IMG/VR virus record: IMGVR_UViG_3300048796_000029
Coordinates: 8,326 to 72,325 of that record
Direction: 5' to 3' (one strand)
DNA from: a virus
Lineage: Duplodnaviria > Caudoviricetes
Length of the DNA: 64,000 nucleotides
Part shown: positions 1 through 64,000 of the stretch, in pieces
How positions within the stretch are numbered: position 1 is the first letter of the stretch
How the letters are laid out: each line of letters starts with the position of its first letter
Position numbers and translations under genes: made by a program
The notes under the pieces: generated by a model
Database searches by the model: none
What the model was told of the DNA's origin: nothing
The model's input: the letters and a program-made list of their open reading frames with translations, nothing else

Positions 1-284
1 CAGAAGATACTAAGGCTAGGATGAGAGCAGCCGCTGTAGGTAAACCTAAATCTGAGGAGCATAAAGCTAAACTCAGGAAGCCTAAATCTGATGAAGCTAA
101 AGCAGCTATGAAAGCCGCTTGGACCCTTGAGCGAAAGGCAAAGGGAACTTCATTTTCAAAAGGAAGGGTAATAACGGAGGCTATACGAGAAAAAATACGT
201 CAAGCAAATATAGCCTATCAAGTAAGAAAAAGACAGGAGGCTGAATGCAGATTGAATCCGATGGCATTGCCAGCGGCAGCCTAA
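1..284 (+). CDS. C-terminal part of a homing endonuclease with NUMOD3-like DNA-binding repeats (5' truncated by window edge)
   Basis: Frame is open from position 3: EDTKARMRAAAVGKPKSEEHKAKLRKPKSDEAKAAMKAAW resembles repeated NUMOD3 (SEEHKAK-type) motifs; low GC; overlaps the portal start. Confidence 0.6.
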   Translation, partial: EDTKARMRAAAVGKPKSEEHKAKLRKPKSDEAKAAMKAAWTLERKAKGTSFSKGRVITEAIREKIRQANIAYQVRKRQEAECRLNPMALPAAA

Positions 285-420
285 AACCTGCTGATTACGG
301 AAAAGGTGGTGATCTAACCAGCAGTAATGCCGAGTTGACGCTTGTTGTAGGAGCAGCAAAGCAAGCTGAAGAATGGATCGCTAACAAACAGTGGGCGCTC
401 TTGTGGCGTGATGCAGACCT
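245..420 (+). CDS. Portal protein, exon 1
   Basis: AGGAGG RBS just upstream of ATG 245; reads ...QWALLWRDAD-CT and joins in frame to 647 to give WRDADLLYQSPRP. Confidence 0.8.
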
Positions 421-646
421 CAACATGGGGGTCACTTGCTAGTGATAGCAAGCTGAGAACTTTCTCTGATTGACTTGGAAGCTGAAATGGCTAACAGGGG
501 GCAAGCTGATAACTTCAGCAGCCTGAACGACTAAGTGAGAGAGCATCTGGAAACAGATGATGCGATAGTCTGACCTGCATGGAATAACAACATGCAGAGG
601 TAAGCAGAAATGACTTGCCTCGGCGTAAATCGCCGATAACAAAGTG
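421..646 (+). mobile_element. Group I intron 1 (ORF-less, 226 nt) in portal gene
   Basis: P1: exon GACCU (416-420) pairs with GGGUC (429-433) with U.G at the junction; P7 strands GACUA and (GCGA)UAGUC; ends in G646; removal restores the frame. Confidence 0.85.
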
Positions 647-704
647 CCTGTATCAGTCACCGCGTCCAATGACAGTGTACGAGAACACGTATGTACTGGA
701 ACCT
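647..704 (+). CDS. Portal protein, exon 2 (58-nt micro-exon)
   Basis: Encodes (L)LYQSPRPMTVYENTYVLEP, in frame with exon 1 and exon 3. Confidence 0.8.
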
Positions 705-939
705 AAACTACTCATTACAAATGAGTTATTGGGTCACTCTGTAGTGATGCAGATGTGAGAATTTTCTCTGATTGACTTGGAAGCTGAAATGGCTAACAGG
801 GGGCAAGCGAAAGCAGCCTGAACGACTAAGTGAGAAAACATCTGGAAACAGATGATGCGATAGTCTGACCTGCATGGAATAACAACATGCAGAGGTAAGC
901 AGAAATGACTTGCCTCGGCGAAAGCCGATAACAACGGTG
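705..939 (+). mobile_element. Group I intron 2 (ORF-less, 235 nt) in portal gene
   Basis: P1: ACCU (701-704) with GGGU (731-734), U.G at the junction; same core as intron 1; ends in G939; splicing gives VLEP|NVQRFTVAK. Confidence 0.85.
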
Positions 940-2811
940 AATGTCCAGAGATTTACGGTCGCTAAAGTTTGTAACGCGGTAGTTCCTCAACTGTATAAAG
1001 GGCTTTTCTATGCCGACCCTCCTATGCTGCTGCGCCCGCGCCCCGGAACCACCCAAGATGTTGTGGACGGCAAATCCGCACTGTTCTCTTACCTACTCGA
1101 CGAATGCCGCTTCAAGACGGAGACGAAGTGGGGACTCGAACAGATGGCTTGCCTCGGCACTGGCATCTGGAAATGGGGCATCGTCTACAAGAAAGTTGTG
1201 ACGACCAAGCGCCAAGCCACGGTTACCAACGTGACGACCGGGCCGGACGGCGCACCAACGAATACCGTACTGCCTACAGACGACCTACCGAAGATCACGA
1301 CAACAGAGCGCGTTGTACCCCGCCCGTTCTTTGAGTCGCGGCCACTGAGCCACGTCCTCGTCGATCCTAAGTGCCCGGTTGGAGACATCCGACAGGCCGA
1401 CTTCGTAGCAGACGTTCGCTACCTGAATTTTTACGAACTGGACACGATCCGCGAAGCTCTCTCAGAGCTACCGGACGATCACCCAGACAAGAAGGGCTGG
1501 AATCTTCCGAAGTCTTCGGAGGAGTTGAAGCAGTGGTGGATGCCACCTACTGACAGCGGCCCGCAGTTGCTTTCGAGTGAAGGTGCAACCTACATCGACG
1601 GTGCTGTGTATCATGCGCAGAAAGTTAGCATCGAGGTAACCCCGGACGTACTCTTCGCAAAGAAAGAGGTTCTGGAATACTGGGATCGCAAGCGCAAGAT
1701 CATGGTCATCGACCGTGCCAAGGTAATCTTCTCTGGCGACAATCCATTCGGCGTCATCCCGTTCCTTTCAGCGAACTGGTGGAATAGACCGAAGGCGTTC
1801 TACGGCATGGGACTCGGCCTCATCGTCGGACAGAACCAACGTGTCGATCAGGGAACGATCAACGCCATCCTCAAGATTTTGTCTTTCGGCGTCAACCCGA
1901 TCTACCTGCGCAAGAGGGACACCAATAACCCCACGCAGATGATTCGGACTGGCCTCGGAAAGATTCTCAGCGTTGACGGAGAAGTCGAAAAGGCTTACAA
2001 GCTCATGGACACCCCCAAGGTGCCCGGCGATATCTGGTCGGCGTTGAAAGAGTCCGAGACAGCAACCGAAAGCGCGTCAGGCGCAGACCAAGCTCTTGTG
2101 CAAGGTTCAAGCGCAGGGCCGCGTAGCTCTATGGGGCGCACGGCTGGCGGAGCAAGTCTGCTGGCAGGAGCGAGCGCTACCCGACTCGATGGCCCGCTCG
2201 ACAACTTCATCGAACAGGTGTTCAAGCCGTTCTTGTACATCCTCGACGATCTAATCATGCGGTACCTGTCCGACGCTGAGATCAGTGCAATCCTCGGCGA
2301 CGAGATGAGCAAGGATTACGAACTCGACCTAGACGCCTTCCACAAGGCCCGTATCGAGTACGAAGTCTTGGCTGGATCAAGCCTCGCCGCGAAGCGGACG
2401 ATGGCGCAGTCGTTGACCCTCATCACCCAGATTTTCGAGAACCCCGCCATTCAGCAGAACCTCGCTGAGATCAACGGCGAGTACATCGACTTCAAGCCCA
2501 TCGTTTCGATGTGGATGGAAGCCTCTGAGTGGAAGAACAAAAACGACATCATCAAGCCACTCACCCCTGAGATGAAGGCCAAGCAGCAGGCTCAGTCGCA
2601 GCAGGCGCAAGCGCAATCGAAGGCAGCAGTAACTCAGCAATCCAACCAGCAGAAGTTTCAGCAGAAGTCCCAGCTTGAAGATCAGGCAACTGATAACCGT
2701 ATCCGGCGCGACATCGTACGCGAGGCGTTCCGAGACAACGGTATGAGCGAGGCAACTGAGGGCACTCCCGCAAGCGGTGGACTTGAAGGAATGCAGCCTA
2801 GCGTCCAGTAA
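940..2811 (+). CDS. Portal protein (P22-like head-tail connector), exon 3
   Basis: Long ORF with PFxxxxWxxxPxxFYGMGLG and a Q-rich C-terminal barrel typical of P22-type portals; sits before scaffold and capsid. Confidence 0.8.
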   Translation, partial: NVQRFTVAKVCNAVVPQLYKGLFYADPPMLLRPRPGTTQDVVDGKSALFSYLLDECRFKTETKWGLEQMACLGTGIWKWGIVYKKVVTTKRQATVTNVTTGPDGAPTNTVLPTDDLPKITTTERVVPRPFFESRPLSHVLVDPKCPVGDIRQADFVADVRYLNFYELDTIREALSELPDDHPDKKGWNLPKSSEELKQWWMPPTDSGPQLLSSEGATYIDGAVYHAQKVSIEVTPDVLFAKKEVLEYWDRKRKIMVIDRAKVIFSGDNPFGVIPFLSANWWNRPKAFYGMGLGLIVGQNQRVDQGTINAILKILSFGVNPIYLRKRDTNNPTQMIRTGLGKILSVDGEVEKAYKLMDTPKVPGDIWSALKESETATESASGADQALVQGSSAGPRSSMGRTAGGASLLAGASATRLDGPLDNFIEQVFKPFLYILDDLIMRYLSDAEISAILGDEMSKDYELDLDAFHKARIEYEVLAGSSLAAKRTMAQSLTLITQIFENPAIQQNLAEINGEYIDFKPIVSMWMEASEWKNKNDIIKPLTPEMKAKQQAQSQQAQAQSKAAVTQQSNQQKFQQKSQLEDQATDNRIRRDIVREAFRDNGMSEATEGTPASGGLEGMQPSVQ

Positions 2812-2874
2812 AGAACTGCCCGGTTTGGATGGGGTTCCGGCTTATCAAAAATCCCCATATGCTTAGGAGAGAGC

Positions 2875-3270
2875 ATGGCCTTTGAACCAGTAATTGAACT
2901 GACCGACTTCGAGCGCGGAGAGTTAGCGCAAACATGCGCAACGCCCGGCTTCAAGATTATCCACAAAATCTTGCGGAGTGAAGTAGACAAGTTCGTGGTA
3001 GCACACATGAACACTCCTGTGGAGGATGAGAAGCTGGCCTATGCCCGCTTCGTGCAGTCAAAGACGGCAGCCCAGATTTATCAAGGCATGGCCGACCGCA
3101 TCAACTTAGAGTTGACCGTAGCGGTAGCGCGAAGTAAGGAAGGGCAGACGGAAACTGTAGGCGATTCGACAGAGGGTCTACTTGACCTCGGAGAGATCGC
3201 ATCGAGCGATGTACCAAACCTTCTCGGCGAGTACCGAGAGGATGACGCGCTGGAGGGCGCACATAAATGA
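2875..3270 (+). CDS. Hypothetical protein (head module)
   Basis: 131-aa ORF with GGAG RBS between portal and scaffold. Confidence 0.6.
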   Translation: MAFEPVIELTDFERGELAQTCATPGFKIIHKILRSEVDKFVVAHMNTPVEDEKLAYARFVQSKTAAQIYQGMADRINLELTVAVARSKEGQTETVGDSTEGLLDLGEIASSDVPNLLGEYREDDALEGAHK

Positions 3271-4361
3271 CCATAGAAATTGAACAGCGTTCCCCGGAGG
3301 AAATTGCTTTACTCGCACAGGCAGGGCTTCAGCCTGACGGAGTTACTCCTCTTGAATCGGTGTCAGATACAGTGCCAAGCGTAGAAGCAATTCCTGCCAT
3401 CGAACAGGCTCTAGAACCTGTAGTTTTGGAATATCGCTATCAGCCCAAAGATGAAGCTGGCCGCCCTATGGGTGGACAGCAAGTTATCAAGTACACGACC
3501 CACGAAGAGCTTGCAGACAAGCTCCGCGACAACAGCATTCTGCTTCTGCGAAAGCTCCGTTTGGAGACGCGCAACAATCGCCTAGGCATCACGAATGACG
3601 AGGAGATCGCCGACACAGCACCGCGCTACACGCCCGCCGTGGAGTTCAAGCCGCGTGATCTGACGCAGGAGCAACGTGCAAAGCTGTCCCGTGATCTTCT
3701 CGATCCCGACACCTTCGACCAAGCAGCAGACGAGTTGCTCGAAGCCCGCATCGGCGCAAAGCCGACAGTGCTTGCGAACACCGTCAATCAGCTTCAGCAG
3801 GAGAGCTATCGCCAGAAGGCGTTTGCCGAATCCGAAGCGTTCATGAACTCTAACCCGGACTTCTATCGGTGCGAAGAGAACGGCATGGCTATCACTAGCT
3901 GGTTGGTGCGCTACAAACTAGCCCCTGTGCGCGAGAATTTCCAGAAGGCTTATGCAACCCTGAAAGCCGCTGGAGTCCTCATTGAAGCCGCCGCTCCGCC
4001 GCCGCCCGCGCCCGAGGTAGTCATTCCTCCTCCAGCGCCCGTAGTGGTACCGCCCCCGCCGCCAGCGCCCGAACCTGTAGTTGAGACGCCGCCAGCGCCG
4101 CCCGCCCCGACACCCCGTGCCGGAATCGGAAGCGGTCTGACCCGCGACAACGCATCAGCACCGGGAGTCATCCCAGCGCGTCCCGCAGGCGATGACATCG
4201 TGTACGAGGAAGCCCTACCGGGCGGCCAAGTACGCCGATGGACGGGCCTACAGGCAATCGACCGGATGCCGTCTGAGATTTACAAGCACCGCCTCAAGAC
4301 GGAGCGTGACTTCGCAGGCAAGGTGGACAAGCTCGAAGCCGGACGCGGAAAGAAGAAGTAA
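3267..4361 (+). CDS. Putative capsid scaffolding protein
   Basis: Acidic helical protein with Pro-rich linker (PPPPAPEVVIPPPAP) and basic C-terminus, directly upstream of the capsid gene. Confidence 0.55.
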   Translation: MTIEIEQRSPEEIALLAQAGLQPDGVTPLESVSDTVPSVEAIPAIEQALEPVVLEYRYQPKDEAGRPMGGQQVIKYTTHEELADKLRDNSILLLRKLRLETRNNRLGITNDEEIADTAPRYTPAVEFKPRDLTQEQRAKLSRDLLDPDTFDQAADELLEARIGAKPTVLANTVNQLQQESYRQKAFAESEAFMNSNPDFYRCEENGMAITSWLVRYKLAPVRENFQKAYATLKAAGVLIEAAAPPPPAPEVVIPPPAPVVVPPPPPAPEPVVETPPAPPAPTPRAGIGSGLTRDNASAPGVIPARPAGDDIVYEEALPGGQVRRWTGLQAIDRMPSEIYKHRLKTERDFAGKVDKLEAGRGKKK

Positions 4362-4498
4362 TGGAAATTTCTTGCAGCAAATGCAAGCGTACTTTCGGCG
4401 TTGAGCCGGACGATGTGCATGGCCGCGTGGTGAACAAGAAAGCCACCAGCGTTATGCAATGCCCGTGCGGGAACCATCTGTTCCCGGCAACGAAATAA
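4361..4498 (+). CDS. 45-aa zinc-finger-like microprotein
   Basis: TAATG stop/start overlap with the scaffold gene; MEISCSKCKRTF...MQCPCGNHLF has two Cys pairs. Confidence 0.55.
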   Translation: MEISCSKCKRTFGVEPDDVHGRVVNKKATSVMQCPCGNHLFPATK

Positions 4499-4503
4499 AA
4501 CTG

Positions 4504-4833
4504 CCCGGTGAAATTCCGGGTGCTACCCGTGTCTCGGGCCTAAACAGACATTCCGCTGGTCACGGCGATTCTCGTGCATTAGGCGGCCCTCCTATGCGGG
4601 GGCCGTCTACTATTTGAATTTGGAAGTTGGATCAAGACGGTGGATTACCGTGACTGATCCCCTAGTATGTGCTGAGGAAGTTTTCGATCTGAGACCCTGA
4701 TCGAACGACAGAAACCAACGGTCGGATTACCGTTGCGCGGAGTCGAGTGCCATAAAGGGCGATACGCAAGAGAGACGCTTCTGGAGGGAAGTCGGCAACC
4801 TCGTATCACGTTTCAGGAAGTAAAGGAATCACA
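4504..4833 (+). promoter_or_regulatory. Structured non-coding leader of the capsid gene
   Basis: About 330 nt with no credible ORF and many stems (e.g. GGATCA/TGATCC, TTCGATC/GATCGAA, GATACG/CGTATC) plus two GGAUU-loop hairpins. Confidence 0.5.
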
Positions 4834-4899
4834 ATGGCATACACTCCTGCTGGAAACGTCCAGTCAAACCTCCCTCAGTCCACCGTCAAGTTCTACGAT
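4834..4899 (+). CDS. Major capsid protein, exon 1
   Basis: AAGGA RBS; MAYTPAGNVQSNLPQSTVKFYD joins in frame to KKFRENLKAQTPF at 5126. Confidence 0.8.
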
Positions 4900-5125
4900 A
4901 AACGATAACCTTGTCGTAGTAAAACCTTCTCTGATTGACTTGGAAGCTGAAATGGCTAACAGGGCGCAAGCAATGCTTGACAAAAGCAACGCAGCGTGAG
5001 AGACTAAGTGAGAGGGCGTGAATTGATAACAATTCATGATGCGATAGTCCGAACATACGGGAATAACAACCGTATGAGATCAGCAGAAATGACCTGATCC
5101 GTGCTCTGAAGCACGTAACACATTG
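4900..5125 (+). mobile_element. Group I intron 3 (ORF-less, 226 nt) in capsid gene
   Basis: P1: UACGAU (4894-4899) with GUCGUA (4913-4918), U.G at the junction; shared core; P7 GACUA/UAGUC; ends in G5125. Confidence 0.85.
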
Positions 5126-5959
5126 AAGAAGTTTCGAGAGAACCTCAAGGCTCAAACACCTTTCATCGCCTGTTCCGAACGTCTCGATCTGCCCACCAAG
5201 AGTGGTAATCAGTACGAGATGTTCATGTACGTTCCGCTGGCTGCAAATCAGGCGCAGACCACGGAAGGTTCAGTGGGCAACAGTATCACCGTAAACGTTC
5301 TCCAGACCACCGCAACTATCGGAGAATACGCAGATTACGCCAACTTCTCCTCGCTGTCTCTGGCAACCGCCATCGACAACACTGTCGAGAATGTGGCCCG
5401 CGAAATGTCCTACCGTCTGGGCGAGAGCCTGAGCGGTCTGGTTCGCGCAACTGCGGACGGTGCAAACGCGGTTGACCCCAGCGTTCTCATCGCTCTCCCG
5501 GCAGCTTCGACTTCCAGCTTCACGACTCTCAGCCTGACCGAGATTCGTAACGCTGTCCAGTCCCTCGCTGGTCGTTCTGTGCGTCCGTACGACGAAGCAT
5601 CCAAGGCATTCTGCGGTGTAATCCACCCGTTTGCTCTGGGCGACGTTCTTGCGGATACCGCGAACAACGCACCAATCGACATCCTCAAGCACACTCCGGT
5701 GGGCCTTGCCAAGATGGAAGACCTCCTGAGCACCGACTTGACCGAGATGATCGAACTGCCTAGCTCTGGAGTTCACTTCTTCCAGACGAATCAGGTCACC
5801 ACGACCACGAACTACAAGGGCGTGGCTGGTCTGACGGCACTCCGTACCTACATCTTCGGGCGTGATGGCATCTACAGCATCAAGCTCGGCGCTCAGGGCG
5901 ACACGGAGTTCGGTGACGGCGAGTGGCAGAACATCAACTGCAACATCGTTCAGAACGCT
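5126..5959 (+). CDS. Major capsid protein (N4-gp56-like / HK97 fold), exon 2
   Basis: Contains LPxxSGxxxxMFxYxPL, TATIGEYADY and GVIHP motifs typical of N4-gp56-family capsids. Confidence 0.8.
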
Positions 5960-6010
5960 ATACAGTAGGTTTGGCGTTCTTTTGAAGTTGTGTGGTAACC
6001 GTCCTAAATG
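5960..6010 (+). mobile_element. 51-nt core-less mini-intron (group I-type P1, P10 and terminal G only) in capsid gene
   Basis: Three in-frame stops (5966, 5996, 6005); GAACGCU (5953-5959) pairs with GGCGUUC (5973-5979) with U.G at the junction; AGGUUU (5967-5972) pairs with 3' exon GAACCU (6011-6016); ends in G6010; removal gives IVQNA|EPTVADPEG. Confidence 0.7.
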
Positions 6011-6091
6011 GAACCTACGGTTGCCGATCCCGAGGGGCTGATCCCCGGTTGGACTTCTTACAGAGTCCACTTCACAACTTCGCTCGGCCCT
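6011..6091 (+). CDS. Major capsid protein, exon 3 (81 nt)
   Basis: EPTVADPEGLIPGWTSYRVHFTTSLGP; matches the expected DPxxxxGxxxxK/R-type capsid C-terminal segment. Confidence 0.75.
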
Positions 6092-6318
6092 AAATGCTAA
6101 GTATTGGGGCGAGTAATAAACCTTCTCTGATTGACTTGGAAGCTGAAATGGCTAACAGGGGGCAAGCGCGGATGAAAATCCAAGCAGCCTGAGAGACTAA
6201 GTGAGAGGGAACCTGATAAGCACAGGTTATGCGATAGTCCGATCTTGCAGGAATAAAAACTGCAAGAGGTAGGCAGAAATGTCCTACCTCAGTGACGTAA
6301 GTTACTGATAACAATTTG
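6092..6318 (+). mobile_element. Group I intron 4 (ORF-less, 227 nt) in capsid gene
   Basis: P1: GCCCU (6087-6091) with GGGGC (6106-6110); P10: GUAUU (6101-6105) with GAUAC (6319-6323); shared core; ends in G6318. Confidence 0.85.
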
Positions 6319-6369
6319 GATACGACCATCAGAATCCGCGAAATCGACGCCGCAAGCGCGATCAGCTAA
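6319..6369 (+). CDS. Major capsid protein, exon 4
   Basis: DTTIRIREIDAASAIS-stop, in frame after splicing. Confidence 0.75.
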   Translation, partial: DTTIRIREIDAASAIS

Positions 6370-6385
6370 TTGTTCACAACAGGTC

Positions 6386-6414
6386 TTGACAAAACACTCA
6401 TTGTTTGGTACAAT
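6386..6414 (+). promoter_or_regulatory. Sigma70-type promoter for the HNH gene
   Basis: TTGACA-17 nt-TACAAT; ATG at 6421 lies 7 nt downstream of the -10 box. Confidence 0.7.
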
Positions 6415-6420
6415 GTAATA

Positions 6421-6942
6421 ATGAGAAAACTAGACCTAGCAGGAAAACAATACGGAAGGCTGACACTTGTAAAAGTTGTCGGTGTGAATAAGGCAAAACA
6501 GAGAGTGTGGGAATGCGCTTGCGAGTGCGGTAAAACGCATATCGCGGCGCAAGGCCACCTCACAAAAGGTAAGGTCACCAGTTGTGGTTGCTTCCGAAAG
6601 GAACGCGCAACCACACATGGGATGACTCGCACCCCGGAATGGTTTGCTTACCAACACGCGAAGTCTCGGTGCCAACCGGGACATGAATGTCATGAGCATT
6701 ACTTTGATCGAGGTATAACTTTTGGGTTTACCTCCTTCATGGAGTTCTTTTCCGAGATAGGCTTACGCCCATCGAAGAAGCACTCCGTAGACCGTATCGA
6801 CAACGATAGGGGATACGAACGGGGTAATGTTCGCTGGGCTACAAAATCCCAGCAAGAGCGTAACCGTAGATGTGACAACTGCTGTGAACTAAAAAGCAGG
6901 ATAGCAGAGCTTGAGAAGCGCATTCTCGAACTGACTAAGTAG
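6421..6942 (+). CDS. Free-standing HNH homing endonuclease
   Basis: DLAGKQYGRLT..WECACECG N-terminus, RGI, and SVDRIDNDRGYERGNVRWAT HNH core. Confidence 0.85.
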   Translation: MRKLDLAGKQYGRLTLVKVVGVNKAKQRVWECACECGKTHIAAQGHLTKGKVTSCGCFRKERATTHGMTRTPEWFAYQHAKSRCQPGHECHEHYFDRGITFGFTSFMEFFSEIGLRPSKKHSVDRIDNDRGYERGNVRWATKSQQERNRRCDNCCELKSRIAELEKRILELTK

Positions 6943-6962
6943 TATCTACACCATAATCATGA

Positions 6963-6996
6963 GAGGGGCAGGCTTCGGCTTGTCCCTTTTTATTTT
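6963..6996 (+). terminator. Intrinsic terminator
   Basis: GGGGCAGGC-TTCG-GCTTGTCCC hairpin followed by a T-run. Confidence 0.75.
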
Positions 6997-7029
6997 GGTG
7001 TGTAGCTTCGTTTTTGAAAGGACGAACAC

Positions 7030-7296
7030 ATGAGTTTAGCAACCACAGTATTCAGCGGAGCGCCTACTAGCGCTGTGAATGCCTCGTCTCGTCAGGCCAA
7101 CCTCGGCCTCGATCAGGACAGCGGCACCCTGTACTACACAGGGCCAGCAACTACCGGATGGCAGAAAGTAGCCGCAGGCACAACCACGGGCTTCAGCGGG
7201 ACTATCGTTACCGCGCAGCTTACGCCTAGCACTGGCACGCAGGGTTCCATCACTGTTGTGAACGGTGTCATTACGGCAGTCGTAGCGGCTACCTAA
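7030..7296 (+). CDS. Small virion structural protein (hypothetical)
   Basis: 88-aa Thr/Gly/Ala-rich beta-type ORF ending VVNGVITAV. Confidence 0.55.
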   Translation: MSLATTVFSGAPTSAVNASSRQANLGLDQDSGTLYYTGPATTGWQKVAAGTTTGFSGTIVTAQLTPSTGTQGSITVVNGVITAVVAAT

Positions 7297-7326
7297 TAGG
7301 CAACGCTTCATAAGGAGATTTCAAAC

Positions 7327-8499
7327 ATGGCATCATATCCTGCTGCAACCACGGGTCTCGGTGTAGCCGCAAACATTTTGGTTCAGGGCAACATTCATCC
7401 GGGTAACCCTAACCCCGGATACAATGAAGTGTTCCTGTCCCTTGCGGGCACCGATGGGCCTACGACTTTTCAACTCAACCCCGCAGTTGTTGACGTAGCT
7501 GGGACGCCTGTACCTGCGGGTACGGTGTACGTTCTGTCTGCCGTCGCAGCTTCTACTATCGGCGTTCTCACTCTCACAGGTGTAGCAGCCGCGTCAGCGG
7601 GTGTGGCGGCTTACGCAGGTACGTTCTCTGGCGGCGGCAGCAATGCTTATGTCGGTGACACGTTCACCGTGGCAGGCTTCACCAATCCTCTGAACAATGG
7701 ATCGTTCATCTGTACCGCTTCTACCACGTCGGCTCTGACACTGGAGAACCCGCTGGCAGTCGCTCAGACTCAGGCTGCTACGGCAACCCCTGAGCAGGGC
7801 ACGGCTGTTTACACCGGCACGTTCACCGGAGCTACCACGGGTAGCCTCGTTGGACAGACGCTCAATGTGGCTGGATTCGTGGCTGCCAACAACAACGGAT
7901 CGTTCCTCGTCACCGCGAATAGCGGTGCGACCACGGTCACGCTGACCAACCCCGTTGCCACCGCAGTTACGGCGGCAGGCACGGCGACCGCAGAGGAACC
8001 CGGAACGGAATACGTTTTGTCGGCTGTAGGAAACGCCTCGGCGGGTTCTACTGTCTACACGGGAACCTTCACCGGAGCTACCACTGGTAGTCTCGTTGGG
8101 AAAACCTTCACCGCAACCGGATTTGTGACGGCTGCAAACAACGGCTCGTTCGTCATCACCGCTAACAGCGGCACAACCACCGTCACCGTGAACAATGCGG
8201 CGGGTGTGGCTGTGACGGCGGCTGGGTCTGCATTTATCACCAGTGGGCTTGACGATCAGTTGACCTACGTGGCTTATGGCGCACGGAACGTCTCGGCGAC
8301 TGCACCTACTGGCGCAGTTGTTGCGACAGTATCGGCGAGTGGTCTCATCACCGCCGTGACCACGGGTCGCACCACCGTTGAAACGTCCTTTCCTACCTTC
8401 AACAACACCATCGGAGACATTGTGTCCCCCGGCAACATCATGAACGGGCTTCCCGTCAACAAGGTGTACTCGGAGACCAAAGTTACCGTAGGCCCGTAA
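7327..8499 (+). CDS. Virion decoration/structural protein with three internal repeats and a C-terminal Ig-like segment
   Basis: Three ~70-aa repeats (VYTGTFTGATTGSLVG..VAGFVxANNNGSFxxTA); ATVSASGLITAVTTG resembles Big_2. Confidence 0.55.
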   Translation: MASYPAATTGLGVAANILVQGNIHPGNPNPGYNEVFLSLAGTDGPTTFQLNPAVVDVAGTPVPAGTVYVLSAVAASTIGVLTLTGVAAASAGVAAYAGTFSGGGSNAYVGDTFTVAGFTNPLNNGSFICTASTTSALTLENPLAVAQTQAATATPEQGTAVYTGTFTGATTGSLVGQTLNVAGFVAANNNGSFLVTANSGATTVTLTNPVATAVTAAGTATAEEPGTEYVLSAVGNASAGSTVYTGTFTGATTGSLVGKTFTATGFVTAANNGSFVITANSGTTTVTVNNAAGVAVTAAGSAFITSGLDDQLTYVAYGARNVSATAPTGAVVATVSASGLITAVTTGRTTVETSFPTFNNTIGDIVSPGNIMNGLPVNKVYSETKVTVGP

Positions 8500-8566
8500 C
8501 AAGAACTAAAGTGGGTGGGGCGTCCTAGTGGCGCTCCGCCTTCTGCTTTGAGCGTGGAGGCGCAAA

Positions 8567-8893
8567 ATGAGCACACCGAATTTTGAAGAAGAAGAAGAGC
8601 GAAGTATACGCGCAAACAATCGCGTGTTGCGCATTTCCAATAGAAAGATCAGAGAGCGCGAACGCGAAGAGCGCGAACGCGCGGACGCACTTTACTACGC
8701 ACTGCTTGAGGCAGACGGTAGTCGAGATGCAGCAATCGAGGCATTCGGGAAACTCTGGGGGAGCGGTGAGTTCGATTGTGGCCCAGAGGACGTGGAACTT
8801 ATCGTCGAGGAGTGCCTGACAGCCGTCAGGATGCTCAAAGCCGCACGAACCCAGCCCGCTGCGCAAGTTTCATGTGAGCCGAACGAAGCCTGA
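8567..8893 (+). CDS. Hypothetical protein
   Basis: GGAGG RBS; charged 108-aa ORF. Confidence 0.45.
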   Translation: MSTPNFEEEEERSIRANNRVLRISNRKIREREREERERADALYYALLEADGSRDAAIEAFGKLWGSGEFDCGPEDVELIVEECLTAVRMLKAARTQPAAQVSCEPNEA

Positions 8894-9042
8894 AGGGTGG
8901 ATTACCCAACAGGCATAAACCGGGCGTTGCTCACGTCAGCATCCACGCGGTCGGCCAACCGAGTGTGAAGCTACTCCACCCACTGAGCGTCATGAACTTC
9001 AGCGGACTGGAGATTCTTTTTGGCACAAGCTGGAGGGCTTGA

Positions 9043-9687
9043 ATGGAGCAAGTAAAAGTTACAGGCACGAACCAAAACAGGGAAGTCAACCCGTGGGATT
9101 CCTACGGTGCAGAGATGGAGACCGTCCTCTCACCTGAGATGGCTGCCGCAGTCGCGGAATACGCGGAGCGCCAGTACGACTACGATTCAACAAGCAACCA
9201 GAACAAAGAGGCACTCGCTGAACAGAAAGAGTACAGCGACGAGGTAGCAAAGCAGTACCAGTGGATCAAGCCGGAAGAGTACGCAGACTTTGAACAGCGC
9301 ATCGGGCGCGTCGTGAGTCACGCGGAGTTTATCACACTTCTGCGTAAGGCCCACGTCATCTGCCACTATCGTCAGCATCCGCATGAAGACAAGGCCGTGC
9401 TCTACGTGAGCAAGGATGTCAACTCGGAAGCGGAGAAGGCGTGTTGGGTACAAGTAGGGCAGATGCCCGAACTATCCATCATGAACTTCGACGATCACGG
9501 CGCACCGCTTGCGGAACGTCGGCGGGGCTGGCGCACATGCCTGCTGCAACTCATACTCACCGGAAGGATCAGTGAGGCGATGGCGAACATCACGTTCGGC
9601 AGGCCGAAGCGGACCGAGGCGTATGCGCGGTACAACAAGACACTGCTGGCGTTCAGGAACGCGGGCAACAGTCTGCAACTGGATTAG
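9043..9687 (+). CDS. Hypothetical protein (morphogenesis region)
   Basis: 214-aa ORF with GGAGG RBS. Confidence 0.65.
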   Translation: MEQVKVTGTNQNREVNPWDSYGAEMETVLSPEMAAAVAEYAERQYDYDSTSNQNKEALAEQKEYSDEVAKQYQWIKPEEYADFEQRIGRVVSHAEFITLLRKAHVICHYRQHPHEDKAVLYVSKDVNSEAEKACWVQVGQMPELSIMNFDDHGAPLAERRRGWRTCLLQLILTGRISEAMANITFGRPKRTEAYARYNKTLLAFRNAGNSLQLD

Positions 9688-9718
9688 TTACAAACCCTAA
9701 AGGAGGGGGTAGGAAAGC

Positions 9719-10369
9719 ATGAGTGAAGTTGAGAACCTTTTGAGCGGAGCGCCCGCAGCAACAGCGCCCGCCGCAGCAGCAAAAGCAAAGGTACCAGAGA
9801 AGACCAAGGCGGAATTACTCGCTGAAGAGACCGCAGCCATCGCGCTCGAAAACGCGAAGATGGATCGTGAGTTCAAGCTCCTCGAACTTGAAGAGAAGCG
9901 TCTGACCGTGGAAGCGGCCAAGGCCAACCTTCAGGACACCCGTGAGCGTCTCGATGAGCGCCAGTTGAAGCGCGGCGTACTTGCCTCGCGTAGCAAGACG
10001 AACGGTGCGACCATATCTGCACTCGCGGCCAACGCGAAGAAAGTGCAGAATCGTTGCAACCACAAGAAGGGCGGCAACGGCATCCCCGGATACGTTGGCG
10101 GTCAGGGCAATGACTCGAACTACGCAGTCATGAAGCACACGATGTGCTGGGGCGATACATGGATTCGGTGTATGCGCTGCGGTAAGACATGGAAGCCCCC
10201 AGTCGAGAAGTTCTTTGACTCGAAGGAAGAGTATATCAAGGAGTTCGCAGAGTATCAGGCGGCCTTGAATTACCAGACCAACAACAGCGGATCAAGCTCG
10301 TATCAGTTCCGGTACTCCGACAACGGCGCATTTGCCCGCGAAGTCATGCAGCCGTCAACGCTTCGATAA
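9719..10369 (+). CDS. Hypothetical coiled-coil protein with C/H metal-binding motif
   Basis: Coiled-coil N-terminal half; CNHKKGG...CMRCGK. Confidence 0.65.
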   Translation: MSEVENLLSGAPAATAPAAAAKAKVPEKTKAELLAEETAAIALENAKMDREFKLLELEEKRLTVEAAKANLQDTRERLDERQLKRGVLASRSKTNGATISALAANAKKVQNRCNHKKGGNGIPGYVGGQGNDSNYAVMKHTMCWGDTWIRCMRCGKTWKPPVEKFFDSKEEYIKEFAEYQAALNYQTNNSGSSSYQFRYSDNGAFAREVMQPSTLR

Positions 10370-10374
10370 ACACC

Positions 10375-10411
10375 ACAGGGTAGTCCTTCGCGGGACTACC
10401 CTGTCTTTTTT
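10375..10411 (+). terminator. Intrinsic terminator
   Basis: 12-bp stem ACAGGGTAGTCC/GGACTACCCTGT followed by CTTTTTT. Confidence 0.8.
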
Positions 10412-10427
10412 GCATAAAGGGGACCTC

Positions 10428-11543
10428 ATGGCTAACAGTTCAATCACCCTACAAAACGTAATCGACGACGCGAACAGTTTGGGTGACGTAGCCCCAGCAC
10501 TCGCCACTGGCGGTTTCTCTGATGCGCCCGCACTGTCCATCGCCAACGATGTGATGCAGGCTATCATCAACGGCGGCCCGAACGCGCAACCTTATAATTG
10601 GAAATTCAATTCCTTCAATGTTGCACCCTTTTGCACCATCAGCTACCAGTCGGACTACTTCGTGCCCGGCCTCATCAACCTCGGATGGATCGAGAACGCT
10701 TGGGCCGTGAATATCAATCAGACCTCGGTGCCAAAGCAGAAGCAGTACCTCGAAGCGAAGAAGAACCTTCAGGTCACCTACGACCAGACCGGATACCCCG
10801 GAAAGATTTGCTGGATGCAGAACAGTAACCTGTTGACCGGAACATGGGGGCAAGCTCCTCTTGGGCCGACAGCAGGCAACCCGAACGGCAACATCAACGG
10901 ACTCGGCCCCGGCCTAACAGGGCAGCAGAACCCCGGCCCGAACGTGATCTATACGAACCCCATCGGCATCCTCAACCAGCCGACCAACGCGAGTACCTGC
11001 ATCAAAGACCCGAACGGGAACCTGTGGGCGCTCACGACGTACGGCACATGCGGCGCAACTCAACCGTCGTGGCCTACCAACCCGGTATTCCCCACCCTCA
11101 CCGCGCCGACCACTGTTGCCACCACAGTGACCGATGGCAGCGTTGTGTGGACTGCTATCAACCCGGCAGGGCAGGGCTTCCGCCTGAACCCCATTCCGCC
11201 ATCTAACGGCGTCGTGTGGGTCATCACAGTTGTTGCGCAGATGCGGGCCAATCGCTTTGCCAACGTCGCGCAAACGCTCGAACCCATCCCCGACGATTAC
11301 GAGTGGGCATTCAAGCAGGGCTTCTTTGCGCAGTGCTATCGGCGCAACCCTGATCCGAAAATTCGTGCGAAGTTCACGATGGAGCAGCAGCTTTGGCTCA
11401 AGTCGCTCGACGACGCTGTACGTCAAGCAGACCGTGAGGAAGACGACTTCGGGTTCTACCCCGGCAGTAGTGTGATGGAAAGCGGCATCGGCGTCAACCC
11501 GATCAACCCTGCGTATCCGTTCGGCGCATGGAACGGCAACTAA
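10428..11543 (+). CDS. Putative head-tail adaptor protein
   Basis: P22 gp4/T7 gp11-like layout (helical N-terminus, WxFN, RLxPxP, xPIPDDY); ATG 10428 follows AAGGGG. Confidence 0.5.
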   Translation: MANSSITLQNVIDDANSLGDVAPALATGGFSDAPALSIANDVMQAIINGGPNAQPYNWKFNSFNVAPFCTISYQSDYFVPGLINLGWIENAWAVNINQTSVPKQKQYLEAKKNLQVTYDQTGYPGKICWMQNSNLLTGTWGQAPLGPTAGNPNGNINGLGPGLTGQQNPGPNVIYTNPIGILNQPTNASTCIKDPNGNLWALTTYGTCGATQPSWPTNPVFPTLTAPTTVATTVTDGSVVWTAINPAGQGFRLNPIPPSNGVVWVITVVAQMRANRFANVAQTLEPIPDDYEWAFKQGFFAQCYRRNPDPKIRAKFTMEQQLWLKSLDDAVRQADREEDDFGFYPGSSVMESGIGVNPINPAYPFGAWNGN

Positions 11544-11552
11544 GGAGATCGC

Positions 11553-12476
11553 ATGGCATCGACAAGCACCAACACTTTGCTGGGTACTCAAACCTTCGCA
11601 GAGAAGCTCAACTTCGGACGCCGCGCAAACCTCGGCAACTCTTTGGAACCTGCCATCACCTGTGCGAACATGGTGATGCAGGCCATCCTTGGGCCGCCGT
11701 TCCGCTGGCGCTGGAACCGAGTCATCACAGGGTTCTATACCGTAGCCAACCAGCAGGACTACACCCTCTTCAACTACGTCGCATCGACGCCGGTCAAGCT
11801 CGGATGGTTCACCGTAGACGACGCTGGCTACGCGCAGAAATGCACTACAGCGGGCAGCACGGGCGCTTCGGCACCAAGCTGGAACCACACTCCTACCGGA
11901 ACCACTACGGACGGCGGCGTCACATGGACGAACGCTGGACTCGTTGATCCCGAAGCTGTAGGATCGTACACCTTCGGGTGGATCGAGAACGCGTCCGTCA
12001 AGGACACGTCCACTGTGAAGTGGATGCCGATGACTCCGATGATTGGCTTGGGACTGGACACCACATCTGGACGCCCCGGCAACATCTCAGCGCAGATCGA
12101 CGACGGCCAAGGAAACATCACCTTCCGGCTGATGCCGGTTCCTACAGTGGCCGCCCCTGTGAGCATAACGCTTCAGGAGAAGCCCGGTGTGTTCTCGGCG
12201 ACTAGCACCGCAGGCATCAATCAAACATGGGCACCGATCCCCGACGAGTATGCACATCTTTACAACTGGGGATTCCTAAGTCTGATGTGGCTGTTCTCTG
12301 ACGACCCTCGGTTCCCTACGGCCAACGCTAAGTTCGTGTCGGCTCTACTTTCCGCAAACCACGGATTGACGGAGACAGAACGCAACAACTGGCTGAACAA
12401 CTGGATGGCTCTCACCGGCCAGCCGATTGATAATCAGATCAAGTTGACGCAGGCCAACCAAGCAAGGGGGTCGTAA
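11553..12476 (+). CDS. Second adaptor-like paralog
   Basis: Same architecture as the preceding gene (WRWNR, FRLMPVP, WAPIPDEY). Confidence 0.5.
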   Translation: MASTSTNTLLGTQTFAEKLNFGRRANLGNSLEPAITCANMVMQAILGPPFRWRWNRVITGFYTVANQQDYTLFNYVASTPVKLGWFTVDDAGYAQKCTTAGSTGASAPSWNHTPTGTTTDGGVTWTNAGLVDPEAVGSYTFGWIENASVKDTSTVKWMPMTPMIGLGLDTTSGRPGNISAQIDDGQGNITFRLMPVPTVAAPVSITLQEKPGVFSATSTAGINQTWAPIPDEYAHLYNWGFLSLMWLFSDDPRFPTANAKFVSALLSANHGLTETERNNWLNNWMALTGQPIDNQIKLTQANQARGS

Positions 12477-13058
12477 ATGCAGGTTCCTTTTCCAATTACG
12501 ACCTATACGGACATTGAAGGACGCCCTCTTGTCAACGGTTACCTTTTGATTCAGCTTAGTCAAGACGCTTATGTTTCCCCTACAACTGTTTTGTGTAGCT
12601 TGTCTACAGTGAAGGTTCTACTAAATGACTTAGGTGTTATAACAGGTGACTATGAGTTTTGGCCAAACAGTGAGCTTACACCGCCAAACACCTACTATAC
12701 CCTTCGGGCTTACTCTTCTGCCGGTCAGTTAGTATTAGGGCCGCTTTATGTGACTGTGAGCGGTATTATTGTATCTTCTTTGGTTTTGATAGATACAGTA
12801 TCAGGTAGTCCATACACGGTTTTTATTGCCAACGGACAGCTTATGGTTGCCGCTGGCGGTACAGGTGGGGTAGACAGTTTGGTGCTTATCGACACAGCAA
12901 CTACAGATTTGTTTTCTTTAGTGGTAACTTCAGGAAACTTGACTCTAAATTCTGGAGGCTCAGGTGGAGTTACGGCTGTAGATTTCATAGACACTATAAC
13001 CAGTCTTGAATACAGTTTAGTAGTCACTAACGGTAATATGGTTGTGACGGAAGTTTAG
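12477..13058 (+). CDS. Hypothetical tail-associated protein with triple C-terminal repeat
   Basis: Three copies of an SLVLIDTx..Y/FSLVVTxGxL unit; visibly lower GC than neighbours. Confidence 0.6.
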   Translation: MQVPFPITTYTDIEGRPLVNGYLLIQLSQDAYVSPTTVLCSLSTVKVLLNDLGVITGDYEFWPNSELTPPNTYYTLRAYSSAGQLVLGPLYVTVSGIIVSSLVLIDTVSGSPYTVFIANGQLMVAAGGTGGVDSLVLIDTATTDLFSLVVTSGNLTLNSGGSGGVTAVDFIDTITSLEYSLVVTNGNMVVTEV

Positions 13059-13066
13059 GAGAAAAA

Positions 13067-16000
13067 ATGTTCAATATAAAGAGTAAGGTACTTAGCGCAG
13101 TGGTACTTGTACTGCTTGCGGCCCCTGCCTTTGTGATGCCTAGCGTGGCGTCGGCTCAGGGCACGGTTGTGTATACTACTAACCCCGTGATTGTGTACGG
13201 AATAAAATTCAAGGGAACTTATGGTTTTGGAACCACCTATAACTTGAACGATCTTGTAGTTTCCAGTGGCAATAGTTATGTGTCACTCATCAACAGTAAT
13301 ATAGGAAACACTCCGGCATCTTCACCTAGTGATTGGCAGGCTGTTACATCTGTGTCGAGCGGTGTGTCGAGCTTCAATACTCGTACAGGAGCGGTTACTC
13401 TAACTGCGTCTGATGTTGATGCCGTAGGCGCTATCACGAACAGCACCAGCGGTAACGCGGCTACGGCTACGGCGCTGGCGGCTACCCCTACACTCTGTTC
13501 GACCGGGAACGCTCCCACAGGTGTCCTCGCCAACGGAAATGCTACGGGATGCGCGGCAATTGGCGGCGGTTCCGGCACAGTAACCGCGGTTTCAGTCACC
13601 ACAGTAAACGGCGTGTCTGGCACGGTGGCGAACCCCACTACGACTCCGGCGATCAGCCTGACGTTGGGTGCAATCACGCCTTCATCTGTCCAGACGACTG
13701 GCCCTAATCCAATGGGCGGAACGGCGGGACTCAACGGCCTTGGTGCGGGCACGTTTGGCTCCTCAGCCATTCCTGCAGGCGTGTCGCAGGTTGCGCCTAC
13801 CTCAGTGCCGACAGCGTATGCCGAGGTGCTTCCGTCTGCTGTTCCCACGAGTGGTCAGGTGCGGACGGTAACGGCGGTCAATTCGGTGACGGGTGGGAGT
13901 CAGGTGGTGGAAGGATGGGCTACGCCGAGTGGTGGTTCTGCCATCACAGCCCTAACAGGCGACGTGACAGCATCGGGGCCGGGAAGCGCGGCAGCAACGT
14001 TGGCAACGGTCAACGGATCGCCGGGAAGCTGCGGGGACTCTACGCATGTTTGTCAGGTGACGACGAACGGCAAGGGGTTGACGACAGCGCAGACGGCGGT
14101 GGCGATTGCGGGTGGTGCCGGGGCACTCACTGCGAACGTCCTCAATAGCGACGTAGGCACATCGAACTTCATCGCCACCGGGCCTTCTGAGGGGCTTATC
14201 CTCCACGGCGGCTACCCTGAGAAATTGGCTACAAATCTCGGTATTCCGTCAGGCAATTGGAATATCAATGTGCTGGGATCGGGCAGCGAGCCGGACTGGT
14301 TCTCCTGCTCCAATTCTCTCTGCTCTCCAGCGGGAGCGGTCTATCAGAATGGAACTTGGCCGCTGACGTTTCCGTTGGGTGTGACCGCGCTGACCAAGAC
14401 GCTAATCTTCGGCGGATTCAACTCAGTTAGTGCATGGTCTGGCTCACCGACGACAGCACAACTCGACTACTTTCGGGGCCACTGGCTTGCATGGTCGATC
14501 CTCTACGGAGTTCCTGATTCGCTGAAGTATACGGCCTCAGCCAACTGCACCACGACAGGCACTTGGGCGTCTGCGGGTGCTGGATTCCCTTCGGGATCAT
14601 TGACGAATACCAGCGGGTCAGGAACCTTGACCTGCACTAACTTCAACGCCAACGATGCAGGCATAATTTTTGTCAAGAAGGTGAGCGATACTGCTACATT
14701 CACACTCTCCGTCAACGGGACTCCGGTACTTGACCCATCAACGGCGAGTGCGACGATTCCGACTTCCGCACCCTACACCGGGTCACTGGGAGGCACAAGC
14801 GACCTCTACGCGCTTGGCACAGGCAACACTCTGCCCGGTGGGTTGGCTACTATCGTCCTTACCGTGACAGCCTCAAGCGGCGGCAATGCAATAACAGTGG
14901 TGGCTCCGTTTGGGCTCACTCCTTTGTCGGACATTACGAACTCGCCGCCCGTGCTAATTGGGTTGGCTCCGTACCAGTGCAACAATGGCGTCTCGGCTGG
15001 TTCTTGTTCTCCGGCTGCAAACCATTCCGACGCTCAGATCAATCAGGCGCGAGTCCAGCAACAGGCGGTAGTGAAGGAACTCCGGGGCTTGCTCAACGTC
15101 GGAATCTTCGACATGAACGCGGCGACGAACGGAGTCAATCCGAACTCGATCACCGATATGGGTTCGGTTGTCCAGTACACCGTGACGGCGGGCGGCACAG
15201 GATTCGGGACTCCGGTGGTCACATTCAACACCACGAATTGCACGATTGCACCGACCGCGACAGGAGCGAACCTGCCCACGGTTTCGGGCGGATCGTTGGT
15301 TGCCTCGACCTACTACGTGACAACAAACGGAGCTTGCACTGGGACGCCGGGAGTCACCATAACAGGCGGGAGCGGAGCTACAGCGACGGCGGCCTACTCG
15401 CAGGACTTCGTTCACCCGAATTACATCTCTGGGCCGAAGGCTGCGTTGCTTGCACAGAACGCATTGAACTCCGCGCCTACGCTTGCGGACAAATACAACT
15501 ACTCTCCCACCGCAGCGGCCACGACTCCGGGCGGGGCCAGTGGGTCGATTCAATACAATAACGGTGGGGCGTTCGGCGGTAGTTCGGCTACTGTGGACGC
15601 GCCGGGAAATGTCGTATTGAAAACTTTGGGGCTGCTATCAACAACCGCACCCACATCGCGGGCCAACCCAATATTCAATCTCAGTTTGGCAAACTCCGTC
15701 TATCCATCAATCGTCCAGAATACGGACGGTTCTACTTATACCTTTGGCTATGGGCAACTGAGTTTGCAACTTTTCGTTACGATGGACGGATTTACCGCGC
15801 ACAACCAGTATGCCATGTACCTAAATGGCATCCCAAATAGTCCCAGTTCCCCTTCCAACTCGACACAAGTATTCTCCCCAGACGGCATAATCCAAGGCAA
15901 TGGGGAGGTGTATGGCTGGAATGTCAACGCAGGGGCGTGGACGGGAACGGGCGGCGGCGCACTCAGTGCTCAGATGGACACGGGGCTGTCTAGAGCCTCT

Positions 16001-16660
16001 GCTGGCGTCATAGTTGCGGGCAACGGTACACCGGGCGATCATAGCGGAACCTTCACTGCAGATAACCACATCGCCGGAGTTGCGTATTTACTCTCTCCTA
16101 CTGGCAAGATCGAGTGGAACGCCGGTGATACCACACTCTCTCGCGCATCCGCTGGAGTTGTCTCCCTTGATACAAATACATCGGGCAACGGGCTTGGCTC
16201 CCTACTCCTTGCTAACGTCACCGACTCTGCCCTCACCTCTGGCAACTGCGTACAGGCAGGTACGGCGGGAATCCTTGCCAATGCCGGTCAACCATGTGTC
16301 ACGCGTACACCCCATTATTGGAGTATTCAGCCTACGCTTTTCGCCACATCTACGATGCTTGGGCCTGCATACATAGCAGATACAACCAGCGGGAGCGCGT
16401 TTTTCTTTGTAGCGCGACTTTCTGGCACTATTTCATGCACAGTTGCCCCATCCGTAAGCATCATGGATTTGGGAACATCGCCCACTACTGTATTCGGGAG
16501 TGCGACGACCGCATTCACTCAAGGTACGGGAACCTCGGATGGGGTCTTCTTTACTAATAGTCCAACCGGAACCATTGTGGCTGGGCACTACTATGGATTG
16601 GCCTTTAGCGCGGGAACCTGCGTTACAGCACCAACTATCGACGTGACACTCAACTGGTAA
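13067..16660 (+). CDS. Tail fibre/spike-like protein (1197 aa) with N-terminal signal-peptide-like sequence
   Basis: CBM-like YNLNDLV..GNSY..NxGNTP..DW, GVSSFNTRTGAVTL and ITALTGDV fibre motifs, DFVHPN (SGNH-like). Confidence 0.6.
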   Translation: MFNIKSKVLSAVVLVLLAAPAFVMPSVASAQGTVVYTTNPVIVYGIKFKGTYGFGTTYNLNDLVVSSGNSYVSLINSNIGNTPASSPSDWQAVTSVSSGVSSFNTRTGAVTLTASDVDAVGAITNSTSGNAATATALAATPTLCSTGNAPTGVLANGNATGCAAIGGGSGTVTAVSVTTVNGVSGTVANPTTTPAISLTLGAITPSSVQTTGPNPMGGTAGLNGLGAGTFGSSAIPAGVSQVAPTSVPTAYAEVLPSAVPTSGQVRTVTAVNSVTGGSQVVEGWATPSGGSAITALTGDVTASGPGSAAATLATVNGSPGSCGDSTHVCQVTTNGKGLTTAQTAVAIAGGAGALTANVLNSDVGTSNFIATGPSEGLILHGGYPEKLATNLGIPSGNWNINVLGSGSEPDWFSCSNSLCSPAGAVYQNGTWPLTFPLGVTALTKTLIFGGFNSVSAWSGSPTTAQLDYFRGHWLAWSILYGVPDSLKYTASANCTTTGTWASAGAGFPSGSLTNTSGSGTLTCTNFNANDAGIIFVKKVSDTATFTLSVNGTPVLDPSTASATIPTSAPYTGSLGGTSDLYALGTGNTLPGGLATIVLTVTASSGGNAITVVAPFGLTPLSDITNSPPVLIGLAPYQCNNGVSAGSCSPAANHSDAQINQARVQQQAVVKELRGLLNVGIFDMNAATNGVNPNSITDMGSVVQYTVTAGGTGFGTPVVTFNTTNCTIAPTATGANLPTVSGGSLVASTYYVTTNGACTGTPGVTITGGSGATATAAYSQDFVHPNYISGPKAALLAQNALNSAPTLADKYNYSPTAAATTPGGASGSIQYNNGGAFGGSSATVDAPGNVVLKTLGLLSTTAPTSRANPIFNLSLANSVYPSIVQNTDGSTYTFGYGQLSLQLFVTMDGFTAHNQYAMYLNGIPNSPSSPSNSTQVFSPDGIIQGNGEVYGWNVNAGAWTGTGGGALSAQMDTGLSRASAGVIVAGNGTPGDHSGTFTADNHIAGVAYLLSPTGKIEWNAGDTTLSRASAGVVSLDTNTSGNGLGSLLLANVTDSALTSGNCVQAGTAGILANAGQPCVTRTPHYWSIQPTLFATSTMLGPAYIADTTSGSAFFFVARLSGTISCTVAPSVSIMDLGTSPTTVFGSATTAFTQGTGTSDGVFFTNSPTGTIVAGHYYGLAFSAGTCVTAPTIDVTLNW

Positions 16661-16669
16661 GGAGCCATC

Positions 16670-16846
16670 ATGCAACTCGACAATTACCGCATCTATCAAG
16701 TCGCCACCGGCCAACTGCTCTCTCCCTTCATGTCTAAGCATGAGGCGGAACAGGTCAGGCGCGGATTCCGTGCCACGACGGCGGGAACCTCTAATCATGA
16801 GTTTCCTCCCTCGTGGCCGGGAAGCTCGGGGAGGGAAAGGAAATAA
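16670..16846 (+). CDS. Small hypothetical protein (58 aa)
   Basis: AAGGAG RBS, ATG 16670, fills the gap between genes. Confidence 0.4.
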   Translation: MQLDNYRIYQVATGQLLSPFMSKHEAEQVRRGFRATTAGTSNHEFPPSWPGSSGRERK

Positions 16847-16849
16847 AAT

Positions 16850-17107
16850 ATGAAGTTTGATTTTTTTAGGTCTGCGTTTAGTGAGCCAGATGGTACAGGC
16901 TCTTCTACTCGTTTGATAATTGCGTGCCTTGTTAGCTTTGTGGTCGGCTCTGGGGTCTCAATGGTCACACACATTCATGGCCCTATTTCAGTTCAGGATT
17001 TCAATTCTTTTTTGAGTTCAGCGGGAGTTTTTCTTGCGACCACTTGTGGCCCTTTGTATCTTATAAATAAAGGTTCTGCGGTTATGAATCAAGAAAAGAA
17101 GGGATAG
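16850..17107 (+). CDS. Putative holin-like membrane protein
   Basis: 85 aa, two hydrophobic helices after SEPDGTGSSTR. Confidence 0.5.
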   Translation: MKFDFFRSAFSEPDGTGSSTRLIIACLVSFVVGSGVSMVTHIHGPISVQDFNSFLSSAGVFLATTCGPLYLINKGSAVMNQEKKG

Positions 17108-17114
17108 TAAAAGT

Positions 17115-20100
17115 ATGCCGAATAGTATTAGTTTGAATGGTGGTCAGGCCCAAAAAGCAACACGTTTCGCCCCTATTTACACTGGGCGTTGGAGTTCTGG
17201 ACTTTGGACTAACCGCAGCCCCCTGCGTGATGCCAACACCACGCGGCTTGTTGAGAAGTTCTATGGCCCTTCAGGTGACGCACTCATCGCAGGAAGCAAC
17301 GTCGAGGTCACCAACCGCTTGACGCTTGCTCGTCGTCCGGGCAACTCGGTGTACGACCCAAACTCATGGAACGCGCCAGACCGCTTCTATTCGTTCCGCA
17401 TGTTCGGCAACAGCACAGAGAAGATCGACGTGATGGTCGATCAGGCCACAGCGTTGTACTCTCTCTACAACGGAGTGAGTAGTCTAGTATGGACGAAGAG
17501 CACAGGCGCAGGCCAGAGTTACATGCAATCTGTCGGGAACAGCCTGTACTTTGGGAACGGACAGGACAACAAGAAGTGGCTTCAGAGTCTCCAGATTTGG
17601 CAAGCTGGGGCGAAGTGGAACACTCCGTCTACTCCTTACTTCTCGACCTTCTTGATCGACACCAACGGGAACATCCAGCAACTCACTGGGACGGCCATCC
17701 CGATCAGCACGATTCAGGTGACTAGCGCGGTCGTCACTGTCACGTCGTCCGCGACATTGACGAGCGTACTTGCAGTCGGCGACAACGTGACCTTCCCGAC
17801 AACGGGCATGACGGCGACCTTCCTCGAAGGTTTGACTGTCGCGGTAACGGGCGTATCCGGCAGCACGTTCACTTTCAACCTAGCCTACGCGAACTATGGC
17901 CCGACCGCAGATACAGGAACCATAGAAACCCTTGATGGCACTCCGGCGTCTGGAGCTACCGTTCCTACGTGGAGCACAGTAGTCCCGGCAGCGGGCAATG
18001 ACTATCAAGGAGGCATTACACTCGACGGTACCGTGCAGTGGACGAACCGTGGCAACCCGATTGAGAACTGGGGCATCGCCAACGACGCGAAGGCCATCAC
18101 CCCGACCGTGGGAACATCCAACGTGTCGTGGCAGGCGAACACCTTCTACTCGTTGCCCGGCGTCATCATCGACTCGAACGGCAACCTACAGCAGGTTACC
18201 GTAGCTGGCACCAGCAGCGCAGGGCCGGTCACGTGGGCAACCTCGGTCGGCAATACCACTGTAGACGGTGGTGTGCATTGGAAGATGATTCAGACCGCAG
18301 CCTCAATGGTCTGGACTCCGCATACCGCATACACTCCAAGCGTGGCGTTGCAGCTAACGTCCGTGGCGAACAACAGCGGCGGACACACGGTATACACCGG
18401 TATCATCACGGGCGGAGCATCGAATGCGTTCTCAGGGACGACCTTCGTCATCTCAGGCTTTACCAATGGGGTGAACAACGGCACGTACCTGTGCAGTGCG
18501 TCTACAGCGACCACGCTGACGCTCGTGAACGCCTTGGGCACCGTGGAGACCAATCTCGGTAGCGCCACAACGGAGGGCACCTACATCATCGCCAGTGCAG
18601 GCGGAACTAACTGCTTGTTCCAGTTGGCACCAGCCGTGAACCCCACGGTATCTGGCAGCGTTAGCGCGTATCTGTACAGCGGCCCTACGTCCGGCCCGGT
18701 CGGTTGCTTCATTCTGACCAACCCGACGAGCACTGGCAGCGCACTCGCCAGTACGACTACCGAGAACAGCTTCAGCTTCGGCGCTACGGCGCTTGGAACT
18801 GGCGCTGCAATCCAGTGGAACGTGCTGAACGGCGCGGGAGAGGTCACCAGCACCAATGACCCGTTCCCGGCGTACACTGCCAACTACCAACTCATCATCT
18901 TGGGTTCGTTGAACATCCCCGTAGCAGGGCAGTACACGTTCACGAACGTACACCATGACGGTGTGATTTGGGGCATAGGCAGCACAGCGACAAAGGTAAG
19001 CGGTACACTGGACAACCCCATCGGGCAAACGATCACTGCCGCACAAGGTTACCCAGTCATGAGCGGCACTAACCGTGGTCTCGGCGGCGGCAGCGAGTGG
19101 ACGGACACCCTAACGGTGAACTTCCCAACCGCAGGCATTTACCCAATCGAGATCGACTTCTCTTACTGGTATCACTCCGGTCTGCAAATGATCTTGACGT
19201 GCAACGGGTTCCCGATTGCAAACGGCGCACCTGAGAGTGGTACCAACCCTCCCGCGTGGCCGGTATGGAGCACTTCGTTCGCACCCAGCTATCCCAAGGT
19301 GACCGAGACCAACGGTCAGTTCACATGGATCAACCTTGGCCCTGCAACCGACTTCTCGTGGCTGCCTGAAACAAACTTCACGCTGCCGGACACGCCGATC
19401 ATCGACACCAACGGCTTTACGGAGTACCCGTATCGCACCGGAGTCAGCGGCACGACAGCGCCGACGTTCCAAACTGGTATCAACCAATTGACGTTGGACA
19501 ACCCGAACCTGATTTGGATCAATACGGGAACCGCCGCAGTTGCTCCTACCGGCACGTTGAGCACTTTCAACGGAGGGTGGCAGTACGGTGTGGCGCTGGT
19601 CAACACGTTGGATAACACCGTGTCGAACATGTCCCCCTTGTCCGCCGCGACCGGAAACTTCATCGGTGTGAACGGAATCTCGATACCCGCAGGGGCAGGC
19701 TTGCCTCCTCTCGCAGACATCGACCCACAGTCGGACTATGTGGCGATCTTCCGAACGACCGATGGACAAAGCACTCCGTTCCTGATCCCCGGCGTGAACA
19801 CGACGTACACACTTCCGCTCTCTGTGTACTTACAGAGCGGATACACCGACACGACGCCGGACACGGGCCTCAACAACCTGATCCAAGGCGCAGCCGCAGG
19901 CGAGAACACTCCTCCTGCGCTGGGTGCCATCAACCTGACCTACCATCTCAACCGCATCTTTTTCAGCATCGGTAACACGGTGTACTGGACGAGCGGGCCG
20001 AACACCCCAGTGGGCAACGGCGTGAATGGTGTCTCGCCTCTGAACTACGACAACTTTCCGTCACTGGTGAAGCGTCTGGTTCCGACGACGAGTGGTCTGA

Positions 20101-20996
20101 TGGTCTTCACCGTCTCGGATGTGTACTTGATCCAAGGCAACGGGACTTCGGCCAGTCCGATTCAAAGCGGCATCCCACTCATGAGTGGCGTAGGCTTGTT
20201 GAGCTACAATGCTCTCGATGTGAACGGCTCCATCATCGGGTTCTTCACGACTGACAACCAGTTCGTGATCCTCGATCCTTCGTCCGGTGTGGACTACGCA
20301 GCATTCCCAATCGGTGACCAGCTTCGCCTGAACAACGGCAATCCGGGTCAGAGTTGGAACGCAGCGAACGTCTATGTCGCATGGCACGTCTCTGGTGAAG
20401 ATCAGGGATGGTACATCTGTGACGGAGCGAACGGATGGTATCGTCTCATGCCAACGCCCGCACCTGAGTCCGGCTACACATGGTCTCCGTTTGCGACAAT
20501 TGTGGGGGGTGCAGGAACAGTGCAGTCTCTTGAAGTATCACCGGGTCAGCATAGTTTACTAATCGGGCCAACAGGTACAGGGTCTATTTTGAAGCGCGAC
20601 CTATCAACATGGCAAGACAACGGTAACGTGTACCCGGCTAACGCAGTGGTTGGATCAGCCGTTCTAGCGCAGCCGGGGCAAATAGCAGTGGTTAGCTTTG
20701 TTACTGCTGACTCTGTTCGGGTCGGTACGCCCATGCTCCTTGGGGTTATATTTGACGAGGCTTTGCCTTATTATACCGGCCCTTTTGACACCATAGCTGA
20801 GTGGGTTGCTGATCCTCCTGAGTCTAAACCATACCCTAGCAAATCGTTTTATCCTCAGAGATTTTACATGTCTGAAGATGTAACTGAAGCTGCTGCATGT
20901 AGGTCTATGCAGATAAGGGTTAGTTGGAACGAAGAAAATGCTCAAAATGAGTTGTTGACCCTGACCGTTTACGGGGCATTCGCTCAGGAGTCTTAG
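17115..20996 (+). CDS. Tail hub/stabilisation protein (P22 gp10-like) with inserted accessory domains including a PA14-like domain
   Basis: N-terminal LARRPG motif, beta-propeller-like C-terminus; QYTFTNVHHDG and IYPIEIDF resemble PA14. Confidence 0.5.
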   Translation: MPNSISLNGGQAQKATRFAPIYTGRWSSGLWTNRSPLRDANTTRLVEKFYGPSGDALIAGSNVEVTNRLTLARRPGNSVYDPNSWNAPDRFYSFRMFGNSTEKIDVMVDQATALYSLYNGVSSLVWTKSTGAGQSYMQSVGNSLYFGNGQDNKKWLQSLQIWQAGAKWNTPSTPYFSTFLIDTNGNIQQLTGTAIPISTIQVTSAVVTVTSSATLTSVLAVGDNVTFPTTGMTATFLEGLTVAVTGVSGSTFTFNLAYANYGPTADTGTIETLDGTPASGATVPTWSTVVPAAGNDYQGGITLDGTVQWTNRGNPIENWGIANDAKAITPTVGTSNVSWQANTFYSLPGVIIDSNGNLQQVTVAGTSSAGPVTWATSVGNTTVDGGVHWKMIQTAASMVWTPHTAYTPSVALQLTSVANNSGGHTVYTGIITGGASNAFSGTTFVISGFTNGVNNGTYLCSASTATTLTLVNALGTVETNLGSATTEGTYIIASAGGTNCLFQLAPAVNPTVSGSVSAYLYSGPTSGPVGCFILTNPTSTGSALASTTTENSFSFGATALGTGAAIQWNVLNGAGEVTSTNDPFPAYTANYQLIILGSLNIPVAGQYTFTNVHHDGVIWGIGSTATKVSGTLDNPIGQTITAAQGYPVMSGTNRGLGGGSEWTDTLTVNFPTAGIYPIEIDFSYWYHSGLQMILTCNGFPIANGAPESGTNPPAWPVWSTSFAPSYPKVTETNGQFTWINLGPATDFSWLPETNFTLPDTPIIDTNGFTEYPYRTGVSGTTAPTFQTGINQLTLDNPNLIWINTGTAAVAPTGTLSTFNGGWQYGVALVNTLDNTVSNMSPLSAATGNFIGVNGISIPAGAGLPPLADIDPQSDYVAIFRTTDGQSTPFLIPGVNTTYTLPLSVYLQSGYTDTTPDTGLNNLIQGAAAGENTPPALGAINLTYHLNRIFFSIGNTVYWTSGPNTPVGNGVNGVSPLNYDNFPSLVKRLVPTTSGLMVFTVSDVYLIQGNGTSASPIQSGIPLMSGVGLLSYNALDVNGSIIGFFTTDNQFVILDPSSGVDYAAFPIGDQLRLNNGNPGQSWNAANVYVAWHVSGEDQGWYICDGANGWYRLMPTPAPESGYTWSPFATIVGGAGTVQSLEVSPGQHSLLIGPTGTGSILKRDLSTWQDNGNVYPANAVVGSAVLAQPGQIAVVSFVTADSVRVGTPMLLGVIFDEALPYYTGPFDTIAEWVADPPESKPYPSKSFYPQRFYMSEDVTEAAACRSMQIRVSWNEENAQNELLTLTVYGAFAQES

Positions 20997-20998
20997 TC

Positions 20999-21430
20999 AT
21001 GCCGAAGCAGTTGAAGTGCCGAAGAGGACATGATAGGACTCCAGAAAACCTAACCAAAGCTGGGTCATGCCGCGAGTGTAAGAAGATGACACAAGCGGCA
21101 TGGCTCAAGACTGAGGCGGGTAAAAAGCACATGCGTAGAGGACGCGCAAAGTGGCGAGAACGAAACCCAAACTACCATCGTGATAAAGGTTTGAAGGTTC
21201 AATATGACCTGACCTATGAACAAGTCATGCAAAAGGTAGAAGAGCAAGGCGGTGGTTGCGCCATCTGCCACTGTGCTATGGTGCGACCAAACGTCGATCA
21301 CGACCACAAGACAGGAAAAATTCGAGGCATACTTTGTCCCCAGTGCAACATGGGCATAGGAAACCTAAAGGATTCACCTGAAGTTTTGGACAAGGCTGCG
21401 GCGTACCTTCGTAGTCACAAAGGAGCTTGA
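20999..21430 (+). CDS. Endonuclease VII-like homing endonuclease
   Basis: QGGGCAICH..VDHDHKTGKIRGILCPQCNMGIG. Confidence 0.85.
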   Translation: MPKQLKCRRGHDRTPENLTKAGSCRECKKMTQAAWLKTEAGKKHMRRGRAKWRERNPNYHRDKGLKVQYDLTYEQVMQKVEEQGGGCAICHCAMVRPNVDHDHKTGKIRGILCPQCNMGIGNLKDSPEVLDKAAAYLRSHKGA

Positions 21431-21431
21431 C

Positions 21432-22130
21432 ATGCCATCGCTTAGTGACGCTTTGAAAACAGACCTGAGCAACTACGACCCGGCTGAGTCCGTGTCGCGT
21501 ATAAATGCGGCTGTCCCTAACGTGGACAGCCAGCCTATTCGTGGGACAATGATGCGCTGTCCGCTACCACCCTTGTTTCAACCATCACCAGACTCACTTC
21601 GTAGTTACTACCTCAAGGGGCAGGTTCCTCAGTTTCGCATTTTCACACCACCTACCCAACCAACCAACGGTGGAACCACAACTACCAACGTATTCGCCGC
21701 GAGTGGTGGCAGTGGCGGCAGTGGCGGTGGAAGCTCCTCGGTGCCTATAACAGCCTCTATCGCCACTGTGAAGACAGGCGTGTTGAGTCCGGGCCAAAGC
21801 TACACTGGCACCGTATCAATCTCAAAGTCGTTTCAGCTTCTCAGCCTTAGCGCCAGCGGCGCGATCCGCTTCGAGCTTTACGGAACCGCCGTCGCGCAGA
21901 CCTCAGACGCAGGACGCGCCCTCGACGTTCCTCCAGCCGCAGGCACTACGCAGAACATTATCTGCGATGTCGCGCTCGACACAGCACCCTACCAATGGGT
22001 GTACCAGAACCGGGTCGGAGCCAACGGCGACTCGCCTCAAGTAGGCACCGCGTACGTCACGGTCACCAACCTTGGCACGAGCAGCGTTGCGATGACAGCT
22101 ACGCTCACCTACGTCGGACTGGAGTCTTAG
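21432..22130 (+). CDS. Hypothetical tail protein
   Basis: 232-aa ORF, Gly/Ser linker, beta-rich C-terminus. Confidence 0.6.
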   Translation: MPSLSDALKTDLSNYDPAESVSRINAAVPNVDSQPIRGTMMRCPLPPLFQPSPDSLRSYYLKGQVPQFRIFTPPTQPTNGGTTTTNVFAASGGSGGSGGGSSSVPITASIATVKTGVLSPGQSYTGTVSISKSFQLLSLSASGAIRFELYGTAVAQTSDAGRALDVPPAAGTTQNIICDVALDTAPYQWVYQNRVGANGDSPQVGTAYVTVTNLGTSSVAMTATLTYVGLES

Positions 22131-22131
22131 A

Positions 22132-22410
22132 ATGGCTAATCGAGAAATAGTAGGCATTGCTGCCGGAATATACCCGCTTATCGGAGACGTGGTTAGCACC
22201 GCAGGTAGCCCCCGCGTGGTTGTGGACGGGTTACAGACTGTCCCGGTATCGAGTAGTTTTCCGGGTAATGCCAACAACCTTCAGTATAACGCCAACACGA
22301 ATCAGTGGACTCCAACTGCCATCGCATGTGTCGCGGTGGATGGGGTAGTTGTTTCCTACGATTACATGATTGCCGTGAACGCGACCAACCCGCCTATTGC
22401 AGTGAGCTAA
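22132..22410 (+). CDS. Hypothetical tail protein
   Basis: 92 aa; GDVV...VVDGLQ fibre-like motif. Confidence 0.5.
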   Translation: MANREIVGIAAGIYPLIGDVVSTAGSPRVVVDGLQTVPVSSSFPGNANNLQYNANTNQWTPTAIACVAVDGVVVSYDYMIAVNATNPPIAVS

Positions 22411-22419
22411 AGGAGCAAA

Positions 22420-22833
22420 GTGATAACACTAAACAGCACGACCCCCGCCGCACCGACGGGCGGTTATAATGTACAGTTTCAGCAAGACTCGTCCGGTAAC
22501 GTATCCGCGTACACCGGATCAGCAGCTAATCCCCCCGTAACTACGGCCCCGGTCGCCGGGGTGCTCACCATCAACGCGGCAACCGGAGACAAGCAAAAGA
22601 TAAACGTCAACGCGGCTATCACGTCCATTGTGGTGAACAATCCTACGGATGGTCAGGTCATAACTCTCTTCTGGGTGCAGGACGGAACAGGCCATGCGAT
22701 TACGCTGCCTGCATTCTTCCTTGGAGTGACTGCACCAAGCACCACAGCGAACAAGCACAGCATCCAGCAGATTTACTACAACGCCGCCGACACTAATTGG
22801 TACGGCGTAGCGGCTGGTCAGGTAGGTTTGTAA
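22420..22833 (+). CDS. Hypothetical tail protein
   Basis: 137 aa; NPTDGQVITLxWVQDGTG..ITLP motif seen in fibre tips. Confidence 0.55.
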   Translation: MITLNSTTPAAPTGGYNVQFQQDSSGNVSAYTGSAANPPVTTAPVAGVLTINAATGDKQKINVNAAITSIVVNNPTDGQVITLFWVQDGTGHAITLPAFFLGVTAPSTTANKHSIQQIYYNAADTNWYGVAAGQVGL

Positions 22834-23336
22834 TGAGTATACCTGTAAACATCAACGGTATACATCAGTTGACTCTGAACTTTTCAGGTACCACAACAGC
22901 AACCACTTCAGCCGGAGTGACAACCATCAATAACACCCCGGCCCAGCAGATTGAGCTTGAGGTCAACGGTACTCCGAATGGTTCCCAGTCGCTTTTGAAT
23001 CTAGCTTCTGGGGCTAACATAACACTTACAGACGGAGGTACCGGAACCGTGACAATAGCTGCCAGCGGTGGAAGTGGCTCGGCTTATACTGTGGCTTTGA
23101 TCGGCTCAACTTTACCTCCCGGTACTATAGAATATGGTACTACTGCTATTGCAGCTTCGGCTGGTTCCACTTTGATAGCAAGCCTTTACGACCCAACCTC
23201 GCCGGGGGCGAATGAACTTTTGTCCCCTTTCGCTTATAACCAAAACGGTCTTATTGGTTGGTCAGTGGCGAATATATCCTATACGACAGTTACCTTATTG
23301 TCAAGTACGGTTCTGAATATAAGAGTATTTGTGTAA
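22833..23336 (+). CDS. Hypothetical tail protein
   Basis: TAATG coupling; LNLASGANITLTDGG fibre-like motif. Confidence 0.5.
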   Translation: MSIPVNINGIHQLTLNFSGTTTATTSAGVTTINNTPAQQIELEVNGTPNGSQSLLNLASGANITLTDGGTGTVTIAASGGSGSAYTVALIGSTLPPGTIEYGTTAIAASAGSTLIASLYDPTSPGANELLSPFAYNQNGLIGWSVANISYTTVTLLSSTVLNIRVFV

Positions 23337-23346
23337 GGAGAGCAGA

Positions 23347-23730
23347 ATGGTAACAGATCGTTTCCTTGAACACCGAGACTTGCCGATTCTGGAAAAGAGT
23401 CTCGCGCATGACGTACACCATCAGGGCACACCGCCCGAGTTCTTCACCCAAGAGGGTAGCCTGACTAAAGTCTACGAGGACGCGGAGGGTGTCATACTCT
23501 TTGCTCGTGCAAGTAAGGCTATAAGATTGGATTTACAGTACGTCTCGAACGAGGACACACGCCGCAACATGAAGGCCATGTTGACTGGGTTTGATGAGTT
23601 GGCGAAAAGAGCCAAGGAGAATGGCTTTTTGGAAATCATATTTACCAGCAACTCACCGATGATGCGAAAGTTTTGCGTTCGTCGTTTTGGGTTCATCGAG
23701 GAGCAGAACGAGTTGAGAAAGCACCTATGA
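23347..23730 (+). CDS. GNAT-fold-like protein preceding the ejection genes
   Basis: Size and position (before internal virion proteins); AKENGFxEIIF...RRFGF. Confidence 0.4.
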   Translation: MVTDRFLEHRDLPILEKSLAHDVHHQGTPPEFFTQEGSLTKVYEDAEGVILFARASKAIRLDLQYVSNEDTRRNMKAMLTGFDELAKRAKENGFLEIIFTSNSPMMRKFCVRRFGFIEEQNELRKHL

Positions 23731-24494
23731 CACCGAGAGGCAAAATGAAAATATACACACGAGCACAATACGAATGGCACGATGACGTGCTCGTAATGGT
23801 TGATGCAGATTTCTTTGAGTACGAAGGAGAAGTGGAAGCAGCGTGCGGGGCGACAGGAGCACAAACCCAGCTTGCAACGCAGCAGACTTCGGCGTATACT
23901 ACACTCACGAACCAAGCATCATCCCAGTTCGGGCAGGCGTCGGGCGTCTTCAACGATCTCGTTAGCTCCTTCGCCCCTATCGTGGCAGCCGGGCCGAATC
24001 AACAGGGATTCAGTCCTGCCGAAGTGAGCGCGATGAACTCGCAGGCCATCACCAGCGCCGGGCAGGGATACCGGAACGCGAAGGCGGCGGTCGGTAATGC
24101 GGAGTCTGCGGTCGGCGGCGGCAACACTGGCGACACGAGCGGCGGCGCTACCGTGGGCGAGAACCTCAGCCTTGCGGAGAACGCTGCAAACCAGACCTCC
24201 AGCGAGTTGAACAACATCACGCAGCAGAATTACGCGACCGGGCGTCAAAACTACTTTAGCGCGGCCTCTGGGCTGGCGGGCGCACCGAGTGTATTCGGTA
24301 CAGCTAACCAAGCGGGTTCCGTAGCCACAGGCGCGGGCGAGGCGGCAGAGAAGTCCCAGAACGACGTAGCCTCCCAAGACAACTCATGGGTCGGCGCAGT
24401 CACCGGGGCGCTCGGCAACGTCGCGGGCGTCGCGTCCGGCGCGGCCATCAAGAACCTCGGCAGCGGAGCAACTGGCGGTAAGAGTACCCCATAG
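23727..24494 (+). CDS. Putative DNA ejection / internal virion protein
   Basis: Ala/Gly/Ser/Gln-rich helical protein with a C-terminal glycine-zipper-like hydrophobic segment. Confidence 0.5.
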   Translation: MTPRGKMKIYTRAQYEWHDDVLVMVDADFFEYEGEVEAACGATGAQTQLATQQTSAYTTLTNQASSQFGQASGVFNDLVSSFAPIVAAGPNQQGFSPAEVSAMNSQAITSAGQGYRNAKAAVGNAESAVGGGNTGDTSGGATVGENLSLAENAANQTSSELNNITQQNYATGRQNYFSAASGLAGAPSVFGTANQAGSVATGAGEAAEKSQNDVASQDNSWVGAVTGALGNVAGVASGAAIKNLGSGATGGKSTP

Positions 24495-24508
24495 GGATAA
24501 GGAGTAAC

Positions 24509-27034
24509 ATGGCAGATACACCGAACACCGCGCATACTGGCGCACCGATTCCTGATGCACAAGCTGGCACCAGCGCAGTTCAGCTAGACCAGTCTCAGGT
24601 ACAGCCGACTCCTAATGCGATGGAAGAGGATCAGTCTCAGAAGGGGCCAGTCGCATCCCCGGATGGAAAGATTCCACCCGTTCAGCAGAACGTGGATGTC
24701 ACCAACAACTCTCAGCAGATGCCTACTGAGAACGCGGACACCAGCAACCTCGGACTAAACCCCGATGACCCCAAGAACAAGATGCAGCAGACGCCTGCAT
24801 ACCAGACACCATCGCAGCACCCTGCGGTTCAGAAGGCATCCCTCCTGAACGAGATTGCTACGACTCTGGCGGGCGGCCCGCGCTACTCGACCACCATCGA
24901 CCCGAACACAGGCACGGTGACTCGCACCAAGGTTCCCTTGTCCACCAAGCAACTCGGTATGGCAATCGCTCTCGAAGCTCTGTCCGGCGCTATCACTGGC
25001 GCGGCACAGCACGGGCCGAATCATGTAGAGGCAGCGGCGGCAGCAGGCTACCAGCAGGGCCAGCAGGAATCTCAGCAGGTTCAGCAGGCCAACCAAGCGA
25101 ACGAGGATCAGGCCAAGAACGACTACGCGACCAAGGCCATGATTGCGCACACGAACTTCCAGACGTATCAGAACGCCGTCACCCTCGGCAAGTTGGAGTA
25201 CGATGCCAACCATGAACAGGATGCGGCTCACGCACCGATGATCGACGCGCTCCGCAACCAAGGCGGATTGCTCGACGAAGGTCTGCGGGGCAACGTCGCC
25301 GATCTTGCGAAGAAGTACAACGTCGGCCAAGACCTGTTCATCCGGCAGAACACCGTGCCACGACTCGACCCAACTACGGGCCAGCAGGCGAAAGACCCGG
25401 AGACGGGACGACTCCTGTGGGATGGTGAGTACGCACTCATCGACCCGAAGGCGAAGATCAGTGTGCCGGACGAGACGCTCAAGTATTTGGCAGATCATCA
25501 CGTCCAAGGCTTCTACCGCATGGACGAGAACGGCAAGTCTGTTCCGATCAACCTGCCAACGAATACGCAGATGCGGGCAGTCGTCGCGGCCAACGCGATG
25601 TCAGCAGCCTCGGCTATTCAGGTGGGCGATCACGCGATGACCGGGCAGCTTGCGCAGCTAAAGGACGGCGACAAGTTCGTCTCTGAGTTCCACAAGAACT
25701 ATGAGGACGCCTACAACACCGTCGATCCTTCGGCACTCAAGGTGTTCTCGCGTTACGCGGCAGTCCCTCTCGACCAGCTTCAAGCGGTGATGATAAAGGA
25801 CAAGGTTGACCCGGATACTCGCGGTCAAATCATGTCCCTCATTCCGACTGGTGCTGTTGAAGCCTCCCAAAAGGTTGCCGACCAGAAGAAGGCAGACGCG
25901 GCTACAGCAGCGGCAGTTGAGAGAGAAAAAGCTATCGCTCCTATCAAGGAGGGAGAGCATCGCGCCGATGTGAACGCTAATGCCGGTGCAGCCGGTGCAA
26001 CGGAAACCGCTCGTTTGAATGCCGAGATTGCAGTGCGAACTGCACACGGGTTGTCGCCGCTTCCGGGCGGCGCTGCCGCAGGCGCTATGGGCACAGAGAA
26101 CATGACCCACCCAGAGCTTGCGCAGTACGCGGAGGATGACAAGAACTACAACACGCCGGACGGAACCAACCAAGCGTTCCTTCAGGCCATGATGAAGATC
26201 GACCCCGAACGCGCCCGCACTATTCAGGCGTATGCGAAGGGTATGGATCGTCAGTCGTTCTACGCTGCGGCCAAGGCATACGGCGGCGGATTCAATGCCG
26301 ATCTCCACACGTACGATCCTTCGTACAATGTGAGCGACGTTGACAAGTATTTCCAAGCGCAGAAGGAACTCGGTCTTGGCGGCAAGCAGCAGAAGACGAA
26401 CGCGGCATTCAACACCGCTGTCCAGCACATTGCCAAGTTGCACGACAGCATCGGAATCGGCTCGACGGTAGGAATGAGCGGTGCGTTCAAGAACCATTTG
26501 AACAACGCCGCAACCGAACAGGCCAGCTTCTACGCCAATGGCAACAAGCCGAACGAGCCTGAAATAGCGCACAACCGCGACATGTACAACTCGCTCAACC
26601 CCATCGTGTCTATCAGCGCTACCAAGTCCTCTCTGGAGGACATGATGGATAAGCAGGTTGCGAACTATGACTCGATGGACGCGTCTCTGCCGAAGGGCGT
26701 ACGGCGTCCATTCTTCATGTCGCAACAGGCGGCACAGGACTACACACGAGTCACTGGCAAGCAAGTTGACAACCGTCTGGTTTACCATCCACCGGACGGC
26801 TCTACCCCGACGTACAACAACACCGGGGTGGTCGTCGCATACACGCTTCCAAACGGTCAGCACGTAAACGCGTTCGGACAGGGTGCCAACGACTTCGGTC
26901 AGAACGCTGCCGCCACGAACGGCAACGGCGGGCCGGGTGCTCCGCACGTCATCCCAGCAGGCGCTCAACCCGCCATGCGCAACGGTGTGACGGTCGGCTA
27001 CCGCGATGCCAAGGGCAACGTCACGATGTTCTAA
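24509..27034 (+). CDS. Putative DNA ejection / internal virion protein
   Basis: 841-aa helical Ala/Gln-rich protein in the canonical ejectosome position. Confidence 0.5.
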   Translation: MADTPNTAHTGAPIPDAQAGTSAVQLDQSQVQPTPNAMEEDQSQKGPVASPDGKIPPVQQNVDVTNNSQQMPTENADTSNLGLNPDDPKNKMQQTPAYQTPSQHPAVQKASLLNEIATTLAGGPRYSTTIDPNTGTVTRTKVPLSTKQLGMAIALEALSGAITGAAQHGPNHVEAAAAAGYQQGQQESQQVQQANQANEDQAKNDYATKAMIAHTNFQTYQNAVTLGKLEYDANHEQDAAHAPMIDALRNQGGLLDEGLRGNVADLAKKYNVGQDLFIRQNTVPRLDPTTGQQAKDPETGRLLWDGEYALIDPKAKISVPDETLKYLADHHVQGFYRMDENGKSVPINLPTNTQMRAVVAANAMSAASAIQVGDHAMTGQLAQLKDGDKFVSEFHKNYEDAYNTVDPSALKVFSRYAAVPLDQLQAVMIKDKVDPDTRGQIMSLIPTGAVEASQKVADQKKADAATAAAVEREKAIAPIKEGEHRADVNANAGAAGATETARLNAEIAVRTAHGLSPLPGGAAAGAMGTENMTHPELAQYAEDDKNYNTPDGTNQAFLQAMMKIDPERARTIQAYAKGMDRQSFYAAAKAYGGGFNADLHTYDPSYNVSDVDKYFQAQKELGLGGKQQKTNAAFNTAVQHIAKLHDSIGIGSTVGMSGAFKNHLNNAATEQASFYANGNKPNEPEIAHNRDMYNSLNPIVSISATKSSLEDMMDKQVANYDSMDASLPKGVRRPFFMSQQAAQDYTRVTGKQVDNRLVYHPPDGSTPTYNNTGVVVAYTLPNGQHVNAFGQGANDFGQNAAATNGNGGPGAPHVIPAGAQPAMRNGVTVGYRDAKGNVTMF

Positions 27035-27044
27035 GAGGTAACAG

Positions 27045-29120
27045 ATGCTAACACCAAACAACATGGGAAACGCCCCTGACAATCAGGGGCTAACCTTCGG
27101 GCCTGCCGTTCAGCAGGACACTCACGTCGGCGGCCAGCCTGCCGGTGGGAGTCAACCTTCCGGTGGCGGCCAGCCTGATACCAGTGGCCTGACCTTCGGT
27201 GAAGCTGTCCCGCACGACACTCAGGTATCCCAGCCGGATCAGCCGGGCTTCCTTAGCCGCGCCTACGAGACCAGTGGTCTGAAGGGTATCGTCGATCTCG
27301 GCAAAGCCACGGTGCAGCGTCCTATCGACCTCTACCATCAGGCCGTCGAAGCCGCCCAAAAGGGTGACTGGAAGACTGCCTCGGAAGCGGCCAACCACCT
27401 TCTCTCCATGCCGGTGACAGCCGGACTCGACGACAAGGACAGCCCGCTGCGCAAGGCGGCTACCGCCATCATCATGCAGCCGGTGAATGCCGTCGCGGAT
27501 GAGTTCAAGAACCAGCGCAAGCAGGGACAAGGCAAGGTGCAGGCAGCCGTAAGCACCGCCCAGAACCTCCTCGACCCGGCCACACGGGTCATGAATGCCG
27601 TCCACACGGCGGCTCCACGCGTCAAGGCTGACATCGCCAGTGGCAACTACGCGGGCGCTGCGGGCGATGTCGTCGGCGCGGCGACCGAGAACAACGCTGT
27701 CGGCGCAGTGCCTCTCCTCGGAAGTGCTGTACAACAGGTTGGTGGAAACCTTGACCAAGACCTTCACGCGCACAACTACGGTGCCGTGCTCGGAGACGTG
27801 ACCGGCCCGCTGGCGACAATAGGTGTAGGCAAGCTCCTTGGCGCTCTGGGACTCGGTGGTGAGGAAGCGGGCGCGGCAGGTACGGCGGCGGACACGACGG
27901 GCGTGAAACCCCCTCCAGTGCCCGGCGAAGTCACCCCTAACGCCAACATCCCCGGTGTCGCACCCGGTACGACCAACGTGGCCGGGCAGGAGATTCCTGT
28001 CTCGACCAACAACCCAACTCTGGCAGCCGGTCAGGGCGCAGCCTCTAAAGTGCTCTCCTCGGTAGCGTCAAAGGAAGGCGCAGCCAACTTCGTCAAGAAT
28101 GAGGTAGCGCCAGCGGCGGCCAAGGCCGTACCGAAGGCGTTCACTCAGTCGGCACTCGATGTGGCAGCTAACCTGCGAAACATTCGTGGGGATGCTCCTC
28201 TGACTCCCGGCACCGCGCCGAAGCTCTACTCCATCGACGACATCGCCAAGTACATGAAGCAGGAGGCCAAGGGCACCTACTCCAAACTCGACGAGGCCGC
28301 CAAGTCTGACATTCAGGACTGGGACGACAAGTACGGGGACGCAGCGCCGCAAGACCCGAAGACTATCGAGGGTGAAGGCCCAGAGATACCGGAGCGCCCC
28401 AAGTCTTTCACGCAGCTTCAAGATCGGGTTCGCAATGCCAAGGCTACGGCCAACAGCAAGTTTGCAAGTCAGGTCGATAAGGAGGCGGCGCAAGAGGCTA
28501 TTCCAAAGTATCAGAAAGAGATGGACGACTTCCTCGAAAACCACAGTGATGTGGTCAACGATGGAGAGCTTGAGGCGGCCAATAAGGTTCACGCTCAGGG
28601 TCTTCGGTACGAGTACATAGCGGATCGTTTGCGCGGTGCGTTCCGAGGAACAACAGGCGGAACCACAACGGCGGGGCAGCCAACCACGGTCTCCGTGGGG
28701 CCATTGCAGCGGCTTGAGAGTCAGTTCGATGTCAAGTACCAGCCCGGCGCGTTCAAGAAGCTCCTCGGCCCTGATGGGTACCGGAACTACAACGAAGTCC
28801 TCAACACGATGGCTTCGCCGAAGGTCGGCAGTGCGTTCATGGACTGGCTCAACCAAATCCCTCTGAACCTCGGCAAGGTCGGCACGATCCCGGTATCGAA
28901 GATCGCCGATCATCTCCTGTTCAACCCAGAGGCCGGGCAGGCAGCCATCAAGCTGTTCAAGGCCGGTCAGAAGGCGACGAGCGCAGCAAAGGACGCGGTG
29001 AAAGCCACAGCCCGAGTTGCAGCCCCCGCCGCCACAGCAGCGCCCGCAGTCGGCCCAACTCTCCAACAGCAACAGCAGTCGGTGATGAGTGGCGCAACAC
29101 AGAACCTCAGCGGAAAATAA
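27045..29120 (+). CDS. Putative DNA ejection / internal virion protein
   Basis: 691 aa; N-terminal GLTFGxAV repeat and glycine-zipper segments. Confidence 0.5.
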   Translation: MLTPNNMGNAPDNQGLTFGPAVQQDTHVGGQPAGGSQPSGGGQPDTSGLTFGEAVPHDTQVSQPDQPGFLSRAYETSGLKGIVDLGKATVQRPIDLYHQAVEAAQKGDWKTASEAANHLLSMPVTAGLDDKDSPLRKAATAIIMQPVNAVADEFKNQRKQGQGKVQAAVSTAQNLLDPATRVMNAVHTAAPRVKADIASGNYAGAAGDVVGAATENNAVGAVPLLGSAVQQVGGNLDQDLHAHNYGAVLGDVTGPLATIGVGKLLGALGLGGEEAGAAGTAADTTGVKPPPVPGEVTPNANIPGVAPGTTNVAGQEIPVSTNNPTLAAGQGAASKVLSSVASKEGAANFVKNEVAPAAAKAVPKAFTQSALDVAANLRNIRGDAPLTPGTAPKLYSIDDIAKYMKQEAKGTYSKLDEAAKSDIQDWDDKYGDAAPQDPKTIEGEGPEIPERPKSFTQLQDRVRNAKATANSKFASQVDKEAAQEAIPKYQKEMDDFLENHSDVVNDGELEAANKVHAQGLRYEYIADRLRGAFRGTTGGTTTAGQPTTVSVGPLQRLESQFDVKYQPGAFKKLLGPDGYRNYNEVLNTMASPKVGSAFMDWLNQIPLNLGKVGTIPVSKIADHLLFNPEAGQAAIKLFKAGQKATSAAKDAVKATARVAAPAATAAPAVGPTLQQQQQSVMSGATQNLSGK

Positions 29121-29124
29121 CGTA

Positions 29125-29157
29125 GTGGGCAGCGGGCTTGGATAGCCTGTTGCCCAC
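29125..29157 (+). terminator. Strong hairpin ending the structural operon (weak U-tract)
   Basis: GTGGGCAGCGGGCT/AGCCTGTTGCCCAC stem. Confidence 0.45.
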
Positions 29158-29170
29158 CTATCGTCGTCTG

Positions 29171-29179
29171 TGGTATAAT
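29171..29179 (+). promoter_or_regulatory. Extended -10 promoter element
   Basis: TGG-TATAAT (TGn-TATAAT). Confidence 0.5.
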
Positions 29180-29210
29180 GGGGGAGTATGTTTAAAAAAG
29201 GAGGCTCACA

Positions 29211-29642
29211 ATTTTACGTCAGGATGACTACTTCAAGGGTAAGCTAGTAGATGTGATGCAGTCGCATGGTGCAGTGTACGGGGGTCATCTCGCCGGGTGT
29301 ATGATAGGCTCAATTATAGCCAACCGCGTGCGTAAGGGATGGGGAAACTGGCTAGAGGTTATAGACCGCATCCCGCGCTTTGCTGCCATCAAGGAGATGC
29401 CAGTAGTTATGCCCGAGGTTTGGTCTCCCCTCTTTGTAAAGTTTTTACACGAGGTCGATGCGATCTACGACGGATCGAAAAACTACGCCAGCTTCAAGAC
29501 GCAGGACGGCACACCTGTCGATGCACTTTATTGGTGCGACTCCAGATTCATAGAGACCGACTACTTCCGCGATAAGATAATCGGGCAGCCGGACATACAT
29601 AAACGCATCGGAGACATGAACACATTACTCCTGTATTCTTAG
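29211..29642 (+). CDS. Possible cell-wall hydrolase (remote SleB/Hydrolase_2-like); start codon uncertain
   Basis: IIANRVRKGW...DALYW pattern resembles SleB-like hydrolases; next to a holin-like gene; frame is open from ATT 29211 behind AGGAGG, first GTG/ATG at 29253. Confidence 0.4.
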   Translation: MLRQDDYFKGKLVDVMQSHGAVYGGHLAGCMIGSIIANRVRKGWGNWLEVIDRIPRFAAIKEMPVVMPEVWSPLFVKFLHEVDAIYDGSKNYASFKTQDGTPVDALYWCDSRFIETDYFRDKIIGQPDIHKRIGDMNTLLLYS

Positions 29643-29652
29643 AAAGGGCACC

Positions 29653-29970
29653 ATGCAACTTGTAGACAAGGCCAAGAGTGCCTTCTCCTCCGTCATGGCG
29701 TGGGCCAAGACCATTCCGTCTGAACCGAACGGCAGCGGTAGTTCAAGCCGCGTCATTGCACTCATGACGGCAGCAACACTTATGGGTTTGATGATTGCGT
29801 TCTTTCACGCACGTCACGATCTTCCAACACCGGGCCAGCTTTACGGTATCGCTTCCATCCTCGGCACAGGCATTGGCGCTTACATGGCGAACAAGCTGCA
29901 CAAACACGATGACGGAGACGACGACCAACCTGATCCACCGCAAGGAGGAGCAGATGCTTCCCATCAGTAG
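29653..29970 (+). CDS. Putative holin-like membrane protein (paralog of 16850-17107)
   Basis: SEPNGSGSSSR followed by two hydrophobic helices and a charged tail. Confidence 0.5.
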   Translation: MQLVDKAKSAFSSVMAWAKTIPSEPNGSGSSSRVIALMTAATLMGLMIAFFHARHDLPTPGQLYGIASILGTGIGAYMANKLHKHDDGDDDQPDPPQGGADASHQ

Positions 29971-30427
29971 CTTTCACGATTTCGTGCAGAGTCCTTTTTA
30001 CACCGAAGGCAAGTTCTGGATAGCCGCAGCCGGGCTACTCTGGACCCTCTCGCAAGCATCCAACCGCGTCATGAACTGGTTCAGGGAAGTGAAGGAAGTT
30101 GTCCTGCACAAACTTCAGACCAGCATCGACAAGGTGGGCACCGACCTATCCACACAGACGGTGCAGATGTCCAACAACTCGAAGGATCAACTCGAAGCTA
30201 TATCACGCGGCTTCGAGGGCAATGCCTTTCACATCGTGGAAGGGTTCAAGAACAACACCAATGCAATCGTTGGTGAACTTCGTGAGCAGCGGGCCGACTT
30301 GCGTATGCTGTACATGCAACCTCTCGTAGCCGCCAACGCGAAGGCCCGGCGCAAGCCTGCCAAGCTCGTAGCCAACTCCAAGCCCAAGAAGAAACCGCCA
30401 ATCAAGAAGACTGCCGCCAAGCGGTAG
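29954..30427 (+). CDS. Membrane-anchored coiled-coil protein (lysis region)
   Basis: AGGAG RBS, one TM segment (FWIAAAGLLWTL), basic C-terminus. Confidence 0.5.
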   Translation: MLPISSFHDFVQSPFYTEGKFWIAAAGLLWTLSQASNRVMNWFREVKEVVLHKLQTSIDKVGTDLSTQTVQMSNNSKDQLEAISRGFEGNAFHIVEGFKNNTNAIVGELREQRADLRMLYMQPLVAANAKARRKPAKLVANSKPKKKPPIKKTAAKR

Positions 30428-30457
30428 TTGACAGGAAACCACAACCTGTGGTATACT
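30428..30457 (+). promoter_or_regulatory. Sigma70-type promoter
   Basis: TTGACA-18 nt-TATACT with TG extension. Confidence 0.6.
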
Positions 30458-30495
30458 GTTTTTGAAGTAACAGTACGGATCGTACATGGAGGAAG

Positions 30496-31836
30496 ATGGG
30501 AAGCAAACAAGGCATCAAGCGCAATCTTTTGATTGCCGATCTTCAGGCAGTAGCAGCAAAGAACCCTAAGGTGATTGTCACGCGGAATTTCTACCGCAGC
30601 CGTGGCAAGTACCCAGAGGCATCGTGGCAGGCTCACTTCGCCACGTTCAGGGAGTTCGCGCAAGCGGCAGACATCAACGTCATTCCTAAACCAGACCTTA
30701 TCCACAAACCTACTGAAATCAATGAAGTAGAGGGAGACGTGTGGACAGTAACTCTGCCTAAAACACGCATTCATACGCTTCCTGAACTCCTCGAACATTG
30801 TAAAGCCGACTTGACTGCGTGGCAGATTGAGAGATTCACCGCAAAGGCGTGGGAGATGGGCTACAAGGATGCCGATGGTAAGGGAGATCATTACCCTCTC
30901 TATGCGGTATCAGCCACATTCAAGCGTAGAGTAGAGGTCGTAGAAGCAATCGCTGAGTTGGCACGTTTGAAGGCCGATGCTAAGGCTGCGGCTCATACAC
31001 CCAAGGCTGTAATTCGCCGGTTAGTAAAGTCTGGTAAGTTACTTGAAGTCTCTCTGTTCGATGCTCACTTTGGAAAGATGGCGTGGCCCAAAGAGACAGG
31101 TGGTATACCTTACGACACCACCATTGCAGAGCACATGTACCTTCGTGCTCTGGACGCACTGATCGAGCGCAGCAAGGGATTTGAATACGAAGGTATTGTT
31201 TTTCCTATCGGAAACGATCTCTTGAACGCCGATGACCTTGAAGGGAGAACCACGGCAGGCACGTTTGTCAGCAGTGATGGTAGGTTCTATAAAACCTTCA
31301 CGACCGTGCGTCGAGTCATTACTGAGAGCATCGAGCGACTCCGAAAGTTAGCCCCTGTCAAAGTCATCGTTGTGCAAGGCAACCATGATCGTGTCAGCAG
31401 TTGGTGTCTTGGAGATTCATTGGAGTGCTGGTTTCATAACTACTCAGATGTAGAGATAGATAACAACCCAACTACCCGCAAGTATCATCAGTATGGGCAG
31501 AACATGCTCATGTTTTGCCACGGTGATAAGGGCAACCGTAATGGGTACCCGCTTCTGATGGCTACCGAGAAGCCTGAAATGTTTGGAGCTACCAAGTTCC
31601 GTGAAGCACACACAGGGCACCTTCACAAGACCAAGCTGGATGAGCAGAACGGTGTTCGTGTTCGTATATTACCTAGCCTTAGCCCAGCCGACTCATGGCA
31701 CTCCGAGAACGGGTTTGTTGGCAACCAGCGCAATGCGGAAGCGTATGTCTGGGATAGAGAAGAAGGGTTAGTGGCGCAATTCTACTATAACGACGATGCC
31801 CAGCCGGAGATTGTAACAAAGCGGACGGTGGTGTGA
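30496..31836 (+). CDS. Calcineurin-like metallophosphoesterase
   Basis: DAHFGK, GND, GNHD, HGD and GHLH motifs. Confidence 0.8.
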   Translation: MGSKQGIKRNLLIADLQAVAAKNPKVIVTRNFYRSRGKYPEASWQAHFATFREFAQAADINVIPKPDLIHKPTEINEVEGDVWTVTLPKTRIHTLPELLEHCKADLTAWQIERFTAKAWEMGYKDADGKGDHYPLYAVSATFKRRVEVVEAIAELARLKADAKAAAHTPKAVIRRLVKSGKLLEVSLFDAHFGKMAWPKETGGIPYDTTIAEHMYLRALDALIERSKGFEYEGIVFPIGNDLLNADDLEGRTTAGTFVSSDGRFYKTFTTVRRVITESIERLRKLAPVKVIVVQGNHDRVSSWCLGDSLECWFHNYSDVEIDNNPTTRKYHQYGQNMLMFCHGDKGNRNGYPLLMATEKPEMFGATKFREAHTGHLHKTKLDEQNGVRVRILPSLSPADSWHSENGFVGNQRNAEAYVWDREEGLVAQFYYNDDAQPEIVTKRTVV

Positions 31837-32288
31837 AAAAGGGAACATTCAAGTCCCACTGTATCCACGGGCATGTACGGACTGCGGATACAGTGGACAA
31901 GAAAAACGGTTGCTGCATAACTTGCCGCGCATTACGTACTAAGAAGTGGAACCAATCGGAGCGTGGGCGAAAGATTCATGCGGAGTATAACAAAGGCTGG
32001 GCACAACGCAATCCAGAAAAGATACTCAACATAAACCTGAAGCGCATGTACGGTGTAACACTTACCGAGTATAACTACATTCTGGAGGAGCAAGGCGGAT
32101 GCTGCGCCATTTGCAAGCGTGAGCTAACCGCCAGAGCGCAAGGCGGCCCCGGCAGGCCGGTTGTAGACCATAGGCACCATGATTCAAAGGTGCGAGGTAT
32201 TCTTTGCTCAAACTGTAACTGTGGAATTGGATTTCTCCAAGACGATCCTATAATTCTGGAGAAAGCAGCCGAGTACCTCAAGAAGTAA
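31833..32288 (+). CDS. Endonuclease VII-like homing endonuclease
   Basis: QGGCCAICK..VVDHRH..KVRGILCSNCNCGIG. Confidence 0.85.
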   Translation: MKKGTFKSHCIHGHVRTADTVDKKNGCCITCRALRTKKWNQSERGRKIHAEYNKGWAQRNPEKILNINLKRMYGVTLTEYNYILEEQGGCCAICKRELTARAQGGPGRPVVDHRHHDSKVRGILCSNCNCGIGFLQDDPIILEKAAEYLKK

Positions 32289-32750
32289 ATGTCAGGGAGA
32301 GACATGGCTGAAGAAACAGGCTTAGTGATCGTACCGCGATCAAAAGCAGGCACCACCAATCCAAAAGACCTCGTAGGCAACACCAAGGTCTCGCTCACAA
32401 AACTACCCGCTGTTGCGGTCGCGCATGGCGCTATGGCTATGATGGATGGTGCTACAAAGTATGGAGCATTCAACTGGCGCGACAAGGCCGTTGTCTCCAG
32501 CATCTATGTTGACGCCGCGATGCGGCATCTCCAATGCTGGTTCGAGGGACAGGAAGTCGCCAGCGACAGCAAGGTGCATCATCTCGGTCACGCAATAGCA
32601 TGTTGCGCGATTCTGCTAGACGCGCAAGCAAAAGGCAAGCTCGTGGACGACCGACCGAAAGACGAAGCCGACCTCGACTTCATGGAGAAGCAACTCGAAG
32701 CCCTAAGCACAATCATCAAAGCGAAGCGGGCGGCAAAGGCGGGAGCATGA
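32289..32750 (+). CDS. dATP/dGTP diphosphohydrolase (DUF5664-like)
   Basis: GATKYGAFNWR...AAMRHL..W..GQE...DS..HHLGHA..C. Confidence 0.8.
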   Translation: MSGRDMAEETGLVIVPRSKAGTTNPKDLVGNTKVSLTKLPAVAVAHGAMAMMDGATKYGAFNWRDKAVVSSIYVDAAMRHLQCWFEGQEVASDSKVHHLGHAIACCAILLDAQAKGKLVDDRPKDEADLDFMEKQLEALSTIIKAKRAAKAGA

Positions 32751-32944
32751 GCACAGTCGCGCGTAAACACATCATCGCCGCAATAGAAGTTGCGGGCACC
32801 CTCCTGTCCTATCCGAAGTATGCGATCCAAGCCAGCTACTATCAGGGCAAGGATCGTCGCATCGGTGAGTTCGGGTGGACAATCAGTGTAGTACCGGAGA
32901 AGAAACCAGTTGCCGCGAGACGCAAGCGGAAAGTTCGTCCGTAA
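32747..32944 (+). CDS. Small hypothetical protein
   Basis: ATGA coupling to the upstream gene. Confidence 0.45.
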   Translation: MSTVARKHIIAAIEVAGTLLSYPKYAIQASYYQGKDRRIGEFGWTISVVPEKKPVAARRKRKVRP

Positions 32945-33275
32945 GGACGGTCAACAGTTTGGGACGTACGTCGATGAGAAAGGCTACCCGCGCATCAGCG
33001 CAGGCCCGTTCACTGGCGTACGAGTCCATACGCTCGTCGCACAAGCTATGCTCAAGCGCGACCTCCTGCCAACAGAGGACGTAAACCATAAGAATCAGAA
33101 CAAGCTCGACTGCCACTGGACAAACCTTGAAGTCATAGACCACACGGCCCACGGCTATGTGAGTGCGGCGCAGGCCCAATACATGCGGCGGAAGGAAGAG
33201 TACGAGCGCCAACAGTTTGAGGAACACGAAGCAGAAGCCGTGTCGTTCGATCCGGCCAAGCTAGGAGACGCATGA
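32910..33275 (+). CDS. HNH endonuclease (HNH_3-like)
   Basis: GYPRI...VHTLVA...EDVNHKNQNKLDCHWTNLE. Confidence 0.75.
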   Translation: MPRDASGKFVRKDGQQFGTYVDEKGYPRISAGPFTGVRVHTLVAQAMLKRDLLPTEDVNHKNQNKLDCHWTNLEVIDHTAHGYVSAAQAQYMRRKEEYERQQFEEHEAEAVSFDPAKLGDA

Positions 33276-33601
33276 ATCGTCGCACCAAGATAACCTTCCC
33301 TGTGTTCGGGTACACTATGGTTGTGGTCTTAGCCAAGAACCTAATGCGAACAGGAAAGCGCCTCAAAGTTGATCTATCAGATGCCAGAGCAGCTTTCGTC
33401 ACTGATCCGACGCAGCCAAAGAAAGGTTGGATCATATTCGGCGAGGAGCCGGATGAGAACACCGTAGCTCATGAGGCTTCTCATGCCGTCCGCACAATGT
33501 TGCGCACGGCTGGGGCACGGTGTGACGACGAGGTATTCGCTTACCATCTGGATCATCTTGTACTGCGCATCCACAAGTTTTTGAAGAGAGGTAGCAAATG
33601 A
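33272..33601 (+). CDS. Hypothetical protein with HExxH motif
   Basis: TVAHEASHAV...DEVFAY suggests a zincin-like fold. Confidence 0.55.
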   Translation: MNRRTKITFPVFGYTMVVVLAKNLMRTGKRLKVDLSDARAAFVTDPTQPKKGWIIFGEEPDENTVAHEASHAVRTMLRTAGARCDDEVFAYHLDHLVLRIHKFLKRGSK

Positions 33602-33807
33602 AAGCCAAAGTACGAAGTCTGTTCAAACTGCCGTTCGTCATCGAATCAACTTCGGTGCAACCCGTGGCTCATCCCGAGAGCCGCTTCAACCCGCAGAACG
33701 ACGTGGAGAGCCGCTTCAACCCTGAACCCGATCTACAGAGCCGATTCAATCCAACTGGCAAGCCGGACTGCAATGCCCTGCAAGAAGCCTTCGATGCCAA
33801 AGGTTGA
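33598..33807 (+). CDS. Small protein with three SRFNP repeats
   Basis: HPESRFNP-QNDVESRFNP-EPDLQSRFNP. Confidence 0.55.
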   Translation: MKAKVRSLFKLPFVIESTSVQPVAHPESRFNPQNDVESRFNPEPDLQSRFNPTGKPDCNALQEAFDAKG

Positions 33808-33877
33808 CAAGTACGTTCTCATCATCGCCGCCGCCCTCGTCTTGCTCGTCAAGATGGGGGTGTCAATTTCGTTCTAG
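33794..33877 (+). CDS. 27-aa single-TM micropeptide
   Basis: MPKVDKYVLIIAAALVLLVKMGVSISF; no clear RBS. Confidence 0.3.
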   Translation: MPKVDKYVLIIAAALVLLVKMGVSISF

Positions 33878-33917
33878 GATGGAACTAAAGTGGTAGTAAA
33901 CTTTTAGGAGGGTAATT

Positions 33918-34736
33918 ATGAGTACCGTAACTACACCAGTAACCACGCTGGCTGCTGCATCTGGGTTGGACACATTGCGGACAGAGATAACCAAGGTACA
34001 ATCCACGGTGAAGACCGATGCGAACAAGGCAGAGTCGTGGCTAAAGGTTCACGAGCGCATTATCTTGGCCCTGATAATTAGCTTGGCCCTGTTACTCGGC
34101 AGCTTCAAGTACCTCGGCGTCGTCGCCGACCGAGACAAACAGCAGGCCAACATCGCCGCCCAGACACTCGCAGTGCAGCACGACAAGGACGTGGCGCTGG
34201 CACAGCAGGCCCAGCAGGACGCTACTAGCTACAAGGCAACTGTTGCGGCGTTGTCTCAGCAGAATGCCCAGCTTGTTGCGGCCAGCGCCAGCCGCACTAT
34301 CGTCCTCCAGCAGCAGCAGGCAACCGACAAGACTTTGCCGATGCCCAATCTCGGCAATCGTTGGGCCTCGCTCATCGGCGCACAGCCCGGCGATCTGACC
34401 GCGACCACCGCAGGCATCACAGTGACGCCGCAGGCCGCGCTGGACACCACTCTCTCGCTCGAACAGGTGCCTGTGTTGAAGGCGAATCTCGCCGACGCGC
34501 AGACACAAATCACCAACGGCCAAGCAGAACTAGCGAAGGCAAACACCGTGATTACGGATCAGGCCCAGCAGATCGACGGACTGGGAACCGAACTCACGGA
34601 TCAGAAGACAGCGGACGCGAAAGAACTGACTGCGGTGAAAGCACAAGCCCGCAAGGGTAAGCTCCACGCGTTCCTGTATGGACTAGGAGTGGGAGCAGGA
34701 GCCGTAACTGGTCTCGTTGTTCACGCTCTGTTGTAA
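33918..34736 (+). CDS. Coiled-coil protein with N- and C-terminal hydrophobic segments (spanin-like candidate)
   Basis: TM IILALIISLALLLGSF, long Ala/Gln coiled coil, C-terminal AFLYGLGVGAGAVTGLVV. Confidence 0.45.
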   Translation: MSTVTTPVTTLAAASGLDTLRTEITKVQSTVKTDANKAESWLKVHERIILALIISLALLLGSFKYLGVVADRDKQQANIAAQTLAVQHDKDVALAQQAQQDATSYKATVAALSQQNAQLVAASASRTIVLQQQQATDKTLPMPNLGNRWASLIGAQPGDLTATTAGITVTPQAALDTTLSLEQVPVLKANLADAQTQITNGQAELAKANTVITDQAQQIDGLGTELTDQKTADAKELTAVKAQARKGKLHAFLYGLGVGAGAVTGLVVHALL

Positions 34737-34754
34737 GAAAAGAGGCGCACTAAA

Positions 34755-36401
34755 ATGCCCGTAGAAATGGGAGCATTTGCATTTCGCATCATGGAACAGA
34801 AGTATTCCAAAACCAAAACAGACGGAACCAAAGAGACGTGGGAAGAGATAGCTTACCGCGTGGCTAGTAACGTACTCAAGACTATCAATGCCTCAGAAGA
34901 ACAGATACGTCGTACTGCACAACTCATCGCAGAGCGCAAGTTCATCCCCGGTGGGCGATACCTTTACGCATCGGGTAATGACTTTCATCAGGTGAACAAC
35001 TGCCTACTCTGTATTGCAGAGGATAGCCGCGAAGGATGGGGCGATCTGGTCAACAAGGCTATGACCGGATTGATGTCGGGTGCAGGTCTAGGTGTAGAGT
35101 ATAGTAAACTGCGCGAAGAAGGTGCCCCTATCCGAAGAACAGGTGGTGTATCCAGCGGGCCTATTGCTCTTATGAACGCTGTGAACGAGCTAGGACGCGC
35201 ATCTAAACAAGGCGGAGATCGCCGCGCAGCGATATGGGCTGGTCTAAACTGGAAGCATAAGGACATCTTCAAGTTCATCCATCTGAAGGATTGGTCGCCA
35301 GAGGTTCGAGCACTAAAAGCTAAGGACTTCAACTTCCCAGCTACGATGGACGGGACTAACATCTCTGTCGGACTCGACACAGAGTTCTTCATCGCCTACG
35401 ACAACAAATTCCACGCGCTCCACGACCACGCTCATGAGGTTTATTGGGACGCCGTAAAGCAGATGCTCAAGACCGGAGAGCCGGGCTTTGCTATCGACGC
35501 TAATGAGAACGAGGGAGAGGTAGGCCGTAACGCTTGTACAGAGTTGACTACCCGCGATGACTCCGACATCTGCAACCTCGGCTCGATCAACATGGCCCAG
35601 ATTACCTCTCTGGAGGAGATGCGCGAGGTAGTGAGACTGGCGACCGAGTTCTTGGTAGCTGGGACGCTCTACAGCGATCTGCCGTACGCGAAGGTAGGCG
35701 AGGTAAGGGAGAAGAACAGACGGCTCGGCCTTGGCCTCATGGGGCTTCACGAATGGCTACTCAAGCATGGATATAAATACGGGCCATGCTTCGAGCTTGC
35801 CGACTACATGGAGGTCTACGCAACCAGTGGGTTTTACGCCAACTTGTTGTGTGACAAACTAGGCATCAGTCGCCCGGTCAAGACGCGGGCCATCGCACCG
35901 ACAGGAAGTATTGCTATTCTGGCGGAGACCACTTCGGGGCTGGAACCAATGTTCTGCGTGGCCTACAAGCGCCGCTACCTGAAGGGGGCTACTTGGGCCT
36001 ATCAGTATGTGGTCGATCCCGTGGCAAAACGTCTGATCGACTCTGGGGTTGACCCAGACCTGATCGAGGATTGCTACGACCTAGCAGCGGAGCCAGAGCG
36101 ACGTGTAGAGTTTCAGGTGTGGCTTCAGCAGTATGTTGACCATTCCATAAGCTCGACCTTGAACCTGCCAGAGTGGGGCAGCGAATTGAACAATGTGGAA
36201 GGAGTTCATCAGTTCGGCACCATGCTGATGCGGCACCTTCCCAAGCTGCGTGGCATGACAGTCTACCCAGACGGTGCGCGTAGCGGGCAGCCCCTTACAA
36301 AGGTGAAGCTGACCACAGCACTCAAACACGGCGACGAGGTATACTTCGAGACCGGAGACGTGTGCGACATAACTCATTCAGGAGGAACTTGCGGCTCATA
36401 A
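34755..36401 (+). CDS. nrdJ: Ribonucleotide reductase, class II (adenosylcobalamin-dependent) type
   Basis: FIPGGR, NNC, NACTE, CNLGSIN, RRLGLG, TRAIAPTG, VDHSISSTLNLP; no small subunit gene nearby. Confidence 0.8.
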   Translation: MPVEMGAFAFRIMEQKYSKTKTDGTKETWEEIAYRVASNVLKTINASEEQIRRTAQLIAERKFIPGGRYLYASGNDFHQVNNCLLCIAEDSREGWGDLVNKAMTGLMSGAGLGVEYSKLREEGAPIRRTGGVSSGPIALMNAVNELGRASKQGGDRRAAIWAGLNWKHKDIFKFIHLKDWSPEVRALKAKDFNFPATMDGTNISVGLDTEFFIAYDNKFHALHDHAHEVYWDAVKQMLKTGEPGFAIDANENEGEVGRNACTELTTRDDSDICNLGSINMAQITSLEEMREVVRLATEFLVAGTLYSDLPYAKVGEVREKNRRLGLGLMGLHEWLLKHGYKYGPCFELADYMEVYATSGFYANLLCDKLGISRPVKTRAIAPTGSIAILAETTSGLEPMFCVAYKRRYLKGATWAYQYVVDPVAKRLIDSGVDPDLIEDCYDLAAEPERRVEFQVWLQQYVDHSISSTLNLPEWGSELNNVEGVHQFGTMLMRHLPKLRGMTVYPDGARSGQPLTKVKLTTALKHGDEVYFETGDVCDITHSGGTCGS

Positions 36402-36690
36402 ATGATTGGAAGATACTTGGCGAGGTAGTTGACAAAAGACGCTACTACCTCGTCGAGTGCAAGTGTGGCTACACAGACAGACGCCGACAGGATCATGCGG
36501 ACTCAGGCAGATAGGCAAAGGAGGCACATGCGGATCGTAGGCATACTCAAAGTCGCCCGCTGGCGCGGGTTTTAGCATGGATGGAGTAGTCAAGATCACT
36601 GCCCGCTGGCGCGGGTGGTAACAAGTTTCGTCAAACACGACGATGAGATGAAACGAACAAACAAGGGACGACGCATAGTAAGCCTACGAC

Positions 36691-36729
36691 AAAAGCCCCA
36701 CACCAAGTCATCGGTGTGGGGCCATTTTT
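36691..36729. terminator. Bidirectional terminator between convergent arms
   Basis: AAAA-GCCCCACACC...GGTGTGGGGC-CATTTTT at the strand switch. Confidence 0.7.
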
Positions 36730-36757
36730 GCGTTTGTCAAGTTTTGTAGCAGAAAAA

Positions 36758-36997
36758 CTAGCGCATCCTCATCGCTTCACCAGTCTCTATCAGCAAATCA
36801 TGGAGGGACACGAACTCGTGGTCGTCACTGAACTGGCTCTTTCTGTGACCTTCCCATCGCTCGGCGCGTCCGCAGAAACGGACATACTCCCCTTCTCGTT
36901 CGAGATGGAAGCAAGGCGGGCCGCCGTTCATGACAACTTGTTGCCAGTCCATGTGGACAGCGGCGGTGAGCAACTCAGCGGGTACTATTCGGGGCAT
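36758..36997 (-). CDS. Hypothetical protein
   Basis: 79-aa ORF, co-directional with the minus-strand arm. Confidence 0.5.
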   Translation of the reverse strand: MPRIVPAELLTAAVHMDWQQVVMNGGPPCFHLEREGEYVRFCGRAERWEGHRKSQFSDDHEFVSLHDLLIETGEAMRMR

Positions 36998-37356
36998 GAC
37001 TTGAAGCTCCAGTCCCGGCTCTTCTTGGTCGTGATGATGAGTGACCAGCAGACGCCGTACGGGGTGATGACGTTGTGGGTGTCGGTAGCCCTACGTCTCA
37101 TGATCGTCCCGGCAAAGCGGCGATTCCATTGTCCCTCGAACCATTCGAGGTAGCCATTCCACAACAGGATCGTAACAAAGCTACACGGGTGATCGTGGCA
37201 CTGCGGAGCCTCGTTGGGCGCGTACAGGCGATGCAGGTAGATGTTGAAACGCTTACCGCGCCAGATGGCGTACCGGGTGAACTCTTCCCCGATGTCCTTC
37301 CAGCCGATCTCTTTGTGCTTCAGCCTGCGCCGCAGGAAGTCAGCTATTAGTGGCAT
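36985..37356 (-). CDS. Cupin-like protein
   Basis: NIYLH...CHDHPCSF..IL..GYLE...THNV; start at MPLIADF. Confidence 0.6.
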   Translation of the reverse strand: MPLIADFLRRRLKHKEIGWKDIGEEFTRYAIWRGKRFNIYLHRLYAPNEAPQCHDHPCSFVTILLWNGYLEWFEGQWNRRFAGTIMRRRATDTHNVITPYGVCWSLIITTKKSRDWSFKSCPE

Positions 37357-37615
37357 GTTTGTATTCGTCCTTTCCGTAGACGTGCCACAGGTCGTAGTCC
37401 ACAACCCGGATGGCCTTTGCTTCGAGAACCTCACACGGAACCATCCATGCTTCAGGAGAGAATTTACAGATGGCCTCGGCCCGCTCCTAGGAGTAGCGCC
37501 CGGCCTTCTCAAGGAAGGCCGAGTAGCCCTTTTCATCGGCGGCCCAGAACAGCATAACCCCTCGGGGCCACAGCGCCTCGTGCGCCTTGGTGATGATGTA
37601 GTATTCTTTTCTCAT
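37340..37615 (-). pseudogene. Small gene interrupted by one in-frame TAG
   Basis: MRKEYYII..KGYSAFLEKAGRYS-TAG(37489-37487)-ERAEAICKFSPEAWMVPCEVLE.. continues in the same frame; ATGA coupling upstream. Confidence 0.5.
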
Positions 37616-37809
37616 CCTGCACCCTGTAGCTTCTCTATGGCCATCGTTGGGGCATCGGGCAACAATTCAATAGCCTCATCAATCGCTGTTCGCAGTATTC
37701 CTACCGTTTCCTCCGCTTTGCACAGAGGGCAGTAATTGAAGAATCCGTCATGGGTGCGGAGCACAACGGCCCCAACGTGAGCTTCGCAAACGTAGATACA
37801 TGCGCTCAT
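37612..37809 (-). CDS. Small zinc-finger-like hypothetical protein
   Basis: C-x3-CEAH...YCPLC. Confidence 0.45.
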   Translation of the reverse strand: MSACIYVCEAHVGAVVLRTHDGFFNYCPLCKAEETVGILRTAIDEAIELLPDAPTMAIEKLQGAG

Positions 37810-37968
37810 AGCTTCACCTGTGCCTTGATGAGCAACTCGACCTGATTCAGTGCGCTTGAAATGTGCTCAAAATCAAGCGCGTTAGTGGTGTCCTTGCCGT
37901 AGCGAACCACAGTGTAAAGGTGGTCGTGAATGCTGTTGAGAGCGTCGATAGCCGTGATGGGTTTCAGT

Positions 37969-38292
37969 TCAGTTTGCGGCATATTCTTCTTTCATGGTAT
38001 GGGCGTGATGCCCTGTCCCTTCAAGTGGATTTGGTAAAGCTCCGGTGATCTGCTGTGCCCTCACTTTTGACTTGAGTCCGTTCAACTTCTTGTCGAGTAT
38101 CTCGATCAGCGTCTCGATCTGGTTGGCGAACTCGCGCAAGGCGATTGCCTCTGGATCGTGCCCGGCGTTGAACTCAGACTGAGCGTTGGTGCGGGCCTGC
38201 TTCACGATGTCCTTGACGACTTCGATCTGCCCGGCGATCATGCCGCGCTCTCCTGCGCGTTCGAGGTCTTGAACTGTGAATTGCTTTTCCAT
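37969..38292 (-). CDS. Hypothetical protein
   Basis: 107 aa, TAATG coupling. Confidence 0.5.
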   Translation of the reverse strand: MEKQFTVQDLERAGERGMIAGQIEVVKDIVKQARTNAQSEFNAGHDPEAIALREFANQIETLIEILDKKLNGLKSKVRAQQITGALPNPLEGTGHHAHTMKEEYAAN

Positions 38293-39131
38293 TACCGTAA
38301 GTCCTCCAACCGACTGACTTGGAATCCAGCGGCGTGAGCATGACCACCTCCTCCGAACTTTGCAGCTACCTTGGATACATCCAATCCATTCTCCGAGGAG
38401 CGCAGACTGAACTTATAGTAGTCACCGTCGAAGTAGTACGTCGCCGCGAAGGGGGCATCTTTTGCCATCTCGTGACCGGCATCGCTTGAATACTGGTACG
38501 GCAGGTTGGCCATAGGGACGCACAAACCGTCGATGAACCCTTTGTACTTGATTTGAGCTAGAAGCTCTTTCAAGTCCTTCGCCTGCTTGCGGCCTATGGC
38601 GAGACCCTCGTTCACGAGAACAGACCAGTTGTCGTAACCGTCACACTGCTTGCGCAGTTGGTTCCATGTCTCGAACGAGTAGTCGTGAGAGAAGATGGCG
38701 TCACATACTGGTCGAGTTTCTGTGTATTGGAACTTCCACAGGTCTCTATCCTCAACGAACAGGATGAGTTGCGGTATTTCCTCTCCGTCATGAAACCACT
38801 TCCATGCTAGATGAGCGCCCGATCTGCTCATGTTGAACAGACCTGTGACGGAACCATTCTCGAACAGGGGGGAAAGTTCTTCCTTGGCGGTCACATGGTG
38901 GTCGATGACAAACACCGACTTGGCGACCTTGATGATAGCCTCCATCACCGGGCGCTTGTAACTGAAGTCGAGGAAGTACACGTCCCTATCCTCAAACTTC
39001 TCGGTGGGAATAACCGTACCGTGTACTCCGGGGACGAACTCCCAGTCTGGGTGCTTGAGCCAGCAGGCCCATGCAGCAGTGAAGCCGTCCATGCAGGGGT
39101 AGTGAAACACAACTAAAGGAACTTTGCTCAT
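38292..39131 (-). CDS. DHH/DHHA1 phosphoesterase
   Basis: CMDGFTAAW, FLDFS, IDHH, EDRDLWKF, SLRS, GGGGHAHAAGF. Confidence 0.85.
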   Translation of the reverse strand: MSKVPLVVFHYPCMDGFTAAWACWLKHPDWEFVPGVHGTVIPTEKFEDRDVYFLDFSYKRPVMEAIIKVAKSVFVIDHHVTAKEELSPLFENGSVTGLFNMSRSGAHLAWKWFHDGEEIPQLILFVEDRDLWKFQYTETRPVCDAIFSHDYSFETWNQLRKQCDGYDNWSVLVNEGLAIGRKQAKDLKELLAQIKYKGFIDGLCVPMANLPYQYSSDAGHEMAKDAPFAATYYFDGDYYKFSLRSSENGLDVSKVAAKFGGGGHAHAAGFQVSRLEDLR

Positions 39132-39970
39132 CTATTATCTCCTGATCCAGCGATCTTGTTGCGCTTTTGCCTGCTTGCTAACTTTTCCAAGTTTAGCACA
39201 GGGACGGTTGAGAAGTCAATGTCCAGTTCTCGGCACAGTTGACTAAGGTACCACAGTGAGTCACCGACCTCATGGGCAATGGCTTCTCGCGCTGCCGCTG
39301 GGAACTCACCCCCGTTGTCTCTGTATACCTTTTTTATTTTGTTGAGTAATTCCCCAATTTCTCCAGATGCGCCCAAGGCACAGTATATAACACCCATGAA
39401 CTCCCCCTTGCCGGGGTACTTGGCGGTCATAGACGCTTTGTTCTGGTACTCACTAAAGTTTATGCGCTTAGGCATGGAACGTCTATTATTGGATTGCTGT
39501 TTTGCGGTAGCCCACTTCACGTTACCCGGCTCATAATTACCGTTTACATCTTCTCGATCAAGGGAGAAATCAGGACCGGGCCTTTCTCCCACATCAGAGA
39601 GAAAGTCCCAAAAGCTATCCTGCCAACGCTGGCACACAGTGATTCCCCTCCCTCCATATAGAAAGAAACCGGAGTCGGAACGGTTGGTGCAGCGATAGAT
39701 CATTGCCTTCCAGCATCCGTAAGCTGGGTTTTTACTCTGCCCGTTCTTAGGGGCGTGGTTGGTTCTGTCCCCACAATGAACGGACTTCTTGATGTTAGTA
39801 CCAGACCTGACAAACCCTTTACCACACGTACAAGTGCAATTCCAGAATGTCGCTTTCTTGGTGATCCTGTTCAATCCCTCAACCTTCACACTGCCGAACC
39901 TCTGACCTGATAGGTCTTGGAACTTAGGACTGCGTGTGTTTTGATCTCTAAAATATACTCCCTTACTCAT
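39128..39970 (-). CDS. HNH endonuclease fused in frame to a MazG-like nucleotide pyrophosphohydrolase
   Basis: N-terminus DLSGQRFG..CTCG..RGITVC..SLDREDVNGNYEPGNVKWAT; C-terminus GEIGELLNKIKK..RD..EVGDSLWYLSQL..NLEKL. Confidence 0.8.
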   Translation of the reverse strand: MSKGVYFRDQNTRSPKFQDLSGQRFGSVKVEGLNRITKKATFWNCTCTCGKGFVRSGTNIKKSVHCGDRTNHAPKNGQSKNPAYGCWKAMIYRCTNRSDSGFFLYGGRGITVCQRWQDSFWDFLSDVGERPGPDFSLDREDVNGNYEPGNVKWATAKQQSNNRRSMPKRINFSEYQNKASMTAKYPGKGEFMGVIYCALGASGEIGELLNKIKKVYRDNGGEFPAAAREAIAHEVGDSLWYLSQLCRELDIDFSTVPVLNLEKLASRQKRNKIAGSGDNR

Positions 39971-39978
39971 GGTTCTCC

Positions 39979-40188
39979 TTAGTATCCTGCGTCGTCGAGG
40001 TAATCGGCCAAGTCCCGCACCGCTTCACTCAGACAGTAACCCGTGCCAGAGAACTCAAGAACCTGAGCGTCGGTGTGGGATACAGTTGTGGAGGCTACGA
40101 ACTCGCCGTCGCGCTCCGTGATCTCGATAGGGGCTACGGTTGCCCTAGTGGATACGCCACTCATTGTTGTACCGTGTAGAGCGACCAC
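39979..40188 (-). CDS. Hypothetical protein
   Basis: 69-aa ORF. Confidence 0.45.
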   Translation of the reverse strand: MVALHGTTMSGVSTRATVAPIEITERDGEFVASTTVSHTDAQVLEFSGTGYCLSEAVRDLADYLDDAGY

Positions 40189-40643
40189 ACCCTGCTCATA
40201 TCGCCTGCGGCAAATGCCGCTCTGTCTGTGCCTCCGGGTGATGCTGGAATGTTTCCCAACTGGAAGTGCGGGTAGTCTTTGATGCTATGCCAGTCCCCAC
40301 CCCAGACCAAACCCTCAGCCTTCATGAACTGCACCATCTGCTGAAACTCATGATCTGAGGGATTCCAGTCAAGCGCACCGGAGTCACCCGCGGTGAAGGG
40401 ATAGCAGTCAACTGCCATGCCGAAGTTGTGCCACGAGTAGCCACCGGGTGCGTCCGTTACCTTTGGCCCCGGTGCGGTGCGCCCTTTAGCATAGTCGGCA
40501 TCAGAGTCTTGGTAGCTGCGCACACATTGCGCCACCCTAAAGCCGTTGCCGATTGCGGAAAGCATCTTGTCATGCGCGGTCTTTACCTTCAGCGCCAGCG
40601 CAGGTATGCCAGCAGCCAATCTTTGTTCACTTAGTGGTTCCAT
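40161..40643 (-). CDS. Endolysin, M15 family L-Ala-D-Glu peptidase-like
   Basis: RS..D.D.DYAKGRT.PG..VT.A..G.SWHNFGMAVD...WGGDW...DYPHFQ. Confidence 0.85.
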   Translation of the reverse strand: MEPLSEQRLAAGIPALALKVKTAHDKMLSAIGNGFRVAQCVRSYQDSDADYAKGRTAPGPKVTDAPGGYSWHNFGMAVDCYPFTAGDSGALDWNPSDHEFQQMVQFMKAEGLVWGGDWHSIKDYPHFQLGNIPASPGGTDRAAFAAGDMSRVWSLYTVQQ

Positions 40644-40797
40644 TGATTCTCCTTACTATGTGGTCGCAAAAATGCGATCCACTGAGCCGGGCACCAAGGG
40701 CGAACGTCTCAGATGTGATTGCAGGCTTGGACTTCGGCTTCGCTTGCTGCCCCCAAACAGGGAAGGCAAGCAGGAATAAAAAGATTATTTTTTGCAT
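40627..40797 (-). CDS. Small protein with signal-peptide-like N-terminus
   Basis: MQKIIFLFLLAFPVWGQ...; GGAGG upstream. Confidence 0.4.
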   Translation of the reverse strand: MQKIIFLFLLAFPVWGQQAKPKSKPAITSETFALGARLSGSHFCDHIVRRINGTTK

Positions 40798-41087
40798 GTC
40801 AGAAATTTTCCTCCTATATGTAAAGTCTCGCCACCAGATACCAAACTGGAGGCTTTATTTGTCGCTTGCTCTTTAGTCTCGTAGTTTCCGTAAAGAGCAC
40901 CGTTTCCGCCCCACACCTCCCACGTACCATCGCGTTCAAGTTGAACTCCTGCGACCGTCATGCCGGTGCTATTGCAAACAAGATGATCTTGTTCGTCATA
41001 CAACGGGTCTGGAACTCGCTTCCAATGCGTTGGGCCTGCCGCGCATCCAACTATGGCAAGCAGGAATAGTGCTAGGATTGGCTTCAT
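40785..41087 (-). CDS. Putative lipoprotein
   Basis: MKPILALFLLAIVG-C lipobox-like signal. Confidence 0.55.
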   Translation of the reverse strand: MKPILALFLLAIVGCAAGPTHWKRVPDPLYDEQDHLVCNSTGMTVAGVQLERDGTWEVWGGNGALYGNYETKEQATNKASSLVSGGETLHIGGKFLTCKK

Positions 41088-41144
41088 TTTGTCTCCTTTG
41101 CTTCCGTATACTTCAGCTATGGCGAGGAGCACAGCGGCCTCCAG

Positions 41145-41432
41145 CTATGCTTCAGCCTTCGGAGCGGAACGGAATGGGATGATCCCTTCCTTGTTGAGCT
41201 TGCGTGTTACCTTGCAAGACTTGCGGCACTGAGTGCAACGCCAGTGTCCCAGTGATGCCTTCCGATCCTCGAACTTCACGCCACGGTCGATGACACAGGC
41301 GTCTTTCTTTGCCAGTTCGCCGCAGCACTCAGACGTGTAAAGGAACGCCGGGGCGCGTTCGTCGCGCACCACAACAGGGGCAGATTTACTTTTGCCCTTG
41401 CCCTGCTTCTTGCCTTGGTACTTGCTTGCCAT
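41145..41432 (-). CDS. Zinc-finger hypothetical protein
   Basis: SECCG...WRCTQCRKSC. Confidence 0.55.
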   Translation of the reverse strand: MASKYQGKKQGKGKSKSAPVVVRDERAPAFLYTSECCGELAKKDACVIDRGVKFEDRKASLGHWRCTQCRKSCKVTRKLNKEGIIPFRSAPKAEA

Positions 41433-41440
41433 GATTCTCC

Positions 41441-42406
41441 TTAGAACATCCTGTCGATGATTTCAACCAGATAGGCGGTGTTCACCTTCTCCGGGTCTTT
41501 CTCCTTCAGCCGCTCGATGAGTTGGACGAAATACGCTGTGTCCACACCAGTCAACTGATCCTGCAACACCCTGATGTCAGTCAGGTCAAGCTCACTGACT
41601 TGCATCGACATCTTGAGAACCTGCCCAGCATTGATGCGCCAGCCGCGAGAGATGAACTTGCGCAGGCGCACCAGCGAACAGATGGGGTACTTACTGCCGA
41701 CGTACCGAAGCTCCTTGGACAGGATGCTCTCCAGCGCAGCCGGGCGGAGCACAAGCTGGCCGTCCCAGTTCTGGTAGTACGACGTACAGTGTACGAAGTC
41801 GTAGTTCTCGTGAATCTCGTCCGGCGATCCGAAGAACCGGAGCACGATCTGAATCTTGTCACTCAGCGTGATGGCGTTGCCACTGAGGAACACCGGACGG
41901 AACTTGCCCTCTCCCTCTACACGCTTCGCCTCGATGCTTGCGTCCTCGTGTACATCCTCAATCTCTTCCGGGTTGTCCATGACGCGGGACACGTAGGCCG
42001 ATCCTTGTTCGTCAGGGAATGCCTCGAAGTATTTGTACTCTCCTGCGGAGTTCTTGCCTTCATCCCCGGCGATGCCTGCGGACTTAGCCACGATTGCAAC
42101 GCGGTCGTTGCCGCGCCAGTCTGGTTCGGTTGAGACGTAAAGCTCTAAGTCCGTCTTGTTGGTCTGCTTCTCCTTGAACTTGGCGACGTAGTATTCCGCC
42201 ACAGCCAGCGCCGTCTCCCGGTTACGCAGGTAGATGTCGAAGTCGTTGACATCCTCACCTAGCAGCATCGACACGATGCAACCGCCAGTCACGATCACGT
42301 TGTTCTTGAGGAGGGCTTTGACCTTCTCGTCTTCGACCGATTCGATCCACGCGTTCAGCTTCTTCGTGATGATGGCCTTGATGGTCTTCGCTTTGTATCC
42401 GGGCAT
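41441..42406 (-). CDS. Putative nucleotidyltransferase (Pol beta superfamily head)
   Basis: TGGCIVSMLL..VNDFDIYL (GG..DxD) and YDFVHC. Confidence 0.6.
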   Translation of the reverse strand: MPGYKAKTIKAIITKKLNAWIESVEDEKVKALLKNNVIVTGGCIVSMLLGEDVNDFDIYLRNRETALAVAEYYVAKFKEKQTNKTDLELYVSTEPDWRGNDRVAIVAKSAGIAGDEGKNSAGEYKYFEAFPDEQGSAYVSRVMDNPEEIEDVHEDASIEAKRVEGEGKFRPVFLSGNAITLSDKIQIVLRFFGSPDEIHENYDFVHCTSYYQNWDGQLVLRPAALESILSKELRYVGSKYPICSLVRLRKFISRGWRINAGQVLKMSMQVSELDLTDIRVLQDQLTGVDTAYFVQLIERLKEKDPEKVNTAYLVEIIDRMF

Positions 42407-42435
42407 TCGATTCTCCGATCTCTTTCAGTCTACCA

Positions 42436-42717
42436 CTACGCTATGTTCTTGTCAAGTTCCTCGATCACGCGTTTAGCTTTGAGCGAGGTCGAGTTGCCCA
42501 GCACGAGCTTCAAGAGGTCGAAGACGTGCCGGGCCTTACGAGGAAAGTTCTTCACTACAGCGGCGCGGAACGGGCGGTTGCGCCTGTCCGTCAGGATGGC
42601 TTTGTAGTTACCGCGAGTGGGTGTGCCAGAGGCATCGTTTGCGATGAACGCTTGCCCTAGTAGTCGGGCCTTGGTTTTGTCGCCTCTCGGCCATATCTCC
42701 ACTCGCACGTAAACCAT
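42436..42717 (-). CDS. Hypothetical protein
   Basis: 93 aa; I.NDASGT..RGNY. Confidence 0.55.
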   Translation of the reverse strand: MVYVRVEIWPRGDKTKARLLGQAFIANDASGTPTRGNYKAILTDRRNRPFRAAVVKNFPRKARHVFDLLKLVLGNSTSLKAKRVIEELDKNIA

Positions 42718-43940
42718 TACTCAGCAGCCTCCGCCATCTTCGCCTTCTGGTCTTCAAGCTCGGCATCACGGATGGCCTTGAGAGCCTTCTTCACGCCTGC
42801 CTTGACCTTGGCGAACTTCTCTGGATCGTCTCGCAGCAGCGCGACCGTGTTGGCAACGCCCTGCGCAAGTCTCTCACCATCGAAGTATATCCAACCTCCG
42901 CCCTGTTTGTCAAGTACACCGATCTTCACGGCGTAGTCAACCATGTCGGCGAAGCGATCCACGCCGACTCCGTAGATGAGGTCAACGATGGTAGAGCGGA
43001 ATGGGGCCGCGCCCTTGTTCTTGATGGCCTTGATCTTCATCTTGTGGCCGACCAGAACTTCTCCGCTCATGATCTCGCCGCCGTCCGTCTTCGACACGCG
43101 CCGGATGTCCAGCCGTACCGATGCGTAGAATTTCAGCGCCTTACCGCCGCTCGTGACTTCCGGGTTGCCGAAGCTCACACCGACCTTCTCCCTGATTTGG
43201 TTGATGAAGACCAGCTTCACGCCGTTGATGGCCGCGATGCCACGCAGCTTACGCATGGCCTGCGACATGAGACGGGCCTGAAGACCCATGTGGGCATCTC
43301 CCATCTCACCGTCAAGCTCCGCCTGCGGCACCAGCGCCGCCACAGAGTCGATGACCACGATGGAGACCGCCCGGCTACGCACCAGCGCCTCGACCGTTTC
43401 GAGCGCCTGCTCTCCCGAGTCTGGTTGTGCGATCTGAAGCATCTTCACATCGACGCCCAGCTTCGCCGCATAGTTCGGATCAAGCGCGTGTTCTGCGTCC
43501 ACGAACGCCGCGAGGTTGCCAGCCTTCTGCTCTTCGGCAATGAACTCAAGCGCGATGGTCGTCTTGCCTGAAGACTCAGGGCCAAAGATTTCGATGATAC
43601 GTCCATCCGGCACACCGCCGATGCCCAACACGTCTTCGTCTAGCGACACGATGTTGGTTGGTGTGTGTGGAATGTCTTGGCCGATACGACTGCCCAGAGT
43701 CATGATGGAGTTGGTGATGATGGTCGTGTTCGTGCTGAACTGCTTGTTGAGCTTCGCGCGAACGTCGTCGAGCGCCTTCAATTTCTGCGCTAAAGACAGT
43801 GGGGCAGAAGTGACCGTCAGTGCTGCCTTGGCATCCTTCTGCTCCGCTTTGTGCTCTTTCTTCTGCGCCGCTATCTCGAACGGCTTGGGCTTCGCGGCAG
43901 AGTTAGTGACTGCCGCGAGAGCCGCGAGGGGGTTAGACAT
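42717..43940 (-). CDS. recA: RecA recombinase
   Basis: GRIIEIFGPESSGKTT, DAEHALDP, QPDSGEQALE, DSVAALVP, QARLMSQAMRKL, INQIREKVGV, GGKALKFYASVR. Confidence 0.95.
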   Translation of the reverse strand: MSNPLAALAAVTNSAAKPKPFEIAAQKKEHKAEQKDAKAALTVTSAPLSLAQKLKALDDVRAKLNKQFSTNTTIITNSIMTLGSRIGQDIPHTPTNIVSLDEDVLGIGGVPDGRIIEIFGPESSGKTTIALEFIAEEQKAGNLAAFVDAEHALDPNYAAKLGVDVKMLQIAQPDSGEQALETVEALVRSRAVSIVVIDSVAALVPQAELDGEMGDAHMGLQARLMSQAMRKLRGIAAINGVKLVFINQIREKVGVSFGNPEVTSGGKALKFYASVRLDIRRVSKTDGGEIMSGEVLVGHKMKIKAIKNKGAAPFRSTIVDLIYGVGVDRFADMVDYAVKIGVLDKQGGGWIYFDGERLAQGVANTVALLRDDPEKFAKVKAGVKKALKAIRDAELEDQKAKMAEAAE

Positions 43941-44547
43941 TCTCAAGACTCTCCTTGTACAAGGCAACAGTGCTCATGAAGCGCAAAAAATGCTTCAAGA
44001 ACTTAGCTCCACGAAGCTGCTTGATTAGTTCTGCCCCAACTTCTGTACCCTTACTCTGGTAGGCTTCTTCCACTGCCTTAGTAACTTCACCGAAGACTTG
44101 GAAATAAGATAACCAGCACTGGTCACAATTAGTATGACGCGGGCCGTTGTGGTCTGCGACCAGCTTGTGCCCACAGGGAAGTGGGTGGTGCTTGACGGTG
44201 AACTCCTTCAACATGCCGCGCTTGTACTCGGCCTTGGTGATGGGGATGATCGTGCCGTCCGTGGTCTTGCGGTAGTAGTCCGGCAGCTTGCCGTCCTTCA
44301 GCGGTGCGTTGGTCTTCTCGTAGACGAGTTCAGGATCAGCACCGGATGCGGCGTAAGCCTGCTCTTCCGCTACGGCGATGAGGTCGGCGGCCTGCGCCTG
44401 AACCTCTGGTGAGGGGAACAACTCCTGTTGCTCGGTCGGCGGATAGACCACGAGGTCGGACTCGGGCCAGTTCTTCGGATCGTACGCTTCGTTAGTCTCT
44501 GGCTGCACGGCGTCTCCTTTTCGCTTCGAGCTTCTTGCGGTTTTCAA
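43933..44547 (-). CDS. Hypothetical protein
   Basis: CGHK..P.H.NCDQCW metal-binding motif. Confidence 0.55.
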   Translation of the reverse strand: MKTARSSKRKGDAVQPETNEAYDPKNWPESDLVVYPPTEQQELFPSPEVQAQAADLIAVAEEQAYAASGADPELVYEKTNAPLKDGKLPDYYRKTTDGTIIPITKAEYKRGMLKEFTVKHHPLPCGHKLVADHNGPRHTNCDQCWLSYFQVFGEVTKAVEEAYQSKGTEVGAELIKQLRGAKFLKHFLRFMSTVALYKESLENV

Positions 44548-44737
44548 TCACGGCCAGTTCAGAGGTCGTGAAGACGGGCGGGATGAGACCGTACTTCTGT
44601 AACAGCATCCCACGCTGGACGGGTGTGTTGTCCTCGTCAAGCTCTGCGTTCATCTGCCTGCGAACATCTGCTAGGATGTCCGGTGCTACTACCAGTGCGT
44701 CTATTGGCGTCACTGGGACGGTGTCTACTTCTGCCAT
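44492..44737 (-). CDS. Hypothetical protein
   Basis: 81-aa ORF with RBS. Confidence 0.45.
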   Translation of the reverse strand: MAEVDTVPVTPIDALVVAPDILADVRRQMNAELDEDNTPVQRGMLLQKYGLIPPVFTTSELAVIENRKKLEAKRRRRAARD

Positions 44738-44809
44738 TTATTTCCTCGTCATCATTCCGGGTTATGAAGCTCTGTGGTTTGTTTGGGGACTTATATACAT
44801 GACTCCCTT

Positions 44810-45043
44810 TCAGTCCCATGTCGATGCAACTGCATCAGGTTTACCGGGGTCAGTGCCCCAATCTGGATTCCAGTTGGCACGGATGCTCTCGGCGATAGTC
44901 GAATTTCCTCCTTGCTCCACAAACCGAGCTAACATCTCGCGCATTGCCTGTAATCCGTCGCGGAAAGCATCGTCCATACGGGCTTCGGTGAACCCTCGAC
45001 CCTCGTCAATATCGCCGTCATTGCCCCATGCTCCTAAGCTCAT
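44810..45043 (-). CDS. Hypothetical protein
   Basis: 77-aa ORF. Confidence 0.45.
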   Translation of the reverse strand: MSLGAWGNDGDIDEGRGFTEARMDDAFRDGLQAMREMLARFVEQGGNSTIAESIRANWNPDWGTDPGKPDAVASTWD

Positions 45044-45136
45044 TGTCTCACGTCGCTTTCTCTCCCAAGGGAGTCACGTATGTAATTCCCTTTGTTTGAT
45101 GCTCGGTATTCTGGAGTGTTATACATTCCATGATTT

Positions 45137-45577
45137 TCACGAGGCATTTTCTCCAGCCTTTCTGCGCTCTACTCGGAAATAATTGAGCACCGGGCTGATT
45201 TTCTTAGCCAACAGAGCGGCACCAACCTCTTGCTCGATCTGTTGACGCGTCTTTGCTGAGAAGATCGTGTCATCTTCGTCGTAGATGTACGTCTTCATGA
45301 ACCGCTCGTAGCTCGTCTGCGACTGCATCACGTCGAGAACAATCTTCTCTACGTCACAGAAGAAGTCAGAGATGCTAGGAGAGCACGGGTTCTTTGTTGC
45401 ATGGGTGTCGTCGGAATACTCCAGCGCTCCCACAGGACTGCGAGTTTTGAATCGCAGGTAGTGACCTTGCAGCGGCTCGGGCTTGATGAACGGGTTGCCG
45501 AACACTTCCTCGAATGCCACTTTGTTGCGTTGGAACCGGGCCTTACCTTCCGCCCGACTCGTATTGCTATCTGCCAT
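45137..45577 (-). CDS. Hypothetical protein
   Basis: 146-aa ORF. Confidence 0.55.
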   Translation of the reverse strand: MADSNTSRAEGKARFQRNKVAFEEVFGNPFIKPEPLQGHYLRFKTRSPVGALEYSDDTHATKNPCSPSISDFFCDVEKIVLDVMQSQTSYERFMKTYIYDEDDTIFSAKTRQQIEQEVGAALLAKKISPVLNYFRVERRKAGENAS

Positions 45578-45884
45578 TTGCCCCCTTCAAGTTGAAGTCT
45601 GTGTAGAAGCTCTTCGCCATGTTTTCGAGATACTTCATCATCTCGTCTCCACGCTCTGCTTCCGGCCCTTCAATGGAAGCGTGGTCACGCGCTACGCTGT
45701 AGCACATCACCAGCTTGCCATCCCTACGTTCGATCCACAGCACCAAGTACCCTGCCGCGTCTTGCACATCCAGAGGATAAGGGATTGCCTCCCGGTTCTC
45801 CATGTCTGGATAGTCGATTCGTATTTTCATCGTTCTCCTTACGCCTTCAACAACCGCACAGGATTTAAGCCCATGCGTAACCAC
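45567..45884 (-). CDS. Hypothetical protein
   Basis: ORF in operon context; true start probably MKIRIDY. Confidence 0.45.
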   Translation of the reverse strand: MVTHGLKSCAVVEGVRRTMKIRIDYPDMENREAIPYPLDVQDAAGYLVLWIERRDGKLVMCYSVARDHASIEGPEAERGDEMMKYLENMAKSFYTDFNLKGANGR

Positions 45885-46120
45885 TGAGCAAACGCGTCGT
45901 CACACGAGACCTCCGACGTTGCCAAGAGACCGTCCGACTCGAAGCCGGAAACGAAGTAGTACCGCCCTTTGGGATCAACCTCTGTCGAGTACACGCAGTC
46001 CTCGGGTTCGGTAATCACGTTGTCAACGACTGGCGGGGCTGCCAGCGGGTTTATCTGCTCGGGCTTTGCGGGTGCGCACCCTACGAACAGGAGCGACAGG
46101 AACAACAATACTTTCTTCAT
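45839..46120 (-). CDS. Putative lipoprotein
   Basis: MKKVLLFLSLLFVG-C lipobox-like signal. Confidence 0.55.
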   Translation of the reverse strand: MKKVLLFLSLLFVGCAPAKPEQINPLAAPPVVDNVITEPEDCVYSTEVDPKGRYYFVSGFESDGLLATSEVSCDDAFAQWLRMGLNPVRLLKA

Positions 46121-46481
46121 TCAGCCTCCTGATTAGTTTCGCTCTCTTCTTTGATCCAACCTTGCCCGGCGCGGAATACCGTGGCGCTCCGAGTACAGCG
46201 GTGAACGGCGGGTTAGTCAAGTATGCTGCCGCCGCTATGATCTTGTCAATGTCATCCCTGAATCCGCCGATGGCCCGGTTACAATGCCAGCAAAGGAGTC
46301 CTCGGAGGAGTCCGTCTAGGTGCCGGTGGTCAATCGCCAACCGTGTCTTGAAGTCTGTTACTGGGCGCTTGCATATGGCACAACGGTGCTTTTGATAGGA
46401 CAACACCGCTTCGTACTCGGCTAGAGTTATATGGTATTCGCGTTTGAGTCGAGACTCTCTTGCCTTGTCCGCACTTGTCAC
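46023..46481 (-). CDS. Endonuclease VII-like protein
   Basis: QKHRCAICKR..IDHRHLDGLLRGLLCWHCN. Confidence 0.8.
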   Translation of the reverse strand: MTSADKARESRLKREYHITLAEYEAVLSYQKHRCAICKRPVTDFKTRLAIDHRHLDGLLRGLLCWHCNRAIGGFRDDIDKIIAAAAYLTNPPFTAVLGAPRYSAPGKVGSKKRAKLIRRLNEESIVVPVAPVRRVRTRKARADKPAGSPASR

Positions 46482-46996
46482 TTCTTAGACTTTCGCTTCG
46501 GTGCCGGTACCTTGCGTGAAAAATAACCGAGGTCGATGAACCGGAAGTCACCCAGCTTACCCTTGCCGACGTTCCAGATGTGCAGGTCGCAATACTTGCC
46601 CATTGCCGCGCCCGCCAGCTTGCCCAGTTCGGCGACCCTCTTGTGGTCAGGCTTGGCGACCGCCCGATACTCTGGCATAAGGATCATCCCAGTCCGCGCA
46701 TTGTACGCCAGAATCTCAGGCATGTAAAGCTGCATGTTCACGTAGCGCCGCTTCGACGCCATGATCCTGCGATAGGCCCGCATCTCACCTTGGGAATGCC
46801 TGCGCCCCTTCGCACCGATGGGCACCTTGACGACGAGTTTTGTGCCAACAATTCTGTAGACATTCCTGAACAGGCCGCCGCCGACGTACTTCAGCGTGTA
46901 CCCGTGTTGCAGGAGGTCAACCTCGTTGCTCAGGTTGTAGCGCCGTACGGTATCTCGTACCGACGCTACATCCAATTCCAGCTTCATCTTGACCAT
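46478..46996 (-). CDS. Protein-kinase-like fold protein
   Basis: GGGLFRNVY (Gly loop), VVKVP, E, DLHIWNV (catalytic loop), IDLG. Confidence 0.6.
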   Translation of the reverse strand: MVKMKLELDVASVRDTVRRYNLSNEVDLLQHGYTLKYVGGGLFRNVYRIVGTKLVVKVPIGAKGRRHSQGEMRAYRRIMASKRRYVNMQLYMPEILAYNARTGMILMPEYRAVAKPDHKRVAELGKLAGAAMGKYCDLHIWNVGKGKLGDFRFIDLGYFSRKVPAPKRKSKK

Positions 46997-49900
46997 TAGA
47001 CTGTTATCTCTCCGCCGTCCTCCGCCGATACTGCGCTTTGAGGCGCTACGGGGGTCACAGCAGCCTCGGGCGCTTTGCCGGGGGCGATGGGTGGTTGAGC
47101 CAGCGCCGGGGCCGTGGCAGCCTTCAGAGCGGCAATCTTAGACCCTTGGTCTTCGACCTTGTGGGAGTCCTTGATCTTACTCTTGATGGTTTCGTTCCGT
47201 TCAAGCACCGTGCTCCGGGCACCGTCATACTCCAGCGTCGTCGTGCCGCCCTGCGAATACCGGGTCAGCCCAGCCGTGACAACCATCCCAGTCTCGAAAG
47301 CGCCGTCGCTCTCGATGTGCTGCAACTGGTCAAACTGTTCCTGCGTAAGTTCCGCCTTGCGGTTCCGGTGGAGGGTGACCATGCAGTCGCAATCCTTGGC
47401 GATCTGCGAGGAGCCGTCCACGTTGTCAGTGGTGACCATCTTGCCAACCATGATGCGGTGAGGTTGAAGGATGCGGATCATCTGGATGTTGTAATCCTTG
47501 GCGATCTGCGATGTCACCTTACTGATCTGCGACAGGTGCTCAGTTCGATTCGTACCCTTGGCCGATGACGTGGTGTCAGCAAGCCGTTGGATGTTGTCGA
47601 TCATGATCCACTTGACGCCGTACCGCCTGATGCAGTCCTTCATCAGGTCGTAAATCTCTTCCTTGGTGCTGTACTTCGGATAGCAGAAGTAGAGCGTCCC
47701 CTTTCGTTCCCCGGCCATTGCCTGCACCTTGGGGATGGCGTCCATGAACTGATCCTTCAGGAACGTCGCTTCCTCTGACGACTTGGGGATGTTGTCTTCG
47801 ATCCCGGTGACGTGGCAAATCCACTTCCGGGCCATACGTGCCCGCGTCATTTCGAGGCAGATGATGACACCATCCTCGCCGTACGCGGAGACCATGTGCT
47901 CCATGATGTTCAGGCCGAAGGTCGTGTTGTGGGTAACGATGAAGTCGTCTGTAATGTACAGCTTTGACGGATGGCTCACCGAGATGCATACTGCCTCATG
48001 CTCACCTACATATTCAATTTTCTCGAAAGTCAATCTAGGATCGTTTGTGCCATCTTTCTGGTTTACCAACTTACGCTTCCGTTCCAATGAAAACACATCC
48101 CTTCGCACCGCAGCCGGAAAACGCGCCACAATTATATAAGCGTCTTGACCTGTGCGAAGTTCTCCTTTGTATCGAAAGGATTTATTCTGTGGTTTACCTA
48201 CTTTAGCAAGTCCTCCAAGAGACCGCACAAGGTATACAAAGTCTTCGGCAAGTTGCTTGCTTATGGTGCAGTAAGACGGCGTTCCATTCTTATTGCCAGC
48301 GGTGCCATCCGTGTCCATAAGACCGCGGAGAAGCTCCCAACGTGATTCCTTATCTGCCTCTAGGTAAACCTTTGGAATGAACTTTGAGTTAGCCTTGTGG
48401 CCCCATAGACCTAACTTTCGTAGCGCCTCGGTAGTGGAATTGCCTAGCTCCCCACCACTCACCATAAATTTCTTCAATGTTTGTGATGAGGCTTTGACAT
48501 GACCGTTCTTCCAAGTATCCCTGTGGATACCCGTAGCGTTGAGTACGTCTCCCCTCTCTGCTACTTTTTTTTCCAACTTCCGCGCCATATACTCATCCAC
48601 CGTGGTGAAAGAAGGACTCCCACCTACAAATGAACCGTCACCAATAAGAGCGCCTAGCGCCCAAGGATCAATTGGTAGGGTTGCAGAGCATCCGTAATCC
48701 CCCGATGCCAGAGGAATATGTACCTTGCTATGGTGCCTACCATTGCAGTGATCTTGTTGGATACCGTCTGTAGTCATAACACGAGGGCCGTTTTCCCACG
48801 GATTCACCCCGTCAACCTGCCATAGGTGGGGTTTGCCCGCCAATACAGAACGACCATCGGCAAAGGAGCACCGCATAATAGGTTGTACTCCCTGTGGATA
48901 AACACCTGTGACATAAGATTCTTTTCCATCTATGGAAGCCACTTGGTCTCCCACCACAAGGTCTCTAATCATTTTCTTGGAACCGTCTCTCATTATTATG
49001 TAAGTTGTTGATTCTAAAAACTTGCCTACCTTCTCTGGCGCTAGGATGTCGATGACATCGCCCTCGTCAATTCCCAACACCTTGTTGAGTGTCGGCCAAG
49101 CCGTCTGGTACTTCGGTTCGACACCGTTGCCCAGAAGGTCTTCGTAGAACTCTTGGACGGAATCGTGTGATGATGCTACACCGTCAACGTCGAAGAGTCG
49201 TGCATCCTCTTTGAGCTTCTGAAGCGCCTCAGCCGTGCCCCCACCAGACACAAACCACTCGTTGAGGTCTTTGCCTTTGCGGTGCTTTCCTTCGTCCGTG
49301 ACCACATCGAAGTCCGGCAGCACGATCTTCCAGCACTTCTCAATGCCGATTCGCGCTGCCAAAGTCTGCGCTGCCTTCTGACCAACCTTGTCCTTGTCGT
49401 AACAGATGTATACCTTCTCCACGCCTATTCTGTCAAGCGTGTCGATCCAGTCGGCCTTCTTGAAGTTCGCGCCGGGGACGCCGCAAATGTCAGTGACACC
49501 GTGATCCAGCGCCGCGATGCAGTTCGCCTCGCCCTCGACAAAGAAGACCTCCTTCAAACCTTCGCGCAGTATCTCGCCGTTGTAGAGAGGAACGTCCCAG
49601 CCCTTCAGACTGGAGAATGCCTTCGGCACTTTACCCGGTTGACCAACAATCGGTAGGGTGCGGAAGTGCATGAAGACGGCATTCTGGTTTACCAAGTAAG
49701 GATACACCAACGCCCGAACTTCACCGCATTCACGAAAGTATCTCTTGGTGAGACCTAACTTCTGCTTTTCAACGATCTCACGAGAGAACCCTCTACCATT
49801 TATAAGGTAGTCCATCGCAGGATCATCGGCCAGCAGAGCTTCGTGCATGGCTTCAAAGTCAGGCATCTCCTCCATCTTAGAGGATTCGCCCTTGCTTCCG

Positions 49901-50217
49901 CCGTAGCTAGACGTGCTCTCCATCGCCGGGTTCACCAGCTTCAGCTTGTCTTTCAGGCTGAATAGGTTCCCACCCTTGCCGCAGTGGTGGCACATGTGCA
50001 GGCCGTCGCGGTTCTGATCTGCATCTCCCGCGCCGTGAATCTCCATGCGGAAGTGGTAATTTGAATGTTTACAGTAAGGACAAGCCTCAATCTCTATGTT
50101 AGGAGACGATGCTTCCCGGTAAGTCCAGCCTTGGGACATCACAAGCTGGAACGCCGGACTTCCTTGATATTCTGCTGGTATGCTCATCGTCTCCTGTGTT
50201 TTCTTTTTTTCATCCAA
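46996..50217 (-). CDS. Primase-helicase (Zn finger, Toprim, SF4 helicase) containing an intein
   Basis: CPYC..CHHC, VEGEANC, YDKD; Walker A APEKVGK|T split by the intein; IDNIQ Walker B. Confidence 0.85.
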   Translation of the reverse strand: MDEKKKTQETMSIPAEYQGSPAFQLVMSQGWTYREASSPNIEIEACPYCKHSNYHFRMEIHGAGDADQNRDGLHMCHHCGKGGNLFSLKDKLKLVNPAMESTSSYGGSKGESSKMEEMPDFEAMHEALLADDPAMDYLINGRGFSREIVEKQKLGLTKRYFRECGEVRALVYPYLVNQNAVFMHFRTLPIVGQPGKVPKAFSSLKGWDVPLYNGEILREGLKEVFFVEGEANCIAALDHGVTDICGVPGANFKKADWIDTLDRIGVEKVYICYDKDKVGQKAAQTLAARIGIEKCWKIVLPDFDVVTDEGKHRKGKDLNEWFVSGGGTAEALQKLKEDARLFDVDGVASSHDSVQEFYEDLLGNGVEPKYQTAWPTLNKVLGIDEGDVIDILAPEKVGKFLESTTYIIMRDGSKKMIRDLVVGDQVASIDGKESYVTGVYPQGVQPIMRCSFADGRSVLAGKPHLWQVDGVNPWENGPRVMTTDGIQQDHCNGRHHSKVHIPLASGDYGCSATLPIDPWALGALIGDGSFVGGSPSFTTVDEYMARKLEKKVAERGDVLNATGIHRDTWKNGHVKASSQTLKKFMVSGGELGNSTTEALRKLGLWGHKANSKFIPKVYLEADKESRWELLRGLMDTDGTAGNKNGTPSYCTISKQLAEDFVYLVRSLGGLAKVGKPQNKSFRYKGELRTGQDAYIIVARFPAAVRRDVFSLERKRKLVNQKDGTNDPRLTFEKIEYVGEHEAVCISVSHPSKLYITDDFIVTHNTTFGLNIMEHMVSAYGEDGVIICLEMTRARMARKWICHVTGIEDNIPKSSEEATFLKDQFMDAIPKVQAMAGERKGTLYFCYPKYSTKEEIYDLMKDCIRRYGVKWIMIDNIQRLADTTSSAKGTNRTEHLSQISKVTSQIAKDYNIQMIRILQPHRIMVGKMVTTDNVDGSSQIAKDCDCMVTLHRNRKAELTQEQFDQLQHIESDGAFETGMVVTAGLTRYSQGGTTTLEYDGARSTVLERNETIKSKIKDSHKVEDQGSKIAALKAATAPALAQPPIAPGKAPEAAVTPVAPQSAVSAEDGGEITV
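47926..49020 (-). mobile_element. Intein (365 aa) with LAGLIDADG domain; class 3 signature
   Basis: Inserted at GK|T; begins FLESTT..RDLVVGD; LGALIGDG and LRGLMDTDG; ends AVCISV..IVTHN/T. Confidence 0.85.
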
Positions 50218-50744
50218 GAGACTATCTGCACAATCTCTTGAAGTGAGGCATCACCCTTTATCCTGTTAGCTCTCTTAGAGATAACGGTAATGTTTTCGGG
50301 AATGTAGCCTAGTTCAGGTATGAATTTGTCCACGGTAGGAGAGTTGTCTGTAGCGTGTTTGCCGTAAGAGAACTTCAACGGTATGCCCAGAACTGGACAA
50401 AATTCAGGAACCATTATGTCTTCAGATGTGATGGAGAAGGGCAAGCCCTCCAGCTTGGCCCTTCTCCTAGCCAGTATACACAAGTAGTTGCCGGGACTTT
50501 TGGCTTTACGTTCGTTGCGCTCCACAACAGTTCGCTTACCGTAGTCTCGTGCCTTCTTACGCTGACTCTCAAGATTATTCCAATAGTACAGCTTTGCTAG
50601 TTCAGCCTTGCAAGGTCTGCACCATGAGTCTAGGCCGTCTTTCTTTCTGGGATGAAAATTGAACAAAGATGTGTCTTGCTCTTTTTGGCATTTAGTACAC
50701 ACCTTGGTAATCCCAGTGATGGGTCTTTTAGACTTTACCATCAA
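50184..50744 (-). CDS. HNH-type endonuclease
   Basis: CTKC..CRPC, CPVLG, SPTVDKFIPELGYIPENITVISKRAN..K. Confidence 0.75.
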   Translation of the reverse strand: MMVKSKRPITGITKVCTKCQKEQDTSLFNFHPRKKDGLDSWCRPCKAELAKLYYWNNLESQRKKARDYGKRTVVERNERKAKSPGNYLCILARRRAKLEGLPFSITSEDIMVPEFCPVLGIPLKFSYGKHATDNSPTVDKFIPELGYIPENITVISKRANRIKGDASLQEIVQIVSWMKKRKHRRR

Positions 50745-51984
50745 CCTCCAAGAATTTGTTGGAAACTAACTTCAACTGCACCCTTCCCAGACCCTTCGCG
50801 TGACGGCCAACGATGGGCTTGGCGACCACACCTTCGCGGATGTGACGAGCGCCTGGCACCAGCGAGTTGCCTGTTGCCTTGTCCTCCAGAATCTCCTTAG
50901 AGAACGGCCCGAAGTAGAGGAACGGGACGCGCCGCGTGTCGGAAGGACGGAAGTCGTACTCAGTAAAGTCATTGAAGTCCACCCACTTGTTCTCGGGGGT
51001 GAAGATGTCGAATACGAAAAACTTGACATCGCCGGGCTTGCAGCCGTAATTGAACTTCGCCTGTGTCGGAGTGACTTCGCCGTAAAGTGCGTGGCCGGGG
51101 AACTTCTTCAGCCACTCCTCGATCCACGGGTTCTGCTCCAATGCTTTGTGCCACACCGTTCCGGTGCCGGGAGCCTTCCACTGGTTTCGGGAGCCGACGT
51201 ATATCACACCGTCGAGACAGATGAACCGGGCGTTCGACCCATGAATCTTCTCGGTCATGACGACGGTCTCGCCTTCTTGCAGGGCGTCCTTGTAGTTCTT
51301 GTAGCCCTCCACGTCGTACACCGGGAGATGGAAGCTCACGTCCTGCGTGAGGTCATCGCGGCGGTTCGGATGGAAGGTGATCCGACGCCAGATGAAGTTG
51401 AACCATCCACGAAGAGTTCGCGGGTAGCGACGCTTCTTCACCTTCGGCGCGTTGGCGGTCTCGCCCTTGGTGCTCTGTTTGTCCGCGTCTGGGTCGTAGT
51501 GCGTGATGCCGAGAAGCTCGGACACGTCGTATCCGGGTACGAGTACGACACTTTTATTGAACGATGGAAAGGTAACTCTTCGCACCGGAGGATTCACACT
51601 ATTGTCCCACCCTCCACCGTAAGGATAAAAGTAGTTATCATCTTGGGTTCCGAAGTCGGAGAGAGGAAGCAGTAGACCTTCCGACCACTGACCACGGAAC
51701 TTGCGAACGGTTATCCTACGCCGTTTCTCAGGAACCGTACCGTCAAGTCCAATGTGGTCATTCCAGATGAAGCGGAACGCCTCGGTCTGAGGAACCACAC
51801 TGTCAGGTTGAATGTAGACTGCCAAGTCCCCAACTTTGAACTGATCTTTGCGGACAACGACTTGGTAGTTCTCCACGTCGATCAGTTCGAGGTTGGTGGT
51901 GTCCGGGTCGGGGTGAGGGCGGAACATGCTTGCGGCAAGCAGCACGACAGGTGCCCGGTGGTTGGCTTTCTTCTCTTCAGTCAT
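50728..51984 (-). CDS. RNA ligase (Rnl2/DRB0094-like) with N-terminal OB-like domain
   Basis: TEKIHGSN (motif I), YGE, FFVFDI, REGVV, LK. Confidence 0.8.
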   Translation of the reverse strand: MTEEKKANHRAPVVLLAASMFRPHPDPDTTNLELIDVENYQVVVRKDQFKVGDLAVYIQPDSVVPQTEAFRFIWNDHIGLDGTVPEKRRRITVRKFRGQWSEGLLLPLSDFGTQDDNYFYPYGGGWDNSVNPPVRRVTFPSFNKSVVLVPGYDVSELLGITHYDPDADKQSTKGETANAPKVKKRRYPRTLRGWFNFIWRRITFHPNRRDDLTQDVSFHLPVYDVEGYKNYKDALQEGETVVMTEKIHGSNARFICLDGVIYVGSRNQWKAPGTGTVWHKALEQNPWIEEWLKKFPGHALYGEVTPTQAKFNYGCKPGDVKFFVFDIFTPENKWVDFNDFTEYDFRPSDTRRVPFLYFGPFSKEILEDKATGNSLVPGARHIREGVVAKPIVGRHAKGLGRVQLKLVSNKFLEVDGKV

Positions 51985-52148
51985 GATTGAATCCTCTTTA
52001 CAAATTCCAAAAATGATTGCAATACATCCGGTTCAAGGAAAACTTTATTGGTAATCTGTTCCCCGTTTGAAGTGTAGAGCATGACGGCCCCGTCATAGAA
52101 AGACTCCGCGTATGCTCCGTCTCCCAAGTATGTTTTTTCAATACTCAT
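51981..52148 (-). CDS. Small hypothetical protein
   Basis: MSIEKTYLGDGAYA..; ATGA coupling to the ligase gene. Confidence 0.55.
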   Translation of the reverse strand: MSIEKTYLGDGAYAESFYDGAVMLYTSNGEQITNKVFLEPDVLQSFLEFVKRIQS

Positions 52149-52471
52149 TGAATCCTCGGTTTGCTGTGTTGATGAAACAGTTGGAACCCGATCTTTGTTA
52201 CAGTATACACCCGGTAGGGACGTTTTGTCAAGCCCTCCTCGGTCTGCACCTTCAGGACACGATCAAGACTCGACACATAGTCCGTCGTCGAATCCTTCAT
52301 GAAGCCAAGCGTCACGAGGTCTCCGATCATAGCAAGGTTCTCTTCGATGACAGCCTTATTCTCGCCACCATCTTCGGGAGACAATCCGGCGACTAGCAAG
52401 AAGCGGGCCTCACCCTCGGTGAGTTGCTTCATCTTATCGCACTGAGTTTGGCACATCTGGTAGAACGCCAC
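52145..52471 (-). CDS. Hypothetical protein
   Basis: ORF in operon; true start probably MKQLTEG. Confidence 0.45.
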   Translation of the reverse strand: MAFYQMCQTQCDKMKQLTEGEARFLLVAGLSPEDGGENKAVIEENLAMIGDLVTLGFMKDSTTDYVSSLDRVLKVQTEEGLTKRPYRVYTVTKIGFQLFHQHSKPRIQ

Positions 52472-52697
52472 TTTTGGTCTCCTTGTAGACTCGCACTGCC
52501 CTGTGAAGCTCGAACTCGGCCCGCACTGCGTTCTGTGCGATACCGATCAAGTCGATGGCGTTTACGTCAGCCCTCGACACATTGCGCTTGAGCAAGTAGT
52601 TCTGCACCCGCGTCAGTTGATAAATCGCGTAGCTCAGTTGATGTTCTGGCCCCATTATAATCTCCTTGCCCAATCTCCTAGCAGCATTAGGTGTCAC
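52434..52697 (-). CDS. Hypothetical protein
   Basis: 87-aa ORF. Confidence 0.4.
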   Translation of the reverse strand: MTPNAARRLGKEIIMGPEHQLSYAIYQLTRVQNYLLKRNVSRADVNAIDLIGIAQNAVRAEFELHRAVRVYKETKSGVLPDVPNSVR

Positions 52698-54346
52698 GCC
52701 TTCCCAGCAAGATATGAACCGATTATACGGCTGGCAGCGCCTTTAGTCAAGTCTGGAGGAATTGCCTTCCCCTTGTAAAACTTCTTCAGGGTTTTCAACT
52801 GACCCTCCGTTGCCGGGTCTCCGTGCCACTTCTCTTCCCTATTCAAAATCTTCAGGGCTTCAGGGCAAGTCTTCTGTACCAGACCGTCAGCCGCAGAGAA
52901 GATTTCATCGAGCGATTCACGATCCCCTCTGTACTTCTTTCCCTTGATGGTACCGAATACTTCCCATTTGTCAAGAAGGTTTTGTTCGATCTTCAGAACG
53001 TCCTTGTCGGGCAGCATCAGGGTATAGCCACCTGTTGCCGAAGGATACCAACTCAATTTGGAGTTCTCGGTTACCGTCTCGTCGAAGTGTATCTCGAACA
53101 AGTTTACAGACTGAATGTACGACTGCAACTGCGATATATCTGGCAGCGTGTTGAAGTCGATGTGTGGGAAATCCTTCTGTGCCTGCTCAAGTTGTTTCAC
53201 AGACTCAAAGAGACTCTGCCCCTTCAGGTCTAGGCTGGCAGACATACCGAAGAGGGTGGGGACAGTCAAGAGGGTGTTCTTCTTATAGGCATCCACCACA
53301 TCTATGACCAGAAGGAACTTCTTGCCTTCAAAAAGGCGTGTCCCGCGTCCAACTGCCTGCGCAAAGAACACTCCGCTGCGTGTGGGTCGGGCCAGTACGA
53401 TGCAGGCAACTGCCGGGCAATCCCATCCCTCAGTGAGAACTCCACAATTCGTTAGGACTTCAGTCTTACCGGACTCAAGTCGAGCTATCTTGGCAGAGCG
53501 ATCAGGGTCGTCTCCCCAAACAGCTTCAGCCTTGACACCGTACTCGCAGAGCATGTCAGCAAGGTCTTGGGCATGTTTGATGTCAACCGTAAACATGACG
53601 GTTTTTAGACCCTTGGCATTATCTAGCCATGCCTTAGCAATGAGTTGGTTGCGCCCCGGAGTGTTCACGGTGTTAGCAAGCTCTGTCTCATCGAATTTAC
53701 CACCTGTTGTCTTTACATAGTCTAGACAGGTGTTAGTGGTCACCCTGATGCCTTTTACGTCGGTAAGGTAGCCTTCTTCGATTGCTTGACGCATCCCATA
53801 ACTAAACACGATCTTGTCGTAGATGGCGTGTAAGCCTTCGCCGTTGCCTCGGGTCGGTGTGGCAGTGAAGCCTACGTGTAGCTTGTGCGTATCGGGACGA
53901 AGCACATCCGCGAGTTCATAGAGGTTCAGGTACGACGCAGCGGTCGAGTGGTGGCACTCATCGGTGATGACCTTGGTGATTTTGTCCCAATCGAAACGAG
54001 CGGCGCGTTTGGTACCCTTGCGCCCAAGCGTAGCCGTAGAAGCGACAATGATGTCGGCGTTCTCATCGCCCACGGCGGTGCCCATCTCCTTCGTCACAGT
54101 GACGTTAGGATTGTAGAGCTTCAGCTTCTTGACGTTCTGATCGAGAATCTCTTCACGGTGAATCAGAACAAGGGTCTGACCGGGCAGCACGTCCTTCATG
54201 ACTTCAGGGATGTGGGCAAAAGTAACAGTTTTCCCAGTACCGGTCGCCGCCACCGCCAACTGGCGGTGAACCCCTTTGGCGTAATTGTCCTTGATGGCTT
54301 CGAGGTTCTTAGTTTGGTATGGTCTTAGCATTATGAGGGTTTCCAT
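52694..54346 (-). CDS. SF2 DEAD/DEAH-like helicase
   Basis: LRPYQ, ATGTGKT, DECHH, TATP, TEGWDCP, QAVGRGTR. Confidence 0.9.
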   Translation of the reverse strand: METLIMLRPYQTKNLEAIKDNYAKGVHRQLAVAATGTGKTVTFAHIPEVMKDVLPGQTLVLIHREEILDQNVKKLKLYNPNVTVTKEMGTAVGDENADIIVASTATLGRKGTKRAARFDWDKITKVITDECHHSTAASYLNLYELADVLRPDTHKLHVGFTATPTRGNGEGLHAIYDKIVFSYGMRQAIEEGYLTDVKGIRVTTNTCLDYVKTTGGKFDETELANTVNTPGRNQLIAKAWLDNAKGLKTVMFTVDIKHAQDLADMLCEYGVKAEAVWGDDPDRSAKIARLESGKTEVLTNCGVLTEGWDCPAVACIVLARPTRSGVFFAQAVGRGTRLFEGKKFLLVIDVVDAYKKNTLLTVPTLFGMSASLDLKGQSLFESVKQLEQAQKDFPHIDFNTLPDISQLQSYIQSVNLFEIHFDETVTENSKLSWYPSATGGYTLMLPDKDVLKIEQNLLDKWEVFGTIKGKKYRGDRESLDEIFSAADGLVQKTCPEALKILNREEKWHGDPATEGQLKTLKKFYKGKAIPPDLTKGAASRIIGSYLAGKA

Positions 54347-54609
54347 CCCTTCAGCGCGATGAACTGCACATCCAAGTTGTCCGGCAGTAGTTCACGGACA
54401 ACGATCTTTAGCCTGCCCCCATGTACACCCTCGATGTGGCAGCAGTGGCACAAGGTAAGAAGGTTGTTCAAAGCGTCCGGCCCTTGGTGTGATTTATATA
54501 TCACATGGTGGGGATGGAGACCGTTTCTGTTATTGCAAAAACGGCAGCGAAAACCATCCCTTCTATAACAAGCCAACGCTATCTTAGGGTCAAGCAAACT
54601 CACAACCAA
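54331..54609 (-). CDS. Small HNH endonuclease
   Basis: RDGFRCRFC..HPHHV..G.D..NNLLTLC..CH. Confidence 0.8.
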   Translation of the reverse strand: MVVSLLDPKIALACYRRDGFRCRFCNNRNGLHPHHVIYKSHQGPDALNNLLTLCHCCHIEGVHGGRLKIVVRELLPDNLDVQFIALKGWKPS

Positions 54610-54947
54610 ACGTGCTCCGTTGGCGTCAAGACGCCCATCGTGAGCTTGATGTCGTCGGCGATCCTCTGCGCATCCTGCTCTCGGGAGAACCGGATTGCGT
54701 CCTCCACGTCAGTTGTCAGTATGGGCTTGCCACCGTTGACGATGTGGTTCAAGTACAATGGAGCGCCATCTTCTAACTTAGCCTCCAGCAGCCATGCGAT
54801 GTCTGGTACCACCATGTCAGCAGGGTAGGCAGCGCACGGGCCTTTGTGACCCTTCTTGCCGCCGCATATCCATCCCTTCGGGGGCTTTTGGCATGTGTTT
54901 GCAGTCTTACTCATCAGCTTCCTCTTCCGTGTCAACCAGCGATCCAT
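54600..54947 (-). CDS. Hypothetical protein
   Basis: True start probably MSKTANTC; C..KGHKGPC motif. Confidence 0.45.
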   Translation of the reverse strand: MDRWLTRKRKLMSKTANTCQKPPKGWICGGKKGHKGPCAAYPADMVVPDIAWLLEAKLEDGAPLYLNHIVNGGKPILTTDVEDAIRFSREQDAQRIADDIKLTMGVLTPTEHVWL

Positions 54948-55617
54948 TGTTAGCCGGATTGTTCAGGTACTCAACTGCAAGCATCTGCGCCGCGAACTCG
55001 TTGGATACATCCTTGCTCATACCATCGGAATCCTTACCTGCCGATCCCGCATTGTGCTTCGCAAGCTCTATGGCCTTGTCCCACTCGTTCTCAGCAACTT
55101 CTCTCTGGAACAGCAGGTTGCGCCACGTTTTGTCATTCTCCCCAACAATTCCTTTGAGAGTTCTAGTATGGGTTTTGAGCAAGTCCATACTTATAGCGTC
55201 TCCCTTTTCTACGAATCCTTTGATAAAATCTGCCAACGAGGTTTTGTTCAAGGTTTCAGGATTTGTCCATTCCCCTTTAGGATCAAGAGAAGTAATCACA
55301 CGAAGCCGGGTAAGACCCAGCGGCTCGTAAGTCGAACGCGGGATACCGACCGCGTTCATGACTTCTACCATCTTGACTAGATACTGGCTCTTGGACTCCT
55401 TCAACTTCAAAGTCTTTGCAAATTCACTGAAGGTACTAAAACCCCAACTAACATAGAAGCTCTTTGACTTAGCAGTGAAAAGAAGCTCAGCGATGTCGAA
55501 CTGTGATTTACTTGTGCCCTCGATCAGCGTCTCTAACTCTTTCCTTACTGAAGCAGATTCCCCTGCCACAGCCTCACCGTAAATTGCAGGCTGGCTTACA
55601 ATGCTGAACTCGTTCAT
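54907..55617 (-). CDS. Hypothetical protein
   Basis: 236-aa ORF. Confidence 0.6.
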   Translation of the reverse strand: MNEFSIVSQPAIYGEAVAGESASVRKELETLIEGTSKSQFDIAELLFTAKSKSFYVSWGFSTFSEFAKTLKLKESKSQYLVKMVEVMNAVGIPRSTYEPLGLTRLRVITSLDPKGEWTNPETLNKTSLADFIKGFVEKGDAISMDLLKTHTRTLKGIVGENDKTWRNLLFQREVAENEWDKAIELAKHNAGSAGKDSDGMSKDVSNEFAAQMLAVEYLNNPANNGSLVDTEEEADE

Positions 55618-56132
55618 GCTCCTCCGATATGCTTCATAATTCTTGCTACATGAGTTAGGAACTCTTCATATCCCTGCGCCAGCTTCATCCGGTTGCACAC
55701 GGCGCAGCACACTAAGCAGTTTTCTTTGGTATACCCAAGGCTACTATCTTTGCGGTCAAGATTATGTCCAGCACCAAACTCTTTATTGAACTCTGACCAT
55801 TTCACTTCAAAGCCGCAATAGTGACAATTGGTTATCTTAGTGAACTCCAGAAACTCTTCGTACGACAGAGTAACTTTATGTTTACTTTGTTTTCCTATGC
55901 GGTTGAATGCAGATTCGTAGGGCCTCTTGCGCTTTATTCTGGAAAGGGTCTCGCTCCTTCTGCAACCACAAGACACTGTGTTACCGGAAGATAATGCGCC
56001 TGCACATACTAGTAACTCAGTTCCGCAGTCACACCTACACTTCCATTCCCGCTTACGAAGGCGGCTCGTCCCATTGTCACAAATTGCTATAAGTTTGCCG
56101 AATCTTTGTCCGGCTAACTCTAATTTCTTCAC
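55614..56132 (-). CDS. HNH homing endonuclease
   Basis: ELAGQRFGKL..WKCRCDCG; CHYCG; LDRKDSSLGYTKENCLVCCAVCN. Confidence 0.85.
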   Translation of the reverse strand: MKKLELAGQRFGKLIAICDNGTSRLRKREWKCRCDCGTELLVCAGALSSGNTVSCGCRRSETLSRIKRKRPYESAFNRIGKQSKHKVTLSYEEFLEFTKITNCHYCGFEVKWSEFNKEFGAGHNLDRKDSSLGYTKENCLVCCAVCNRMKLAQGYEEFLTHVARIMKHIGGA

Positions 56133-56710
56133 TTATTCCTTTCTATCTCCGCTCTTTCAATTGCGCTGGCAATGGTGAACCAGTTGGTGCTGGAGTCAAA
56201 TCTGATTGCGCGGTCATCAACATAGAAATCTGCTAGAGGTTTTCCACGACTACCGTCGTCGATCTCGTCGTACGGAATCTCGTTGGCGTCCAACCAAGCG
56301 ATCATCTCTTTTACCCGTTCTCGCTCAAGGGCGGGTTGCGACGGGTTACCCCCAAAGATGTTGTAATCCCAGTGCGAAGTTCTGCAACTCCATATAAGAA
56401 TGTAAAAGCCCAGTGACCGTAGCCGCTCTACTGCGTCTTTCACTCCGGGCTTGATTTCTCCTATGCCGGGAAAAGCATGGTCACACAGGGTGCCATCGAA
56501 ATCTAAGGCAATACGGCGCACAGGCTTCGCCGGATTATTCTTACTGAGAGCGGTTTCCTCCCGTGCGTTCAGGAAGCGAACAAGCTCGTGGTCAGGAACC
56601 TTGATAGGCCGGAACCCTCCATTGATGTCCTCAACGCCGAAGATGAGAGGCGCGTCCGGGTGATTGATTCCCCGTTGCGTACTAATAGCGGTGATCTTTG
56701 CTATGTTCAA
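56129..56710 (-). CDS. HAD-family phosphatase
   Basis: ALDFDGTL, WSCR, KPLADFYVDDR. Confidence 0.75.
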   Translation of the reverse strand: MNIAKITAISTQRGINHPDAPLIFGVEDINGGFRPIKVPDHELVRFLNAREETALSKNNPAKPVRRIALDFDGTLCDHAFPGIGEIKPGVKDAVERLRSLGFYILIWSCRTSHWDYNIFGGNPSQPALERERVKEMIAWLDANEIPYDEIDDGSRGKPLADFYVDDRAIRFDSSTNWFTIASAIERAEIERNK

Positions 56711-57897
56711 ACTTCCTCCTTGTCCTCGTCGTCTTGGGCTATGAGGGGTTGATCTGACAACTCTTTCAGGTTATCCCGTGTGACCTTCCATGTGATCTTG
56801 CGGATGGTCTCGGGTGCCTTCTTGTCCAACAGCGCGAACGCTATGGGAGAGTAAACTTTGTGTGCATCGTCCTGTAGCAGGTACGCAGCGTGTTCCTTCC
56901 GGGTCTCGAATCTCATCCGTGCCGTCTGGGTGATTCCGGCAGCGATGCGGAGCGTCTCAGAGAACTGCGCTCTAAACGACGCTGCGTGGCCCCTGACGAA
57001 CGCGGCAAGCTCGGGGTGGGCGGATGATGCCCACGTTTCGATCAGTGCGTCCTGACCCTCCATAAGCGCTTCGAGGATGGCCTTTGGTGTCGCCGCGTGA
57101 GCGATCTTCTGCATGGCGAGAAAGGTCTCGTGCTTCACCTTCACTTTGAGGGGCGTCGTGCCGGGCCGAGGCCAAGACAGGACGTATCCCTCTTTGTTCG
57201 GCCTGTCCTCCGCCAGCGCGTCGCCTACGGACTTGTCGAACTTCTCGACCACCGGGATACCGTTCCCCGCCGCCCATATGCACAAGGAGTCGTAGGACAA
57301 CTCCTCGCCCGTTTCGATGTTGACCATTCCCAACAGCGCCAGATGGTCATCCAGTCGGTAGTGGACGACATGCGTCTGTACCTCTTGGCAAATCATCTCG
57401 AACACCGGAGTCCAGCCTTCAGGCCAAACAGCCAGTGAGTGATGCTTCTGGTAATAGCCGGTGGCCCAGAGAGCGTGTTCCGACTTGAACGATCCTTTGG
57501 ATGCGATCCCGGTGTACGTGTAGTAGTCCTGTATGGCGGCAGGGTCGAAGGGCGACGGGGACTTGATCTTGTACTGAAACAGAATACCAAGACTCCCGTC
57601 TAACTTCTCCAACACATCCGGCTTGGTGGTCGGCAGGTTCTCCAGCCACGTCTCCGGTCGATAGCTCGTCGCCACGTTGAAGAACTTACTAAATGGCCGG
57701 GCCACGACGTTACCGTCAATGTCTATAATCAAACCTCTACACTTCTCGGTAACCTCGTCCCACGCGTTTGAGTATACGCAAGAACGGCTATAAGTGAGGA
57801 TCACCAAAGGTAGGCTAGGATGTGCAGTAGGAGTGACTAGACCTGAGTCTATGTGCTTCATCAAAAGGTCCGTATCTAGGTAATCCGTGATCTTCAT
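56707..57897 (-). CDS. RNA ligase (T4 Rnl1-like)
   Basis: CRGLI, RPFSKFFN, EKLDGSLG, FEMI, EGYV, VKVKH. Confidence 0.85.
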   Translation of the reverse strand: MKITDYLDTDLLMKHIDSGLVTPTAHPSLPLVILTYSRSCVYSNAWDEVTEKCRGLIIDIDGNVVARPFSKFFNVATSYRPETWLENLPTTKPDVLEKLDGSLGILFQYKIKSPSPFDPAAIQDYYTYTGIASKGSFKSEHALWATGYYQKHHSLAVWPEGWTPVFEMICQEVQTHVVHYRLDDHLALLGMVNIETGEELSYDSLCIWAAGNGIPVVEKFDKSVGDALAEDRPNKEGYVLSWPRPGTTPLKVKVKHETFLAMQKIAHAATPKAILEALMEGQDALIETWASSAHPELAAFVRGHAASFRAQFSETLRIAAGITQTARMRFETRKEHAAYLLQDDAHKVYSPIAFALLDKKAPETIRKITWKVTRDNLKELSDQPLIAQDDEDKEEV

Positions 57898-58182
57898 AAC
57901 TATCTCCTGAAAGTCTTCTTGTTTTGCAACATAGTCTTACCGAGTAAACGCCACTGCTCGTATGTAAATATCTTCAGGCCCAGCTTGATGCCGCCACTGG
58001 TGACTTCGACCGCAACCTTCCAGCGCGGTGCCTTCTTGAGCTTTGTTGCCATAGTGATCCTCCTCTGGATCGTGGTTGATGATGCGTGAAAGAAACGGGT
58101 GGCAAGGTTCGTGTTCGAGCAAGCTCGTCCGGCCTACACCACTTTGTCCCGGTTGACTGTACCGTTTCCTGTATCCGGTTTA

Positions 58183-59124
58183 TTAGACCGGAATCTCTTC
58201 GTCAGTGCCGTCACTGATGTACTCAGCTTCGACGATCTGTGTTGACTCTACCACGGGTGCGCCGGGCTTGTCAACTGTCGCCTTCACTGTCGCCACAACC
58301 ACGTTGCCTGCGATAGCGTCCTCGATACCAGTCTGCGCGTCAGTGATCTCGTTGGTCGGTAGAGGGGGAGCAGCCGCAAAGCTATCGTAAGCTGCGTTGA
58401 ACTTTTCGACCTGTTCCGGTGAGCACACTTCAAACGCGCCCATATCCAAAATGTAGGTGGTCGTTTTCGTGTTATCGGCATCCTTTTTACCACGAAGTTC
58501 AAAGGAAACGTAGTAAACTTCAGGTGCCACACCTTCCGATGCGATGTCGAACAGCATCTCTGTTAGTGTACCAAGACCTCTTTCAAATGACCGACGAGAC
58601 TTACCGCGTACGTAAAGATACAGCGGTTTGTTGTGGTCATCAAGGTTCAGAAGCAGTAGCTTGTAGAAGCTCTCACAGGCCGGGTAGTCAGCCTCTGTGA
58701 TGACTTGGTTCTTGTCCTTTTTCGCACGATACTTTTCCCATGATGCTTTATCGCATGAGCTACATTTCAGCGCCTGTGGCATCTTGGAGCGACTGTCGGG
58801 GCCGGACAGTTCCTTGCGACCGTCGTCTGTTCGCTCTACCTTTGAACAGTAGCAAACGAGGTTCTCAGCAGCGAAGTTATTTCCCTTTTCACCAAGTCGG
58901 TACTGGCGCTGCTCTCGCGGTTCTACTAAGAGAACTACGCGCAGTTTATCATACTGCTTTTCAGTTTCAACCACACGCAGTTTACCTTTGATTGCGGTGT
59001 CTGATTTGGTCGTGGGCTGGTTCAAACTCAATGTCTTGGGAGTTAGCCGGAAGATACTCTTGCTGAAGTCTACTCCGGGGCGTGAGTTGTTAGTCACAGT
59101 AAGTGCAGTTGTTGTCTCGCTCAA
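58183..59124 (-). CDS. Hypothetical protein, possibly ssDNA-binding/annealing
   Basis: TTG start at 59124 behind AAGGAG; acidic C-terminal tail (EAEYISDGTDEEIPV); adjacent to a nuclease gene. Confidence 0.45.
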   Translation of the reverse strand: MSETTTALTVTNNSRPGVDFSKSIFRLTPKTLSLNQPTTKSDTAIKGKLRVVETEKQYDKLRVVLLVEPREQRQYRLGEKGNNFAAENLVCYCSKVERTDDGRKELSGPDSRSKMPQALKCSSCDKASWEKYRAKKDKNQVITEADYPACESFYKLLLLNLDDHNKPLYLYVRGKSRRSFERGLGTLTEMLFDIASEGVAPEVYYVSFELRGKKDADNTKTTTYILDMGAFEVCSPEQVEKFNAAYDSFAAAPPLPTNEITDAQTGIEDAIAGNVVVATVKATVDKPGAPVVESTQIVEAEYISDGTDEEIPV

Positions 59125-59346
59125 TGTTTCTCCTTGTTCAAGTATTTTATAGCTCTTTGAAGGTTGCTTGTGTCGTCCTTGAGCATTCCTATAGCAGTGT
59201 TGCAATTGCTACATAAAAGCCCGCGTACGCACTTACCACAGCTTCTTTCTCCGGGGCAACATTCGTGGTCGTGATCTTTTGTTGAAATCATCCAACTTCT
59301 TTGGTGTCTTGCATTTGAAGCAAGTCTTCAGTGCTACTTTTTCCAT
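59121..59346 (-). pseudogene. Internally deleted Endonuclease VII-like gene
   Basis: N-terminus MEKVALKTCFKCKTPKKLDDFNKR joined out of frame to C-terminus DHDHECCPGERSCGKCVRGLLCSNCNTAIG. Confidence 0.7.
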
Positions 59347-60538
59347 CTTCTCCTATCGTACCACAAGTGGGTACCGTTGTCAATACGTCGGTGACCTTGG
59401 CTCCTTGAACCGCCGCGAACTTGGCGAGACAGGTTTCGCACGGCCCCTCCGGGCTGCACTTAGGGAACTTCAAACCCTTGTACTTCTTTGCCTTGTTGCA
59501 TTGAACACGTTTTGCCGCCAGAAGTTGTGCTTTCTTTTCTGCTTTTTTAGCAGCCTTTTCTACAGCAATTTCTTCTTCTTTCAGTTTCTTGGCTTCCTCG
59601 CGTACACGCTTGTTCTCGGTGCGCTGTACATCTTTGCGGGCGTCGATGTCGGCCTTGATTGTCCTGATGGATCGTGTCAAGTCCAGCGCATCTAGGAAGG
59701 CTTTGAAGTCGCCGGGGAATGCTTCAGCCTCAAGATGCCATGCTTCAAACTTAGCTGTTACCTTGTCGAGGCGAATAATCCAGCGATCAGCTACCGCTTC
59801 CCCGCTTTCTTCTTCATGAGCTTGCTGGTAAGCAGCGGTCTGAAGTCGGTACTCAGGATAAAGACCGTTGGAAGTCTTCCAGTCTGATATACTAAGGCGA
59901 TCCTTGAAAGGGTGAGGGCAGCATTGCAGATCGTCGCACGAGTCCACGATGCAGAGGCCATCCAGCGTACCTGCGTAGCCATGTTTGCGAGAGTAGATTT
60001 TACGCTCTGTGCTTATCCAGCGGACATTGTGGCGCTGCATCCAGTCGAGGGCCGCGATAGCCCCGTTGCTGGCTCTTTCGTCCCTCGGCATGTTGGCTAA
60101 CAACTCCAGCTTGCGTGAGTCGTCGCCTTTCAGAACAGATTTGATGTATTGCTCAACCCAATTATGGGCTATGTGCCCAACTTCTCCAGCGTCCTCCAGT
60201 TTTTCCTTGTGTGCAGATTTGGCTTTTTGGACCTCGATCTCGAAGTCAGAAAGAAGCTGCTGGAGCACTACAACTTCTCCAGTTGGAAGCACTGATTTAG
60301 GTATATCGGCTATCAGCTTTTGTGCCATCATCTTGACAGCCCAAGGTATCAGAACCTCGGACTTGTCAACGACATGACACACAGAAGTTACGCCATCCTG
60401 CACCACCAAACCTTTCGGGGTGACCAGCAGGTAGACGTGATCTTTCACGTTGTAGCGAAGTTCGACTTCGCCATTGAAGAACGTGTACTTCTCCGTCAGG
60501 CTTCCGAAGCGACGGATGAAACCTTCAGACAGGGGCAT
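59288..60538 (-). CDS. PD-(D/E)XK exonuclease-like protein
   Basis: GVTSV, GHIAH, STE..YAGTLDG..SDWKTS..QTAAY. Confidence 0.7.
   Translation of the reverse strand: MPLSEGFIRRFGSLTEKYTFFNGEVELRYNVKDHVYLLVTPKGLVVQDGVTSVCHVVDKSEVLIPWAVKMMAQKLIADIPKSVLPTGEVVVLQQLLSDFEIEVQKAKSAHKEKLEDAGEVGHIAHNWVEQYIKSVLKGDDSRKLELLANMPRDERASNGAIAALDWMQRHNVRWISTERKIYSRKHGYAGTLDGLCIVDSCDDLQCCPHPFKDRLSISDWKTSNGLYPEYRLQTAAYQQAHEEESGEAVADRWIIRLDKVTAKFEAWHLEAEAFPGDFKAFLDALDLTRSIRTIKADIDARKDVQRTENKRVREEAKKLKEEEIAVEKAAKKAEKKAQLLAAKRVQCNKAKKYKGLKFPKCSPEGPCETCLAKFAAVQGAKVTDVLTTVPTCGTIGEDGKSSTEDLLQMQDTKEVG
59355..59383 (-). promoter_or_regulatory. Sigma70-type promoter of the decayed endonuclease gene
   Basis: TTGACA-17 nt-TACGAT, then AGGAG RBS. 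Confidence 0.6.
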
Positions 60539-60549
60539 GTTGCCTTTCT

Positions 60550-60813
60550 CTATACAGCCTTCTTGGTGCGAGGCTTGGCGGTCTCGTATGGATCGACGGT
60601 CATAGTAACGTACAGGGCGACAGCGTTGGTCATGTTGATGTAGGCGTTGTAGGCGGTCATCGCCTTCTCGCAGCCAGAGCACCCACCGACGATAGCGCCG
60701 CGACCTTGGGCAGGGTTGTATCTGACGTGCTTGGGGCACTTCAGGTTTGGTTTGCCGCGCAGAACCTTCTTGAGGTTTGCCTTCAGAGTTTCGGATAGAC
60801 GTATCTTCAGCAT
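60550..60813 (-). CDS. Zinc-binding hypothetical protein
   Basis: CPKH.RYNP..G.GAI.GGC.GC. Confidence 0.5.
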   Translation of the reverse strand: MLKIRLSETLKANLKKVLRGKPNLKCPKHVRYNPAQGRGAIVGGCSGCEKAMTAYNAYINMTNAVALYVTMTVDPYETAKPRTKKAV

Positions 60814-60826
60814 ATGGTGCCGCCTC

Positions 60827-61168
60827 CTAAGCGTCTTGTGTCTGGTGCTTGCGGTTGAAGTGGGTGATGCGACCGAGAGAGATGACCGGGCGTTCGGCTC
60901 GATTAGCGGCCACGGTGCGGGCTTGTGGGCCGAGACGGGCAAAGCGAGAAATCTTGTCTCCCGCTGCATCTCTGCCGGGGGCGAAGGTGCGCTTGCGCTG
61001 CGTGGTTCCGTTGAACTTGTCTTCGGTCTGCTTGTAGCCGCGCTGCCAGAACTCCTTGTAGGGAGTCAGGGAGTACGGGTTGTTGCCGGGCAGGATGCCC
61101 ATGCGGAATGCCTTCTCACCAGCACTGATGAAGACGGCGCGGGGTTGCTTTTTCTCGAACTCAGTCAT
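60827..61168 (-). CDS. Hypothetical protein
   Basis: AGGAG RBS; NPY...W..GY motif. Confidence 0.55.
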   Translation of the reverse strand: MTEFEKKQPRAVFISAGEKAFRMGILPGNNPYSLTPYKEFWQRGYKQTEDKFNGTTQRKRTFAPGRDAAGDKISRFARLGPQARTVAANRAERPVISLGRITHFNRKHQTQDA

Positions 61169-61189
61169 GCTTCTCCTATCGCTAAACAC

Positions 61190-61218
61190 ATTGTATCATA
61201 CTGCTTGGGCCTTGTCAA
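61190..61218 (-). promoter_or_regulatory. Sigma70-type promoter
   Basis: TTGACA-17 nt-TACAAT. Confidence 0.65.
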
Positions 61219-61357
61219 GCCCAGTGAAATTCACACCCGCCGCAGTTGCCCCCTGCTGTGCGTCGATCCTCTGCCTTGCTTACGGCTACTAACCGCTCAA
61301 ACCGTTTTCCGGTCAAGTCTTTGAATGCTGGCATCACTTCCTTTCATGTGGGATATA

Positions 61358-61885
61358 CTACGCGAAAGCCATAGCCTTCGCTACTTCTTTTGCTGCTGCT
61401 TCGTCGGTAACCCGAAGGTATGAACCTGTGCTGCTGATATTGCGATGTCCCAACCACTGCCGCACATTCTCAATGCCTGCTGTATGGATGGTGGCTAAAG
61501 CTACACCGTGCTTCAAGGCGTGCGGATGCAGCTTGTGCTTCGGTATGCCTGCCCTCCCCCCTGCCCGCTGGATCAGTTTGTAAACCCCGAAGCGGGTCAT
61601 CTCGAAAAGACGATCATTCGGGCCTAGCTTATGCGAAAGCTCTGTGAGTCTGGGAACCTCATCGAGGTCAGGGTCAGAGCTTGTCATATAGGGCTGAACC
61701 GTTCTCATGCTACCCTTCAATCGCTGTACCGTCACGAACCCATCGCGGATAGAGCGCCCCGTCATACTGATTGTTTCGCTGACCCGCAGCCCGTGGTTGA
61801 AAGTGACGACGATCATGAGCTTCTGGCGATCCTGCGTAATCTCTGCCAGTAACTTCTTTATTTCAAGCCTATCAAGGGACTGCAT
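61358..61885 (-). CDS. Minimal tyrosine recombinase (catalytic domain only)
   Basis: GLRVSE, RLK, HPHALKH, LGHRNISST..Y. Confidence 0.85.
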   Translation of the reverse strand: MQSLDRLEIKKLLAEITQDRQKLMIVVTFNHGLRVSETISMTGRSIRDGFVTVQRLKGSMRTVQPYMTSSDPDLDEVPRLTELSHKLGPNDRLFEMTRFGVYKLIQRAGGRAGIPKHKLHPHALKHGVALATIHTAGIENVRQWLGHRNISSTGSYLRVTDEAAAKEVAKAMAFA

Positions 61886-61968
61886 TACTTTTTCTCCTAT
61901 CTATATCTTTAGTTCATATGCCCCGGCAGCCATCGCTGACTGCCGGGTGGGGTGTGACGGGTTGAGGA

Positions 61969-62676
61969 CTACTGCCGGGCCAGTTCGAGCACCTGACCAA
62001 TGAAGCTGTGGGCCTTGTCAAGCTGCGACAGGGCGTCTTCACGCGAGAGGCCGGACTGTGTCGCCGCGTCTTCCAGTTCGGCCAGCGCAGCCTTGGCGCG
62101 GACGTTGAGGGAGTTGACGGGGGCCGCCTGCTCTGCCGCTTCCTGAGAGTTCGGGAAGAGACGGGCGAAGCGATCCTCGCTGATGGGGGTGGGCGTCGGA
62201 GACAGCGGGGTGCCGACGTGTTGCTGCGGGTCTTCGGGGATGTCGGACGGCGAGACCTGATTCGCGCCCTGCGTCTGCTCGTACAACTCCTCGGCCTGCT
62301 CGAACGCCTCGAAGTCGCGGACAACGACGTAGATGTCGCTGGCCTCAATCAGGCGAATGAGCGATGCAACCTGCTCTTCGTCCGGCGCTTCCACACCGTC
62401 GAAGTGGCCGCAACCCGTCTCCGACTGTTCGTACAGCCCGAGAGAATGAGCGATGGTCTTCGGTGCGAGGGAGTCCAGCGTCAGGAGCCGTGCGCCTGCG
62501 GGGATGTCGATCTCGGCCAGCGTGTTGAGGCGCTTGGCGACGACTGCGGAGAGAGTGCGCACTGTATCGGGTACGGTGCGGTTGAAGATGAGCGCCATCA
62601 TGAGTGTGGCGATTGCCCCTGTGGGCAGTTTGTCGAGCTTCTGAAGATTGCCTTGTACGTCGTTTACGTCGAGCAC
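61969..62676 (-). CDS. Hypothetical protein
   Basis: 235-aa ORF downstream of its own promoter. Confidence 0.6.
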   Translation of the reverse strand: MLDVNDVQGNLQKLDKLPTGAIATLMMALIFNRTVPDTVRTLSAVVAKRLNTLAEIDIPAGARLLTLDSLAPKTIAHSLGLYEQSETGCGHFDGVEAPDEEQVASLIRLIEASDIYVVVRDFEAFEQAEELYEQTQGANQVSPSDIPEDPQQHVGTPLSPTPTPISEDRFARLFPNSQEAAEQAAPVNSLNVRAKAALAELEDAATQSGLSREDALSQLDKAHSFIGQVLELARQ

Positions 62677-62714
62677 TGTGTTTCTCCTTGTGAGTACCTA
62701 ATACGGGTTTTTGA

Positions 62715-63011
62715 CTACTTCTGAATTGTAGCAGGGGAGGGTCTCTGTGTCAACTTCCCTTGCATGTTGAAGGCATCCGGGTTAGCGTGTCCGACATGCC
62801 ACTGAAAACAGAACTCGCACTTATAAGGCAGTAGCGGGCGCGAGGGGTTCGTGTCCTTGCCCTTCGCCAGAAGGCGATCCACCGCCTTCCACGCGTCCTG
62901 CTCGGTCGCGTACTGTCGCTTCTTTGTGCAGCCCTTGAAGATTTTGTGGGCCAGTGGTCTTGTTGGTGTTGGCACGGTGTCGCAGTGCACCCGCTTTGTT
63001 ACTGGCCGCAT
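62715..63011 (-). CDS. Small zinc-finger protein
   Basis: GCTKK..Y..EQDA...YKCEFCFQWHVGH. Confidence 0.6.
   Translation of the reverse strand: MRPVTKRVHCDTVPTPTRPLAHKIFKGCTKKRQYATEQDAWKAVDRLLAKGKDTNPSRPLLPYKCEFCFQWHVGHANPDAFNMQGKLTQRPSPATIQK
62725..62753 (-). promoter_or_regulatory. Sigma70-type promoter
   Basis: TTGACA-17 nt-TACAAT. Confidence 0.65.
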
Positions 63012-63507
63012 CGGTCTCCTCCTTCTCGGCCTTGCTGTTCATCTCCATGATCGTTGCGCGGCGCAGCCCGATCACTGAGTCGCAAATGTCCCATGCTGCT
63101 GCTGGCTTCATGCCGTAGAAGATGGACTCCCACGCTTCCGTTGCCGTCTCAGGGAACATAATGCCGTTCGCACCGTGCAGGCTGTTGGCTAGGATCACGA
63201 TGTGGCGTGTTCCCTTCAACTCGTTGGTGTAAACGTACACGCCGTAGCGCCGGGCGCTTCCATTCCACCTTTCCCCTGTGTGTGAGGTAGGAGTCCGATC
63301 AGCGCCGAACAATCCGGCAACGAGGAACTCAAGCTCCGACAGGCGAATCATAACCTGCTCGATGGTGCGCGAGTAACCTAACTTGGCTACCGGGAAAAGT
63401 GTTGGGGCAACGCAGACAACATCGTTGATGCTGCTCTCACCTACGATGATGTCCGCTGGGTCATTGGAGCGCCAGAAAAACCCTGCCTTGAGGAGTCTGG
63501 GTTTCAC
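62821..63507 (-). CDS. Hypothetical protein
   Basis: 228-aa ORF; the C-terminal ~60 aa overlap the next gene. Confidence 0.45.
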   Translation of the reverse strand: MKPRLLKAGFFWRSNDPADIIVGESSINDVVCVAPTLFPVAKLGYSRTIEQVMIRLSELEFLVAGLFGADRTPTSHTGERWNGSARRYGVYVYTNELKGTRHIVILANSLHGANGIMFPETATEAWESIFYGMKPAAAWDICDSVIGLRRATIMEMNSKAEKEETDAASNKAGALRHRANTNKTTGPQNLQGLHKEATVRDRAGRVEGGGSPSGEGQGHEPLAPATAL

Positions 63508-64000
63508 TTCGCCCCCTTTGTTGAGGGTGGGACAACCGGGGCCGGGGAGACTGCTGGTTTGACTTTGGCAGCCTTGATTGCAACCTTAGCTGCCGCTGCC
63601 AGCAGTACGATGTACGCTCCATACTCCTTGATCTGTGCTGGGGTATAGCCTTCCATCCTGCCGATGGCCCGGTATTTCTTCTGCCACTCGGTGATGTCGT
63701 GGATGTGGCACCCAATAGCGATCTGCTTGTGACTGCAAAGCGTTACCGCGTGACGGGTTCCCTGAATGTACAGTGGGGAAAACACCCAAGCGTCGCCGGA
63801 CACCCAAGCGTTGCCGGACACCTGAGCGTCGCCGAACACCTGAGCGTCGCCGGACACCCGAGCGTCGCCGTACACCTGAGCGTTGCCGTACACCCGAGCG
63901 TCGCCGGACACCCAAGCGTTGCCGTACACCCAAGCGTTGCCGTACACCTTGCCGGACACCTGAGCGTCGCCGAACACCCAAGCGTTGCCGTACACCCAAG
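63504..64000 (-). CDS. Hexapeptide-repeat (left-handed beta-helix-like) protein, 5' truncated
   Basis: Tandem GNAWVY/GDAQVS/GDARVS units. Confidence 0.75.
   Translation of the reverse strand, partial: WVYGNAWVFGDAQVSGKVYGNAWVYGNAWVSGDARVYGNAQVYGDARVSGDAQVFGDAQVSGNAWVSGDAWVFSPLYIQGTRHAVTLCSHKQIAIGCHIHDITEWQKKYRAIGRMEGYTPAQIKEYGAYIVLLAAAAKVAIKAAKVKPAVSPAPVVPPSTKGAK
63783..64000. repeat. 18-bp coding tandem repeat
   Basis: Units like CACCCAAGCGTTGCCGTA; no unique spacers. Confidence 0.85.

Follow-up and report, generated by a model that had tools for sequence, protein, structure and literature searches.

Putative core-less group I-type mini-introns in a phage major capsid gene and their probable dependence on a neighbouring intron

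The interrupted capsid gene

The stretch of DNA analysed here (hereafter the window) comprises 64,000 nt, positions 8,326-72,325 of the ~72-kb IMG/VR record IMGVR_UViG_3300048796_000029, which comes from peat, is metagenome-assembled and has a CheckV completeness of 76%. Its head module includes a portal gene and a gene for a major capsid protein of the N4-gp56 type (phrog_1357, major head protein); the exons and introns of the capsid gene and the adjacent endonuclease gene with its promoter all lie on the plus strand. Exon 1 of the capsid gene (4834-4899, encoding M..KFYD) was delineated by tblastn with residues 1-24 of the homologous protein P0002 combined with sequence reading, and is followed by a full group I-type intron (intron 1, 4900-5125) that was recognised by its core motifs and aligns with a family of introns with covarying P3-P9 helices; homologues run FYD-KKFRENL uninterrupted over this position. 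In a closely related phage (locus L085), the region of capsid intron 1 contains an Endonuclease_7 (PF02945) ORF (3610-3969 of that locus); intron 1 of the window has no ORF.

Exon 2 (5126-5959), defined by the phrog_1357 match, homologues and a search for P1, ends with eight bases (5952-5959, the last being U5959) that form the 5' strand of the P1 helix of the element of main interest here, a 51-nt insert at 5960-6010, which was delimited by helix search, homologue alignment, covariation and folding and which we describe as a mini-intron without a core. Exon 3 (6011-6091, 81 nt, encoding EPTVADPEG..SLGP; placed by homologue alignment, minimum free energy (MFE) folding and pair counts) includes the target of the P10 helix of the mini-intron (6011-6018), the 3' strands of two further helices, Py (6017-6025) and Px (6073-6081), and the 5' strand of the P1 helix of the next intron (6083-6091). 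This intron (intron 4, 6092-6318), the presumed helper of the mini-intron, is a full group I-type intron, identified by a sub-threshold match to Rfam RF00028, the family consensus and the conservation of P7. Exon 4 (6319-6369, DTTIRIREIDAASAIS, stop codon 6367-6369; assigned from homologues) completes the gene. Further downstream lies a free-standing gene for an HNH homing endonuclease (ATG at 6421 to stop at 6942; phrog_374, E = 2e-41), preceded by a sigma-70-like promoter that was recognised by reading the sequence (TTGACA, 17 nt, TACAAT; 6386-6414).

In the portal gene, two more full group I-type introns, A (421-646) and B (705-939), were identified by core motifs and family alignment, bringing the number of such introns in the window to four, two per gene, the same number as in a preliminary description made from the sequence alone. 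The portal introns are nearly identical, are separated by an exon of 58 nt (647-704), and both follow ..ACCU and carry the same GGGUC guide, a set-up similar to that of the Twort orf142 gene, in which exon skipping could occur. We also suspected a second mini-intron in the portal gene, at 705-720, and rejected it because alignment with the uninterrupted portal protein P0121 identified this segment as the extended P1 loop of the full intron B. Between the portal and capsid genes, an ORF of 364 codons (3267-4361) with proline-rich repeats of the PPPPAP type (~3990-4110) produced no match in Pfam or PHROG; its position suggests a scaffold-like protein.

The interruption of the capsid frame at 5960-6010 is unambiguous at the level of sequence and translation. 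As the preliminary description had noted, the frame ends at TAG 5966-5968 and resumes at GAA 6011, with three in-frame stops in between (5966, 5996 and 6005), and gene calling accordingly rendered the capsid protein as a fragment of 281 aa here and P0120 as a product of 301 aa. Uninterrupted homologues (P0002, P0006 and P0016, each of 343 aa) read ..NCNIVQNAEPTVADPEGLIPGWTSYRVHFTTSLGPDTT.. at this point, as do hundreds of other 343-aa homologues, and the insert falls exactly between ..IVQNA and EPTVADPEG.. of these proteins. When 5959 is joined to 6011 and 6091 to 6319, an alignment that had been suggested for the spliced protein restores the conserved capsid sequence exactly; across the 5959-6011 joint, 48 of 48 residues are identical to P0002. 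The predicted junction reads ..IVQNAEPTVADPEG.. in the joined protein or, in peptide form, ..NIVQNAEPTVADPEGLIPGWTSYR. A relative of 99% amino acid identity (P0001, locus L085) has neither the 51 nt nor intron 4. A Logan contig assembled independently from the source run (1213 nt, depth 12.8) covers positions 4935-6147, including the insert, without a single difference, indicating that the insert is present in the DNA and is not the assembly slip that had been named as a potential refutation.

Helices of the proposed mini-intron and a family of related inserts

Within and around the insert, we identified four helices. P1 pairs 5952-5959 with 5973-5980 (8 bp), with the U5959.G5973 pair at the exon junction, and P10 pairs 5965-5972 with 6011-6018 (up to 8 bp); the two halves of the guide are contiguous, with zero bases between them. 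The internal guide reported in the preliminary description, pairing with both exons and placing a U.G pair at the junction, is therefore present and slightly longer than noted, and the last base of the insert (6010) is indeed G. Past P1, 30 nt of the mini-intron are left, and these are occupied by the 5' strands of Px (5984-5992) and Py (5994-6002), a GUAAC tail and the terminal G6010, in agreement with the earlier point that a catalytic core cannot fit; the shortest members of the family described below are 37 nt long. Rfam yielded no match over 5960-6010 and none at gathering thresholds over the whole window. With regard to membership in group I, the insert has a P1 with the U.G pair, a P10 and the terminal G, and lacks the P3-P9 core with the guanosine site of P7.

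Px is a helix absent from the preliminary description and added by the present analysis. It joins 5984-5992 of the insert to 6073-6081 of exon 3 through 9 bp and ends one base before the 5' strand of the P1 of intron 4. Py (5994-6002 with 6017-6025) is a hairpin with the 3' splice site and the target of P10 in its loop. When 5948-6115 was folded, the MFE structure (z = -5.9) had P1, Px and the P1 of intron 4 side by side and included Py as well.

The exons, the P1 hairpin and the P1 of intron 4 served as anchors for pattern scans, which were combined with look-ups of truncated gene products and revealed 12 additional inserts in other phage contigs. Counting the window copy, there are 13 distinct mini-inserts, with lengths of 37-98 nt, distributed over four sites within the capsid gene; of the 87 stretches returned by the P1-hairpin scan, 84 were chance matches without a capsid gene. 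The site of the window, after QNA or QNV (the QNA site), is also occupied in L081/L082, L083, L084, L103, L126 and L178 (37-52 nt). L174 and L176 have inserts between ADP and EG (53 and 46 nt), L173, L175 and L177, with their duplicates, have inserts within the W codon of PGW (94-98 nt), and L103 has a second insert (L103b, 46 nt) between NQYEM and F. A script that was given only the exon borders found, in all 13 cases, a P1 of 7-9 bp with a U.G pair at the 5' junction, a P10 guide of 5-8 bp at offset 0 from P1, and a terminal G, so that the combination first described for the window recurs throughout the family. Furthermore, the GUAA motif of the 3' tail of the full introns is found in 9 of the 13 inserts, and T precedes all seven distinct QNA-site inserts, compared to ~41% of 70 uninterrupted alleles. 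Only 2 of the 13 lengths are multiples of three, and the in-frame length of the window copy is therefore a coincidence. Identical insert-bearing capsid sequences occur in contigs from three different samples in two instances (L173/L179/L181 and L177/L180/L182), which implies that these genes reside in replicating phage populations. No full-size intron that could be the parent of the inserts was found at the QNA/EPT site, and in IMG/VR the corresponding guide was detected only in mini-inserts.

Several peculiarities of individual inserts deserve mention. The QNA- and ADP-site inserts share an A-rich start with UAG or UAA immediately 5' of the P10 guide (AAUUAG in several of them; 5960-5972 in the window), which suggests common descent with retargeted guides and also suggests that the stop codon might terminate ribosomes early on unspliced RNA. 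The PGW-site inserts of L173, L175 and L177 (94-98 nt) have an extra internal hairpin between P1 and Px, indicating that the family tolerates added peripheral structure. In L103 (IMGVR_UViG_3300050821_002142, 900-3518), a single capsid gene contains four full group I-type introns, one of them with an ORF of ~190 codons, and two mini-inserts (1095-1140 and 2996-3032), the second of which has one full intron 30 nt upstream and another 81 nt downstream.

To assess covariation, we aligned five QNA-site examples. Of the cells in this alignment, 90.6% are in pairs; five base pairs vary at both positions, and no pair varies at one position alone. The covariation score of 0.236 compares with 0.069 for shuffled alignments (0 of 500 reach the observed value) and with 0.079 at the most for slid partners. 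The compensatory changes in P1 and P10 that the preliminary description had proposed to look for in related phages are seen in both helices: in P1, a C-G pair becomes U-A where the exon codon GUU replaces GCU, and in P10, two pairs covary, with the guide tracking GAA, GAG and GCA as the first codon of exon 3. One column of Px has four kinds of standard pair and another has three, in step with synonymous substitutions in the Thr-Thr-Ser codons, and in Py, compensatory changes were noticed by eye in L083, L084 and L174. The exon strand of Px ends 9-10 nt 5' of the 5' splice site of the full intron that follows LGP (intron 4 in the window) in 10 of 10 cases, at whichever site the insert lies. L126 has another full intron as its downstream neighbour, located 27 nt away at another site, and there it is the P1 of this other intron that Px adjoins. 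In single-sequence shuffles, most Px helices are not significant on their own because 6-bp helices are common by chance; the argument for Px is therefore its constant location and its covariation, not helix length. No convincing Px was found in L083 or L103b.

A neighbouring intron as the likely helper

The full introns of this family are credible ribozymes and competent candidate helpers, judging from the covarying P3-P9 and the conserved P7. Their consensus, derived from eight family members, includes P1, P3-P6, P8, P9 and P9.1, with compensatory changes in 34 of 48 pairs, and the P7 strands GACUA/UAGUC are conserved among the full introns, with one compensatory variant. Intron 4 matches Rfam RF00028 over the full length of the model, with a score of 21 bits (E = 0.022) that is below the gathering score of 50. 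It has a covarying group I architecture in which the 3' strand of P1 lies at 6106-6113, the P7 strands at 6195-6199 and 6235-6239, and J7/9 at G6241-A6242, and its 3' tail (..AACAAUUUG) ends with G6318. With the U6091.G6106 pair at its 5' site and the terminal G, intron 4 conforms to the same rules for P1 and the 3' end as the mini-introns, a similarity that had already been pointed out for the full introns of the window.

Every mini-intron has a full intron 27-107 nt downstream. For the six QNA-site examples that were found blind to introns (window, L081, L083, L084, L103 and L126), the distance is 27-81 nt in 6 of 6 cases; among other homologues, about 4 of 119 seem to be interrupted in that stretch, as estimated from product lengths and from the subset of sequences that were read. 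Conversely, the full intron of the window's lineage is present alone, without a mini-insert, in L183. The dependence would be one-way: mini-introns keep company with a full intron, and the full intron also occurs by itself.

An additional line of evidence comes from the 3' ends. In 12 loci, J7/9 is G-A, and the base preceding the terminal G is U in the full intron as well as in the mini-intron. L081 is the single exception: its J7/9 is G-U, and A precedes the terminal G in both the intron (..GAG) and the insert (..CAG), the co-change that a shared P9.0-type contact predicts. Although it traces to one evolutionary event, this co-change hints that both 3' ends are recognised by the same core.

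Collectively, these observations suggest that 5960-6010 is probably a non-autonomous group I-type mini-intron that is removed in cis by the core of intron 4. The earlier proposal of a core-less group I-type intron that depends on the ribozyme of another intron thus gains support from the recurring splice-site grammar, from covariation and from the constant presence of a full intron downstream, and the helper is most likely intron 4 itself, acting in cis, as indicated by the covarying Px tether and by the base before the terminal G that covaries with J7/9. Under this model, what the mini-intron has kept of a group I intron would be the substrate part alone: P1 with its U.G pair, the P10 guide contiguous with it, a short 3' tail of the family type and the G at the end. 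Px would act as a tether that places the P1 of the mini-intron beside the core of intron 4. The ribozyme of intron 4 would then catalyse guanosine attack after U5959 and, in the second step, ligation of the exons after G6010, following which intron 4 would excise itself, to leave an uninterrupted capsid mRNA. That splicing takes place at all is deduced from sequence patterns, as are the reactions involved, the choice of intron 4 as the helper, which excision comes first and how the elements spread. A point against the action of intron 4 in cis is that the mini-intron would be stranded if intron 4 were spliced first, and nothing in the sequence shows how the order would be enforced. In three metatranscriptome runs, we found only relatives of 88-97% identity, with contigs that are continuous through the site and possibly represent uninterrupted alleles; many uninterrupted alleles have exon contexts of this kind, such as GCT with GAGCCA after it, and these contigs are therefore uninformative on splicing.

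The main rival is a possible, although in our estimate unlikely, variant of the same chemistry, in which the mini-intron is spliced by any core of the family that is available in the cell, such as intron 1, the portal introns or excised intron RNA acting in trans, perhaps with a protein cofactor. The window encodes four closely related cores, in L103, L174 and L176 a full intron also precedes the mini-intron by 30-46 nt, and L083 and L103b have no clear tether, all of which is compatible with such help. Against it, the covarying Px always adjoins the P1 of the downstream intron, even where this is a different intron as in L126, and the base before the terminal G tracks J7/9 of the neighbouring intron. 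Moreover, the kinetics of group I ribozymes are well established, and an untethered P1 duplex docks only weakly to the core. Intron 1, in particular, is not presumed to be the helper because it lies 835 nt upstream of the mini-intron.

Considerably less probable is the retention of the insert in the RNA, either with the capsid protein made as two polypeptides, translation stopping at TAG 5966 and starting anew at ATG 6008, or with the insert as the dead remnant of an intron that lost its core. The restart had been raised as an alternative in the preliminary description, and it holds for the window to the extent that ATG 6008 is in frame; moreover, 8 of the 13 mini-introns end with an in-frame UUG or AUG right before the next codon, and AAGGA-like stretches are found upstream of this ending in L174 and L176. 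However, the idea does not generalise, given that an in-frame start is missing in 5 of the 13 (the PGW-site inserts, the insert between NQYEM and F, and L081) and that 11 of the 13 lengths are not multiples of three. The UUG ending is the 3' end typical of the intron family and is also found in full introns, no Shine-Dalgarno sequence was recognised before ATG 6008 when the sequence was read, the inserts occupy four different sites, at two of which they split a codon, and the compensatory changes in P1, P10 and Px, as well as the required U and G at the borders, would be left unexplained. We accordingly regard a split capsid with restart as unlikely. A dead remnant is difficult to reconcile with the intact exons kept in 13 diverged lineages and with the identical insert-bearing genes in contigs from several samples.

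Ribosome bypassing of the type known from T4 gene 60 is very improbable. The insert does resemble the gene 60 MobA cassette: it is of nearly equal size (51 versus 50 nt), has a stop codon early on, opens with a hairpin and has an HNH gene nearby. Bypassing, however, needs take-off and landing codons that are decoded by the same tRNA (bioRxiv 10.1101/2022.08.31.505936). The two codons differ in all 13 mini-introns (GCU versus AUG, CAG or UUG; GUU versus UUG; CCU versus UUG; GGA versus CUU, AUU or UUU; GAG versus GAU), and the insert splits a codon at two sites, so translational bypass fails as an explanation. Finally, an assembly or sequencing artefact, a concern because the window belongs to a metagenome-assembled contig of 76% completeness, is hardly conceivable when the independent assembly of the source run is identical and homologous inserts are found in 12 other contigs from other samples.

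The mini-intron and intron 4, its presumed helper, could also have spread together. In comparison with L085, which lacks both, exon identity is 96-98% over 5395-5934 and drops to 73-84% from ~5950 to the end of the gene (6369), a pattern consistent with a single import of everything from the mini-intron through exon 4. The HNH gene begins 52 nt past the capsid stop codon. A free-standing homing endonuclease that works with a neighbouring intron is an established scheme for phage introns, and the HNH endonuclease is a likely driver in this case: through gene conversion, it would probably move intron 4 and the mini-intron together, along with exons 3 and 4, as one unit. A gene with a sigma-70-like promoter is found right after the capsid stop wherever the LGP-site intron is present (6386-6942 in the window, 3400-3518 in L103 and 2160-2815 in L183); in L081, there is instead an ORF on the opposite strand.

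We lean towards a general model in which one group I core would serially excise two introns from one transcript, a tethered core-less mini-intron and then itself, and in which the mini-introns would constitute a natural non-autonomous family, retargeted to at least four sites by changes in the guide and spread along with the helper by endonuclease-driven gene conversion.

Comparison with known systems

The possession of a ribozyme of their own is what defines group I introns, and our literature search did not find a description of a core-less or helper-dependent group I intron in phages. With the self-splicing introns of phages (T4 td, nrdB and sunY, those of Twort, and the full introns of the window), the mini-introns share the U.G pair at the 5' site, the continuous P1/P10 guide, the terminal G, the family-type 3' tail, residence in an essential gene and the association with a homing endonuclease gene. 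Unlike these introns, they have neither the P3-P9 core nor the guanosine site of P7, and at 37-98 nt they are too short for a ribozyme. Canonical group I introns have no equivalent of the additional helix formed with the downstream exon.

Closely spaced group I introns are known from Twort orf142, with three introns, an exon of 23 nt and exon skipping, and from the 23S rRNA gene of Coxiella burnetii, with a pair of introns around an exon of 34 nt (both summarised in PMC10136302). As in the window, group I-type interruptions lie tens of nucleotides apart in these genes, and neighbouring sites and cores can interact. In contrast to the mini-intron, each of these introns has its own complete core, and the cross-talk leads to exon skipping, that is, to an aberrant or alternative product, and not to obligatory help.

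The 50-nt MobA cassette of T4 gene 60 resembles the mini-introns as a stop-containing insert of ~50 nt in an essential phage gene that is made harmless during gene expression and has its mobility linked to an HNH endonuclease. In gene 60, however, the ribosome uses matched take-off and landing codons, whereas the mini-introns lack these and have splice-site helices. The gene 60 cassette protects against its HNH endonuclease (bioRxiv 10.1101/2022.08.31.505936). The mini-introns might be small patches that shield the capsid gene from other homing endonucleases.

Besides the introns of Twort and Coxiella, the nearest published cases are engineered ribozymes. Tandem Tetrahymena introns have been engineered to work only as one composite ribozyme (PMC10136302). 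In trans-acting and split group I ribozymes, as in the model proposed here for the mini-intron, the core acts on a foreign P1, and substrate and catalyst are separable. Those are laboratory constructs, whereas here the separation appears to be natural, with a covarying tether and a coding exon between the substrate and the core. [quoted passage not shown] Unlike the mini-introns, these belong to other intron classes or are whole cores that have been split, and we know of no degenerate organellar intron that relies on the complete core of an adjacent group I intron which itself splices independently.

At a practical level, stop-containing inserts of 37-100 nt break gene calls in phage genomes, and the grammar described here (U at the end of the 5' exon, an internal guide and a terminal G, in the vicinity of a full intron) allows such annotations to be repaired. 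If the model holds, one ribozyme core would act in vivo on the splice sites of more than one intron, which suggests a route to the dependence of introns on shared splicing machinery, and a natural intron that consists of substrate helices only would give group I introns an equivalent of non-autonomous transposons and of degenerate introns derived from group II.

Follow-up and report, generated by a model that had tools for sequence, protein, structure and literature searches.

Group I introns are textbook autonomous ribozymes. Phage examples interrupt the td, nrdB and sunY genes of T4 and orf142 of Staphylococcus phage Twort, in which several introns occupy one gene. Their 3′ splice site is selected, as in the T4 sunY intron, by P10 together with P9.0, a pairing of J7/9 with the bases before the terminal G. 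The core can also recognise a P1 helix to which it is not joined in the usual way, as in the Tetrahymena L-21 ScaI ribozyme, engineered trans-splicing ribozymes and multi-piece sunY ribozymes. Two further phage systems deserve mention: T4 gene 60, in which ribosomes bypass a 50-nt coding gap, and collaborative homing in T3/T7-like phages, which combines ORF-less introns with free-standing endonucleases. The nearest published description to the element reported here concerns degenerate group I introns of only 56–81 nt in the nuclear SSU rRNA genes of fungi (Phialophora and lichen fungi). They are described as possessing P7 and as self-splicing, and each stands singly in its rRNA gene, unaccompanied by a complete intron (Harris and Rogers 2011, PMC3160393). 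In the full-text literature that we searched, in which few subscription journals were covered, we found no account of a group I intron lacking a core and relying on its neighbour.

We examined a 51-nt insert (hereafter the mini-intron) in the major capsid gene of a soil phage, one short exon upstream of a complete intron (intron 4). Comparative sequence analysis indicates that the mini-intron is likely a non-autonomous group I intron, excised by the tethered core of intron 4 before intron 4 itself is removed. It has in common with phage group I introns a P1 with a U·G pair, a guide that also forms P10, a terminal G and a pair of the P9.0/J7/9 type, and differs from them in being core-less, non-autonomous and anchored to the P1 of a neighbour. 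Intron 4 is an ordinary compact phage-type member of the group with a co-varying P3–P9 core; what would set the two apart from known phage introns is that one core would perform two successive splicings on two substrate helices.

The window, meaning the whole 64,000-nt stretch analysed, is the final 64 kb of a 72-kb soil-phage contig from a metagenome assembly, estimated to be 76% complete. The phage is related to Tunturi_3, a tundra-soil podovirus that infects Tunturiibacter (Acidobacteriota; PMC11924767), and the capsid regions of the two are colinear. The portal and major head genes of Tunturi_3 are free of introns; by comparison with them, these two genes carry two long introns each in the window (Table 1). 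The four long introns are siblings, with 78% identity between intron 1 and intron 4. Exon 2 matches the PHROG major head protein (E = 1e-10) and has 87% identity to Tunturi_3 gp6.

Table 1 Features of the portal and capsid region, in window coordinates
Feature	Position	Strand	Description
Portal gene	245–2811		Exon, intron 421–646, 58-nt exon, intron 705–939, exon; from comparison with Tunturi_3
Capsid exon 1	4836–4898	+	21 codons; colinear with the intron-free major head protein gp6 of Tunturi_3
Intron 1	4899–5125	+	Complete group I intron, 227 nt; ends from homology; co-varying core as in intron 4
Capsid exon 2	5126–5959	+	Ends in U5959; last 8 nt (5952–5959) are the 5′ strand of the mini-intron P1
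Core-less mini-intron	5960–6010	+	51 nt; preceded by U, last base G6010; ends from protein alignment
P10 guide	5965–5972	+	8 bp with the start of exon 3 (6011–6018); directly adjoins the P1 guide
P1 guide (internal guide sequence)	5973–5980	+	8 bp with 5952–5959; U5959·G5973 wobble at the 5′ splice site
Tether, 5′ strand	5984–5992	+	Exact reverse complement of 6073–6081; 9 Watson–Crick pairs
Stem 2, 5′ strand	5994–6002	+	Pairs with 6017–6025; 9 bp, one G·U
Mini-intron 3′ end	6009–6010	+	U6009 and terminal G6010; U6009 is the proposed partner of A6242 (P9.0-type pair)
Capsid exon 3	6011–6091	+	27 codons; protein identical to Tunturi_3
P10 target	6011–6018		Part of exon 3
Stem 2, 3′ strand	6017–6025		Part of exon 3
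Exon hairpin	6050–6069		Part of exon 3
Tether, 3′ strand	6073–6081		Part of exon 3
Intron 4 P1, 5′ strand	6083–6091		Part of exon 3
Intron 4	6092–6318	+	Complete group I intron, 227 nt; proposed catalytic partner of the mini-intron
Intron 4 P1 guide	6106–6113		
Intron 4 P3	6121–6127 with 6203–6209		
Intron 4 P7	6195–6199 with 6235–6239		
Intron 4 J7/9 base	6242		A6242
Intron 4 3′ end	6317–6318		U6317, then terminal G6318
Capsid exon 4	6319–6369	+	16 codons plus stop
Free-standing HNH endonuclease gene	6386–6942	+	ATG 6421; own promoter, −35 (6386–6391) and −10 (6409–6414), read from sequence

Because it contains three in-frame stops within 51 nt, the mini-intron must be removed or skipped, and exon 3 must stay in the mRNA because its 27 residues are identical to those of the intron-free homologue. 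Protein alignment picks the two ends exactly under the sole constraint that a T precede the insert and a G be its last base. The internal guide forms a P1 with a U·G wobble, an arrangement kept in all 24 loci described below, and the terminal G and P10 are present as well, the latter with compensatory changes. Within the window's own lineage (window, L117 and L098) such changes affect one column of P1, two of P10 and two of the tether; the P1 change is that of L098, the two P10 columns are those of L117/L098, and one tether column has three pair types. The helices contain G·U pairs and are thus RNA structures of the sense strand. The catalytic core (P3–P9, with the guanosine-binding site in P7) is absent from the mini-intron, since just 18 nt remain once P1, P10 and the tether are subtracted, and the shortest relatives measure 34 nt. 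The mini-intron keeps the substrate side only, namely the guide for P1 and P10, the terminal G and, before it, a base that fits P9.0. Rfam returned nothing in the mini-intron, either at the gathering score or at permissive E-values, and an exact search of viral contigs with its middle gave zero matches.

Relatives were collected by a protein-guided scan of viral contigs, a core-word scan of viral contigs and metagenomes, and three site-specific scans; the gapped patterns of the last returned mostly unrelated chance matches, and capsid loci that passed a protein screen were kept. Exons 2, 3 and 4 run uninterrupted in 75 of the 80 closest capsid loci. An insert of 34–98 nt within the last 60 codons of the capsid gene was found in 24 distinct loci, at five sites (after QNA, after EP, after ADP, inside the Trp codon of PGW and inside the Val codon of TV), each followed 15–81 nt downstream by a complete group I intron, itself at one of five sites, in nine site combinations altogether. 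All 24 have a P1 of 6–13 bp with U·G, a P10 of 4–8 bp and a tether of 6–11 bp, and in every locus the insert ends given by the protein alignment and the same T/G constraint coincide with the strongest P1. None of the loci surveyed has a mini-intron without a downstream complete intron, bearing out the expected co-occurrence, and the same capsid region also holds complete introns with no mini-intron (e.g. L264, L262, L232, L191, L159, L106 and L090). Seven loci (L089, L102, L115, L119, L129, L233 and L333) have mini-introns of 83–98 nt with an extra hairpin of about 45 nt in the interval from guide to tether, so that size can grow while the three conserved pairings are retained.

These comparisons bear on whether the mini-intron could splice autonomously, with the exon structure assisting, as has been claimed for the fungal rRNA-gene introns. 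The fungal small introns resemble it in having P1, P10 and a pairing of mid-intron with 3′ exon, and one was reported to be spliced in vitro (PMC3160393). However, neither the 51 nt of the mini-intron nor the 34–40 nt of its shorter relatives fit a P7 or any other guanosine-binding element, and we found no P7 candidate; a complete intron is present downstream in every case, and the P9.0-type base co-varies with the core of that intron (see below). The phage elements differ from the fungal ones also in that their tether is aimed beside the P1 of the downstream intron, and we consider autonomous splicing very unlikely.

Translational bypass, in which ribosomes would hop over the 51 nt in the manner of T4 gene 60 or shift frame through them, would suit a short stop-containing insert in an essential phage gene across which the +1 frame is open; gene 60 likewise presents a frame-breaking phage insert of about 50 nt that has to be skipped. 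The insert nonetheless lacks the defining features of hopping and bears those of group I introns. Take-off and landing codons do not match: GCU is the last codon shared, exon 3 is preceded by AUG, itself preceded by a stop, and there is no in-frame match. Nor does a stop in a hairpin follow directly on the take-off codon, the first stop lying two codons past the junction in the window and 12 codons past it in L027. Inserts of 34–98 nt at five sites all share a preceding U, a final G, the U·G of P1, P10 and the P9.0-type match, signals for which a ribosome has no use, and their G·U pairs mark RNA structure of the sense strand. Bypass or frameshifting is accordingly a highly improbable explanation. 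Least probable among the alternatives weighed is that the gene is broken (in a defective phage), that it yields two polypeptides with a restart at ATG 6008, or that the insert is an assembly artefact. The position of this ATG just before exon 3 and the origin of the incomplete contig in a metagenome assembly speak for it, but the architecture recurs in 24 independently assembled loci, compensatory changes keep three helices, no ribosome-binding sequence precedes 6008, and several relatives have no start codon after their inserts.

The core proposed to act on the mini-intron is that of intron 4. An alignment of 18 members of the intron family contains P3, P4–P6, P8, P9, P9.1 and an invariant P7 pseudoknot; 97% of cells are paired, 27 of the 44 pairs show double changes, and none of 500 shuffles equalled it. 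Intron 4 has co-varying P3, P4–P6, P8 and P9, the P7 pseudoknot, and a P9.0 pair that joins J7/9 to the nucleotide preceding the terminal G. It scores 21 bits (E = 0.053) against RF00028, below the gathering threshold of 50, and that model fits its compact family poorly. Intron 4 thus appears to be a real ribozyme with a complete, co-varying group I core.

The preliminary description had proposed that the interior of the mini-intron pairs with exon 3 through a first stem of nine Watson–Crick pairs, here called the tether, and the helix lies exactly where it had been placed; a tenth pair (U·G, 5983/6082) is possible. The mini-intron P1 ends 3 nt short of the tether. On the other side, the core of the intron 4 P1 starts at 6087, and an extended form starts at 6083, 1 nt past the tether; in this form 6083–6085 and 6087–6091 pair with the guide while G6086 is bulged, and a compensatory change in L127 is in support. 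The minimum-energy fold of 5940–6100 contains the tether, stem 2, the exon 3 hairpin and a hairpin at 5952–5980 (z = −4.06), and the fold of 5940–6330 keeps them beside the intron core (z = −6.5). When the 3′ part of the mini-intron was shuffled, an equally good helix appeared anywhere in exon 3 in 2% of trials and beside the intron 4 P1 in 0.2%, the position window of this test (5–16 nt before the splice site) having been picked after the data were seen.

Comparison across loci argues that the tether is under selection for pairing next to the partner intron. Its exon strand ends 6–14 nt before the 5′ splice site of the partner in 20 of 20 loci measured, and its position directly against the partner P1 has a Fisher p of 9e-9 (six lineage representatives). 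Ten loci have the partner at the same site as the window; their mini-introns occupy three sites and their tethers pair with common exon codons. In these ten, 6 of 11 tether columns have changed in both strands, individual columns showing as many as four pair types, and the changes follow synonymous codon differences, such as serine AGC versus UCN, in keeping with the anticipated co-variation with synonymous exon positions. The tether is moreover re-aimed in two recombinant loci. The head of the mini-intron in L280 is the same as that of L104, the partner lies 25 codons earlier and the tether fits the exon beside that partner; the ends in this locus, which contains several introns, were read by eye. 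L333 matches L119 exactly as far as mid-mini-intron and from there has the tether, exon and partner of the L144 type; it is a recombinant joined inside the mini-intron, with tether, tail, exon and partner travelling together.

A second link connects the mini-intron to the partner core itself. In the intron family, the third base past the 3′ strand of P7 (J7/9) and the nucleotide preceding the terminal G co-vary so as to keep a Watson–Crick pair: of 29 introns with protein-fixed ends, 26 conform (A:U 19, U:A 4, G:C 2, C:G 1), one of the three exceptions is a boundary error, and the wider family has the same pattern. The base before the G of the mini-intron follows the J7/9 base of the downstream partner in all loci examined, being U in 21 loci where the partner has A, and A where the partner has U, in L117, in L087 and, in a different gene, in L094; the link is one base pair, U is the common state, and the switch occurs in three lineages only. 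For a second P9.0 pair, at position −2, the mini-intron data gave no consistent pattern.

This link also helps to weigh the possibility that the group I chemistry is provided in trans by any of the phage's abundant intron ribozymes, whether free or part of other transcripts, with the tether as an aid to local folding or exon alignment. The window does hold four sibling introns with one common core and an identical J7/9 base, and group I cores are known to be able to process P1 helices supplied separately. Against provision in trans, the tether lies in every case directly beside the P1 of the next intron downstream and takes a new exon target where that intron sits elsewhere, and mini-introns away from a complete intron were not found among the surveyed loci. 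In six loci (L087, L117, L167, L089, L104 and L091) with a discordant upstream intron, the mini-intron matches its downstream partner and never the upstream one. Provision in trans is therefore unlikely. The arrangement likewise departs from that of laboratory ribozymes with separate substrates, which bind through the ribozyme's own guide: the mini-intron is a substrate that brings its own guide, is held in cis by a dedicated helix and occurs in natural genes. The earlier proposal that one ribozyme excises two introns is instead supported by a tether that adjoins the P1 of the next downstream intron in 24 loci, irrespective of exon sequence and of distance (15–81 nt), by its co-variation and re-aiming at relocated partners, and by a base before G that matches the partner's J7/9 through three independent switches.

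The tether had originally been combined with a second stem into a two-stem scaffold. Stem 2 is exact in sequence, with the pairing and single G·U claimed for it; it leaves a 14-nt loop (6003–6016) that holds the 3′ splice site (6010/6011), and a helix as good arises in 0.2% of shuffles. The exon 3 hairpin that had been pointed out is also present (6050–6055 with 6064–6069). As a general feature, however, only the tether, which co-varies, holds. The 5′ strand of stem 2 lies within an 11-nt insertion that is unique to the window and missing from its two nearest mini-intron homologues, L117 and L098, so that stem 2 is optional or lineage-specific. Similar pairings between tail and exon start are seen in L098, L091 and the L089 group and are absent where the tail is 4–7 nt long (combined p = 0.02). 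Stem 2 may simply tidy a long tail and keep the last G close to the junction. Since two of its bases also belong to P10, the two helices would form in turn.

The tether creates a three-way junction in which the mini-intron P1 and the intron 4 P1 are alternative arms beside the strand that enters the core. The linkers are short, 0–8 nt from the guide strand to the tether and 0–3 nt from the other strand of the tether to the partner P1, and the guide strand of the partner P1 leads into P3. In this geometry the tether and the intron 4 P1 hairpin would occupy the place that P2/P2.1 take in the P1–P3 interval of larger group I introns, and this P2/P2.1-like polarity of the connection from P1 to core would account for the partner always being downstream. 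We envisage that the intron 4 core would first dock the mini-intron P1, whereupon guanosine would cleave at 5959/5960. P10 would then form, G6010 would occupy the guanosine site in P7 while U6009 pairs with A6242, and ligation of exons 2 and 3 would follow. Finally, intron 4 would dock its own P1 and excise itself. Removal of intron 4 first would strand the mini-intron, and the model therefore needs an enforced order. To our knowledge, a natural group I core swapping between two tethered P1 helices has never been demonstrated.

Beyond this locus, we lean towards the view that phages harbour a class of core-less 'hitch-hiker' group I cassettes, each consisting of guide, tether and terminal G. 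Docked by a P2-like tether, they would be excised in cis by the core of whichever complete intron follows downstream, would co-evolve with it at P9.0 and would spread as a module with that intron and the intervening exon. Such cassettes would provide the first natural example of a single ribozyme serving two introns in obligatory order. If so, natural introns can separate the ribozyme from its substrate and share the former, a dependence that parallels that of non-autonomous transposons on autonomous ones, and the cassettes would offer a natural system for the study of P1 docking and exchange, 3′ splice site choice (P9.0 and P10) and the enforcement of splicing order. They would also account for frame-breaking inserts of 30–100 nt in phage structural genes, which cause gene callers to split or truncate the genes and could be mistaken for bypass sites, pseudogenes or assembly errors. 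A scan by structure alone around 132 intron cores yielded 22 candidates against 2 after shuffling. This count is rough, as some 7 of the 22 appear spurious, either having an open frame when unspliced or carrying the wrong base ahead of G.

Metatranscriptome contigs from four runs that join 5958/5959 to 6011/6017 have the letters of insert-free relatives; they carry an L007-like allele and many other differences from the window. None of the RNA contigs from those four runs covers the introns or the mini-intron.

The surroundings of the capsid gene contain candidate mobility genes. The HNH gene matches a PHROG HNH endonuclease (E = 2e-41) and starts 52 nt past the capsid stop, and an ORF at 3–284 that extends into the start of the portal gene matches a family of homing endonucleases (E = 2e-4); Pfam gave zero matches for the capsid exon, the HNH protein and this upstream ORF, for which PHROGs gave matches. 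With ORF-less introns, an HNH gene after the capsid gene and the endonuclease-like ORF, the layout resembles collaborative homing. Compared with L007, the closest relative, DNA identity is 78% in exons 3 and 4 and 94.5% in exon 2, and the changes in exons 3 and 4 are all synonymous, the pattern expected of a co-conversion tract that would have arrived with the intron cassette. The likeness to collaborative homing thus comprises an ORF-less intron, an HNH gene directly after the capsid gene and a co-conversion-like divergence of exons 3–4; such homing explains the spread of the cassette but not the removal of the mini-intron. The recombinant loci suggest a way in which such cassettes would move with homing endonuclease traffic. 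In the closest relatives, L007 (2431–3000), L008 and L035, the intron at the site of the window's intron 1 is about 570 nt long and has an HNH-like ORF in a peripheral loop, whereas the window copy is ORF-less and 227 nt long; these three loci have neither the mini-intron nor intron 4.

The two portal introns are ORF-less siblings only 58 nt apart and, unlike the capsid introns, both contain an additional hairpin in the P1–P3 interval; omission of the 58-nt exon between them would shift the frame. A stretch of about 340 nt (4499–4835) between a small upstream gene and the capsid start codon contains no convincing ORF.

Four of the 22 candidates from the structure scan are plausible mini-introns upstream of complete introns in other genes (L094, L153, L218 and L242), each with P1, P10, a tether and a matching base before G; that of L094 (− strand) is 41 nt long and is followed by an 18-nt exon. 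In L357 (4914–5400, − strand orientation) a capsid mini-intron of 43 nt has a partner intron of a different subfamily 27 nt downstream, with a further complete intron past a 22-nt exon. Five loci (L100, L108, L111, L114 and L133) carry a complete intron of the family about 60 nt past an intact capsid stop, preceded by a short copy of the last codons of the capsid gene, which looks like the leftover of a replaced gene end.
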